A DNA stretch of 64,000 nucleotides from Paraphysomonas bandaiensis (lineage: Eukaryota > Protista > Chrysophyceae), in assembly GCA_965644295.1 (NCBI GenBank), contig CBFFRP010000461.1:62001-126000 (forward strand), given 5' to 3'. The notes beneath the pieces are model-generated. The model did no database searches and was not told the DNA's origin. It saw only the letters and a program-made list of their open reading frames with translations. Of the stretch, positions 1-64,000 are shown in pieces. The number at the start of each line of letters is the position of its first letter. Within the stretch, counting starts at the first letter, position 1. The translations under genes and the position numbers were made by a program.

Positions 1-2219
1 AATAAAGCTCAAAAACATTCGAACATTAAAGTCACCCACAACTGGCGAGTGTATTACATCATTCCGACGATTCTGATTAACATCTCTGAAATTTCCAGGC
101 CCTTGGGAGAAATATGTCGTCTCAATATTAAAAAAGTTATAATCTCGCTCTAAGTCACCATGTATACGTGAAAACACGTGATATATTTTAGGCTTACTGT
201 GAGGTTTGATATCGCCTAGTGCAATCGGTAATCCACCGCGTAGCACATTATCCAGAAAATTCTGACGAATGTACGCGTTGAAGAGTTCCGAACTGGTGTT
301 GGTATTAACTCGTTTAGTGATGGTATGCACTAGTTCTCTCGCTCGGTGGTACTTTTCAGGGATAAATCCCTTCCGTCGGAGTTTTGGAACATGCTCATCA
401 AAGAATTCATCTGATGATGATGCATGGCCGTAAATACTACTGATAACAACACTGCCACCTGAGTTGCAGTTAGAACAAGTGCATTTCTAATAACTACATT
501 TCTAATAACTACACAACGGATTGCTGAAATATACCTGGTGGAATGTCAACCGATGCCCCGGCATAGGCACAAGGAGTTCGACTGGTAGTACCTGTATACA
601 AACATAAGACGCTATGTGACTCTGTGTAAACGATGGCGGAACCGGTTAGGTCCTCACAGAGATAAGAAATAAAATTAAGGGAATAGGCATAATATAAAAT
701 GACTTCGTGCCAGCGTTACTGAATATCTAACACAATGCTCACCTTGCGGCTGCATTATCAAGTCATGCACAGCAGGCGACTTCTTTGAAAAAAATTTCGA
801 TGGCGACACTAGACTTGTATCAGTTCCAAATACAACATTAGGGTCCACTACAAAAGGCAGTAAGTCATAGTTGTCCACGTCAGGGTCATCAGAGATATGC
901 ACTGAGGGTTTAGAGGGATTGAAGTCATCATCATCGCTGTCATCATCAGCAATACGCTCGCCTGTGTTGCTGAATACACCTACAGACGTAGATACAACAT
1001 TAGAACAGGTCAACAAGTATCGCGCACCCCATTTCTTCGAAAGACTTCCGGCAAAGTCGGTATACGACCACATATACCATTGAACAAATATACCACAACA
1101 TTGCAAGCACAGTAATATACACGACAACAACCATAAATAGCTAGTCTCATGTACCTTCTATGTACGCCAAAGCGTAATGACCCTCACGTATCACTTGTAC
1201 TTCTGCGGTATCTGCGGTTCCCTGGCTAGCATGATAGAATGGTAACGTTCTGTCCGTATTATCCATGTTGTATACATTCATCCAAGCCTCCATGGTGCGA
1301 CCCATGGCGTCCAAGTTGCCATTCGGAATTCCGCTCGGTTCAAGTTTGGTCAATCCATCCAACACTTCAAGTGATAGAGAGCTTTCACTATTTCGATTGG
1401 TGATTGTAACTCGACGAACCAACGCAGGAAAGGACTCATCCGGGACAGTAAAGTACAGCACGTTAGTCTCAAGTTCTTTTGATTCATCAACTTCATTAAT
1501 TTCTAGTTCATTCATGCCTGCATAATAACAATTAGTTGATCATACGCAGAACAGCGTCTCAGTTGGTGGTTGTAACGATAGAAGTACAATCACATATAAG
1601 CACTGCTGTACACGTATGTGTTGCATTTACCGATGCTCATATCACGCCTAGTAGTGCATTCTTCTCCTGTATGCGGAAAAAAAGGCATATGCATCCATGA
1701 CTTTTCGCCTATTTTGCCCTTCAAAAATGTTCTAAACCCTGTGAAGGGGGTCTGTTGGTACGCTTTCTCAGCGGTATTAAATTTGGCGATTCCGCCGTCT
1801 TTATTGTCCACACCAAAAGCCGTAATTCCCTGACCACGATTATTGTAAAATGCCCACATAGGTACTCCCCAAATGCCCCCTAATCCAGGGAGAAAGCTGG
1901 ACATTGGTTTCGCCTGATCATAGTTGTACATAATAAACCTTCCATTTTCATCGAACTTCGGTGCAATTGTGGGAATATCAGAATGATCATTAGGCGAAGA
2001 ATTCGATTTAACCATTGAATTTGCAGTTTCTATAAAATAATGCACGGCCACAAATACGAATATGACCACCAAAATACAGCTGCCTCCTGTTATGATGCTG
2101 GCATTTGACGTATTCGGGTGCCGGTTTTGATGTTGCTTATGCTCTTCCTGTTCAGCAAACAACTGCTCATCAATTTGTTGATATCGAGCAAGTTGAATAC
2201 TCTCTCTTTTAGACGACAT
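1..2219 (-). CDS. GH161-family beta-1,3-glucan (laminarin) phosphorylase with N-terminal transmembrane anchor; spliced, 3' part runs off the left edge
   Basis: Exons read by eye about 2219-1631, 1517-1155, 961-743, 591-535 and 458-<1 with GT..AG introns. Peptides FDENGRFIMYNYDQAKPMSSFLPGLGGIWGVPMWAFYNNRGQGI, GFRTF, VFSRIHGDLERDYN and YFSQGPGNFRDVNQNRRND match my recollection of GH161 phosphorylases. Hydrophobic segment CILVVIFVFVAVHYFI near the N-terminus. Confidence 0.85.
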
Positions 2220-2925
2220 ATGATGTTTAATAGTATGACCTGTGCAGCTCTATGATACGCGTTACACTGCAGGGGATTGTCTGCTAACAGTTATAAGAGA
2301 TGATGATAATAACTTGAGAGTTCCTGGTATGTTATGTAATAGGAACCTCTCAGTGACACGAGAGGATTGCTATGAACTACTCGTATGTATGTTAGTAACA
2401 CTGTATATACTCCAACACTCAATAGATTTTAATTATACACTATGAATGTTAGTGGAATAAATACTCTTGAGGGAGATTAATGACAGGGGATGTGAAGAAT
2501 GACATGCTGTGTTGATTATAGTGATATTTAATGCAATGGATGGTAAGCTTGTGTATGTATGTATATATATGTGTGATATATGGAAGGAGTGTATGCATAT
2601 CTGGACTACAAGAGACAGACATATGCATGTATCATATATCTAAATTCAACATCAAGTCACTGTATATTCTACATGGGTGGGGACTGTATGTGTGTAGTGT
2701 GTAGTGGCTACAACACTATACGAGTGTTAGCATGGTGGTGGTGGGTGTGTGTACAAAAAAAATGACCAAAATGTACACAAATATACGCACATTTCGTACA
2801 AAACCATACCATTTCTGCAAAATAAAAGGGGCCCGAACCCCCATGAAGCGTGTGTTTTCATACATAAGGAGTCTCTCATTCTGTTCGCAGTTCATTCTGG
2901 GGTTTAAAAACACACTCTCTCACTG

Positions 2926-3143
2926 GGTGACTACCTAAATTGCATAAATACATAAATGCATAAAAAATCTGGGATTATAGAAATCTATTCAGACCCAGTT
3001 TCTGCATATGTTTATGCATATAGGATAGTTTGTACGAGGGGTCCGGAGGGGTCTCCTAAAAAAACATAAATCTGCATAAATTCATGAGTTTATGCAGCCT
3101 ATTTTTTATGCATTTATGTGTTTGTGCAATTTAGGTAGTCAAC
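2926..3143. mobile_element. ~220-bp MITE nested in the left arm only
   Basis: Ends g(g/t)tgactacctaaattgca are inverted repeats, with internal gcataaa/tttatgc repeats. It is flanked by direct cactg (2921-2925, 3144-3148). The right arm has the empty site (tacagtgag at 5351-5359). Confidence 0.8.
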
Positions 3144-4066
3144 CACTGTATGGTCCTTTTCAAGGAAGGAGTGCTGATGTTTTTTTGCACTTCACTTTTT
3201 TTTTTTCGAAAGTTGTGATTTGCTGTCCTTCTCACAGCACTCAGTATGAACCCACGTCACTCCATTAACAGGCTACCACAGGTGTCATATACGAGTCAAT
3301 GGTAGAATAATGCCTCCAATGCATTATCATGAGTAGTGTAATGACACCAGAACAGAGAAAAGGAAAGAGAAAGAGCCCTAGACTTCCAGAGAAGCAGCAA
3401 TCTGTCCAGGTACAACATAACCCATATCTCTCATATTCATGACCAATTCACATAAAGAGCTAGTTGCAACCACTAAACAAAAGAATAATGGTGAAGGGAC
3501 AAAATATTCCATTGCCAATTGTTAAGTTATTGATGCATCACTGCCTTGATTTAGGAAGCACGCCTGACTTCGCTCATGTAAATCTTACTATAGATGACAA
3601 TATCACCCTCAAGCAGATGAAAAAGTTGTGGACAGAATATAAAGCATGAGTTATGAAGAGAGCATGCATCGTAGTACGAATCGCCCAAGAAAACGTCCCA
3701 GACACACGTTTGAACAGAATGAAGACGCTAAAGATTACCTTGATGAAATGTTGGAGATGAATCGTAGCGTCATCCCTAATCGAAAACCATTCACAATAAC
3801 ATACATTTCGTTGAAATATTTTACCGATTATGACACAATTATGACTTATCAAAAATTTCGCGATTGACATGAACAGTCTACCCGTGATTGACAATTCAGC
3901 TAGATTTGTAAATAGCAGATTTTTTATTTCGTAGAAGAGAACGCCACCGAATATGTGTCATATATACTAAAAGTTATTTCATTAATTTCTTAATTCAAAT
4001 CACTTCACGTAATTAGTGTTAATTGTTAATGCGTACTACATAATGAAAACAATTTCCTAGCAATCA

Positions 4067-5037
4067 TTAATTCTGCATGCAGGCAGCAACGTCAAAATTG
4101 TCTCTGTATAAGTCAAAATGATGATATGCCTGTAAAACCCCCGGCTGCGCAATGCTGTAGTGTCTAAATGTAAAATTTATTAGTCCTACTGGGTCGTCCC
4201 GCCAACGTAGTTCATCGTCTCCCTCGCGAATGAAATTCTCAATAGCCGCAAATCCATGTTCAATAGGTTTTAGTTCCGGAGAGAATGGCGCACAATACAT
4301 TTAATATTTTCGAAAAGTATCATCATTCTGTTCCCTGATTACCAGCATTATCAAATAAACCATATGCATCATCGTTAAGTAACGGCGCAATCGACTTCAA
4401 GAAAATATAACTTCGTTATCGGAGACAGTACCTTCAAAAACATGCCACGCTAGAAATCCCAATACAGTGCGCGCTCATAATCTTCACCTCTTGGAGCCCA
4501 ACCATAACTTGCTAAAAAATAATCTGAGCTTCGGACAATTCCATCAATATCCACAATGCGTCCAGCAGATATGTGTGAGATGTCTTCCAAGAGTTGAATC
4601 TGCTCCTCTGGATTCTTCCTGATATTTTTCCAATTTAATGGTCCTATACACTGTTGCCAATGAAGTAGAATCTGGACAATGCTGCCCAAAGTACTCCTCA
4701 CTGAATCGAAGAGTAGGCAGCCGCAAGTTGATGTTACGATTCATCTCCAACATTTCATCAAGGTAATCTTTAGCGTCTTCATTCTGTTCAAACGTGTGTC
4801 TGGGACGTTTTCTTGGGCGATTCGTACTACGATGCATGCTCTCTTCATAACTCATGCTTTATATTCTGTCCACAACTTTTTCATCTGCTTGAGGGTGATA
4901 TTGTCATCTATAGTAAGATTTACATGAGCGAAGTCAGGCGTGCTTCCTAAATCAAGGCAGTGATGCATCAATAACTTAACAATTGGCAATGGAATATTTT
5001 GTCCCTTCACCATTATTCTTTTGTTTAGTGGTTTCAA
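4067..5037 (-). pseudogene. Frameshifted IS630/Tc1-type DDE transposase
   Basis: Fragments in several frames: an N-terminal putative HTH region, RIVDIDG..YGWAPRGE (first Asp), GLFDNAGNQ (second Asp, about 4335-4362) and YCAPFSPELKPIEHGF (PYSPDLNPIE-type Glu motif). Stops and frameshifts lie between them. Confidence 0.85.
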
Positions 5038-5787
5038 CTAGCTCTTTATGTGAATTGGTCATGAATATGAGAGATATGGGTTATGTTGTACCTGGACAGA
5101 TTGCTGCTTCTCTGGAAGTCTAGGGCTCTTTCTCTTTCCTTTTCTCTGTTCTGGTGTCATTACACTACTCATGATAATGCATTGGTGGCATTATTCTACC
5201 ATTGACTCATATATGACACCTGTGGTAGCCTGTTAATGGAGTGACGTGGGGTCATACTGAGTGCTGTGAGAAGGACAGCAAATCACAACTTTCGAAAAAA
5301 AAAAAGTGAAGTGCAAAAAAACATCAGCACTCCTTCCTTGAAAAGGACCATACAGTGAGAGAGTGTTTTTTAAACCCAGAATGAACTGCGAACGAAAATG
5401 AGAGTCCTTATGTATGAAAACACACGCTTCATGGGGGATCGGGCCCCTTTTATTTTGCAGAAATGGTATGGTTTTGTACGAAATGTGCGTATATTTGTGT
5501 ACATTTTGGTCATTTTTTTTGTACACATACCCCAACGTGTATTAATTCAGTTTCTTTATGTGGATTCACATAGATTTTAAGAGAATTTGTATTTATATGG
5601 GTTTATATATCAAAATATCGGTGAAATTCATACTATGATTTGAAAACCCCATCGCATATACGTACATTTAGATATGTGGTACGCACAAGGCAGCAGATTA
5701 ACAGCCAAGGAGGATATCAGGTCAGTGATATCTATACAACTATACTATACAACTATACTATATATAGATATCAAAACTAATTCTATA

Positions 5788-7824
5788 ATGATAAAATCAG
5801 TTTATCGTATTCGTACATTCATTCCTTTCAGTAAACTTCAATGTTCTACCTTCTCATCAATACGCAGTAAAGTTCTTGATGATAATTTCGTTCGATTCCA
5901 GCTAATAAACGTCCTTCATGCTGACAGGGATCTATTCATCAAGGTCTAATCAATAGTATTCATTCAAATACATCACTAACTCTTCTAATAGAGTGATAGA
6001 TATCAGCATGTCACACCAGATATTGTATCTGATACGTTAAATGCAGCTGTTAATCTTGCGGAGAAAGAGTATTTACCTCATTCACGAAAAAACGATTTAT
6101 GTGAGCCGAAATGGAACCCTGCCACTGGAGTGGATATCATTGAAGACGTTGGTGATGCTATAGCCGCTTATAAAGGCGCTGGATTTTTCAGGTACTATAT
6201 AATAACCTACCTGACTACTGGTGATAAATGTTGAAGTGCCCACGCGGACTTCGAATTCGGCGGGATGCAATTGCCATCATGTGTAACAAGTTTACTAGCT
6301 CTTCCTTTCACAGCTGCAAACCCAGGAACGACTGCATACTCGTTTCTAACAATTGCAGCTGGAAACATGCTACGTGCTGTTGGAACGAAGGAACAACTAA
6401 ATAAATATCTTCTCCCGATGCTTGAGGGGCGCTATTTCGGCACAATGAATCTGTCAGAGACCCAAGCAGGAAGCTCCTTGGGAGATATTACAACAAAAGC
6501 CGAACTTCGGTCTGATGGAACTTACTCTATCAGAGGTTCGAAAATGTGGATTTCCGCTGGCGAACACGAGTTGTCTGAAAATATTGTACATATGGTGCTT
6601 GCGAAAGTTGTTCACCCTTCTGGTGGGGCCCAAGCTGGAGTCAAGGGAATTTCTCTGTTTATTGTGCCGAAATTTAGAGTGAATGACGATGGAACTTTGG
6701 GTCAAAAGAATGGCGTGTCACTGGCTGGGCTTAACCATAAGATGGGGTATCGCGGCACTACAAACTGTGTGATGAGTTATGGCGAAGGAGAGGAGGAATG
6801 CATTGGGGAACTTCTTGGGGGGGTTGGACAGGGTCTTGCAACAATGTTTCATATGATGAATGAGGCGCGAATAGCAATTGGCTTTGGTGCATGCGGGCTT
6901 GGGTATGCTGGGTATGTGCGCTCGCTAGAGTACGCGCTTGAGAGGCATCAAGGCCGACCGGCTTCCTCTAAAAACCCTTCTTCTCCACAGGTTCCAATAA
7001 TACAACATGCAGATGTAAGGAGGATGTTAATTGCACAAAAAGCCTATGTGGAAGGTGCTTTGTCATTGTGCATGTTTGGGGCGTTTCTTGTGGATCAGCT
7101 AAATGACCCGACGCTTTTTAGCGGTGAGAATGACAGAGAAGATGCCACACTCTTGCTAGACACTCTTACTCCAATCATTAAATCCTGGCCCTCAGAGTGG
7201 TGTCTCGAAGCAAATAAGTGGGCGATTCAGATTTTTGGTGGATATGGATATACAAGGGACTATGATGTTGAACAAATCTACCGTGACAACAGACTGAATA
7301 TGATACACGAGGGAACTAACGGAATTCAAAGCTTGGATCTACTAGGACGAAAGGTTATGGCCAAAGAAGGACGAGGGATTGCAGTTCTTCTCAATGCAAT
7401 GAGAAAAAGTATCAATCATGCAAAGGGAGTAGCAGACACATGCAGTAATACTGCTTCGAGCAATCTTAGGGAGCATGCTGTTGCGTTAGAGGAGGCAGTA
7501 GATAGACTGGAGCGCACCACCTCCACTCTTGCAAGCGCCGCTCTGAAAGGAAATGTAGAATTAATGCTTTGCAATTCCCATGAGTACTTAAATATGACTG
7601 GACACACTGCAATTGCCTGGAGGTGGCTTGAAACAGAAGTTGCAGCTACATTGAAGACTTCAAATAGTAAAGTAGAGGACGGATTACCGATGGACTTCTA
7701 TGTCGGTCAACGAATGGCGTCACGCTACTTCTTTACCCATGAACTACCCAAAACTATTCATCAGGCCCGTCTTCTTAGTTCACTAGATGACCTAAATTTA
7801 GTTTTGAAGAATGAATACTTCTAG
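5788..7824 (+). CDS. Acyl-CoA dehydrogenase (long FadE5/DmdC-like class), probably mitochondrial
   Basis: Exons 5788-5943, 5992-6191 and 6237-7824 (introns 48 and 45 nt). Motifs GTMNLSETQAGS, GSKMWISAGEH, KGISLFIVPK, HKMGYRG, MFHMMNEARI, QIFGGYGY and IHEGTNGIQSLDLLGRK. Arg/Ser-rich presequence-like N-terminus. Confidence 0.93.
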
Positions 7825-9325
7825 ATGTTTGTCACCCTGAAGTTCGAATAATTTGGATTTTGTATTGACGCGACGAGTGATATCTGGGCCTCATCAAAGG
7901 ATGTATTACTAGCACTTTTTCCCCTTGCATGTATACGAAATAGCACCTAATCTTTCAACAACATCTCGGGATTTAACTACTGAGAACTGTGACATCTTGT
8001 TATCCATGTGTAGTCGAACGCATTAACTCTAATATAATTTATGCTAATTTTAGTTTGCCATAAACTTTGCGCCTAAACTCATAATATACTGCCAATACTA
8101 CCTTTACATCCAGTTGTTAAAGTTGTTAAAGTTCAACCAACTCCTACGTATGGAGTATGGAGTAGTAGCTGATTGTCGATAATGATTTCTTTCAACAAGA
8201 TTGCATTATGCATTACAAGAAACTATAAACATGTCAGAAAACACACATGAAAATCTAAAATATACGATATACTGTGTAAATATTCATGCTGAGGATTGTT
8301 GCTCTGCAACCGCAACATCACAACTTTAACTTTCTTTCCAAATTCCCGCCTTAAATACATAACCGAAAATATGATTTAAAAACAATATTCAGGATTGGTT
8401 GTAGAAAGTTGAAAAGAAGAAGTTATATTCTGGTGAATTGTACAATACTTGACTCAGAAAAGATTGCCATGAAAACGTGCCTCCACACGTAAATATGATA
8501 CGTGGTCAGGAGTGTAGAACTAACAGTAAGTCCAATCAGCATTACCGAAAATGCGAATGATGAATGCAACGATTCCACTGAAAGCTGTAGCTGATTTTGG
8601 GAAAATCTAACTGGAAGATATAATAGAAGAATCTTCGAATATACTCAAATACCATTTATGATTAAACACCAGTGAAACATAATTCAATGAATTCCTGTCG
8701 TTATGACACACAGATGTGCGTTCCGTTACTAGTAACTATGTATTCCTCTTCACAACGCTATCTTGAAGATTTGGCCTGTTAGTTTGACATATATTATAGT
8801 TATACGCTACACTCAGTGTTCTGACTGCACGGTGTATGGTAGAGACAAACTTCACAACTCGTGTGTTATGGGACATATGATGTCTATCATCCGGTCAGTT
8901 TAGCATAGAGGGAGTAGAGTTACTCTTGTGTTGAGTCGCCCCAATCTGATGCCCATATATCCATATATACACGTATGTACTGTTGCTGGTGCGTACATAC
9001 ATACATAGAGCAGACTACTACTATATATTTATTATGGATCTTAGGGAATAATGCATATGTTCAACTCAGATGGAAACTGATTAACAGAGCGAGTCTCTGT
9101 GCGTGTATGACTGGGCTTACGTCTACTATATGATCCACTGCTGTATATATATACACATGTGGTGTGTTTGTAGTGTTGCTTGTTTTGCTGTATCTTTGAC
9201 AACAGTGGCTAGATATCCTGGATTTTAAGGTGATAGACATATAAAAATTACGTTTTTAGCAAAAGAAGTATACTTCTGCTTGTACACTGTACGTACTGCT
9301 GTAGATGATATAAACGCACTGCTGC

Positions 9326-9450
9326 ACGTATCGGCATCCTTGGTGTATTTTTGTTCCATGATGCCTCTAATATTGAAACAACAATTATGTGTATTCCAGC
9401 CGTAGGCGTATTGCAGTAATATAGAGTGATTTTGCTTCAATTTGTTTCCG
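9326..9450 (+). repeat. Dispersed 125-bp repeat, truncated relative of the MITE-like element at 41532-41682
   Basis: acgtatcggcatcctt...gatgcctctaatattga...ttatgtgtattccagccgtag...ttttgcttcaattt(g/a)tttccg aligns with 41531-41655 at roughly 85% identity by eye. Confidence 0.85.
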
Positions 9451-9556
9451 AAAAATACGCATTACGGAGTACTTGTATATATATATATATATAGTGTCAA
9501 TGCAGATAGAAGTACATGTACATATATATTAACAACCATATCTAACTAACACAATC

Positions 9557-11866
9557 ATGAACCACCCCACCCTCCTTTTCATTTCCCTTATCATTTCCTT
9601 TCTCCTTCCCTCCACTACCAGTCATCCAATCCCTCAGGAATGGATAGATAAGATATCTGCTTCCAATGCTCTGTATGCCCCCTCTGATGACGCTCCTATT
9701 AACTCAGAGGGATATCCAGATATATACATACCTCTTATCGGGAATGGATATTTCTCTCATTCAAAGGGTGTGAGGAGTGATACATACTACATATCAGGTG
9801 TTTATAATAACCAAACGACATCTCCATCTCATCGTGCTAGAATACCCGCTACTTTTGCAGTAACGATATCGAATTCTGAAACAACAGGGGTATTATTGGA
9901 TATGTTAGAAGGGACATACACTCGTAGGGGTGTTATACGTAATACTGGTTGGTACGAATTGAGGTGGTATGCTCATAGGGATCGCCGATCAGTTTATGTC
10001 ATGGAATTAGAGGCTCATTTACAGCCAGGAGTCGAAAACATGACACTTGAGCTCACAAACAATGCTGGTGATGCTTCCGAAGATATTATTTTTACTCAAA
10101 AGATTCGTAAGTTGGGCAATATAGAGATAACTGTTCAATGTGGCGATACAACTATTCCAGAAACTCCGTTTTCAGAACCTACACGTGTTTGTATGGCTTA
10201 CACTGCAGTACCAACAGCAGTGACGACTGTCTCAACCAGAACCTTTCAGACATTCGTTACAGCAACGCGAACATCTTTAGATGCGCGTGATGTGGAGGAG
10301 GCAGCGATTCAAGACTGTATAAATGCCCTCCGTACAAATGCGAAATTACCACCTGATATTGAAGCACCAACACAAACATACAAGCGATATGCGCAATCTG
10401 CTCTACTGGTGGAACACGTACGTGCTTGGGCAACCTTGTGGTCTAGCGGGGTGGAGATTAGTAGTCGGGCAGATGTAGCGGTTGCAGTTAACGCCTCGTT
10501 GTTCGCGATACTAAGCTCTGTGCGTGACGACTGGCCCTACGGCCTTGCTCCAGGCGGTTTAACGAACTACTATAATGGGCATAGCTTTTGGGATACTGAG
10601 ACTTGGATGTATCCTCCTCTTCTGCTTCTCCATTCTTCTATTGCTGAAAGCCTAATTAAGTATCGATTTGATAGATTGAATGGTGCATACATGAAAGCAA
10701 AATCGTATACTCCTCCCTATAAAGGGGCGATGTTTCCCTGGGAATCTGCTTTTAGTGGGTACGAAACCTGTCCCACCTGGGCGGATACAGGACTCCGAGA
10801 GCAACATATATCGGCTGATATATCACTAGCTGTGTATCAGTACTATTTAATGACACAAGATAAGTACTGGCTGCGACACATAGGGTTGCCAATACTCACT
10901 GGCGTTGCTGATTTTTTCCTTTCTCGTGCTGTTTATGATAACTCTGGACAGGCACATATATACGACGTCATTCCCCCTGATGAGTATGCTGATCACTGTG
11001 ATGATTCGGTTTACACTAATTACGCTGCCTCTAATGCTCTACGTTATGCTGTTTCTGCTATGGATGTACTTGACATAGACGGCACAAATCTTCCTAACTA
11101 CACCACATTGGCGGAGAGTTTGACAATACTGTATGATTCGGAATTAGGAATCCATCCAGAGTATAAAGGTTATAATGGAGAGCTAATTAAGCAGGCAGAT
11201 GCAGTACTTCTTCACTATCCATGGGGAATGGAAATGGATGTCAGTACACAACAAAATGATTTGGAGTACTACTCTAAGCTCACAGACGATAATGGGCCAG
11301 CTATGACATGGGGTATGCATTCAATTGGCTACAAAGACTTGTTGTTGCTGGACAAGGCCAGCCAATATTTCAACAAATCTTTCGAGAATAACATGCAACC
11401 CCCGTTTATGGTGTGGACGGAAACAGCAAGCGGAAATGCCGGAAACTTTATTACAGGTGCTGGAGGATTTCTGCATACTCTTACTTTTGGCTATCCTGGA
11501 CTTCGCATTGAGAGTAACCGAAACTCAAAAGGCCGAGCACAAACTAGTCGGTTATTGATTGACACTCCGGTTTGTCCAGAAATGGCGACTGGTGTAAAAC
11601 TACGAGGGACGAGGTACTTAGGCAGCGTTCTGGACGTGTCATATTCTTGCAATGTTAAAGCGGGGAAGTGCCCAGCCGGTATGGCGCATGAAATATCTAT
11701 ACGTGTAACATCTATGGGGCCAATGTTATTGGAGTTTGTGGTTTTAAATAATGATAACGAAGTTCCTACCTCGACTGTGCTAAAGGAAGACGTTGAGGTG
11801 AGTATTAAAATTCCGTGCGACGACGGTGATAAATCTGTCTTTGTGATACAAGAGTATATGGCGTAG
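9557..11866 (+). CDS. Secreted GH65 glycoside hydrolase (PGGHG / acid trehalase-like)
   Basis: Intronless 769 aa with a signal peptide. GH65 motifs YNGHSFWDTETW, GAMFPWES, EQHISADI, VIPPDEY, IKQADAVLL, GPAMTW and NFITGAGGFL. Confidence 0.92.
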   Translation: MNHPTLLFISLIISFLLPSTTSHPIPQEWIDKISASNALYAPSDDAPINSEGYPDIYIPLIGNGYFSHSKGVRSDTYYISGVYNNQTTSPSHRARIPATFAVTISNSETTGVLLDMLEGTYTRRGVIRNTGWYELRWYAHRDRRSVYVMELEAHLQPGVENMTLELTNNAGDASEDIIFTQKIRKLGNIEITVQCGDTTIPETPFSEPTRVCMAYTAVPTAVTTVSTRTFQTFVTATRTSLDARDVEEAAIQDCINALRTNAKLPPDIEAPTQTYKRYAQSALLVEHVRAWATLWSSGVEISSRADVAVAVNASLFAILSSVRDDWPYGLAPGGLTNYYNGHSFWDTETWMYPPLLLLHSSIAESLIKYRFDRLNGAYMKAKSYTPPYKGAMFPWESAFSGYETCPTWADTGLREQHISADISLAVYQYYLMTQDKYWLRHIGLPILTGVADFFLSRAVYDNSGQAHIYDVIPPDEYADHCDDSVYTNYAASNALRYAVSAMDVLDIDGTNLPNYTTLAESLTILYDSELGIHPEYKGYNGELIKQADAVLLHYPWGMEMDVSTQQNDLEYYSKLTDDNGPAMTWGMHSIGYKDLLLLDKASQYFNKSFENNMQPPFMVWTETASGNAGNFITGAGGFLHTLTFGYPGLRIESNRNSKGRAQTSRLLIDTPVCPEMATGVKLRGTRYLGSVLDVSYSCNVKAGKCPAGMAHEISIRVTSMGPMLLEFVVLNNDNEVPTSTVLKEDVEVSIKIPCDDGDKSVFVIQEYMA

Positions 11867-12781
11867 CAACATGGCTATGCTTCTGTTCCATTCAGCTTTA
11901 TGTTTGTAAGTCCCAAATCTTCTTTTTCTTGTTAATACGCATGCCATGCTTATCAAAATGACCATTCATTGGCATGTTTTTTATGACATGTGACGAACAT
12001 ATGTGATAGTATAACTTATAATCAATTAATTGTGAGAGAGGCCCGTCTAGGTTACTTACATCATGATGCTAGACTTGTCCACCATAAGTTAACTTTGTTT
12101 ATCACTTCAGTTCAACATACACACTGTCCGACATATAGAATACATCCGAGTGAGTTCTACTGCAAGTTCATTCAAGTAGTTTACAAGACGTTTAATGTTT
12201 AATCAATTGTATCTACGTATCTACTAGTCAGGGTTGCGACACAATTGATTTGCGCAGGCTGTCGTCAATTAATGTCATTATTATAAGCTGCTCCAATTAC
12301 TAGATACGCAGCCCTGTTACAAGTTGCAAGTGCTGGCAAATATCCTTCGAAGCACTAAGCATATTTTACTATATTGTATATATGTATATATGGCGTTTCT
12401 TTCAATGATCTCTAGAATTACTCTTTTGTGGTGCTTGAATTTTGCTTATTTCTGTGTGTTAAGGATTTGAATAGTAACCGTTGAATGCTAGTTACTTACA
12501 GTATACAGTACTATATGAATCTTATATATTATGTTAAATGAAGTGAAATATGTTGACTGTAGAAGATCATGTCAACCTATGAACGTATAATATTGGTAGT
12601 AGTGACAACCGCAATATAATTAATGACAATGATTGATTAGAAATTACGTTTTAAATTAATAGAGAATAGAGAGTGTGTTGTTGAGTACTTATTTCATCTT
12701 GGCAAACCTCGAGAGTATGCACACACATTGTCACACATCTATTTACTTTTATACTATATATCACTGAACCGGCTATTATTT

Positions 12782-14100
12782 CTACACAGGCTTAGAGCGA
12801 CCACTTTTATCTATAACTACATCGTTACCAATTTCTTTCAATGACCTCGTTGCAGATCCTCTTTTGAGGGGCTGCTGTTGAGACTCATGAGGTTTCCAAC
12901 CAATCATCGATATGACCTATAACGTTTTCGTAAGAAGCGTACTTAACATGTTTAAATAACTCACTTGAAACGTAGCATTAACCTCTCCGTCTTCATTGCC
13001 ATACATATCTGCATCGTGCACAACGACAAACATTACATAATATGAAATCAAATATGGATACGCATGTTGTTATGCACGAAAATCGTATCCAAAACATCGT
13101 GCAGGAGTAAACTCCAAAACCACAGTCTTCACAGTATATGAACTGCACTACCTTGATACAGTGTAGCCATTGCCAGGAATGTGTCTCTGCCAGCGGGGTA
13201 GGCCTGTCTGTCATAAGCTGCCGACCCTTCTCCCATTCCCACTAAGTGCTCCATCAAGACAAACGCGTTTGGATAGCTAACCTAAAAGGTAAAACGCATT
13301 ATTTTAAAGCATGCACAACGCAAGAACGATAGAACAAGTTGTAAATGCACAGAATACAAAATATTCAAACTTACGGTAATTGTATCCACATCAATAGTTG
13401 GTAGGTTAAAACCAGCAGCTTGCATAAGTGCTGCCATATCAGATGCCCTTGCCAAAGGAGACGCATGAGGTGCAACGCCACCCGTTCTCTCCATTTCCGC
13501 CATGAAAAAAGCATTTCGAAACTCCTCCAGTGTCGACCCCCCAAGCATTGTTCCTAGAAAAGCTCCATCAGGTTTTAAGCTGGTTTTTATTTGTTTCAAC
13601 ATCGACGGCAAATCATTTACCCAGTGAAGGTATAACGAGCTCATTACTAGATCATATTTCTCAGGAGACAGCACTTGGCTATCTGCACACGCACTAGAAA
13701 CAACAAAATCAGATGAAAATAAGTCAGCCTTCGGCTTTGTTTTCGCATCAATAAAGCTCTTGAAATCAGCAATATCTGTTTGTGCTAAATGTTTGACACC
13801 TCCAATACCTCTCTCTACAGCATATTCATTCTGTTTCACCATTGCATCATATATATGACCCTTATGACACCCTAAATCCAGAGCCACTTCAAAATCCCTC
13901 AGAATATCATCTAATCGATCTACTAGTATATCAGCTACTGTTGTACGTAAGTAATCATAGGTATCATCTTGTGTATGTGTAGCTGCCCATTCACGTTGAC
14001 GTTTCTTGAGAGACATATCGAATATAGGCTTACTGCGAGTGGAATAGGATCGGAGATGAATCCTGTGAGAGGATATGAGAAATTGTATAGAAGATCTCAT
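12782..14100 (-). CDS. NDUFAF5: Mitochondrial complex I assembly factor NDUFAF5 (SAM-dependent methyltransferase fold)
   Basis: Exon 1 has IFDMSLKKRQR, DYLR, VDRLDDI, LDLGC, LHWVNDLP, LKPDGAF and ERTGGVAPHASP. Three further exons read VSYPNAFVLMEHLVGMGE, MYGNEDGEVNATFQ and VISMIGWKPHESQQQPLKRGS, ending at TAG 12782-12784. Confidence 0.92.
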
Positions 14101-14235
14101 TGGGTTGTAGGGATAGAATATGTGAGTGTAGAGTGGAGGATTATGCTACCCTCTTCCATAACAACATAAGAGAACAAGCAACATGCCTGAGTAGGTAGAT
14201 GGACACATACACACACACCGTACAAGTCGTCCTAC

Positions 14236-14414
14236 GTATGTATGTATGTATGTATGTATGTATGTATGTATGTATGTATGTATGTATGTATGTATGTATG
14301 TATGTATGTATGTATGTATGTATGTATGTATGTATGTATGTATGTATGTATGTATGTATGTATGTATGTATGTATGTATGTATGTATGTATGTATGTATG
14401 TATGTATGTATGTA
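14236..14414. repeat. Perfect (TATG)n microsatellite, ~44 units
   Basis: Directly visible; lies between the divergent NDUFAF5 and SET-like genes. Confidence 0.99.
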
Positions 14415-14743
14415 CCGACGGTATTCTGCTGTACTCCTGCCACAATTCTTTTAAACGTGTAGTGATTTCTTCTAAAATCCATACTGAAACTACAACCAAC
14501 CAGTGTGCAGTATAGTAATCTAATTGGACACATAGTTCATAATATAGTATCTTGAAGAGACATACATATGGCAACAAAACGGATCAGTTCTAGACTACAC
14601 TTACGTTTTGCAATCGTTTGCATGTATATACGTGGCACACATTGAGCACAATATCATTTTCAAAAGATTGCAATTCCAATACCTTGGATCTGAGGTACAA
14701 TTGCACAAAACTCATCTTGGTGCATTACTAGACATCCTCTAAG

Positions 14744-17700
14744 ATGGCACGAAGCAAAACATTTACCATTTACTCATTTATTGCAATATGCATTGCATTT
14801 TATGCTGGCGCAGATGTGGTGGAAGAATTTGCTGTTCGTGGACCGAATGAGCTCCATTCCATTGCAGTAAATACTTTTCTCGAGGAGCGAAGAAAGAATC
14901 CAGAAATTAAAGACATGGGAGATGACTCACCAATCATGCTGCGCGCAAAGGAGCATGCTATAAAGCGATTTGTCGCACAGGACGAAAATGATCTCATGAT
15001 CATGGTATGGCATACATAACACAGATAAAGATGTCACTTATGTTCGTTTTAATATATACTATATAGAAACCTCTCTCTGATAGTGGAGATAAAGTGCTGG
15101 CTCTACCGTCACCAGATGACCAGCAATCTTTTCTGACTGCCGCTGTGACGACAAGAGGTGCAAGTCAGGGCGTAATATCTCAGGAGGAACTGAGTGCTAT
15201 GCAGGTGTGTTGTAGTTCAATTTACTTATACTATAATAATGATCGCATTGTTGTGAAAATATATACTTCTTCTGTAATTCTTTGACCTTTTTTGTTTTAC
15301 AGGTTGAGATAGGTGAAGATATTGGCATGGGTGCAATATCCAAAGCTGGTGCTCTGCCTATGGGCGATTCCATGGAATGGGTGAAATTTGTTGAAGACAA
15401 GTTGAGACGCGATAATCGTGTCGACCATCAAAGTCTTCTATGGGAACTGGGATCTGAAGTGGCTGAAACTGAGCAAGTCAGCAGCGGTGGTATGAACATT
15501 TCTCTCGAAGAAGAATTGATGGATAACTTTACGGCATGGTTTGAGGCCGGTGGTGGAAAATTGAAGTATGTGCAACCAGTCATATCTAAGGAGAATGGTA
15601 TTAAGTTAGTGGCATCGGAGGACATACATGAGGGAGAAGGTGTAGTTCAGGTACCCGTCAAGCTCACTATGAGTAGAATCAGTGCCCGGAACGTGCTCAT
15701 AAAAAACAAAAGCAAGTATTTAGGCGAAGAACTGAAGAAGACTTTTGAAAAGAATGAGGTTTGTAATAATGTGGTGTAGAGGTTCTATGTCCTCGGGTTT
15801 TATGACAACGATAATGTTATCCTGGAGTACCGAAATATGTTTAACTATATGTACAATGCTTTATCACCACTCAACATTATACTTGTCACATTCTTGTATA
15901 TAGGTGTGGGCTTTGTCGATATTTTTACTGCACGAGTGGTACAAGGAGACTGCAGGTTCTGGTTCAAAGTGGGGGCCATATCTACGTACACTTCGTATGC
16001 GCTCTCTCACTACTCCAGCTCTCAGAGTAAGCTTGCCCTCAGGATTGCTATGTGTGTATTGACTAGTGATAATTGTATCGCGTGTTTACCTGGTATGCTG
16101 TTATACATCTTTATGTTGAGTTGGTGTGGGTTTTATCAACGATATATTTTGACTCAGGCGCTGCAAGGAACACGTGCGATAGAACTCTCGAAACAGTGGT
16201 TCAAAAGTTCTAACGACTTGAGGTATGTACATGCACAAGTTGCATAGAAACAAATCAATCATGTGTATTGCGTGACTGTAACGTTTAATGCTGCTGTAAC
16301 CGGTATATATATATAGATTGTTTGGATATTATTGTAGCTGACATGGTTGCAGATTTTATAGCACAGGTTCAGAGGGTCCGTGCAGCCCAACCACTGGTAT
16401 ATGTAACACTAAACCCAACGATAAGTTCGCGGGTACAAGGTGATACTCTTCTATTTTGTAGTGGCTCTTTTAATATTTGATATAGGTTTGAAATGCACCA
16501 GATGCGATGGGCCTACTGGGTTGTGAAGCAGAACGCAGTTCGTGTCCACCATACATCCACTGGTGCTGTCAACAACTATTGAAATGTGTGTGAAATTCAC
16601 GCCTTTTTATATATTTAGGTCAGAGCTTTCTTGCTCTGGTTCCTTTTTTCAACATGATCGAGAAAAGGGTAGACAGCGGTGGAGGGGTGTCTTTTGATCT
16701 TGATGGTGGGGTTACGATTCGAGTTGGCACGGGCCATGAAGAGGGAGAGATTGTCGGTAAGAATCAGTTATTGTGCCGATAAGTATTTTAGACATAGCGG
16801 AATGGACAGTTTAACCATAAACTGGCGAAACTCTTCGTAGTGTTAATTCTCATGTAGGAACGCATCCCGGAAACTTTACGGACACTGAATTCTTCATGAG
16901 ATTTTTGTCTGGTATTTAATTTCATAGTGGTGTATTGATGTCGTGATAATTCTGTGTTGTGATAGTCCCAAAGGGATTAAATCCATACAACTCTCTCAGT
17001 ATGAGTTTACCTGGCGCTCTACCAGAGGTAATGCTGCCATTTCTGTTTTATTTGTTTTCTTGTACTATTTTAAAGAAATGAACGAAAAATGTGTTCTTTT
17101 TACGAACGATTATCTGCTAGGGATCTGATTATCATATATGCCTTAAAATGGCTGATCAAGATAAGAAGCGAAAGTGCAAGGTACGCTCAAGCACTTTGAA
17201 ATGTACTCTCTAAAACAGTGGTTGTCATACGCCCCTTTATATATTCCGTGCTTGTCATTTCAAGTGCTTTTCGTAGCATTTAAGTTATAATTTATGTTTT
17301 TTCAGGGTGACAAAGGGCAGGATCTAATGTGGAAAATGAAAACACTGTCTGAGTGGCGCAAGGCAATGAACCTTCCTCCTAGACTTGGAGATCTTAGGTA
17401 ATTAGAGTATTAATTGGAACTGGAGTTTTCACGTTTACATATTATGAATGTTGCTTGTTTCGATTTCTTGTTTCACTCTCTGGTATAGACTGTGGGCGAC
17501 AAGACTACATTTGTATGGAGATGACGAAGAGGAGCAAAAAAAACTCTCTGCCGCTAACCAGGTATAATATGAGTATGATTTTTATGTTGCTCAATTTCTT
17601 TTACGTTTAGCTTCTTGCTGGTCTACCAGTGTCTACTGATGATATTCCCGCAGAAGACCAGCTTATGCTTCTAGGAATTGCTCAGGTTTTTCCTTATGTG

Positions 17701-20700
17701 GATGATATACATATATTATGCTGAATGATATTACTTTCGATAGATCACCTGCATGTTTTTTATTTATTTTGACACGGTGATTTGTAGAATAATGATGAAG
17801 CAATGGCTATGGTTGCTGGATCAAACCGACCACCCCCTCAGCTTTACTCTGGTAAGCAGTATTTGTTATTTGTAGCCAGCATTCTTTGCTGTATGCCTTC
17901 CTGGTGTATGAGTGACACTCTTCCTATTTTAGCTCCTGACCCGGAGGAAGATCCCGAGGCTCAGCGAGCCATGGAAAATCTGGCCACACTAGCAGCCCAG
18001 GTTTCATATAGTATTCATGCCCTTTTCTATATGTTTGATGGTGGCAACGTGTAGGTGCACATGGTTGTTAGTACTGGAAACATTATTGGAAATGCCACTC
18101 GCGCTGTTTTAAATCAAACAAGGTAGATATAATCCGTATTACTTTTCCATATGGTTTCTCGTCATATGTTTTCGTATCAGAGTTGTTTTGAATAACACTG
18201 TTGCAGGGAATTCTTTCAGCATGGTGTCATTCCTAAGGCCGGGCTGGATGAGCTGGATGACTTCATTCTTAAAAAAATTGGTGCGTTATTTTGATGTTAT
18301 AGGAAATGTTATTTTCATTTCACACTGAGATTTGATGTAAATGTGCTCATTTCAGGAATGCTGGCACATTGTGGTGTGGACAAAGCAATGAAGATTACGC
18401 ATGGTATATTTTGTTTGTCTGATATAGCAATGTTATGTTTTGAATTATAGTCTTTATTATGATATCACAATGTTGCTACTGTTGTTTTATAAAGTCAATG
18501 TAGGAAACATTAGCAAGGAGCTAATGTGCGCAATGCGTGTGCACCTCATGAATGAGACAGAAATGAATGTATTTTGTCCGGCAGATGCCAAGGTATGAAC
18601 ACGTTACTATCTGTGGTGTATTATGGATGTATATGATTTCGTGCCAAAGTCCTACTACGAAAAATACTCCGGGATATTGCACTTTGCTACGATGAATGTA
18701 TTTAGTCTGATATGCCTTGCAGGTGTTTCACGAGAATTGTCAGAACGTAGAGTTTATGAACTATACCGCTATTAGCGTTAACAATGAGCTCAACGTTATT
18801 GAGGTCTGTCATAATTATGATAAATGTAACTACATTGGGTTATTCCGTTTTACGATTATTATGGCAGGCATTCCGCAGCACTTTGTATAATCTTCTATCG
18901 TCATATCCCACTTCTCCTGAAGAAGATAGGTGATGTAACATGCTTGGAGTCGTTGTTCTTGCACATGAGTTCTTATTTTTTGCTATCAGAGCTGTCTTGC
19001 GAGAGGCGGAGCAGTGTGAGAAAGATTGCGAACATGGTCCTATATATCTAGGTGCCATTCGACTCAGACTCAGGTATACATATTTCGATTGTTATTGATA
19101 CTTCAGATTTTCCACAATATGATATTTTGAATATAATGCATTTTTTGGTTAGAGAAAAGGAACTTCTTCAGGCTACACTAGACTTCCTTGATGACCACGA
19201 GAACAAAACAGTCAACAATGAAATCCCTTTCCAGCTAGACATCAAGGTAACACTATATTCACATGTTTAGGATGAATGTTAAAGTTATGTTTTAATTCGA
19301 ACAGCGTCAGGAGAGAGAAATAGCTGACCGCATTGCAGCTGAGCACGCTGCATTTGTAGCTGAGGTAATAACTGTTGACCCATCAGTGCATTCCTAGCAA
19401 TTACCGATCTTATTAATGTATTTGCATAGATTAAACGTCTGGCTGCAGAGAAACTTCCACTGGCCGTAGTTCCTGTTGATCTGGGAGGTGACAAGCCGAA
19501 AATTAACTTAACGCTGCTGGAGGGGCACGATATAAAAGATACAGGTGGCAAATATAATATGTGGTAGACGAATACCCTCTTGCGTACTCAATATATGAGT
19601 ACTATGTTTTCATCGTACTAAATTCTCAAACAGTTATTTCCTTCTGTCGGCAAAATAATGTACCGTCCGGTTATGTGAATACTTTGGAGAGCGCTCTCCG
19701 GAAGCAGATCGTTAACCCACCTCCACTCCTTCTACTTTTGGGTAACCTTTTTCGTGTACTATATGCAGCATGTTGGTAAAATATTTTTTTTCTAGGTGTC
19801 GTATCTCTCACTGGTGAACGCCATGTACTTGGAATTCCTGAGGGGAAAAATGCGTCTATTGAGACGGGTATTTTTCATGAGTTCTGCTAACACTTTGAGG
19901 CCCTAACACGCATTGTTCAAAACACAGGAGTATTTTGTGCTCGAAGTGGAATTGACCAAGAAGAATGCGATAATGTCAGTGCTATTGGCTCGCTTAAAAC
20001 ATGTTATTGGTGTGCCCTGATTAACTTATTCATTAGATTATCAACATTATGTATTAGTAACTATATATTATCATCACAGTTGCAAAAACGTGTTGAAAGT
20101 CGTCTCTCTGGGGCTGATGGAGCGTATACTCGACGAATTATAGGAACACTGAACGTCGATGCCCCAGATGGCAGAAAGCTCATGGTATGGATAACGTAAA
20201 CAACTTGTCAAATTTTGTCGTTTTGCGTACTCTATGTGCAGTCATAGTTATGTACGCTTTGCGAGTAATATGTTACTGCAGTTTGTTATTCGAGAATCAG
20301 AGCAACATGATTTAATTCAATACACTTCCGACTTCCTCGAGTATTACAAGATGCACTCCATGAATGCCGTAAATATTCTCGCGAATGAAATGCACAAACG
20401 GTTCGTAGTTAATTGTGCAGTGGTCTGTTATATGAGATTCGGATATACTTTTTTTATATTTTGCGCGAATTCTAAATTTTGAGTCTTAGGCTCCCAGAAC
20501 CGGCACTACGAATTCCTGTCAGCCTTCCGCACCAAAGGTATGTTTTCATTTAATGTTCAGTATGGTGGATTAAATGATAGCCAGATCGGTTGAAATTCGC
20601 TTTTCCAGAAATGACAACATCACTGCTGTTGTTGCTGGGTTTGTTGATTTCTACGAATTGGATGAGGTATGCTATGTGCTGTATATTTTTTCTAAGGTTC

Positions 20701-20780
20701 TCATGTGTTTACAGGGAGCTAAGACACAAATTCTTCGTTTGGCACGGGACGGCATGTCACCGGGCACTTTCATGGTGTAG
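14744..20780 (+). CDS. Intron-rich SET-domain protein of the Rubisco LSMT/SETD3 class, with signal peptide, degenerate active site and C-terminal tandem ~70-aa domains
   Basis: About 30 short GT..AG introns. Peptides FTAWFEAGGG, GIKLVASEDIHEGEGVVQVPVKLTMS, SKWGPYLRTL, MRWAYWVV and LALVPFFNM, plus LSMT substrate-binding-like ELMCAMRV, SYPTSPEED and AIRLRLREKELL. Stop TAG at 20778-20780. Exact exon boundaries not all resolved. Confidence 0.78.
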
Positions 20781-22235
20781 ATGCCATTCATTTTGACCTG
20801 TAGACCGTTTTGCAGTGATAGAACACGCTTATTTCGCATCATAGTGTAGAAGCTTTGCTGATTCCGTGGTTGTGTGATAAACTGATAAGTTTCGCAACGT
20901 TTTACAATGTGGTTTTACATGTTATATGAGCTAGTCATACTCTAACTTTTTTGTTTCACATCTTTTTGTTGAGTTCGGCGAGATCAGATAGTTACAACTG
21001 AGAGCATTGACTCTGCTGTCAGATTGGTTTTTGATGGTTGTTTTTCCATCAGTTATGTCTCGTGATCATGCAGAACTATCATATACCAGTGAACAAGGCC
21101 TTTGAAATGAAACAGTAGAATACAATAGTTTAACATAGTATTATATATTATATTATGCTACTGAGAAAAAGAATCAAAATTATCGTGGACTGGAAGAGAG
21201 ATCTATGGATTCAGGGGACAACACGTCAGCCGCCGCTAGAACTAGAATACAAGAAGGAGGATGTTGAGAGGAGAATGGAATAATAGTATATACGTATATA
21301 CATTATACATTGATTCAATATTTGGTGCTGGTCAACCTGCGGCTCTAGCGAATGAGCGACCCTTTGAAAGAATTGCTTACTATTGGTGATTTGATATCTA
21401 GGTTTAAACCGGTATACCCTTTACCCTTTAGGGGTATATCAATACACCTTCCATCTTCTTTTTGTTTTTCTAACATAAGCCATCATGCGCAGCCTTCTTA
21501 CCTTGACTCCAACGGCTTTGCGAATACTTCTCCAGCGTCCTTCTTCACGGCTTTGAAACCGACTTTTTTGTTGTTCGTGACCGTTCAGTTCACGAGGTGC
21601 GTAAAAAATGAAAATAAAAGTTCTTGTAATATATATAAAAACTAAAATAAGATGCAGATTTCTAAAATATATCCAATTATTGATCTTCTTGAACAAAACA
21701 ACGATGGAGTTTCTCAAGAGACGTGGAGTCGTATGTGCATGCTTTATTTCTTATATTTTTACACCCGCCACAACTATAAAGAGCTCAATCTGGAAAACTT
21801 TACGATTTTTTGGTGTTTGCAGCTTAAAGCTGGAATTTCAATTTTTTAAATTAAAATTGTATTAAACTGTATACGGTTTACATTTCTTGTCGACTTCCCA
21901 CGACTTGACAACTTCATAAGTTATATAAAATGGTTCGTAGCCCACTTACAACATCTAAAGAGAAGTTCTAAACCTGTATGCCCTTTAGGGTTAGGTGTTC
22001 AAACTTAGGAAAACAGGAGTTAAGTCATTATTAAGATTCTATTGTTTTATAAAGGCAGTTAAAGGAGTATGAAGTCACTTATTATTCCTACATTTTTTCA
22101 AATAAAAATTAAAAATAGTTACTGTATTAAGTTTTCGTATTCTTTTAACCCAAGTTTTTTCAATACTTTTGCTCTTATCTCCAAGCAAAAATATGTAATC
22201 AGTATTCCACCATCATCCATAGGCAATACTCTTCT

Positions 22236-23306
22236 TTAAGCAAACAATTTTAAATTGTCGGTCGAGCTAAATTGAAAAGAATTCCAATCTACCACAACTC
22301 TTATGCCGTTAGATAAGGTTGCCAAAACTATATCATGCATATATCCTATTTGTCCATCAGTAGCTATGATAGCATCTTCAAGAATCCATAATCCATTGGA
22401 TTGTTCATGACACGCATAACAATGCATCTTTGCATCGACAAATCCACGACATTCAGCTGGTTCTCCATTGTTTAGAATCAGTGGCGTTTCTCCCCACACA
22501 ACCGCCGAGACCTTTACAGGATTCATATGTCTGAAATTTGCCACAAATAGGCCTAAGTCAGAATAGCAACGTCCGGACAGCCTGCAATGGCATTATGTGA
22601 ACTTTATTCCAAATCATACCTGTACTAATATCGTACTAATTGAAACGCACTCATCATATGACTATCACACATATTCCTGATGTAATGATGACAGGAAATA
22701 ACATTGAATAGTTTGCATGTATTGTAATAGAACATACAGCTTGTTTTAATTCATTGATATCAAATATATATATATATATGCTTGTTGATGCTGCTTCAAT
22801 ATTACTGTGACACCGGTTGGAAATTCGTGTGATACATATTTGGGTGAATTCAATACTTTGATATTGTCAACACTACTTTGCAACAACCATAGGGTTGTTA
22901 GTATTATTTCATTAGCATCTGTTGCAAGTTGTAAATCATTGCATAGTTTATTGTTTACTTCAATATTGTGATCGTAGAAGATAGATGCATATATTGTACA
23001 GCAAGGACAGCAAGGCAAGCAGCTCGAGATAGATCTTGATGCATGTACAGGTAGATGTACACCCGATGATAATGTGACCGTATCTTGAAGAGGTAGACTG
23101 AAATGAGAATGGAGTTGGAAACTATTTCGTGTTAAAACCGCAGTATTTCGATTGCTAAAATGAAAAAGTTGTAGAATTAAACATAAAAGACACTTTTTCG
23201 CAATATTTTTACACACAAGTAGACAAAAAAAAACAAAAAATAGCGATTTTTTTTTTAGAATTTTGAATTTCTGCTCACTGCTCTCGTCCCTCTCAGTGCT
23301 GCTCAT
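22236..23306 (-). CDS. Possible spliced hypothetical gene or decayed gene
   Basis: Two protein-like open stretches (about 23100-22815 and 22581-22236, the latter preceded by a ttgcag acceptor). I could not join them with consistent phases and recognise no motif. Confidence 0.3.
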
Positions 23307-23501
23307 AGTGAAGCAAGCCGCTAAAGTATAAACACAGTCAAGTCCCAAGTAACTCACTGTATAAAGATGATAGCATGATGTTTCATATATGGATACATTG
23401 TCTTGATAGTTATCAGTGTATAAAAACGAAGAGGATATCTTTAATCAAACAGCTCATCATGTCTTTAGTCTCTCTATAATTAACCGTCTCAACAATCTTG
23501 T

Positions 23502-23536
<35 letters not shown>

Positions 23537-23537
23537 G
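23502..23537. repeat. (TTG)12 microsatellite
   Basis: Directly visible. Confidence 0.97.
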
Positions 23538-23718
23538 CTTGTTGCTACTCATCAATAAAAATATTGAAACATGTTTGGTATGTAGAAAATTTGAAAAGAC
23601 GGTTTGATAGCGTTGTTTGTATTTCGGGACGTGTTGCTTCTTCGTACGACTTCCATGGCATCAACTCGATAATATACACTCATTTAATCTTGATATATAA
23701 CAGATACACAGATACAAT

Positions 23719-25713
23719 ATGCACAAGTTTTGGAGACAAATATCTACTCCAAGACCATTCATTTATGTGCGGTTCCCTAAATATATAGAGGAGTATGTAA
23801 GAAAAAAGGAAGCAGACCGTTTTTCAAAGCTATTCGCTCATCCAGTTGTCAGTACTCTCTTTGGCGGTGTGATGACTATATGTGGAGGCTTTCTATCCAT
23901 GTGGTGGATTAAAGAACAAGAAAAAAATCAGAATAAGAAAATAGATAATGAATTGTACCTGACACAATGCGAATCACTGAAAAAACACGTAATGTCTGCT
24001 GAGAAAAGTCTAATTCATTCAAGAGAGTCGTTTGTACGTGGTCTGGGCAAAGATGTAATACATGTTGCATTAGAAAAATCTCATAGAGATGCCCAAAAGG
24101 CTTTGGAAATATATGATGGGCTTTCAAGTGCTCGACAGGCACAATTCTCGAAAGACCGAGGGTACAACAACATGTCCCTGATACACTTGATATCGCATAT
24201 TGAATATCACATTGGTTCGTTGTTATTACAAGAATTTGATTGTACAAATGCCAAATTAGAACTTGCACGCTCTTTGGCTAACCGTATTGCAATCGGTGAC
24301 GACGGGCAACACGTCGATAATGAAATATATTGCAGTAAAATTAAAATTGCCGATGCGTTAAGCCAGTCCCGGGAATTAAGCATTGCACTAAGGTTATATG
24401 ATGATATAGCTGCACCAATGAAGCAGTCCCATTTATTGTCTACATTTTGGAAAGCGAGAGCATTGAATAATATGGCAATTGTTTACTTTGCCAAGGGGCG
24501 TGATCAGCAGGCACTTGACGGAATGTCGAAGACGGTGGAAGTAGTTTCAGATTATTTGAACAAATTAAATGCGATAGCACCAAACTCCGGAGATGTCATT
24601 GCTGACATACAGCGACTAAAAAAAATGTTAGTGGAGAATAAAAAATCATCGGACAGGCTCCCTTGTAAAGAGTTTTGTGATTTAGTTTCCCTGGGTTCCG
24701 TGAGTACAGTTGATATTTTGCATTTGCCACATATTGAAGAGATTGAAGATAATGAAAAGACGATAAAGAACTTGAAATCTGTGTTCAATGACCATCATGT
24801 CGCGGTATTTGCCTATGAATGCTTGGAACGAATTCGTTTAATTACACGAAAGCATTGCATAGCTGCCGCGAACTGTGTGAACATCCAATCATGTCCTTAT
24901 TCTGATATCTCTCCGTCGTCTGTTTCTTTGGTTGAACTGATGAAAAAACTATTCGAGTTGCCATGCAATGATAAATTATACAAGGAGCTGGACAGTGAGT
25001 GGGTGCAACAAGAAGGCAGTCTGAGAATGCTTTCAGCTATTTCTTCGGGAATGATAAAATTACTGGATATGGAATTACGAAAGTCTGGAAGTTCTATGAA
25101 GACAGACGAATGGATTATGTTTTTAGATTCACTGACTGAATCGCTTGTGAAAAAATCTAATTCAAATGTAAACCAAGTTCCTGATATTCACAGGGCTTAT
25201 GCTAATTTTGTAAGAGCCCGGTTTTTAATTTTAGTGGGGGAAAATGATAAAGCCGAAAAGGAACTTGCACATATTCGAGAGTGGACACTTCACGAACAAG
25301 AAATTGCCAGGAAGAAGTTAAAGCGTTTGCAAGCAGATGGAGTCATGTGGCCTCAATCAGGCGTTCCTCCGCGTCATGCGCGACTACAGGTATCCAGCCT
25401 TTTAATGCTCATGAGCTTACAACCCGAAGGATATTCCCAAGATGATAAAGCAGCTCTGGATTTTGCTTTGGAATCGTTTCATATGGAAAGCGATGAACAC
25501 CCTCTGTTAAATGCTGCTAACTCCGCGAAAAACGATTCAAGTTTTCACTGTTCCTGGTTCCTGAAATTTCCTTCTCAGTCTGCATGTGCGGTCCCAGGAA
25601 CATCGGTGCATAAGGATGATAATTTAATTGACTACAGTCAATTGCTAATTGATGCTGAAGCATCTGCAAAAAAGTGGGAAAATCTGCCTGACAACAATTT
25701 TGGTGAAGCTTAA
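23719..25713 (+). CDS. Hypothetical alpha-helical TPR-like protein with one N-terminal transmembrane segment
   Basis: Intronless 664 aa. TM-like VVSTLFGGVMTICGGFLSMWWI. TPR-like helices such as ARALNNMAIVYFAKGRDQQALDGMSKTV and ARFLILVGENDKAEKEL. Confidence 0.7.
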   Translation: MHKFWRQISTPRPFIYVRFPKYIEEYVRKKEADRFSKLFAHPVVSTLFGGVMTICGGFLSMWWIKEQEKNQNKKIDNELYLTQCESLKKHVMSAEKSLIHSRESFVRGLGKDVIHVALEKSHRDAQKALEIYDGLSSARQAQFSKDRGYNNMSLIHLISHIEYHIGSLLLQEFDCTNAKLELARSLANRIAIGDDGQHVDNEIYCSKIKIADALSQSRELSIALRLYDDIAAPMKQSHLLSTFWKARALNNMAIVYFAKGRDQQALDGMSKTVEVVSDYLNKLNAIAPNSGDVIADIQRLKKMLVENKKSSDRLPCKEFCDLVSLGSVSTVDILHLPHIEEIEDNEKTIKNLKSVFNDHHVAVFAYECLERIRLITRKHCIAAANCVNIQSCPYSDISPSSVSLVELMKKLFELPCNDKLYKELDSEWVQQEGSLRMLSAISSGMIKLLDMELRKSGSSMKTDEWIMFLDSLTESLVKKSNSNVNQVPDIHRAYANFVRARFLILVGENDKAEKELAHIREWTLHEQEIARKKLKRLQADGVMWPQSGVPPRHARLQVSSLLMLMSLQPEGYSQDDKAALDFALESFHMESDEHPLLNAANSAKNDSSFHCSWFLKFPSQSACAVPGTSVHKDDNLIDYSQLLIDAEASAKKWENLPDNNFGEA

Positions 25714-26251
25714 TAGCAGTGGAATTGTGCGTTTTTTTGTTTTTTAGTTATTATTAGATATACCTTCTATTTATAGTTGGCTATTTACCTTTCAAAACTA
25801 TGAAATAGAGAAGGAGTTGATTACTAATAATACAGATCTAGTCCTTGATTACTCTACTAGAAACACGATCTTAATTTGAGAGACCCCGTATTACTCGTGA
25901 AGATGACTCGAAAGATTTAAGTTTAAAGAAGAGTGTTGATCTATGCAGTGGGTCTTGAGCAGAATTCAAAATAGCTAAGCACAATTATTCTACTTAATGC
26001 AATGTATAGTTTTTATGAGGGGCCGTTAAATACTGCAGATTGTGACACCTTATTATTTATTACTTGATATAAGATTTGCGCCACTTAACATCCGCAGCCA
26101 AGTGTACGAATATAATTCATGGCAAAATAGCTACCGACCAAGCAGATAGATAATCCCCACTCACTTAACCAAAACGTTTTCCAGTTTATGATAATAATAA
26201 TCAATATGCTTCTACTTCCAGGTACTCTAAACAATTTCTATTCGCATATCG

Positions 26252-29200
26252 TTATCCCCCCCCTCCCGGCCGCTTGGCTCTCAGCTTTCTTCGTGTGGTT
26301 TTCTGCTTATCTGATGCGCCAAGGCTAAATCCACCGACATTGCTCATACTGTCTGGCATGCCAGAAGCGATGCCTCCTGCTGTGCCTCCAAACCCACCAC
26401 CTCCTGTACCAAATCCAGTACTAGAAGGGTTACCTCCACCGAAAGCAAATGACGATGAGGTAGGAGCGGATGCAGCCCCACCAAATGTATTAGAACTATT
26501 TCCAAAACCTCCAAAACTCGTTTGCGACTGACCCGTCGACGCTGGACCTTGGGCACCACGAGAAATACCACCAAAGGTAGCGGAGCCACTAGCAATTCCT
26601 GCAGACGACTGACTGCCTCCGAACACAATACTATTACTTCCAATAAATCCTGACGTGGACGGGACACTCTCCGCCGGTGGGAGAAATGTATTGGTCGACA
26701 TGTTGGACGCATCTCCAGATGCATATCCTGTGTCCATCGTCGAACCAGGAGACTCAGAACCATATTGTGGTGGCGGAGGAGGTGTGTTGCGGTCCTTCGC
26801 AGTGGTGGCCGTAAATGATGAGCCAAAATTAGAGGAATTGTTAAAACTAAAATTCGGTTTTGAAGTTGGAGCGGTGGTGGAAGAAGCTACCGATGAAGAA
26901 ACTGTCTGCTTATCGAATGAAAAACTGACTGGTGGAGTTGTTGATTGTCCACTCACGCTAAATTTAAAGGACGAGCCCGACCCTGATGATCCGCCTGAAG
27001 AGCCGAACACACCTGTTACCGGTTTAGATGGTGCAGCCGATGCGGTGTTTCCAAAAGGTCCTGTTATGCCAGTAGAGGTCGACGCGGAACTAGAACTTCC
27101 AAATGTTGGTTTAATCGAAGAACTATCACTGGCAAAAGCGAATTCACTTGACTTGGGCTTTTCCGTATTTGCTGGCTCTGTAGCGGCATTCGATGTGCTT
27201 GCTCCGAATACAAATGACGGCTTAGTGGCTGCCGCAGATGAAGTCGATGCTGGTGTCACGCTTGTGCCGCCTACACCGAATGAGGGGGTAGAATTGCTTC
27301 CCATCGTCACACCAGATTGAACAGACTCCGTAGGTGGTGCAATTTTACTTCCAAACTGTGAGAATGACGGAGAACCGCCAAGCCCTGGAATAGATTCCCC
27401 TACTGATCGGTTACTTTCCTGATTTGAGGCATCTGTGGCAGCACGTTTCTTGCGACTCGATTCCTCATCAGTATTATCAGTTCCTCCAACGTTTGATTGA
27501 GCTGTTTGGGAGCTAATCTCAGAGCCTTCAGCACTTCGTTTGTTGAAACTGAAACCGGGTCCAGTTGGTGATGTTACCTTCTTACTGAAGTCTATAGCAC
27601 TGCTTGATGTAGAACTATCTGGCTGGCTGAATCCAAAACTAGATATAGATGTCTTGCTCGCCCCAGCCCCAAAAGCAAAAGATGGCACTGATATTTCTTT
27701 ATCCTTAGCCGTGTCGGATGTTGCTGTGTCGGATGTCTTTTCTTTGGGTTTAAAGACCAGAGGTGCCGACTGAGGCGCGGAACTGGAGGGTGTGGTGCCT
27801 TTATCAGACACGGAGCTATCATCCTTGCCAGATGACTGAGAAAAACTAAATGAAGTGAAGGACTTGCCAGCAGCCAATGGGTTGGCACTAAAACCGAAAG
27901 AAGGCTTCTCGGTTGTGGTGGACTCTTTTGACGTATCAGTGTTCTCTGTCTTTTTTTCATCGACAGAAATAGGCTTTGCTTCAAACGCAAAGCCCTTGCT
28001 TGTAACATCAGATGGAAGTGTCGTCGAGGAGGAAGTAGTGGGAGCTGTGGTTGATCCACCATTGCCAAATGTAATATTAGACGAGCCCGCTGGTTTGCTT
28101 GTTGAAGATGATCCTAACGAAGTGCTAGCAGACTTTTCGCCAGATACTGCACTACCGAACGAAAACCCGGCCCCACTAGAAGCAGGCTTTTCGTTAGATG
28201 ATGCGCTACCAAATGTGAACCCATTCCCACCAGATGTAGACTTAGCACTAGACGTACCACCAAATGAAAATTCACTCCCACTGGAGCTAGGCTTTTCGCT
28301 AGATGACACACTATTAAACGAAAACCCACTTGAACTTATCGCCCCATCAGATGGCTTGGAGCCACCGAATGATGCACCAGTCGCCGCAGGAGTAGAGGCA
28401 GGTCCAGACGAATCACTAGCTTCCTTAGAATTCGGCATGCTACCTGGAGTGCCCATAGGGCTCTCGCAGGACACGCACTTGGTAGCAGACTTGTCGTTAT
28501 AAACCAAACAGACTTGACACTTGACATCACCCTTCGGCATTGCCCAGGCGAATCCTGACACAACAGGTTTCTCAGTTACTGTTTCTGAATCTTTACTCAT
28601 CTCTGCACTACTCTTACTATCGCCACTGATTTTTTCTATAGTTGGAGACGTATCTAGCGAGAACTTTACGTGGGGTGTTGATGTGTCGATATTACTGGGC
28701 TTTGAGGATTTCAGTGCCACACCTGGAGTAGCTTGGCGGTCAATACCTTTAACTGACTTTTTCCCGGGTGGAGAAAATGCAAATTTTACTTTTGAAGTCG
28801 AGACTGCCGTGTCACTATCTTCATCAATACCTTCAATTGGAGTGGGGGAGTTGAACGTAAATTCAGCGTCCGCATCCATGTCCTTGTTTTTAGATGGCCC
28901 AGCTGACGACGTCTTGAGGGAAGATTTTGGAGGGGCTGCCGAGTGAATAAAGCTGGCAGCTGGCTTAGTAGATTCGTTGATCGGGTCTTCGTTCAAAACC
29001 GATCGAGGCTTGGGCTCAGTTGGAGGGCTCATAGAAGGCCCGCCAGAACGGCCTCTTTCACGTGTCCATAATTGTTCCGCTGACCCAATACTATCTCTAG
29101 CGCTGACTGGCGACTGACTCTCTACATCCTCAACCGTCACGGGAGCCGCAGGAGTTGCTTGTCTATCTCTAATGGATTTTATATTCCTACCACCTTCATT

Positions 29201-32200
29201 CAATGCAGGCGTAGACACAACCTTGGCCGTGCCAAACTTAACACTTTTCGATGCTGGTTCCTCAGACTCCTGAAATCTAACCTTTGTCTTGTTAGCAGCA
29301 GGCTCTTGTTGAGCCGGTGCAGTGGTTATAGCAGGCACTGGTTTCTTCCGTTGATCATCCAAGGAAGTAGTGATCTGCCCTAGTGTATCCAAAATTTTCT
29401 TTGCGATGGCTCCAGAGGCTGTGGATGCTCGTGACCGACCATACGAAGCCGAGTAGCTACCATCTGTCTCAGAGACAGCGCCCTGAGTGGTCATACGACG
29501 CGCCATGAGTCTCCTTTGTACACTGTTCATGCCTGGTGTTTGAGAGCGTTGAACCTGAAGTGACAATGGTACTACACCAGAGCTTGACGGACGTCCATAC
29601 CCCCTGGTGGAGGAAGAGTCGGAGAACCTTCCAGCATTTTCTTGGAAGCGGGGGGTATAAAAGAAAGGGGAAGAGCCTTGCGCAGAAGGTGTTTGCGACT
29701 CATGCATAGAGTGTTGGGGGTAACCAAATCGTCTAGTAGTCATCAATTCCCGCCCTTCAGCGCTACTACGAGGGTATCCTCTAGACCACCCACTGCGCTG
29801 GCTGTCAGTCGATGCACGCCCATGTGAAAAGGCACCGGCACTGTGCTGGAAAGAATTATACCCTGGCTCAAATGACCTGGCTTCGTAAGAATACCTTCCA
29901 TCTCGATCACGGCCTGGCCCTTCATCTTCTGAGTTATAAGCCTGGTAGCGATATTCATAAGGTTCTCCAATCTGCTGGCGCTTGTTCTCACGAACATATT
30001 GGTCTAAAGGGCTATGGGTGGGTGAAAGACTACGTTTCCTGCGCTCATAGTCACCGCCATCAGTTACACGCCTTCTTTCCCCGCGTTCCGCAAAGCGATC
30101 TCCACTTCGAACATTCGCTGCATCCGAAGTTCGTTCACCGCCTCGAGATCCACTCCTTTCTTCAAATTCTGCAGATCTCTCATACCGATTCTCCTCCCGA
30201 TTTGAACGGGCAAATTCCCGGCTTCCGGGTGCTACTGTCCGTTCCCATCCACGTGTTGAATTTTCTGTTGATGGACTCGACGTACGAGTCACTTTCCTTG
30301 AAGGAGATGTACTTCCACTTCTCTCGGATCGTTCAATTGTATGCTTCCTACTGCTAACACGTGTTTTTCGATCCTTAGACGATTCCATCTCGTTCTCAGA
30401 TATCTCAACATTGCTTTCCTCGTCAGCCTCATTTTTATCATCCTCGTCAGAGCCTACAGCAAATTCTCGAACCGGCTCTTTTGCCCGTTTCATACTGGAT
30501 TTTTGAGTCCCTCCGCGACGATCAAGTATACTACTGATATCTTTTAAGCTAGGGGTATTCTTCGAAGCACCATTGTGTCGTTTGCTTTCCAGAAGACCTT
30601 TAAAAAATGTGTACTCAGCATCAGAGAGTTCGGGGCCCTCCCCGCGGAGCATGCTCATGAATCGACTTCCTACCGCTCCCAATGCATCGTGCACCTAAAA
30701 TATGGCATCATACAAACCCTCTATAAACAATATGCTACATCACGAAAAATTTGATGCTATTCAATATTACTACTCCAATGTTGCCATACAGCAAGTAACA
30801 ACGTATCGCACCTGGTGAGATTGCGTGCGGGACGCACTGTCGTGAGGAGAGACAGAGGTGATGGGTTCAGCAAAGCTGACTACAGAAGAGCGGTCATCGT
30901 CGCTGTGTTGATTAGAGAGACTGTGAGCGTATGACGATCGCGATACGGAGGACTGTGAGTGGCGGGAATGTTGGGGGTATGTCTGAGGGGGGGGGAGATC
31001 ACCTTCATGTATGCATAAAGTTAGAATACAGTTTCCCACAACCACGCCACTGACAATAGTTGCAGGACACGAAAACGTACCTAAATGCAGAGGAATGGCA
31101 TTTTCATTATCTTCATCAATCGACCCGCTATATGGAACCTGCATGGGAGAGAGCGTAGACCCTACAGTTGCAGCTATTGATGCCGTTTCTATCGCGCAAG
31201 AGTGGTCCGCTAATTCAGTCATATCGTCTTCTTCACGCGTTGAGCCGATGGTTGCCACTACAGAAGCATTGTCATCCACCTCGTCCTTTGTTGGGGATTG
31301 GGTCGAGAGGCGTCTGTCCCTCAGAAGGGACGGGGAAGGCACAGGGCTAACGTTTGGAGAGAGGTTGGAAATACGACCATGATTGCGCTGTGCTCCATTA
31401 ACAGCTGGGCTGTACTCTTCAGAACTGAAATACTCATCTAGGTCAGATTCTTGTTCCTGCATTGTCGATTTCTTTGCTGTCACTGCAGTGGAGGTAGCAC
31501 TCTTTGTACTATTTTTGGCATTTTTTAAGGCTGAAGGGGCTGCATCTGCAAGGGAGACTGTTGCACTCGCTTGGTCAGTGGAAGACGAAAGGGTGCGACG
31601 ATGAGAGGGAGTCTTGGCCGCAGAGCGGGTTGATCGTGCACGCTTGGTTGCTGTTCTTGCTCGCGCAGGAGTGCTACGTGTATTGTACGGATTGGGCTTT
31701 ACGGTCGACCTCGATCGTGTGTTGTGTGCAGGCGAATGGGTATTATCATCATCGACATCATGTCGAGGTTTTGGGGTTGTTCGTGGAGTGCGCTCCGATA
31801 CAGGGTACTTGGCAGACGGGCTCTGACGGAGCTTAGAAACATACTTCATTCGGTCTGCTACGCCAGATTCAACTGCTTTTTTTAGATGCATAATAAGTAC
31901 GTGCTTTTTCCCTTTACATTTAATTTGGAGGGATTTTAAATATTTCTGAAGAGTGCGGTACTTCATGTCCTCAATAACCTGTCCTTTGTACATCACACGC
32001 CCTTGAGAATCATAAATGTCATCATCAAAAGTGGATACAGAAGATGCATCCGCAATTTCACTCTCAGCTGCCTCTTCGTCAGATTCTTCCTCATGATTTG
32101 AATTACTGTCAGATTGATTATCACCTGACGGCAACTCTGATGAGTTCATCTGATTTTCTAGTTCCGATGAATACACAGAAGGTTCCATATCATTCATACT

Positions 32201-32344
32201 ATTACTACTGTGGCGCTTATCATCCCCATCAACAGAGGAATCATTCTGAGAATTGTTAGAATAAGAATTTCTACTCCCCCCCCAAATAAACCCACCGACT
32301 AATCCAAACAAACCATGAGGGCTATTGTTCTCTTTTGCGCTCAT
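26252..32344 (-). CDS. Nup153/Nup1-like FG nucleoporin with N-terminal SAP-like domain and one RanBP2 zinc finger (~1965 aa)
   Basis: Exons 32344-31081, 31002-30812 and 30694-26252 join in frame through GT..AG introns (5898 nt total). W-x6-CQVC-x3-N-x6-CVSC finger, many FSFG/FTFG/FG repeats, and a basic C-terminal tail GFSLG..TRRKLRAKRP. Confidence 0.85.
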
Positions 32345-32782
32345 CGGAAAATAAATAAAATATCTAACTACACGCCCTACCTTCTATATAATTATAATTG
32401 GGCGCTATTTATATATTATGAATCCTCTCGTTCTGAGGATAGTTCATATGTATGGGCTCTGGAAGGCAGCTGAGATATACCAACACACATACTCTGCTGA
32501 CCACAGACCGGCATATAGGTACTACACACGTACTCCATCCGTAGTCTGTTGAGGTGGTGAAGTGGTAAAAAAGAATACGTCTGTATAATAAGAAAGTGAA
32601 TTGATAGAGTATCTTGAATAGATCCATATTTTTCAGTTATGTGATGAGGATTATTTATATATCAGCAGTGTGTGAGGTGCGTTAGTTAAAGGAGTGGAAT
32701 ATACTTCAAATATAAGCAATCCTCCATCATACATGTTTGATATGTCCATGTTGTATAAGATATATATGAACAATTAACTGTA

Positions 32783-34840
32783 ATGAGAAACATCATTTGC
32801 AGTATAGTTCTTTGTATATCTGTGTTACTTACCTTCATAAGTGCACACAATCCCATATATTCTGACCAGAGATCATGTGATACAATACACAACACATCCT
32901 TATCAAAAACTGAATATATTGATGCATATGAAATGTCCATATTAAGTGCTTTAGTGTATTCGAAATGGCCTGCAGCAAAAAAGAATTCGCCTAACCTACC
33001 AGTTCATGTGGAGTTTGAGATTTCTTATGGAAACAAATGGTGTGAACTCATGTTGGGAAATATGTTTAAGAGGAATATATGTAGAGCTCAAGTATATGTT
33101 CAGCAAACATTGTATCGTACTAAGTCATACTCGATTATTGCTACCCCTAAACTTGGACTTATATCAGCATATAATAGATTGTGGTATCCTTTAGCAGGCT
33201 TTTTACCTTATTATTCAAAAAATGCATCTTCGGTGAAAGCTACAGCTGATGACAAGCCAAATACTACAGAACAGCCAGCACTAAAGTCGCTCCAAAGTAT
33301 CTCAGCTTGTCCGTCAAGGAATTGTTATAGGGAGAAGTACCATCTACTATGGTTTTTTGACGGGTGGTCGGAAAACAGTGTGTGGCATGACACGGAGCTC
33401 TTGATAGCGGAAAATATTAAATCTAACACTGTAGCATTCGTATTTCGAGGAAGTGAGAGTGCCGCTGATTTATACACTAATAGCCAGCGATTCGAGCCCG
33501 CGAAGTTACGTAATTTATATCGTGGTTGCACAAATGGATCTATACATAGAGGAATGCTAAACGCTTATTTTCGTGTTAATACTGGCACCATCGTGAAGCT
33601 TAAGTCAAAGAACAATGCCAGAGCTTTCCTCGGGGCTAATTCCAGATTTGATAGACACATAGACGATATATTTGATGCGTGTAGACACCGTAAGGAGAGT
33701 ATAAAGGAGTCGTCTTTTTACTCGAGGTACTTGGGGAGGAAACACCGGGCGGAAGTTATGAATGGAAATTCTTGTGCAGTTCAGCGAACATCTCTCTCAG
33801 AAATGCTCTATAAGGCGGTTACTACTGCTCTGCGTCAAGGGAAACGGGTGATTTGTACTGGACACAGTCTGGGGGGTGCTTTGGCCTCATTGCTCGCACT
33901 GGATGTACTTATCAACTCTCACGCTGAGTCAATACATCTACCATATGTGCATAAGTTGCATTTGTATACTTATGGCGAGCCAGACTTTGCTGATAAAAGT
34001 TTTTTTAGAAGTATTATTAACAGATCGAGGTATGTGTCTTTTTTAGCCAATGAACGGTACAGGCGTTTTGTGACTATGTCCAATGCCCCGAATTGTAGAC
34101 CGGACATAGTAACTACAGTTGCGGCCCGAGCTGTCAGTATACTTGGCAATACTGTTGTTGGTAGAGTTATAGATAAAGGTACCAAACAAATACAGGATCA
34201 GAAATCTAGGGTTAGTGACGAAAACCGTATTACACAACTGCAAGATGCTGATAATGAATTTGAAAATCTATATGGAAGTACACGCGATTCGGTTACTACA
34301 GATCCAGATGCGCCTCTCAGTATATCTTCTCGGTCAAGGTTTGTAACTACCTTTAAGTTGCCTGGGGTTTTCAGAAAAACTGTAAATGTTACTCCATCTT
34401 CTCTGACGCCGAACATGACGCATTCTCATACATATACGAGTAATATCATGTCTACTCTGGATAGCACAGAAGTGGTGTACCTGACACCACCCACATATTT
34501 AAGCAGTGGTTCCGCTCGGAACAGTATGCATGCACACGGAATACAGCACTATATACGTGGAATATTACATAGTGCGTATGAGTCGGATTTATTTACTCCA
34601 GGTTGTGAATATGCTTCCAACAGTACACAATCTAACGTTAGATATAACTCAAGTTTATCGTATAGTGGAAGGTTCATGTGGAGAAAGCAACGGAATATAA
34701 ATGTTTCGGAAGAAGTGGGAAACGCAAGACCTACGATTTTATCCCATGATGTTCCTTTATATGTTTTTTCTAAACTCCAATGGTGGCTGGACGATTGTTA
34801 CAAAGAATATGATAACGGTTTCAGCACACATGTTTGTTAA
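32783..34840 (+). CDS. Secreted class-3 lipase (alpha/beta hydrolase)
   Basis: Signal peptide, FVFRGSE, IHRGM, CTGHSLGGALASL nucleophile elbow, LYTYGEP, DIV and a late His (HAHGIQHY). Confidence 0.9.
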   Translation: MRNIICSIVLCISVLLTFISAHNPIYSDQRSCDTIHNTSLSKTEYIDAYEMSILSALVYSKWPAAKKNSPNLPVHVEFEISYGNKWCELMLGNMFKRNICRAQVYVQQTLYRTKSYSIIATPKLGLISAYNRLWYPLAGFLPYYSKNASSVKATADDKPNTTEQPALKSLQSISACPSRNCYREKYHLLWFFDGWSENSVWHDTELLIAENIKSNTVAFVFRGSESAADLYTNSQRFEPAKLRNLYRGCTNGSIHRGMLNAYFRVNTGTIVKLKSKNNARAFLGANSRFDRHIDDIFDACRHRKESIKESSFYSRYLGRKHRAEVMNGNSCAVQRTSLSEMLYKAVTTALRQGKRVICTGHSLGGALASLLALDVLINSHAESIHLPYVHKLHLYTYGEPDFADKSFFRSIINRSRYVSFLANERYRRFVTMSNAPNCRPDIVTTVAARAVSILGNTVVGRVIDKGTKQIQDQKSRVSDENRITQLQDADNEFENLYGSTRDSVTTDPDAPLSISSRSRFVTTFKLPGVFRKTVNVTPSSLTPNMTHSHTYTSNIMSTLDSTEVVYLTPPTYLSSGSARNSMHAHGIQHYIRGILHSAYESDLFTPGCEYASNSTQSNVRYNSSLSYSGRFMWRKQRNINVSEEVGNARPTILSHDVPLYVFSKLQWWLDDCYKEYDNGFSTHVC

Positions 34841-36064
34841 TGGGTAGATTACATTTGTATTTTAAAGAATTTTACTATTATGTTTGTATTTGTCGACATC
34901 TCCTCAATTGTATTTCCGATGATCACTTGAATTTTCTTATGTAACTAATTAGAGGAATAGAATAAAAATAAAAACTTATAGCAATGCATGATATTCCGTA
35001 CATCTAAAACAGCGGCAAGTAGAATCACTTCTTTCACTCATATCTGCCTCATTTGAAGCACGATAGAAATAGGTTTAAGCTCCATGGGTGCTATCTTATA
35101 TGCTCCATATATAAGTATACTGGTAGGAATGACCCAATATGTGTCATCTTCACAATGATGGATTGGAGGTTAGATTTCTATGACGAATACAGATATTAAA
35201 ACTTTATCGGTAACATATCTGAACCTCAATTATAGCATACTGACATCAGCCTGAGTAACAATGTAACAATATGTTAGCACGTCTTCATTTTTTTGCTGCT
35301 ATTTGTATGGATAGCATACCAACCAAGGATGTCATTCTTCATGTTACTTATTTCTATGCACTTGATATTTTAGGCCTTCAGTAATGTTGACAATGGCACA
35401 GTTCTTGATGAGATTATAAAAATTAACTTCAGAGTACCACAACAACTACGCGGGAATGGTCATGACAATACCTCTATCACTCTCTCTATTGATGATTAAG
35501 TAATTATTGAAGATAAACTCATCTTTTTACAAGTTTACCAACACAAGAAGCGTCATCATGATATGAATGCACTAGTCATGTATAAGAACAAAACACGATA
35601 TGAATCCATATCCACTACTCGTAGTAATTCAACTACACTACACTAAAAGTAAGCTTCAAAGATATCGTCAACAACTGCCCTAGCGCCAATGGATCATTGT
35701 AACCTACACCTTTGCTCCTTATTCGTTTCTACGAAGATATCAACAATAGATACACACATACATCTACACCAATATCTTAACAAGGCCTATAAACCCTTCA
35801 TATTTATAGATTTTAGAATATAACTCCGATTTCTAGCACTGTTTTCTACATTTTATCACCCTGTATTCTATATATTATAGATTTGGTAAATTGGTGTTGT
35901 GTGTTGATTTCTATAGCTAAAAAAATCAAAGACATACAGTATATATGTATATGTATATATAGCATCATATGATACACTGTACATACAGCAGTATATATGA
36001 GGCTCAACATCATTCAATGGAATCAATTAATCACATATCAATATATACGTGTCTCTTAGTAGAA

Positions 36065-39000
36065 ATGGATGACACACTCAGTGAAAGGAGTACATTAAGT
36101 GTTTCTAGAGATTCAACAAAACTGTCATCAGCTCATCGTGATTTAGTTAAGACATTACGTCGAGTAGAGAACAGGTTATGTGCTGACTGTGATGCACCAA
36201 TTAGTCAATCCCATTATGCCTCATGTGTTCATGGTGTATGGATATGCAAAGACTGTGCAGAAGTTCATACGAATGTGCTTGGATATAATGTGAAGAGTTC
36301 GAAGGATGAATGGACAGAGGAGGAGCTCGAGATTATAACTAGCCAGTCCAATTTAAAAGTCAATGCTAGTTTAGAGCGATATATACCTTCAGGGTGGACG
36401 AAATGTACACCGAACAGCACTATGAGTCATAGAGAAATATGGATACAAGCCAAATATGATAGCAAGCTTTTTGTAATCCCTAATACGATTTCTTCGATGC
36501 CTGCTACTCCCAATAATTCAACAGAACAAACATCACTTTCGAGTGAAATCAATATTTTGCCGCCAAGACTGCTTGATTTTTTCCTTAGCGTTTCTGTAGG
36601 ACAGTGTACTGATTTTGGGTCAGATTTTTCTCTCATTAGTGTGGACAGTATTAATTTTAACCCTCAAATTACATCGTGCTTACCTGGGCTAAACCATTAC
36701 AAGGATACTCCAATCCCTAGTCATTTGGGATCATTCGTTTTTCCTCAAGGTGTTCACTTATCAAGTGAAGAAATTGCGCCTTATTTCTTCACGTTCGTAC
36801 TGGTGAGTGCTGATTTATGTTACACATTGTGTGGTGTCGCCTGTTTTTGTGTATATTTTCTAAAGCTGCTCGTGTAGACGGATGTGTCAGCAGTCAAGTT
36901 GTACGGCGGTGTTCTACAGATATACGAGTTGATTGAGCCAGAGGAGGTCGCTGCATTGCTTGGACACCCTCCTGGATCACCTCTCCTTCCGCAGATGAAT
37001 CTCGTATACATGCCTAAATCTCTTGTTCTTCTGTCCCATTACCCATTTTACAACCTTTTTCGGTGCAGCTTGGAACAAATATATCGTATTTCGCTTAGTT
37101 CCTCACCCTTGCCTATGGAGCGGTATATTTCTAACTTGCTCCAGGTTCCTCTCCCGCCTCATGGGTGTATAGAGGTGTCTTACTGCTCTCTGGCAGATTG
37201 CACTCTTACTATTTCTAGACCGCCGAAGAACCAATTACCTATGGTGGATTTCTCCTATCGGCCACTATTTACTTGCCTCTCTGTGGATAATATATTACTT
37301 ATATTTTCGTACCTCATGTACGAGCACAAGATATGCTTTGCATCGGATTCTATAGCTCTGCTGACGCCAATACAAGAGGCGTTCTTATCTTTATTTTTTC
37401 CTTTTGTGTGGCAAGGTGCATATATACCTGTACTACCGAGCCATATGCTAGATATTGTTGATGCACCAGTGCCATTAATGGTTGGAATCAATCGATCTGA
37501 ATACCCTAATTTCGGAGCTGATGATGACTCCTATCCCCAGGGTGTAGTCACTGTGGATATAGATAACGACCATGTGCACGTTGGGACTGACGATCACGGG
37601 CACCGCTTGCAACCTATCACGCTTCCACCACGAGAAGCATCTAAGTTGAAGTCGAAGTTAGTCGAGTTTGGAGCATGTATTCATCGTGTCAATGTGACGG
37701 AAACTTTGGGTTGCGCTGGTATATCATTCCCTCGAAACGAACATTTAGTTCCCATCAAAACATTTTTTACGGAAGACGGCGTAATGTTGAATCATTTTCA
37801 TGGTAGTCAGTCTATTACTCTCGCTGACACGAAGGTTCAAATCCCATATCAAAGTACTATTTCATCTGCTCATACGAAATCAGTGCTCAGTCCTGCCAAC
37901 AATGCTAATACAAGAGATGGATTTGACGCCAAAGAAATCCGATATGCTTTCTTGCGTTTTTTTTTATCAATATTCCGAGATTTTCAACAGTATATGTCAC
38001 AGCAAGAGACTACTGGCAACCAAAAAGAGAAACAAAAGAAACGTACCTCGAACGGGGTTATGGGTAAATTTAGCAGGGATAGTTACCTCACCGCCCATTC
38101 GGGATCGTTCTTTGCAAATTTGTAAGTATTTTTGTCAAGCTACCGTGAACAAAAGATTTTCACATTGTACACACTAAATGTGTAAAATTCATTGACGTTG
38201 TTCATATAGGGTCGATACACAAATGTTTACAAAGTTTGCTGAGGAGCGAGAGGCACTTCCAGACGAGCCCGAAATTAAATTTTTTGATGAGTGTATCATC
38301 GACAAACTCAATCGAAGTAAAACAACGTTGTCGAAATCTACCACCCCATTTCTAGACGATAGAAGGTGATTGACCATAGTGTGTATAGCTATATTGCATT
38401 ATATATATATTCCATTATTGTAATTGTTACGCGATGTGGTCTGATATTCGGTACTGCTTCCTATATACCTATCATTTTAATACGAAAATGCAGTGATGCT
38501 GTCCAGTCCACTTTTATTCCAGTGCAGCCTTCTAAACACGCGATTCCTCCCAATGCGAAATACGTGTATCCTAGGTTTCCTCAACTTAAATCGGAGCTGG
38601 TGGCTAGTTTTCGCCCTCCTCGGCAGCTTCAAAGGGGTCCCGAGAAGCGCCGATTGTTTAGCACCTCTGCTCAAATGCTTGCACTTGGTCAATCAGTGGA
38701 AAGGACAGCCAGGAGGCGTAGTTTCACGCTGAGTGAAAATGCAGTGGTGAATATTTTAGCGCATAGTAAAGCGAGATACAATCAACTGGATACTGCAGTG
38801 ACACAGTTCAAGAGCTACATTCGAATGAAGCCTATTCGCTTACAGTACAAGTGCAGTAGGAGGGCTTGTATTGTTATCCAACGCGCATATCGCAGGTGGC
38901 GCATTTGGCGTCTCAACGAACAGTACAATGAGCTACAGCATAAACTCCTCCGACGAATTCAAACAATTGCTCGTCGATATGTTGCACAGCAGATGTATAA

Positions 39001-39799
39001 GCGTCTCAAACGCAGTGCCATTACAGCCCAAGCACTATGGAGAATGATATACACCAAGAAATGGCTGGCCGCTCGTCGGAAAAAAGTCACACTGCTCCAG
39101 GCGCTATACCGTGGAAGATGTCAACGGAGAAGGTATCAAAGTATACTTCATGCCCTGGTGATTATTCAAGCGCGAATTAAAACACATCTTGTTTGTAAGA
39201 AGTATACTGCTATTCAACTTTCCCTGCAACAAAAACTGCGGAAAATTCTGTTTATGCTATGGAAGGCTTCCAATACGCCATTGGAATATAGGAGTAAGTT
39301 TTGGAGAGCATTGTCTGGCTCTGGCTTTTTCAGTATATGCGTATACCGGGAAGAAGTTTCAAATCTTTGGAAAATGTTGAAGTATAATTCTTCTGTTGTG
39401 GATAATATACAGGGAGACCTGTCGAGACTAGTATCTAATGTAGATGACTTAATGATTGCGGCAGAACGCCAGACAACGAACACACACGAATCTCCGGTGC
39501 TGGCGGCAGAGAGAACATCCCTGTACGATATTTTGAAAAGAGATCCTTCAAAAGTTAAGGACAGATTTTTTGAAGCATTTTCTATTCAAGGGGACAAGAA
39601 ACGCAAAAGAAATTTGACATCAACTCTCTTGTGGAGAGATTTAGAGCGGGCAGATGCGTCCGCTGATATTGTTCTGGATATCATCACTGTGACTTCGCAG
39701 GATTTAGTGAGATGGAAATCCGAGAGGACTGCAACTCGAATGCAGAGGAATTTAGCCGATGTAGTTCGTGCGTGTATGCATTCTGTGCGGATGAAATGA
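36065..39799 (+). CDS. ArfGAP-like zinc finger + DENN (Rab-GEF) + IQ-motif protein
   Basis: Exons 36065-36802, 36878-38121, 38210-38365 and 38494-39799. ENRLCADC..ICKDC and WIQAKY (ArfGAP). FVFPQG, FTFVL, PKSLVLLSHYPF, FPFVWQGAYIPVLP, DAPVP, FLRFF and DTQMF..F (u/c/dDENN). Several IQxxxRxxxxR motifs. Confidence 0.88.
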
Positions 39800-40803
39800 A
39801 TTTGTAATGATACCATGCATCGAAAGTTTTTGTGTGTTGCATATTATTCCTGTTGTATTTAGAGTAGGTTGCTGGTGTAATAATGCATATCTGAATATAA
39901 GAAAAATGTCGTGGGAGATCAGCCTACAATGGTACAATTACGAAATATTGCTATCAATATTCTAGCATATCAATTAATAAAGGGCCCAACTTCACCAATA
40001 AAACCATGTACACAATACTTAGAGTGAAGTTCAAATGTTTCTAGATTTCATCGTCGAAATTAGAATCATCGTCACCATGTTTCTCGATGTCATCGTCTGC
40101 CCCAAGTTCGCGGTCAAGCTCCTTCAGAATCGATTGTATTTCGAAAATATTTTATTGTGAGATTCGTTTTTTGAACTGTGGCTCAGTAACTATAACATGC
40201 ACCTTATGACTGACGCATAAAGTAAACTACATCGGTTTTATGGGATCAATATAGCAACTGACAGATATATGTTATCATCTATCAGCAGAATCGATAAGTG
40301 AATATCATTGTGATATAGCTGTCATCTGTCTTTTATATACAATCAACCTCGCAAGAATACAATGTTTGCATTAAATTGTATTACTTTTATATGTGTGAAA
40401 TATCAAAATTAATATCAATTATTAAGTAAGTAGTGGTAACTGATCAGCCTAATTTGTAAAGCATATTGTCAATTGTATTTACACAATTGCCACGATACTC
40501 AAGTACAATATATTCTTTCCTAGCACTTATTCTATAGTGTCTATAGTCCTGATAAAAGGAGAATATTAAATACTAATTACTACTTCTTTTGATCATGACT
40601 CATTTCTGTTTTCGGGGTGACTCTATCCTACACACATTGATTGATCGATTAATCTAATACAACTACACGTTGAACGAAACTACATGCTGCTGATTATTCA
40701 TATATTATATTGAAAGTCTTATTATTAGCAATAGGCGTTAAAAGTCTGCACCAACTTAGTAGCTAGATGAGCTAGACAAACTAGTTAGACCTCTACCTGT
40801 AAC

Positions 40804-41201
40804 TAATCAGTACATACTTTTTTAATCCTACTATTTAACGCTACGGAAGCTGCTTATGCGTCGCCGCAAGCACCAAGGTGCGACCACTTCCGCTCTGAGT
40901 TCTTAAGGTGAACATCCTGGATGCTTGACTTCAGCAGGCAGCCCAATATCCCGGTTACCCTTCAGGTGGGCCCTGTCCCGGATATGCCTGTTTATTCGTC
41001 AGGGCCCAAAGACGTCTACACAAATGACACTTATTGGTGTCCCTTGTACCACATAAGCATTCGGCTATATGCGTGGGCAGAACAATATCTGCTGACTATG
41101 TTTGCGGTTCACGTTAGTTTCCCAGAGAGAGTTTCTCCGGTACTTATCCCCCAGAACACCACGAAAAGGTGCGAGTCCGACTTTGTTGAGGGTGCTGATT
41201 A
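40804..41201. other. GC-rich, hairpin-dense non-coding island of unknown identity (ncRNA or element UTR candidate)
   Basis: About 50% GC against roughly 30% in the flanks. Many short stems, e.g. gggccctg/cagggccc, gacac/gtgtc, gcaga/tctgc, cggaag/cttccg, gcacc/ggtgc. No recognisable protein. Confidence 0.35.
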
Positions 41202-41531
41202 TTCAATTACTAGAATATATTGAAGAATGTATATGCTTTTATGCAACTCCCCTATTAGTTGCTCTATATTCTAGTTTCATTTACCTGTTGCTGGCTTATA
41301 CGAGTAAGTTCTACAAACTCTGTGAGTATATTTCTTCCGGATTTAGAAGAACGAGTCATATAGAAGCCGTATATAATAAGAGTTTGGTCTCACTGTATAT
41401 GATGGCATTATTATGTGTGTTTATCTCTGAATGGGCATTGATGTTTATATCTATAAGATACTGGACATGTATGTATCTGCTCTACCACTCAATGGTCATT
41501 CCACTGTATATCTGGACATCAATATATAGAA

Positions 41532-41682
41532 CGTATCGGCATCCTTCGTTTATTTTTGTTCCAAGATGCCTCTAATATTGAGACAATAATTATGTGTATT
41601 CCAGCCGTAGTTGTTGTTCAGTAATATAGAAGAATTTTGCTTCAATTTATTTCCGCAATATGAGATGCTGACTGCCGATACG
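41532..41682. mobile_element. ~150-bp MITE-like element with 10-bp terminal inverted repeats
   Basis: cgtatcggca (41532-41541) and tgccgatacg (41673-41682). A second, truncated copy is at 9326-9450. No clear TSD. Confidence 0.6.
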
Positions 41683-42195
41683 AATACTATAATACAGGAT
41701 CCAGTTCGTGCCGTTTGTCCCATCAATAGTCTTGCACTGCTGCACACTCAAAAGTACTGCACAGGAGGAGCAGCAAGACGAAAGAAGGGAATAATTGTTA
41801 ACAACAAAAAAAATGTACTGAATGATATGAAGTTACTGTTAGCATCTCACCTATATAGGTATACTCCTGCTGTACTAATGTATACAGAGAGTGGATACAC
41901 GATATATAGCAGCCAACTGTACACGTCTATGTCACAGTGGTCCACTTCACTGCTTTGATATACATATACATATCTACTTATTATTGTTCGACACAGTGAC
42001 AAAGTACAATTGACTAAAAGAATATAGACTTGATTCACCAATAGGAGAATCTATTGTCAAGTAATCACGTGTCTGAACCAACTTCTCGTTATATGTTATG
42101 ATTAAGATCTATATGGTGTGGAGTTACGCATCCTATTAATATATATATATATAGCTACATTACATTATTATACTTTGTACTGATCAATTAACAAT

Positions 42196-45100
42196 ATGAC
42201 GACACAGATTTATTTTACGATTGTATTCGTTTTGTCCTGTTTTACATCAATTTATGCAGGAGATTGCGATGTATCGTCTGGTCATTGTTATTTTATATTA
42301 TATAACACCAGCTTTCAAGATGCAATTGATACTTGTGCATACCAGGGAGCTTATATTGTTACCATCAATTCATATGATGAAAACACTTTCCTGTTGAACA
42401 CTTATGGATATTTGTCGTCATATGGGTATATCGGGCTTAACGATAGGGAGAACTTCGATGAGTTTGTATGGGCGGGAAATGATACATCATCTTACACGTA
42501 CTTTGATACGGATGAACCCGATGACATAGATAACTTAAATGGTGGACAGTATGCCGATTGCGTTGTCTTTGATTTTGCTTCTGGGTTTTGGGTTGATGTT
42601 GCATGCGAAGGCCATGAAATTTATGCAATCTGTGAATACACTCAGACACGAACACCAACACTTAGTCCCACAGTACACCCAACAAAGCAACCGACAAACC
42701 TACCGACAGGGACACCGTCACAAAAACCGGTATACTATTATCCTCCGACGTCTCTGCCGTCGTCCGTACCTTCGTCGTCGCCTACAACTCAGCCGTCTAG
42801 AAACCCTACACAGCACCCAACATTGCAACCTACATCGACACCTACAACGACGCCAACTACATTACCTACATTGTCCCCTACTCCTGTACCAACATCAAAA
42901 CCCACTGCGTCTCCTACATCGTCTCCTACTTCTGTTCCCACTAAATTCCCAACTGTGCCACCTACATCATCCCCTACTCCCGGTCCTACTCCATTCCCTA
43001 CAACATCACCTACATCGTCCCCTACTCCTGTTCCAACACTAAACCCCACTGCGTCGCCGACATCGTCCCCTTCTCCTAGCCCTACACCAAACCCAACTGC
43101 GTCACCTACATTGCACCCTACTCCTGTTCCAACATCGAATCCCACTGTAACGCCTACATCTTCCCCTACTCCTAGCCCAACATCCAACCCTACTGTGTCG
43201 CCTACACCTTCCCCTACGAATTTTCCTACACTATACCCCACTGTATCACCAACATCTTCCCCTACCCCTAGCCCAACATCCAACCCCACTGTGTCGCCTA
43301 CATCTTCCCCTACTATTGTTCCTACACCAAACCCCACTGTATCGCCGACATCTTCCCCTACGAACTTTCCTACTCCGTACCCTACTGCATCACCGACATC
43401 TTCCCCTACTCCTAACCCAACATCCAACCCCACTGTATCACCGACATCTTCCCCTACTCCTAACCCAACATCGAACCCTACTGTGTCGCCTACACCTTCC
43501 CCTACCCCTAGCCCAACATCCAACCCCACTGTGTCGCCTACATCTTCCCCTACTATTGTTCCTACACCAAACCCCACTGCGTCGCCTACATCTTCCCCTA
43601 CGAATTTTCCTACACTGTACCCCACTGCATCACCAACATCTTCCCCTACTCCTAGCCCAACATCCAACCCCACTGTGCCGCCTACATCTTCCCCTACTCC
43701 TAACCCAACATCCAACCCTACTGTGTCGCCTACATCTTCCCCTACGAATTTTCCTACTCCGTACCCCACTGCATCACCAACATCTTCCCCTACTCCTAGC
43801 CCAACATCCAACCCCACTGTGTCGCCTACATCTTCCCCTACGAACTTTCCTACTCCGTACCCTACTGCATCACCAACATCTTCCCCTACTCCTAGCCCAA
43901 CACCCAACCCCACTGCGTCACCTACATCTTCCCCTACGAATTTTCCTATACCAATTCCCACTGTATCACCTACATCTTCCCCTACGAACTTTCCTACACT
44001 ATACCCCACTGCATCACCTACATCTTCCCCTACGAACTTTCCTACACTATACCCCACTGCATCACCTACATCTTCCCCTACGAACTTTCCTACACTATAC
44101 CCCACTGCATCACCAACATCTTCCCCTACTCCTAGCCCAACATCCAACCCCACTGTGCCGCCTACGTCTTCCCCTACAAGTTATCCCACAGAATACCCGT
44201 CACTATTACCTACACAAGAGCCTTCTCTAGATCCGACACCGAGTGAAAGACCTGCAGTGACTTCAATTCCAACTCCTGGAATAGGTGAAACAGCTACACC
44301 AACATCTGTAGGAAGTTCCACCCCAACAATTGTAGTAACTCCTGGGATAGGTGAAACATCTACACCAACATCTGTCGGTAGTTTTGTTCCGACAGTTGAT
44401 AATGGTGAGACTGTTACTCCAACAGTGGTAGTCGTAAGCCATGTACCCACTCCTGGAATAGGTGAGACAGCTACACCAACATCTGTAGGAAGTTCCACCC
44501 CAACAATTGTAGTTTCAAGCCATGTTCCAACTCCTGGGATAGGTGAAACATCTACACCAACATCTGTCGGTAGTTTTGTTCCGACAGTTGATAATGGTGA
44601 GACTGTTAATCCAACAGTGGTAGTCGTAAGCCATGTACCCACTCCTGGAATAGGTGAGACAGCTACACCAACATCTGTAGGAAGTTCCACCCCAACAATT
44701 GTAGTTTCAAGCCATGTTCCAACTCCTGGGATAGGTGAAACATCTACACCAACATCTGTCGGTAGTTTTGTTCCGACAGTTGATAATGGTGAGACTGTTA
44801 ATCCAACAGTGGTAGTTTCAAGTCATGCTCCAACTTCTGAGATAGGTGAGACATCTACACCAACATCTGTCGGTAGTTTTGTTCCGACAGTTGATAATGG
44901 TGAGACTGTTAATCCAACAGTGGTAGTCTCAAGCCATGCTCCAACCTCTGAGATAGGTGAGACATCTGCACCAACATCTGTCGGTAGTTTTGTTCCGACA
45001 GTTGATAATGGTGAGACTGTTAATCCAACAGTGGTAGTTTCAAGTCATGTTCCCACTCTTGCTGGTGGAGATACCGCTGAGCCAACTGGTTTTTCTCCTA

Positions 45101-48100
45101 CACGAACTCTACATCCTTCAAGCGTAGATCCAAAGTCGGAAACGCCTTCGTCTTCCCCGTCTTTACCTTGTCCAACTCCTGACTTTCACTGCAAGTACAG
45201 GAATATGTCCGTGTTTTCAGATTCAATGTCAAGTTTTGACTATGACTTGTTCTACACCACCCGAGACTCTACCTCTGTAACGAGTATTGCTAATCCTGAG
45301 CAGTTTTTTTGGACCGTAGATGACGATGACTTTGTTCCATTTGACGTAGAATATTATGCCATTGAGGCGTGGGGCTTACTGGATATTACAAATAATCAGG
45401 GTAGCAATACACATACGTCAGTGTGTTTCCATGCGTCTTGCACGAACGAGGCGATCGTAAGCGCCATTACTCGCTCCTTGATAGAGAATACTTACGAGAC
45501 GTTTAACTGTGGTAATTGTACCTGGAGAACAGATTATGGAAAGCTATACACCACATGTGGACATTTTAACTGTCCATGCTCTATAGAACAACCACATAAC
45601 TACTTCGCTGTGAGTAACAATTGGGGGTACTGGAAATGTCAACAGGGTGATGGTGCTGTGGTTGTAGATAGAGGATCCGTACTTGGTTTTAAATTACGGG
45701 AAAAGGTAGCTCCTACTGTTCCTGTGCTTAAAAGCGTCACCGGTCCGTGCTGCGGTAACGTGGTGACTACGTACACTACGGTGAATGTAACGGTGTCCGT
45801 TTCCACTTACGGAGGGCTTGTGTATTGTGGGGCGTTTTCCTCGGCTAATGTGATATCAAGTGTTTCTGTTATAAGTCAGCAAGGGCACTATGGCGTGATT
45901 CCATCTGCTGATGAAGTAAGTTTGAGTACTATTACAATTTCTGTGGAAGTGGGATTGCGGCATCTTGTAGCGAATGCAAGCAGCAGTGTAGCTTGTTACT
46001 GCGAAGATACTATCGGGAACCCGTCCTCGCTAGATGATGCCATCAATAAAGCTATCATTGTTGTACCATCTTATTGCAATGATGCTGACTTAAGACCACC
46101 CCCAAGTGGTTATGGTTTGAGTAGCCTGCAGGACTATTATACTCTCGAAGCGTATGAGCTATCGTACTACACACTTACTTTGGCGTTAGGAAGCTCTCCC
46201 ACAGAGACTGTTATTACGTCGTTGGTATTCTATGACTTCGGAACTTTGAATAGACGCGATGATGTATTCGTTTACAATAATCTTACCTTCACAAGTGCCG
46301 ATGAGGGGGATGACTTGATAGGCACATTTGTTGTGTATGGGGCAGTTGGACACTTCGATATCAGTGTCGTTTATTTTGGTCCGAGTGCTTATGAGTTTTG
46401 TGCGTATCATAACGCTTTGCCGTCTATCCGCATAGTTTCCGAGATTTCTGCAGCCCCATCACTCCTCCCGTCTCTAAACGGAACTGCTTATTTCACCGAA
46501 TCAGGACTGAGAGTTGTTGTTTCATTCAGCCGCCCCACGGATTATGCAGCTACTGTAGTGTCGACAGATTCATGGAAGTGTAGTTTGGTGTTCAGTTTTA
46601 CAGGGGCAAATGGAACTGAATGCCAGTGGCGTAACTCATCAACGGTTGTTATCGCTCTTAATAGCCACCATTCTTCAACTGAGAACATTCTTTCGCCTGG
46701 CGATACCATTATGTTGCGTCCCAATGTTGTTAAAGGATTTTGTTTCAGTGGCTCTTGTGTTAGTGCTCCTTTCGCCCCATCCTCCGCGACCATTGTTGCA
46801 GTGCCAAGTATTCATGTCAACGCGCGGGCAGTTTTGGTGGGACCTACATCAGTATTGAATTGCGAGGATTTGGTTATTGATCCCACCTTGTCCAGTGGCC
46901 ATGGATTGCGGCCATGGAAAACCATACGTTGGCGAGTATTCTCTGGGGACGGAAGCGATGTCTCTGAAATAAGAAATTACTTGACATCTATTACTTCAAC
47001 GGATGTTCCTGTTGTCATTCCCAGTCACATGTTGCATAATACGACGTATTTTATTTCTCTGGGTCTCAGAAACTTTATGCAAGAAAACTCTGATAGCCTT
47101 GTGTATAGCTCTGTTGAAGTCAGTGTTCTCTTAGACCAACCTGTACTTACTGTGTCGATCTCATCTGCTCGTAAGGTTTCTGTCCAGCTGTCATCGTTTC
47201 TATACTTAAGCGCTCAAATAGCAATGACAGATTGTGCGAATACCAACACTGGTAACAATTCTATGGATTATACGTACAAATGGACTGTGTACAAGAACTA
47301 TGTAGTGGATAGAACGGTAACGTCAACGTATCCACTGAATCCATCAGTATTCACATGTCCCGGTTCGTCCTTTAGTCTAGGTAGTACATACCAAGTGGTG
47401 TTGGCTGTGACTGCGACGTCTGGATCACAGTCTTGGACGTCGTATGACAAAGTATTTGTAGAATCAGTACAGACATCTGTTCGGGCTATAATATCGGGGG
47501 GACTTACCACTGTATCTTCACCTCATAATGCTCCCCTTATGTTGGATGGTTCTGAGTCTCTTGGCTCAGCGTTGTCGTATGCCTGGAGCTGTCGAATTGC
47601 TTCTGTGACGAATTTTGGGGCCAACTGTTTGAGTATTCTTGGTATATCATCGTCGGAGGCTTCTGCATCTGCTTTGAGTATTGCAGCGTCAATTCTATCT
47701 GCTGGAGTTAGGTATAGATTTACGTTGACAGTATCTGGGGCATACGCTTCTACCAAAACGATTCACTCGGCCTCCGTATTAGTGATATGTCCATCTGTGT
47801 CCCCTGTGTCTACTATCAAGATAAACTCTCCGCTTCCTGTATACCCTTTCAACCCTCTGGAGCAGTTTAAATTTTACGCCTCTGTTACATCTCAGTTTAG
47901 TGAGGGTGCTAATTGTACATGGAGTCTACACTCTGCTAGGTCTGAATTAGAGGCTACTGGTACTGCTGCCTCAATTGCTCCAGTGCGGAGATTTTTTTCT
48001 TACTCGCAACTAACGAACGGCGTGGACTTTCCGCTTGGACTCAATCCTGGCAGTTTGACTGCAGGAGTTGAATATACTTTCCGTTTAACGGTAGAGCAGC

Positions 48101-51100
48101 TGGGTATGCCTTCGGCATATATTGACATAAGGATGAACGGAAACACTGCACCCACAGGAGGGAATTTTTCTGTATCGCCGTCTTCTGGGTATTCATACAG
48201 CACAGAATTTCGTATGATTGCCAATTCCTGGGTTGATGATGCTACAGACTACCCATTGCGATACCAATTTGTATATCAGATTGGTGCCTCGTTTGATTGG
48301 AGTAAGACTTTTTCACGTGCCAACTCTCGCAGCACCTTGGCATACACCTCAACAACACTACCTTACGGAGAGCCGTCGGAGCATGATACCATTACAGCTG
48401 CTGTAATTTGTATAGACGTGTGGGGAGCGGAGGCGACTTCCTACTTCTTGGTTACTGTATCCCCAACATCTAGAAGACGCCTGTCGTCTGACCCTCTCAG
48501 TGCGTTGAGTGTTGCACTTAAAAGCAATCGCGTGCACGATTTGTTGGAGATTTATCAAGAAGCAGTCAATGTTATTAACGACGTAGCTCGGGCAGATTGC
48601 AGCGCGGCTCCAGATTGTAGTGCTCTCAACAGGGAGCCTTGTGTTGGAACAAGTCATACATGTGGGTCTTGCCTTTCCGGATATGCTGGAGTGTATGGTG
48701 ATTCTAATTATCATTGCCATGAGATAAGTTATCCGGCTCATTCGGCAGGGTACGAGTGTAATTCGGACTCTGAGTGTTTTTTGGGTTATTGCGACGGTGG
48801 CGTTTGTGTCCCACCACCGAAGCCCTGCCCGGCAGGTGGACATGATGGCTCCTCGTGTTCTGGTCATGGTGTATGTTCATACATGTATGTAAATGGTGAG
48901 CCATCAGCGTCACGTGAGTGCACTGTTGATAAATCGACGTGCCATTCGTATTGTTTGTGCGATGATGGGTACGGAGGACGGGACTGCAGCTTTACCGAAA
49001 TTGAGCTTAGTGAAATTAGTAATGCTCGAGGAAACATGTGTGAATACTTGGTCGATATAGCGGAAAAAGATGCGTTTATAGATGAAACTTTTTCCGCAAT
49101 CGTGAGCTACTTGCTGCAAGTATACGATCCCTCTGCGGTTGTGTCTATTGCTGATATGTCCAAATGCGAATCTGCTCTTCGCTATGTGACTGGTGTTTTA
49201 TCCGGAAGTAGTGATGGAAATATCGATGCCTATACACATATGGCAGGTGCTATTTCTGAATTTGCCCAGTCTAGCAGTTTTCTCGTTTCAGACAGTGTCT
49301 ATAATGCACTCGATGCGTTGGAAGCAGCTGTGCTCGATGGTATGATAGCTGGACAGCAACCAGTAGAATTTTTGGTAGACAGCTTTAGGGTATCTTACTT
49401 GTACATTAATCTCGAAGATTTGTCACTGTTATCTGCCCCTCGAACAGAGAAAGAGATACACTATAGCTCTCCACAGTACTCAATGTCTCTTCCTGCTAAT
49501 GGCCTTGAAATGTGCGAAGCGTTTGATGATTATGCTAAGGTTGCTGTCTTACTGTGGAACGTAAATCCCCAAAACATGGATGATTCAGATGTAGACAGCA
49601 GATTTTTTACTGTTGCCACGTATGCAACGTCCGTATCTAGTAATGATAGCACGCTGGCGGTTGATAAGCCGGACCATCATTATGAGCTTACCCTCCAATT
49701 GGATAGTACTATTAACACATCTCTTGTTGAACCTCTTTGCAAAGAGTATAGCTTCAGCACTAATATCCTATCTGATTGCACTTCTTGCATTATTAGCAAT
49801 TACGAGGCAACAGGTGCTACGATTACATGCTACGATGCCGTCGACTACTTCTGCCCTTCAGTGCAGGGCGGTAGTGTTTTGGGCGCAGCAGTTAGGCGAC
49901 TTCAAGCAGCAAACGACAAAGCCTATACTTTATCCCTGTCAACTATTATGGAGCCCAGTACACAGTCGTTTGATACCGACAATGTTACACAAAGCACTGC
50001 CCTGCTCTCATTTACCAGTGCATGGCTATTCGTTACAATATTTTCATTTTGGGGGTTGTACATCTGGGATAAGAGAGACAAGGAGGTTTTGGGAGCTCAA
50101 GAAGCAGACAAGGAAGGGTATCTTTCAAGTGACTTTAATCTTACTGCAGCGTTTGATAAGTCAGGTCGTGGCTGCGATACTCAAGTTAATCTAGTCGGCA
50201 TATCGCGGCAGTCGTTTGAGTTTGCAATATCACCAAGGAATCGTGCTGCGAAAAATGAGCCGATCGAAAGGGCGTCTTCTTTTAGATACTCAGCCATTTT
50301 TCATCGCAGCTCGACGTTTGCAGGGCGCCAAGAGCCGAAGAGGCGCCCTGCAAAGAAACTGTCAGTGGCAGAGCGGGCGTCATCGTTTAGACACTCTGCT
50401 ATATTTCCTCGTAGCTCATTGTTTGTAGAAACTTCAACTATGAGTAAAACTGGAACGGCAGATGCTCATCGTGTCAAGCCATTGTCTCCTATCCCACAAT
50501 CTCCTTCTTACAAGTATATTATTGGAGATGAAAATAATCCAGATTACCAGCAAACTGGTTCACATAAACAATTTAACGAGCCCGAGGACCCGGTGATGCG
50601 TGTGTGGGCTGCGTTTCCCTCGACCTCCTTTTTGTCAGAGCGCGACTGGTGGATCTGTATTTATGACGCTGTTTGCCGCAACCACAAGTGGGCACGCATC
50701 TTTAGTTATTCTTCTTTACGACTCCCTCGAAATATCCGTTTTCTAGTCGCAGCAACTGATTTGCTTTTTATAATGTTTACACTTACGGTGTTTTACAGCC
50801 TATACTATCCTGACGACAATCGGTGCGAAGATCTCTCTGGAACCACTGAAGCGAGGTGCTTATCTTTGAGTTCGAATTTTGAGTCAAATGAATCGCTTTG
50901 TAGTTGGAGTAATGATGGTCGTTGTGAAATGAAGGAGATCAAGCTGGATCTAGTATTTATTGTTCTGGTGACTCTAATAGCAGTAGCGTTCTCAGTTATT
51001 CCGAGAGATATGATAAATGCAATACTGGTGAAGATATGCGCTAAGCGTCCATGTTTACAGAACATGAGTTGGAGTGGTATATTTTTATTCTCAGAGCCGA

Positions 51101-52800
51101 GGGAGACTGAATGTGCAAATGGGAATACAGGTGTTGCTCCTAACAGCGAAGTCATGTCACTTGACATTTGCAATTTTACGATGGAGGGTAAAGTCGGAGG
51201 AATATTTCAGATCGAACCGAAGCTTTATGACCTTGCGCATTCAGATTTCATGAATCCTTATGAAGAGGTTGCATTGATTTTATCTAGTGTTTGCTCTGAA
51301 ATCCCGAATATTGAAAATACTACCATTGAGAAACAGGCAATGGTTACTACGGCATCAGAAATGCTTAGTCTCACTGATGTTGGGAACCCGAGACCACTTT
51401 CCATTCGCCAGAAGATTCTTTATGGTTCTCACAATGGGTTGAATATATGGAAATGTAAGAAAGCTCGCTCAGAGTGCACTTCTCTTGTTCACACGGCAAC
51501 CTCTCCGTCACATGTGGAGCCCGGTCACCCAGAGTACGCAGACATGGTTTTGTTACAGAATTTTGTGCTCGAGCAATTGTCTTCTATATGCCGCTTTGCA
51601 TATCGACGGCATATATATGAAATGGATGATTGCTCTCCAGGTCGAGTTAATATTATTCCATGGGTGGCTTCGTGGCTCTTGGTATTCGGAATGTGGGTAT
51701 TCATGGGTTTCTGGGTAATATCATGGACGTTGACCCATGCTGCTGAACCGGCGAAAGCTTGGGCTCTCTCTTTTGGCGTTGTTGTCTTGGTTGACATCAT
51801 AATGAATTCTTTAACTCAAATTTTCCTTCTCGACGTATATATGGCGCATGTTCTTCGTCCACAGCTGAGGGATATATTCTGTATCCTCAATGAGGCCCTA
51901 CATTTGCGCTTGTTGAAGCGCGTGTCTCCCTGTGATGGAGTCCGAATCGTGCAACACTTCTCTGCCTCTTGTCGAGCTTCACGTAACGCTGCACTAAAAG
52001 GGCATAAATCAGCCATTTTGTTGTCAATAATGGATGATGTGGATGTTGCTCTCTGCCGTCGGAACCGCGTGGAGAGTATACAGGACGTGGGATACGTGGC
52101 ATATTTGATGTTGTATGTTCCATCACTGCTCAATACAATTGGGGTGGATTATCAGCAGGCTGTGTTAGACATGACGCTCCCAATTATTTGGTGCTGTTTC
52201 ATTTGGCTGAATTATATTGTGAGCAAATTTTCAGTGTACATTCTAGTTGCCCTTTACTTTTTACTGGCCTCCCTAATCGTCGTTTATGTATATGTGTACA
52301 TGCGATGGAAGAGAGGTGAGGAGTTCCATATCAGCAGTGATCTAGAAACTCAAATTGAAAATGAAAATACTGACAGACCTCCTGTGAACGAATCTTCAAT
52401 TGAAATGAATGTGACAAGTATTGGCGAGGAAAAATCTGATGAGGGATCTCGATCGAGCGGTTCGGAGCATGAAGGTGCTTCAGCATCTAAGCCAACGTGT
52501 ATGGACAGTGCAGTGGTTGTTATAGGAACCCAGGATGAAAATGAAAGCGGTTTGCTGCTGGGAACATCTGATGATGTTGGTGAACATATAGAAGACACAT
52601 CTGGTTTATTCGTTCAGAGTGAAGATGTGGGAGTCATACTTCCTCGATCAGATATCTCTGCTGTCGACATTTCTGTGTCGAATTCGGAAGGCCTCGAAGC
52701 GTCACACAAGTTTGGAGACTGGAATCAAGTTCTGGGAACCGACAGCTTCGGTGATGATGGAGATCGACTCCACTGGTGGACAGGAGATGAGGAGAAGTAG
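42196..52800 (+). CDS. Giant intronless cell-surface protein: C-type lectin, Pro/Thr stalk, REJ/PKD-like region, EGF-like Cys-rich region, multi-pass C-terminus (polycystin-1/REJ-like)
   Basis: 3534 aa with signal peptide. CTL motifs (CY, YIGLND, EPD, DCV, WVDVAC, AICE). PTxxPT repeats. REJ-like [15 protein letters not shown]...F......[19 protein letters not shown] and [13 protein letters not shown]. Several hydrophobic helices after about aa 2600. Confidence 0.9.
42640..44240 (+). repeat. Coding minisatellite, 12-nt period (PTxx tetrapeptides) with higher-order 36/72-nt units
   Basis: Recurrent acatcttcccctac and ccaacatccaaccccact motifs, translated as [16 protein letters not shown]. Confidence 0.95.
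44266..45060 (+). repeat. Second coding tandem repeat ([34 protein letters not shown]-type units)
   Basis: Near-identical blocks such as acaccaacatctgtcggtagttttgttccgacagttgataatggtgagactgtt recur five times. Confidence 0.93.
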
Positions 52801-53478
52801 CGGAACAAGCATTGTGCTTCACGTACACTGTAGTTTAGCCGGCATATAATTTATGTTAGTATATGATCTGTGTTAGTCAAAAGACCGTGTATGTTGGACA
52901 CTCCACAATTCGCGTGTTCGGAATATATGGCAATCACATGATTGAATTCTTGTCTGGCTCAATATTCACTTGAAGGACAAATAAGAAACAAGATAACATA
53001 TCGTACACTGTCGAGTATTGCTACTTTGGGCATTTAAAAATTGTATTTATAAGGTTTTCGAATTACAACCGTCACTTGAGTACTACAACAGTTAATATTA
53101 TATAATCTTTATGATATTCTATGAGTTGATACAACAGTTGGAAATACGAATGCTTCTCTATGATAGAACTGCAGAATACGTTAAATACAATGTGAAAAAC
53201 TGTAATACGTAGTCAAAAATATTATATAGCTATAACTGTGAAGCTGAAGTTTTATGACGATTCAAGATACGGAAGTTGATCAGTGCTTGACATGAAAGAA
53301 ATATACAATTACGTTGTTGATGTATTTTATATGATAACACACATTTGTGTATGCAATAATAATCGTATCAATTTAGTATTACTACTTTTGAACTTCTCTT
53401 ACAAAATGTTCAAAAGCTAATATGGTAGCGGCTGCGGAGGAGAGAAGGAGGATAGAGCCGATGTACCATGGCTGGTTC

Positions 53479-53900
53479 CAGGGCCTGGTAACCATTAATG
53501 GTAGTCCAGTTCTCGGCAATTATAATGGCCGTTAATGGCCATTAATACCTACTAACTCTCGTCCTCGTTATTTCTGTCGGGTGCACCAACATGAATGAAT
53601 CCAGTTGCAGATGTCAAACTGCTCTTCTCTCATTGCCTGTCAACTCTCTTTCATCGTTCCTTTGAATTTTAGCCACTGCCTTCTCAAAATTTGCGCTGGC
53701 AACAATGTTTGCATTCAGGGCAAGGTATGGATACAGTTCTGGAAATTCTTGTAGTAGTGTATCAAATAACTGGCGGGCTTGGTACAAATTGGTTCCATCT
53801 CTTTGTAAGAGGCGAGCGTAGCACTCTATAAATTCAAGTTGCGTCAAATATTATTTCAGCTTTCAAAAGTTCTCTGGAGTTAGAATCTGGAGTAAGGAGA
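53479..53900 (-). mobile_element. hAT-type transposon end with transposase fragment
   Basis: Terminus-like cagggcctggtaa followed by subterminal taatgg/ccatta repeats. ORF 53614..53847 (LQRDGTNLYQARQLFDTLLQEFP..YLALNANIV....FEKAVAKI......LT..E..AV) resembles the C-terminal part of oomycete-type hAT transposases. Confidence 0.65.
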
Positions 53901-54099
53901 TACTTTCTTTCTTATAAAAGATAATAAATCGCCACCGTGAAGTCTTTCATTTCCCGAAATTCTCTCGAAAAATCCGCATGTTTGGCGCCCTTCTTGGTTA
54001 CATGATTCACACAAGTCGTGTAACGTCACTGTATATCTTGCTTAAGGCGATCATTGCACAACGAACAAATATGATACAGAGCAGAGGGTTCTCTGAATC

Positions 54100-55368
54100 C
54101 ACGCGATAGAAGACGAGGAAGGAATATTGAAAACAAAAATCCAGGCGAGAATTCCACTGTGGTTTAAGAGATGATGCAGTTGGTGATGACTGTGAGGAGT
54201 AAAGTTTCGTTGGTGAATCCACCTGCACTGAAATTTTTAAGCAATATGTCAAAGAATTTACTGAGAAGTTTTATGCAGACTATATGCTCGTTTCCCTACA
54301 GGTGGGAATGAACTTCTTCAGGTGATGGAATTGTATTGCCTTGGATTTTTGGTTGCATTGGCAGTGTAATAGACGTAACTCATGAACACTGGGCTCTGTG
54401 TTACCTTGACATAAACTGGAAGGCCACTGGAAAAGAGGGATATCCTACATTAGCATTCGAGGCTATATAGTGACACACAGTCGTTATGTTTACCATTGCA
54501 GCATTGCCTTCTATGGAACATACAATGACATTACAATCAGTCAAAATGATGAGCTTATTTTAGCTGTTCTGGCTGGTGCGGTCTCCCAACTGAAGTATGT
54601 TCTGTATGATGAGAACGGTGTTCCTAAGCTATGCAATGGTGCGTATTTCTTGTCTGATAATGGCTATTCTAAGTGGGGCATTTTTATGCAGAAATGAGAT
54701 GCTCTGGAGTGAATGGGCCGAATCAACAAGGAAGGATATGGAATGTTTCTATTCATTGGAATGTTCGTTATCATTCCGCCCAGAGGTCATTCAGGATGCC
54801 TTCCGAACTGCTTGTATATTACATAATATGCTACTGGAGTACGATGGCTTGGCACTGAATGCGGAGATTCAACCGCTGAATACTGGGAAAACTTTTATCA
54901 TATATATAGAAGAATATGCCAACCTAACAGAGACTTCACAATTTTACGCAATAGTCTAGTTACGCATTTCACATATCAGTACTCTATAGGCGATATAATA
55001 TGATGGTGACCTAAATCTATGAGTAAGTTAAAACGTAATCGCCTCCAAATTCCAGTTTTCGATGCCAGGATGGAGGAACAGAGAGTAAGCGAGCACTATA
55101 CCACAGACCTTCTTTGCTGGTAGCTCGCGACAGCAATGTGGTCAGACATACACCTCCAGTATGGGTCATGGCCTTTTTTCTCACATAGACTACAACAACG
55201 GAGATATCATTGCAGTTTAATAAATAAGAAGGGGATGATTGGTTAACAGACGATCAATGGATAGAACGTGACCGCCTAGGTGAAGGTGAACACATCTTAC
55301 AACTGGCTGAAAATGTTAATCTTGATTGCTACCGTGCCTCTATCGTAATTGTAAGTGCTTAGCCAGTT
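54100..55368 (+). pseudogene. PIF/Harbinger DDE transposase pseudogene followed by a truncated SET-like segment
   Basis: GCIGSVIDVTHEHW, ATGKEGYPTLAFE, FYGTYNDITI, LSDNGYSKW, WSEWAESTRKDMEC and ACILHNMLLEYDG (DDE_Tnp_4 / plant transposon protein pattern), with frameshifts and stops. Downstream MGHGLFSHIDYNNGDIIAV and LDCY..CKCLAS. Confidence 0.88.
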
Positions 55369-56501
55369 GTAAGATGTGTTCACCTTCACCTAGGCGGTCA
55401 CGTTCTATCCATTGTTCGTCTGTTAACCAATCATCCCCTTCTTATTTATTAAACTGCGATGATATCTCCGTTGTTGTAGTCTATGTGAGAAAAAAGGCCA
55501 TGACCCATACTGGAGGTGTATGTCTGACCACATTGCTGTCGCGAGCTACCAGCAAAGAAGGTCTGTGGTATAGTGCTCGCTTACTCTCTGTTCCTCCATC
55601 CTGGCATCGAAAACTGGAATTTGGAGGCGATTACGTTTTAACTTACTCATAGATTTAGGTCACCATCATATTATATCGCCTATAGAGTACTGATATGTGA
55701 AATGCGTAACTAGACTATTGCGTAAAATTGTGAAGTCTCTGTTAGGTTTGCATATTCTTCTATATATATGATGAAAGTTTTCCCAGTATTCAGCGGTTGA
55801 ATCTCCGCATTCAGTGCCAAGCCATCGTACTCCAGTAGCATATTATGTAATATACAAGCAGTTCGGAAGGCAGTTCGGAAGGCATCCTGAATGACCTCTG
55901 GGCGGAATGATAACGAACATTCCAATGAATAGAAACATTCCATATCCTTCCTCTTGTTGATTCGGCCCATTCACTCCAGAGCATCTCATTTCTGCATGTT
56001 GGTGTCTTCCATGGACAAATAAAAATGCCCCACTTAGAATAGCCATTATCAGACAAGAAATACGCACCATTGCATAGCTTAGGAACACCGTTCTCATCAT
56101 ACAGAACATACTTCAGTTGGGAGACCGCACCAGCCAGAACAGCTAAAATAAGCTCATCATTTTGACTGATTGTAATGTCATTGTATGTTCCATAGAAGGC
56201 AATGCTGCAATGGTAAACATAACGACTGTGTGTCACTATATAGCCTCGAATGCTAATATAGGATATCCCTCTTTTCCAGTGGCCTTCCAGTTCATGTCAA
56301 GGTAACACAGAGCCCAGTGTTCATGAGTTACGTCTATTACACTGCCAATGCAACCAAAAATCCAAGGCAATACAATTCCATCACCTGAAGAAGTTCATTC
56401 CCACCTGTAGGGAAACGAGCATATAGTCTGCATAAAGCTTCTCAGTAAATTCTTTGACATATTGCTTAAAAATTTCAGTGCAGGTGGATTCACCAACGAA
56501 A
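54205..56501. repeat. 2.3-kb palindrome: arms 54205-55308 and 55361-56501, 52-nt spacer
   Basis: Arms are reverse complements except for a few SNPs, a 23-bp deletion (left), and a 12-bp duplication gcagttcggaag plus 2 extra bp (right). 1104+23+12+2=1141 matches the right-arm length. Confidence 0.95.
55361..56501 (-). pseudogene. Inverted second copy of the Harbinger transposase pseudogene
   Basis: ORFs 55811..56236(-) and 55710..55970(-) mirror 54470..54959(+). This copy keeps 23 bp (IFICPWKTPTC region) deleted in the left copy. Confidence 0.9.
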
Positions 56502-59500
56502 AAGCAACATCAATGAGAACAGTCATAGCCTTGTTGGCAACCAGGTAGACTGCAGTTGCACCAGGTAGATATCTCTACTCCTTACAACAACACCGACCTT
56601 CAAGAGATAATTTACATGTATCCACCTGCAGAGATTTTATGTCGCAAAGGCAAGGTCCTTAGACTTCCGTAGAGTATTGTAAATGTCCTTATAGGTACCT
56701 CAAAGGAACTATCGATAAAAGACTCCACACTCCGGAAAATCAGTTACACTTCCCAGATTCGCTGACAGCGACACTGGGCTCGATGTCACCTAACCCGTAG
56801 GTCTACAACAGCATTTTAGTTTTTATCAGAAATTGCCTCATACAATGGCTATCGAGACTCCAAACTACCGTCGCCTAATCATCTACAAAAACGGAATACA
56901 TTTCTCTATCATCAGCCTGCCAAGAGACTATCTGGCTACGTGCACTACTTTCGGAACTGGGCTTCCAAATTCCGTTTTCAACAACCCTCTGGTGCGACAA
57001 TATAGGCGCAATTCAGTACGTACATCATCGTCGGAAGAAACACATCGCCTTCAGATACCACTTCATAAGAGAACAAGCCGCCTCGTATTCCATTAGTGTA
57101 GATTACATGCCCACCATCAAAATTCTGGCCGACATCCCAACTATACCACTCACATCAAATACGTTCCACAGATTGCGGGATTCACTGATGGGGGGGAGAA
57201 GTATCAGCGTAGCCGCCAGCAATAAAAGTACAAAGAATCTATTCCTCCGGCAGCTAACTCAACCAAGATACCACGATAGATGACTTAGGGGTCTACGGAG
57301 TTTCCCACGATGATGTTGTATGTATCTTGGTGAATCCACCTGCACTGAAATTTTTAAGCAATATGTCAAAGAATTTACTGAGAAGTTTTATGCAGACTAT
57401 ATGCTCGTTTCCCTACAGGTGGGAATGAACTTCTTCAGGTGATGGAATTGTATTGCCTTGGATTTTTGGTTGCATTGGCAGTGTAATTGACGTAACTCAT
57501 GAACACTGGGCTCTGTGTTACCTTGACATAAACTGGAAGGCCACTGGAAAAGAGGGATTCCTACATTAGGATACAATACAATACAATTCCATCACCTGAA
57601 GAAGTTCATTCCCACCAGTAGGGAAACGAGCATATAGTCTGCATAAAGCTTCTCAGTAAATTCTTTGACATATTGCTTAAAAATTTCAGTGCAGGTGGAT
57701 TCACCAACGAAAAAGCAACATCAATGAGAACAGTCATAGCCTTGTTGGCAGCCAGGTAGACTGCAGTTGCACCAGGTAGATATCTCTACTCCTTACAACA
57801 ACACCGACCTTCAAGAGATAATTTACATGTATCCACCTGCAGAGATTTTATGTCGCAAAGGCAAGGTCCTTTTAGACTTCCGTAGAGTATTGTAAATGTC
57901 CTTATAGGTACCTCAAAGGAACTATCGATAAAAGACTCCACACTCCGGAAAATCAGTTACACTTCCCAGCTGACAGCGACACTGGGCTCGATGTAACCTA
58001 ACCCGTAGGTCTACAACAGCATTTTAGTTTTTATCAGAAATTGCCTCATACAATGGCTATCGAGACTCCAAACTACCGTCGCCTAATCATCTACAAAAAC
58101 GGAATACATTTCTCTATCATCAGCCTGCCAAGAGACTATCTGGCTACGTGCACTACTTTCGGAACTGGGCTTCCAAATTCCGTTTTCAACAACCCTCTGG
58201 TGCGACAATATAGGCGCAATTCAGTACGTACATCATCGTCGGAAGAAACACATCGCCTTCAGATACCACTTCATAAGAGAACAAGCCGCCTCGTATTCCA
58301 TTAGTGTAGATTACATGCCCACCATCAAAATTCTGGCCGACATCCCAACTATACCACTCACATCAAATACGTTCCACAGATTGCGGGATTCACTGATGGG
58401 GGGGAGAAGTATCAGCGTAGCCGCCAGCAATAAAAGTACAAAGAATCTATTCCTCCGGCAGCTAACTCAACCAAGATACCACGATAGATGACTTAGGGGT
58501 CTACGGAGTTTCCCACGATGATGTTGTATGTATCTTGGTGAATCCACCTGCACTGAAATTTTTAAGCAATATGTCAAAGAATTTACTGAGAAGTTTTATG
58601 CAGACTATATGCTCGTTTCCCTACAGGTGGGAATGAACTTCTTCAGGTGATGGAATTGTATTGCCTTGGATTTTTGGTTGCATTGGCAGTGTAATTGACG
58701 TAACTCATGAACACTGGGCTCTGTGTTACCTTGACATAAACTGGAAGGCCACTGGAAAAGAGGGATATCCTACATTAGGATACAATACAATACAATTCCA
58801 TCACCTGAAGAAGTTCATTCCCACCAGTAGGGAAACGAGCATATAGTCTGCATAAAGCTTCTCAGTAAATTCTTTGACATATTGCTTAAAAATTTCAGTG
58901 CAGGTGGATTCACCAACGAAAAAGCAACATCAATGAGAACAGTCATAGCCTTGTTGGCAGCCAGGTAGACTGCAGTTGCACCAGGTAGATATCTCTACTC
59001 CTTACAACAACACCGACCTTCAAGAGATAATTTACATGTATCCACCTGCAGAGATTTTATGTCGCAAAGGCAAGGTCCTTAGACTTCCGTAGAGTATTGT
59101 AAATGTCCTTATAGGTACCTCAAAGGAACTATCGATAAAAGACTCCACACTCCGGAAAATCAGTTACACTTCCCAGATTCGCTGACAGCGACACTGGGCT
59201 CGATGTAACCTAACCCGTAGGTCTACAACAGCATTTTAGTTTTTATCAGAAATTGCCTCATACAATGGCTATCGAGACTCCAAACTACCGTCGCCTAATC
59301 ATCTACAAAAACGGAATACATTTCTCTATCATCAGCCTGCCAAGAGACTATCTGGCTACGTGCACTACTTTCGGAACTGGGCTTCCAAATTCCGTTTTCA
59401 ACAACCCTCTGGTGCGACAATATAGGCGCAATTCAGTACGTACATCATCGTCGGAAGAAACACATCGCCTTCAGATACCACTTCATAAGAGAACAAGCCG

Positions 59501-62500
59501 CCTCGTATTCCATTAGTGTAGATTACATGCCCACCATCAAAATTCTGGCCGACATCCCAACTATACCACTCACATCAAATACGTTCCACAGATTGCGGGA
59601 TTCACTGATGGGGGAGAAGTATCAGCGTAGCCGCCAGCAATAAAAGTACAAAGAATCTATTCCTCCGGCAGCTAACTCAACCAAGATACCACGATAGATG
59701 ACTTAGGGGTCTACGGAGTTTCCCACGATGATGTTGTATGTATCTTGGTGAATCCACCTGCACTGAAATTTTTAAGCAATATGTCAAAGAATTTACTGAG
59801 AAGTTTTATGCAGACTATATGCTCGTTTCCCTACAGGTGGGAATGAACTTCTTCAGGTGATGGAATTGTATTGCCTTGGATTTTTGGTTGCATTGGCAGT
59901 GTAATTGACGTAACTCATGAACACTGGGCTCTGTGTTACCTTGACATAAACTGGAAGGCCACTGGAAAAGAGGGATATCCTACATTAGGATACAATACAA
60001 TACAATTCCATCACCTGAAGAAGTTCATTCCCACCAGTAGGGAAACGAGCATATAGTCTGCATAAAGCTTCTCAGTAAATTCTTTGACATATTGCTTAAA
60101 AATTTCAGTGCAGGTGGATTCACCAACGAAAAAGCAACATCAATGAGAACAGTCATAGCCTTGTTGGCAGCCAGGTAGACTGCAGTTGCACCAGGTAGAT
60201 ATCTCTACTCCTTACAACAACACCGACCTTCAAGAGATAATTTACATGTATCCACCTGCAGAGATTTTATGTCGCAAAGGCAAGGTCCTTAGACTTCCGT
60301 AGAGTATTGTAAATGTCCTTATAGGTACCTCAAAGGAACTATCGATAAAAGACTCCACACTCCGGAAAATCAGTTACACTTCCCAGATTCGCTGACAGCG
60401 ACACTGGGCTCGATGTAACCTAACCCGTAGGTCTACAACAGCATTTTAGTTTTTATCAGAAATTGCCTCATACAATGGCTATCGAGACTCCAAACTACCG
60501 TCGCCTAATCATCTACAAAAACGGAATACATTTCTCTATCATCAGCCTGCCAAGAGACTATCTGGCTACGTGCACTACTTTCGGAACTGGGCTTCCAAAT
60601 TCCGTTTTCAACAACCCTCTGGTGCGACAATATAGGCGCAATTCAGTACGTACATCATCGTCGGAAGAAACACATCGCCTTCAGATACCACTTCATAAGA
60701 GAACAAGCCGCCTCGTATTCCATTAGTGTAGATTACATGCCCACCATCAAAATTCTGGCCGACATCCCAACTATACCACTCACATCAAATACGTTCCACA
60801 GATTGCGGGATTCACTGATGGGGGGGAGAAGTATCAGCGTAGCCGCCAGCAATAAAAGTACAAAGAATCTATTCCTCCGGCAGCTAACTCAACCAAGATA
60901 CCACGATAGATGACTTAGGGGTCTACGGAGTTTCCCACGATGATGTTGTATGTATCTTGGTGAATCCACCTGCACTGAAATTTTTAAGCAATATGTCAAA
61001 GAATTTACTGAGAAGTTTTATGCAGACTATATGCTCGTTTCCCTACAGGTGGGAATGAACTTCTTCAGGTGATGGAATTGTATTGCCTTGGATTTTTGGT
61101 TGCATTGGCAGTGTAATTGACGTAACTCATGAACACTGGGCTCTGTGTTACCTTGACATAAACTGGAAGGCCACTGGAAAAGAGGGATATCCTACATTAG
61201 GATACAATACAATACAATTCCATCACCTGAAGAAGTTCATTCCCACCAGTAGGGAAACGAGCATATAGTCTGCATAAAGCTTCTCAGTAAATTCTTTGAC
61301 ATATTGCTTAAAAATTTCAGTGCAGGTGGATTCACCAACGAAAAAGCAACATCAATGAGAACAGTCATAGCCTTGTTGGCAGCCAGGTAGACTGCAGTTG
61401 CACCAGGTAGATATCTCTACTCCTTACAACAACACCGACCTTCAAGAGATAATTTACATGTATCCACCTGCAGAGATTTTATGTCGCAAAGGCAAGGTCC
61501 TTAGACTTCCGTAGAGTATTGTAAATGTCCTTATAGGTACCTCAAAGGAACTATCGATAAAAGACTCCACACTCCGGAAAATCAGTTACACTTCCCAGAT
61601 TCGCTGACAGCGACACTGGGCTCGATGTAACCTAACCCGTAGGTCTACAACAGCATTTTAGTTTTTATCAGAAATTGCCTCATACAATGGCTATCGAGAC
61701 TCCAAACTACCGTCGCCTAATCATCTACAAAAACGGAATACATTTCTCTATCATCAGCCTGCCAAGAGACTATCTGGCTACGTGCACTACTTTCGGAACT
61801 GGGCTTCCAAATTCCGTTTTCAACAACCCTCTGGTGCGACAATATAGGCGCAATTCAGTACGTACATCATCGTCGGAAGAAACACATCGCCTTCAGATAC
61901 CACTTCATAAGAGAACAAGCCGCCTCGTATTCCATTAGTGTAGATTACATGCCCACCATCAAAATTCTGGCCGACATCCCAACTATACCACTCACATCAA
62001 ATACGTTCCACAGATTGCGGGATTCACTGATGGGGGGGAGAAGTATCAGCGTAGCCGCCAGCAATAAAAGTACAAAGAATCTATTCCTCCGGCAGCTAAC
62101 TCAACCAAGATACCACGATAGATGACTTAGGGGTCTACGGAGTTTCCCACGATGATGTTGTATGTATCTTGGTGAATCCACCTGCACTGAAATTTTTAAG
62201 CAATATGTCAAAGAATTTACTGAGAAGTTTTATGCAGACTATATGCTCGTTTCCCTACAGGTGGGAATGAACTTCTTCAGGTGATGGAATTGTATTGCCT
62301 TGGATTTTTGGTTGCATTGGCAGTGTAATTGACGTAACTCATGAACACTGGGCTCTGTGTTACCTTGACATAAACTGGAAGGCCACTGGAAAAGAGGGAT
62401 ATCCTACATTAGGATACAATACAATACAATTCCATCACCTGAAGAAGTTCATTCCCACCAGTAGGGAAACGAGCATATAGTCTGCATAAAGCTTCTCAGT

Positions 62501-64000
62501 AAATTCTTTGACATATTGCTTAAAAATTTCAGTGCAGGTGGATTCACCAACGAAAAAGCAACATCAATGAGAACAGTCATAGCCTTGTTGGCAGCCAGGT
62601 AGACTGCAGTTGCACCAGGTAGATATCTCTACTCCTTACAACAACACCGACCTTCAAGAGATAATTTACATGTATCCACCTGCAGAGATTTTATGTCGCA
62701 AAGGCAAGGTCCTTAGACTTCCGTAGAGTATTGTAAATGTCCTTATAGGTACCTCAAAGGAACTATCGATAAAAGACTCCACACTCCGGAAAATCAGTTA
62801 CACTTCCCAGATTCGCTGACAGCGACACTGGGCTCGATGTAACCTAACCCGTAGGTCTACAACAGCATTTTAGTTTTTATCAGAAATTGCCTCATACAAT
62901 GGCTATCGAGACTCCAAACTACCGTCGCCTAATCATCTACAAAAACGGAATACATTTCTCTATCATCAGCCTGCCAAGAGACTATCTGGCTACGTGCACT
63001 ACTTTCGGAACTGGGCTTCCAAATTCCGTTTTCAACAACCCTCTGGTGCGACAATATAGGCGCAATTCAGTACGTACATCATCGTCGGAAGAAACACATC
63101 GCCTTCAGATACCACTTCATAAGAGAACAAGCCGCCTCGTATTCCATTAGTGTAGATTACATGCCCACCATCAAAATTCTGGCCGACATCCCAACTATAC
63201 CACTCACATCAAATACGTTCCACAGATTGCGGGATTCACTGATGGGGGGGAGAAGTATCAGCGTAGCCGCCAGCAATAAAAGTACAAAGAATCTATTCCT
63301 CCGGCAGCTAACTCAACCAAGATACCACGATAGATGACTTAGGGGTCTACGGAGTTTCCCACGATGATGTTGTATGTATCTTGGTGAATCCACCTGCACT
63401 GAAATTTTTAAGCAATATGTCAAAGAATTTACTGAGAAGTTTTATGCAGACTATATGCTCGTTTCCCTACAGGTGGGAATGAACTTCTTCAGGTGATGGA
63501 ATTGTATTGCCTTGGATTTTTGGTTGCATTGGCAGTGTAATTGACGTAACTCATGAACACTGGGCTCTGTGTTACCTTGACATAAACTGGAAGGCCACTG
63601 GAAAAGAGGGATATCCTACATTAGGATACAATACAATACAATTCCATCACCTGAAGAAGTTCATTCCCACCAGTAGGGAAACGAGCATATAGTCTGCATA
63701 AAGCTTCTCAGTAAATTCTTTGACATATTGCTTAAAAATTTCAGTGCAGGTGGATTCACCAACGAAAAAGCAACATCAATGAGAACAGTCATAGCCTTGT
63801 TGGCAGCCAGGTAGACTGCAGTTGCACCAGGTAGATATCTCTACTCCTTACAACAACACCGACCTTCAAGAGATAATTTACATGTATCCACCTGCAGAGA
63901 TTTTATGTCGCAAAGGCAAGGTCCTTAGACTTCCGTAGAGTATTGTAAATGTCCTTATAGGTACCTCAAAGGAACTATCGATAAAAGACTCCACACTCCG
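56368..64000 (+). repeat. Tandem array of ~1212-bp units (6 complete + 367 bp, continues past the window), each a copia fragment plus a Harbinger-derived hairpin
   Basis: The marker caatacaattcc recurs at 56368, 57579, 58788, 59998, 61210, 62422 and 63634. Identical 87-aa and 61-aa ORFs recur with the same period. Confidence 0.97.
56502..57200 (+). pseudogene. Ty1/copia pol fragment (RT C-terminus + RNase H) ending at a polypurine tract; repeated in every array unit
   Basis: A frame missing from the ORF track reads QWLSRLQTTVA*SSTKTEYISLSSACQETIWLRALLSELG...LWCDNIGAI...KKHIAFRYHFIREQ...VDYMPT..ILADIPTIPL....FHRLR. Upstream remnants SLVG, RYLKGT and TRRSTT. ggggggagaag follows at about 57190-57201. 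Confidence 0.9.

Follow-up and report, generated by a model that had tools for sequence, protein, structure and literature searches.

The window analysed here, a stretch of 64,000 nucleotides on contig C461 of the Paraphysomonas bandaiensis assembly, contains a long palindrome derived from a PIF/Harbinger transposase pseudogene, a dead Ty1/copia pol fragment, and a head-to-tail tandem array with a monomer homologous to both transposable elements, Harbinger (PF04827) and Ty1/copia pol (Table 1). The palindrome (54205-56501) has arms that differ by 7 substitutions in 1104 nt and by three indels, namely a 23-nt deletion in the left arm relative to the right, and a 2-nt insertion and a 12-nt tandem duplication (55858-55884) in the right arm; the left arm is 74% identical to the Harbinger copy C436 and 89% identical to the native relatives C199 and C20. 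The native continuation of the transposase relic to the left of the palindrome shows the left arm to be the original copy. C199 and C20 are collinear with the locus through the spacer and the distal 8-mer and diverge from it exactly at 55368/55369, the start of the inverted arm; they carry AACTGGCT, about 50 nt, and then AGCTAGTT in the place of the distal 8-mer, a pair that matches at 7 of 8 positions. Because these relatives run through the spacer and stop at 55368, it is a well-supported reading of the sequences that the palindrome was made by fold-back at a short inverted repeat; the palindromic junctions of PMC10766186, with short inverted repeats 40-80 nt apart, have the same geometry.

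Table 1. Features of the palindrome and array locus, in window coordinates.
Feature	Position	Strand	Evidence or remark
Harbinger transposase relic, native continuation left of the palindrome	54164..54204	+	DNA collinear with C436 Harbinger from 54173; tblastn (aa 1-175) starts at 54164
Left arm (H), PIF/Harbinger transposase pseudogene and 3' sequence	54205..55308	+	Inverted repeat; Pfam PF04827 Plant_tran
Segment of 1914 bp absent from every unit	54454..56367		Spans the symmetry centre asymmetrically
Fold-back seed	55301..55368	+	AACTGGCT (55301-55308), 52-nt spacer (55309-55360), AGCCAGTT (55361-55368)
Right arm (H'), inverted left-arm copy	55361..56501	-	Ends at the equivalent of 54205
Junction A, right arm/copia	56497..56501		5 nt CGAAA common to Harbinger (TTTCG on the other strand) and the copia fragment
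F, dead Ty1/copia pol fragment	56502..57326	+	aa 1190-1244 and 1444-1645 of the L023 polyprotein (tblastn)
Inverted-complementary 8-mers	56505..56512 vs 57311-57318		CAACATCA vs TGATGTTG; each 8 nt outside the Harbinger boundary, in register
Junction B, array junction	57319..57332	+	Copia fragment end ...TATGTATC, then TTGGTG = Harbinger position 54210
Tandem array	57327..64000 in the window, running on past its end	+	Unit starts 57327, 58535, 59745, 60957, 62169, 63381
Residual hairpin in each unit	57327..57712		134-bp inverted arms (H positions 6-139), 119-nt spacer
Filler GATACAATA	57570..57578	+	In 7/7 units; at the deletion junction

The copia fragment F carries frameshifts and an internal deletion, ends on the right 41 nt beyond the pol stop, and is 78% identical at the DNA level to about 40 dispersed copies; the ORF of its relative L023 matches RVT_2, rve and gag-pre-integrase. 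The dispersed copies extend past the F homology, by 388 bp beyond the right end and by kilobases beyond the left. For this reason, and because F maps inside pol by tblastn, a complete element or solo LTR setting the unit boundaries was rejected; assignment of the left flank to the same copia was also rejected, as this flank is without similarity to L023 and belongs to another dispersed repeat. Junction A, defined by alignment with L023 and with the left arm, is on its sequence a microhomology junction.

The array extends from 57327 to the end of the contig (C461:127541), over 8215 bp or about 6.8 units; seven successive unit starts are spaced 1208, 1210, 1212, 1212, 1212 and 1207 bp apart. Its 1.2-kb period lies above the TRF limit of 500, and the array was shown by repeat finding and blastn instead. 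The analysis covers a single assembled sequence, and the array ends where the contig ends, so that 6.8 units is a minimum. The unit consists of 54210-54453, the 9-nt filler GATACAATA and 56368-57326 (3117 - 1914 + 9 = 1212 bp), and the make-up given in the first-pass annotation, 244 bp plus filler plus 959 bp, proved exact to the base by self-blastn and direct reading. By self-blastn, the left part of the first unit (57327-57569) matches 54210-54453 at 99.2% over 244 nt, later units reaching 99.6%, and its right part (57579-58534) matches 56368-57326 at more than 99%. Units 3-5 are mutually identical, an identity that could come in part from consensus collapse in the assembly; unit 1, which adjoins the full-length copy, has three private indels and is the most divergent of the complete units; the last unit is partial and noisy (96%); and units 1, 6 and 7 each have variants of their own. 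The hairpin retained in the unit folds as DNA at -168 kcal/mol (z = -28). All matches to the unit of at least 96% lie in C461, and no second locus with the unit was found in the 62.5-Mb assembly; the adjacent palindrome is thus its closest relative there, where a closer locus elsewhere had been named as the finding that would count against a local origin. The far side of the array, sought across the assembly through the unit hairpin, was not found on any other contig. The term "satellite" used at first pass goes rather far for an array that has at least 6.8 copies, occupies one locus and reaches the contig end.

Arm-specific alleles connect the unit to the palindrome. At each of the three positions in the outer 244 nt that tell the arms apart (54269 T, 54413 A, 54448 C), the left (L) part of every unit agrees with the left arm; at its single such position (56437), the right (R) part agrees with the right arm. 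The partition of alleles by arm, on which the proposed origin had been staked, is seen in every unit. The four unit-specific variants reported as absent from the full-length copy are likewise all present, at progenitor positions 54371, 56406, 56540 and 56787, the copia alignment at 56540 being too unreliable to polarise that variant. The collinearity of C436 with the left arm takes in the native left flank of that arm (54173-54204) and continues across 54453/54454; because C436 runs across this breakpoint, the 1914-bp segment is ancestral and the filler junction derived, which bears out the claimed direction from the full-length form to the deletion unit. Both arms agree against the unit states at 54371 and 56406, which are therefore derived, and since these states and the filler are common to all units, they point to a single founder; on this sequence evidence a single origin of the array units is well supported. 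At 56787 the copia outgroup has the unit state and the change is private to the full-length copy, which is for this reason a sister of the founder and not its template. The description of 54210-57326 as the progenitor accordingly holds for the full-length form, which is ancestral, but not for the surviving copy as the literal template. Divergence decreases from the arms (7/1104) to the full-length copy against the units (4/1203) to the identical units 3-5; the first two values (0.63% and 0.33%) do not differ significantly (Fisher P = 0.37), so the order of palindrome first and duplication later rests on the allele partition. The shared 54413 A suggests that the L part was derived from the left arm at a time when the two arms already differed, with the qualification that C436, at 74% identity, is too distant an outgroup to polarise this site firmly.

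Of the deleted segment, about 900 nt lay left of the centre of symmetry (at about 55353) and about 1010 nt right of it. The breakpoints of the deletion are without shared homology, and the join holds the filler, which lengthens a 5-nt period from 1.8 to 3.4 copies. The filler had been described as a copy of the adjacent atacaata; a match to the flank is present, but it is exact over 7 nt (ATACAAT, 56370-56376, 2 nt inside the right breakpoint) and not over 8. In about 2.5% of trials a random 9-mer matches equally well or better (at least 7 nt) around the two breakpoints, and the filler was probably copied from this adjacent motif, a reading that rests on these 7 nt.

We read the locus as a young transposon-derived tandem array beside its full-length sister copy, with a probability of roughly 78%. 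In a well-supported first step, a dead PIF/Harbinger element would have broken at the equivalent of 55368; its 3' end would have folded back on the short inverted repeat, whose 8-nt halves lie about 50 nt apart, and copied the element in the reverse direction, yielding a 2.3-kb palindrome, H-c-H'. The backward copy would then have stopped at 54205-54210 and joined F through the 5-nt microhomology, a step that the joined sequences show and for which the mechanism is presumed. Another forward copy of the H start may next have been placed immediately behind F, beginning at that same nucleotide. It may have come from the multi-switch repair event itself, which would leave an "inverted triplication" (forward-reverse-forward) whose two identical ends enclose F, or from a later break at the palindrome base; by either route direct repeats 3117 bp apart would result, a substrate for unequal sister exchange or circle excision. 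In a fourth and again well-supported step, the unstable palindrome in one 3.1-kb copy would have lost 1914 bp across its centre by end joining with the 9-nt filler, probably copied from the adjacent ATACAAT, leaving, in place of the long palindrome and its 52-nt spacer, a 134-bp inverted repeat whose spacer measures 119 nt. Finally, the stabilised 1212-bp copy would have gained two or three substitutions and multiplied into an array of near-identical copies, at least 6.8 in number, presumably via unequal exchange or rolling circle, while the old full-length form persisted at the array edge. The interpretation first offered, of duplication, loss of the centre by end joining and amplification of one derived template, is supported, with amendments concerning the template, the breakpoint and the word satellite.

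The third step is where readings diverge, and junction B bears most directly on it. The Harbinger breakpoints of junctions A and B lie within 5 nt of each other (54205-54210); the duplicated segment starts, at 54210, where the palindrome has its outer edge, a match for which a later, independent duplication does not account. The duplication was thus probably tied to the palindrome or to its founding event and not to an independent later breakpoint. Formation of junction B by fold-back of TGATGTTG onto CAACATCA was rejected, as it predicts CTTTTTCG together with right-arm alleles, whereas TATGTATC with left-arm alleles is observed.

A later, independent tandem duplication of 54210-57326 as the source of junction B, the form in which the third step was proposed at first pass, is a reading to which we give somewhat less than an even chance. 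The palindrome and F would long have stood alone, followed by native copia 3' sequence, and the match with the palindrome edge would be due to a hairpin or cruciform that broke at its base. This history is consistent with the state at 54413, where the L part of the unit and the left arm share A and the right arm and C436 have G, the 74% identity of this polarising outgroup counting against it; with the finding of no second F copy elsewhere, as fits an F native to the locus; and with the tandem duplications carrying templated inserts that are reported for Pol theta-dependent end joining (PMC7368036, PMC8654963). It requires, on the other hand, that two separate rearrangements share one 5-nt interval, which for unconnected events has a probability of about 0.3%, and we could not, by reasoning, derive junction B in a simple way from the known cuts at a cruciform base.

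To the formation of junctions A and B in one event we give a chance only slightly lower. Two identical ends broken at 54205-54210 would have been joined via a captured or copied copia fragment, giving H-c-H'-F-H, the ends being sister chromatids or both ends of a snapped-back replicated fragment, as in the dimeric circle of origin-dependent inverted-repeat amplification (ODIRA); unequal exchange involving the two H copies in direct orientation would then have produced the array. Both junctions would thereby fall at the same Harbinger nucleotide, as they do, and the 3117-bp period would equal the spacing of the direct H copies, making an extra junction unnecessary; the inverted triplications of PMC10766186 likewise have the forward-reverse-forward order and a central short inverted repeat with a spacer of this size (about 50 nt here), and are described there as unstable and subject to secondary deletions at their palindromic junctions. 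Against this stand the second junction, an 830-bp foreign fragment where ODIRA predicts a native short inverted repeat, and the rest of the Harbinger element, which is expected after the last H copy and was sought in the assembly but not found; the shared state at 54413 would, moreover, require gene conversion or homoplasy. A fuller version, in which such an inverted-triplication-type repair product seeded the array, its two direct copies set the 3.1-kb period, and the centre deletion gave a stable monomer that took over, is slightly less likely again. If it is true, new satellites could arise naturally by way of the fold-back and inverted-repeat amplification intermediates that are known from copy-number variants in yeast and human.

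It is improbable that the array is an assembly artefact, in which the chromosome would hold the full-length copy only, perhaps with one unit, and the remaining units would be concatemeric reads of a 1.2-kb extrachromosomal circle, or rolling-circle or multiple displacement amplification (MDA) products, joined through the 959-bp identity. The position of the array at a contig end, the noisy last unit, the identical units 3-5 and the lack of a contig with the far side fit such an artefact. The arms are nevertheless set apart by alleles and by the 23-, 12- and 2-nt indels, and every unit inherits the alleles consistently, which argues for a real sequence history and not for in-vitro chimerism; the private variants of units 1, 6 and 7 argue in the same direction, and a circle would share the same origin, so that only the word "array" would fall. 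The converse history, with an ancestral array and a full-length copy that is a unit later enlarged by 1.9 kb, has formal symmetry alone in its favour and was rejected with hardly any residual doubt, as the transposase reading frame of Harbinger runs on into the 1914 bp, which are collinear with the independent copies C436, C199 and C20 across both breakpoints, and the units carry derived states against both arms.

The locus is a clear and unusually legible case of a known kind of event, a transposon-derived nascent satellite shaped by palindrome centre deletion, and it is not unprecedented. The origin of most satellites has been lost by the time they are observed; here four rearrangement junctions that followed one another (the fold-back seed, the microhomology junction, the array junction and the centre deletion with its filler) can be read within 10 kb, with junction polarity fixed by independent outgroup copies. 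It provides a natural example linking palindrome formation, palindrome stabilisation and tandem amplification, and is suited to tests of circle-based against unequal-exchange models; a new kind of process is not revealed.

Transposon-derived nascent satellites include Tetris TIR-220 in Drosophila virilis (PMC4079207), tandem transposable element dimers acting as satellite seeds (PMC5932611), and retrotransposon-derived tandem repeats in plants (PMC7004042). The present array resembles these systems in its transposable element monomer, its position beside or inside the source, and its young and homogeneous copies; in contrast to them, its monomer combines parts of two dead elements that are unrelated, Harbinger and copia, and was shaped by palindrome centre deletion instead of being drawn from a pre-existing internal repeat or a double insertion. 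As assembled, with at least 6.8 copies at one locus and 8.2 kb up to the contig end, it would not yet count as a satellite of the usual kind. The proposed deletion step is similar to the centre-break palindrome revision of Cunningham et al. (2003), as cited in PMC3300023: a long palindrome with a short spacer (here 1.1-kb arms and 52 nt) undergoes asymmetric loss including the centre, is rejoined without long homology, and yields a shorter inverted repeat with a longer spacer that is more stable. In that account centre-break revision is described for transgenes and somatic cells, whereas here it would be a fixed germline or clonal event in a protist; the likeness is read from the product alone, and hairpin nicking would be the presumed intermediate step. 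The filler, with 7 of its 9 nt shared with sequence 2 nt from the breakpoint, also recalls Pol theta end joining with templated insertions (PMC7368036, PMC8654963), a likeness that concerns the sequence of one junction. With the palindromes and ODIRA inverted triplications of PMC10766186, the locus shares a native spacer of about 50 nt kept at the central junction between short inverted repeats, a forward-reverse-forward order in which one Harbinger nucleotide is the starting point common to the left arm, the right arm and the L part of unit 1, and a later secondary deletion at the palindromic junction. It departs from them in its second junction, an 830-bp copia fragment joined via 5-nt microhomology in place of a native short inverted repeat, and in the size of the amplified segment, 1.1 kb here against tens of kilobases; this likeness is drawn from sequence comparison.

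When positions 54001-57800 were compared with the whole window and the junctions were read directly, the array monomer proved exact to the base as proposed in the first-pass annotation, that is, a left-arm piece, a 9-nt filler and a copy of 56368-57326. The segment 54210-54453 first recurs at 57327-57569 and has five further recurrences within the window, each time with the filler GATACAATA and a copy of 56368-57326 behind it, in that order; the 3117 bp of the full-length copy that adjoins the array, less 1914 bp and plus 9 bp, give a unit of 1212 bp, and the spacing between copies is 1207-1212 bp. The array runs beyond the window to the contig end (C461:127541), for a total of 8215 bp or approximately 6.8 units; the final partial unit has only 96% identity and many small indels, a common sign of weak support at the end of a contig.

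The transposase-hairpin part of the unit was used as the query in a search of the 62.5-Mb eukaryotic assembly (669 contigs; the window is C461:62001-126000), with all candidates scored. Across this assembly it has no second locus, apart from a 73% relative on another contig, C436; the refuting case named in the first-pass annotation, a locus closer to the units than the adjacent palindrome, was not found. The array forms the end of its contig, and its far side was not found in the assembly. All results come from this one assembly; the copy number, and even the placement of every unit in the chromosome, are provisional, and an assembly artefact made of concatemeric circle reads is unlikely.

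Features of the window, with coordinates and basis of assignment
Feature	Position (strand)	Description	Evidence
Palindrome	54205-56501	Arms are a PIF/Harbinger transposase pseudogene	Pfam PF04827; tblastn against 237-aa ORF of C436
Copia fragment	56502-57326	Dead Ty1/copia pol piece, 825 bp, right of the palindrome	
Left flank repeat	53555-54114	Third dispersed repeat, unrelated to the Harbinger and copia parts	
Long ORF	42196-52800 (+)	Uninterrupted, 3534 aa; N-terminal lectin-like region; ~1.3 kb of 48-nt Pro/Thr-rich repeats (42865-44198) and 111/192-nt repeats (44337-45057); predicted product resembles a giant surface protein of mucin-like type	
Microsatellite	14236-14414	Perfect (GTAT)x45	

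Collinearity between the Harbinger copy on C436 and the left arm starts at 54173, 32 nt before the palindrome, and extends across 54453/54454; the left arm and its flank are therefore original, the 1914 bp belong to the ancestral state and the filler junction to the derived one, which excludes an array-first history with a derived full-length copy. The filler shares 7 nt (ATACAAT) with 56370-56376, 2 nt inside the right breakpoint, in keeping with the earlier proposal that it was copied from adjacent DNA, and it raises the copy number of a 5-nt period from 1.8 to 3.4; a match of at least 7 nt within 20 nt of either breakpoint is expected by chance for approximately 2.5% of random 9-mers of local composition. 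End joining with templated synthesis would be a plausible source, though not a proven one. The unit retains a 134-bp inverted repeat with a 119-nt spacer (predicted fold, -168 kcal/mol, z = -28), compared to 1.1-kb arms and 52 nt in the original; this shortening fits the revision of long palindromes into more stable forms by asymmetric central deletions, the centre-break mechanism cited in PMC3300023. Inverted triplications also undergo secondary deletions (PMC10766186).

The alleles partition by arm, as had been claimed: three sites in the outer 244 nt distinguish the arms (54269, 54413 and 54448), and at each of them the forward parts of all units match the left arm, while the reverse parts match the right arm at their single informative site. 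Four substitutions relative to the full-length copy, also noted previously, are common to all units (54371, 56406, 56540 and 56787), and three of them were polarised. At 54371 and 56406 the units stand against both arms and thus carry derived states, which points to a single founder; at 56787 they share the state of the copia outgroup, which indicates a private change in the full-length copy. The full-length copy was therefore not itself the template; it and the founder unit are sisters. Among the units, 3-5 are identical; unit 1, which borders the full-length copy, carries three indels of its own, and units 6 and 7 have one substitution in common; an identical core with a divergent edge is the pattern expected under homogenisation by unequal exchange, to which consensus collapse could contribute.

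For the palindrome itself, a related element provides an outgroup in three copies (C199 and C20, 89% identical; C298, 81%), collinear with the window through the inner left arm and the entire 52-nt spacer, as far as 8 nt into the right arm, at 55368; C199 and C20, read directly, diverge completely from the window sequence thereafter. Both carry AACTGGCT, approximately 50 nt, and AGCTAGTT, an inverted pair matching at 7/8 positions, whereas the pair in the window is perfect (AGCCAGTT). This outgroup test supports reading the palindrome centre as the signature of a 3' end that would have folded back on the short inverted repeat and copied its own strand, generating the palindrome. The geometry, short repeats approximately 50 nt apart, matches the palindromic junctions of yeast and human inverted copy-number variants, where short repeats lie 40-80 nt apart (PMC10766186). 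Between the arms there are 7 substitutions in 1104 nt; the left arm lacks 23 nt by deletion, and the right arm has gained 2 nt by insertion and 12 nt by tandem duplication. The 23 nt encode the conserved PWKTP stretch, kept in the copied right arm (55811-56236, -) and lost from the original left arm (54470-54959, +); thus, each arm has decayed independently since the fold-back. C199 (519935-522242) and C20 carry a 2308-bp element with inverted ends of ~57 nt, 99.96% identical between them, and C298 has a 95% copy; the element looks like a DNA transposon that moved recently, and has just 332 nt in common with the palindrome arm.

The copia fragment has 78% identity to a young dispersed family of ~40 copies, with a full ORF containing RVT_2, integrase and gag-pre-integrase domains. 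It corresponds to aa 1190-1244 and 1444-1645, frameshifted, and ends 41 nt past the pol stop; it is an internal fragment, and neither a complete element nor a solo LTR. Copies of the family are 99.6-99.8% identical, and contig breaks in the assembly often fall inside it; many contigs (C148, C45, C64, C611, C335, C421) start ~1.9 kb upstream of one common copia pol position. An inverted pair in the fragment, CAACATCA and TGATGTTG (56505-56512 and 57311-57318), both native copia sequence, lies in register, each 8 nt outside a Harbinger boundary (10 of 16 matches, binomial P = 0.0016). Fold-back from this pair is ruled out as the source of the array junction, since neither the 8 nt in between nor the alleles of the arms agree with it.

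The right arm ends at the equivalent of 54205 and passes into copia sequence (junction A) with 5 nt, CGAAA, common to both parents; junction A is therefore a microhomology junction, with its Harbinger breakpoint anywhere within 54205-54210. At the array junction (junction B), the copia fragment end, 57326, is joined to 54210, so that two rearrangements fall at one Harbinger nucleotide, a coincidence with a chance of ~0.3% if B is an independent breakpoint within ~3.3 kb. The model in the first-pass annotation does not address the coincidence. Junction B may be the younger of the two, formed when the hairpin or cruciform of the palindrome broke at its base; this is weakly favoured by 54413, where the left arm and units share A and the right arm and C436 have G, yet C436 is just 74% identical, and such a signal would be lost through conversion between the direct repeats. 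Alternatively, A and B may have formed together, as the copia fragment linked two identical ends that had broken at 54205-54210; the left-arm sequence would then stand in forward, reverse and forward copies, an inverted-triplication-like product, and direct copies 3117 bp apart would drive unequal exchange. The two readings are about equally probable; arm divergence (0.63%) and divergence between full-length copy and units (0.33%) do not differ significantly (P = 0.37).

Satellites and tandem arrays derived from transposon sequence are well documented in the literature (PMC4079207, PMC5932611, PMC7004042; reviews), which likewise documents palindrome centre deletions, palindromes seeded by short inverted repeats, and end joining with templated fillers. 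Compared to these systems, the locus is a new, unusually legible instance that combines known processes, and no new kind of process.
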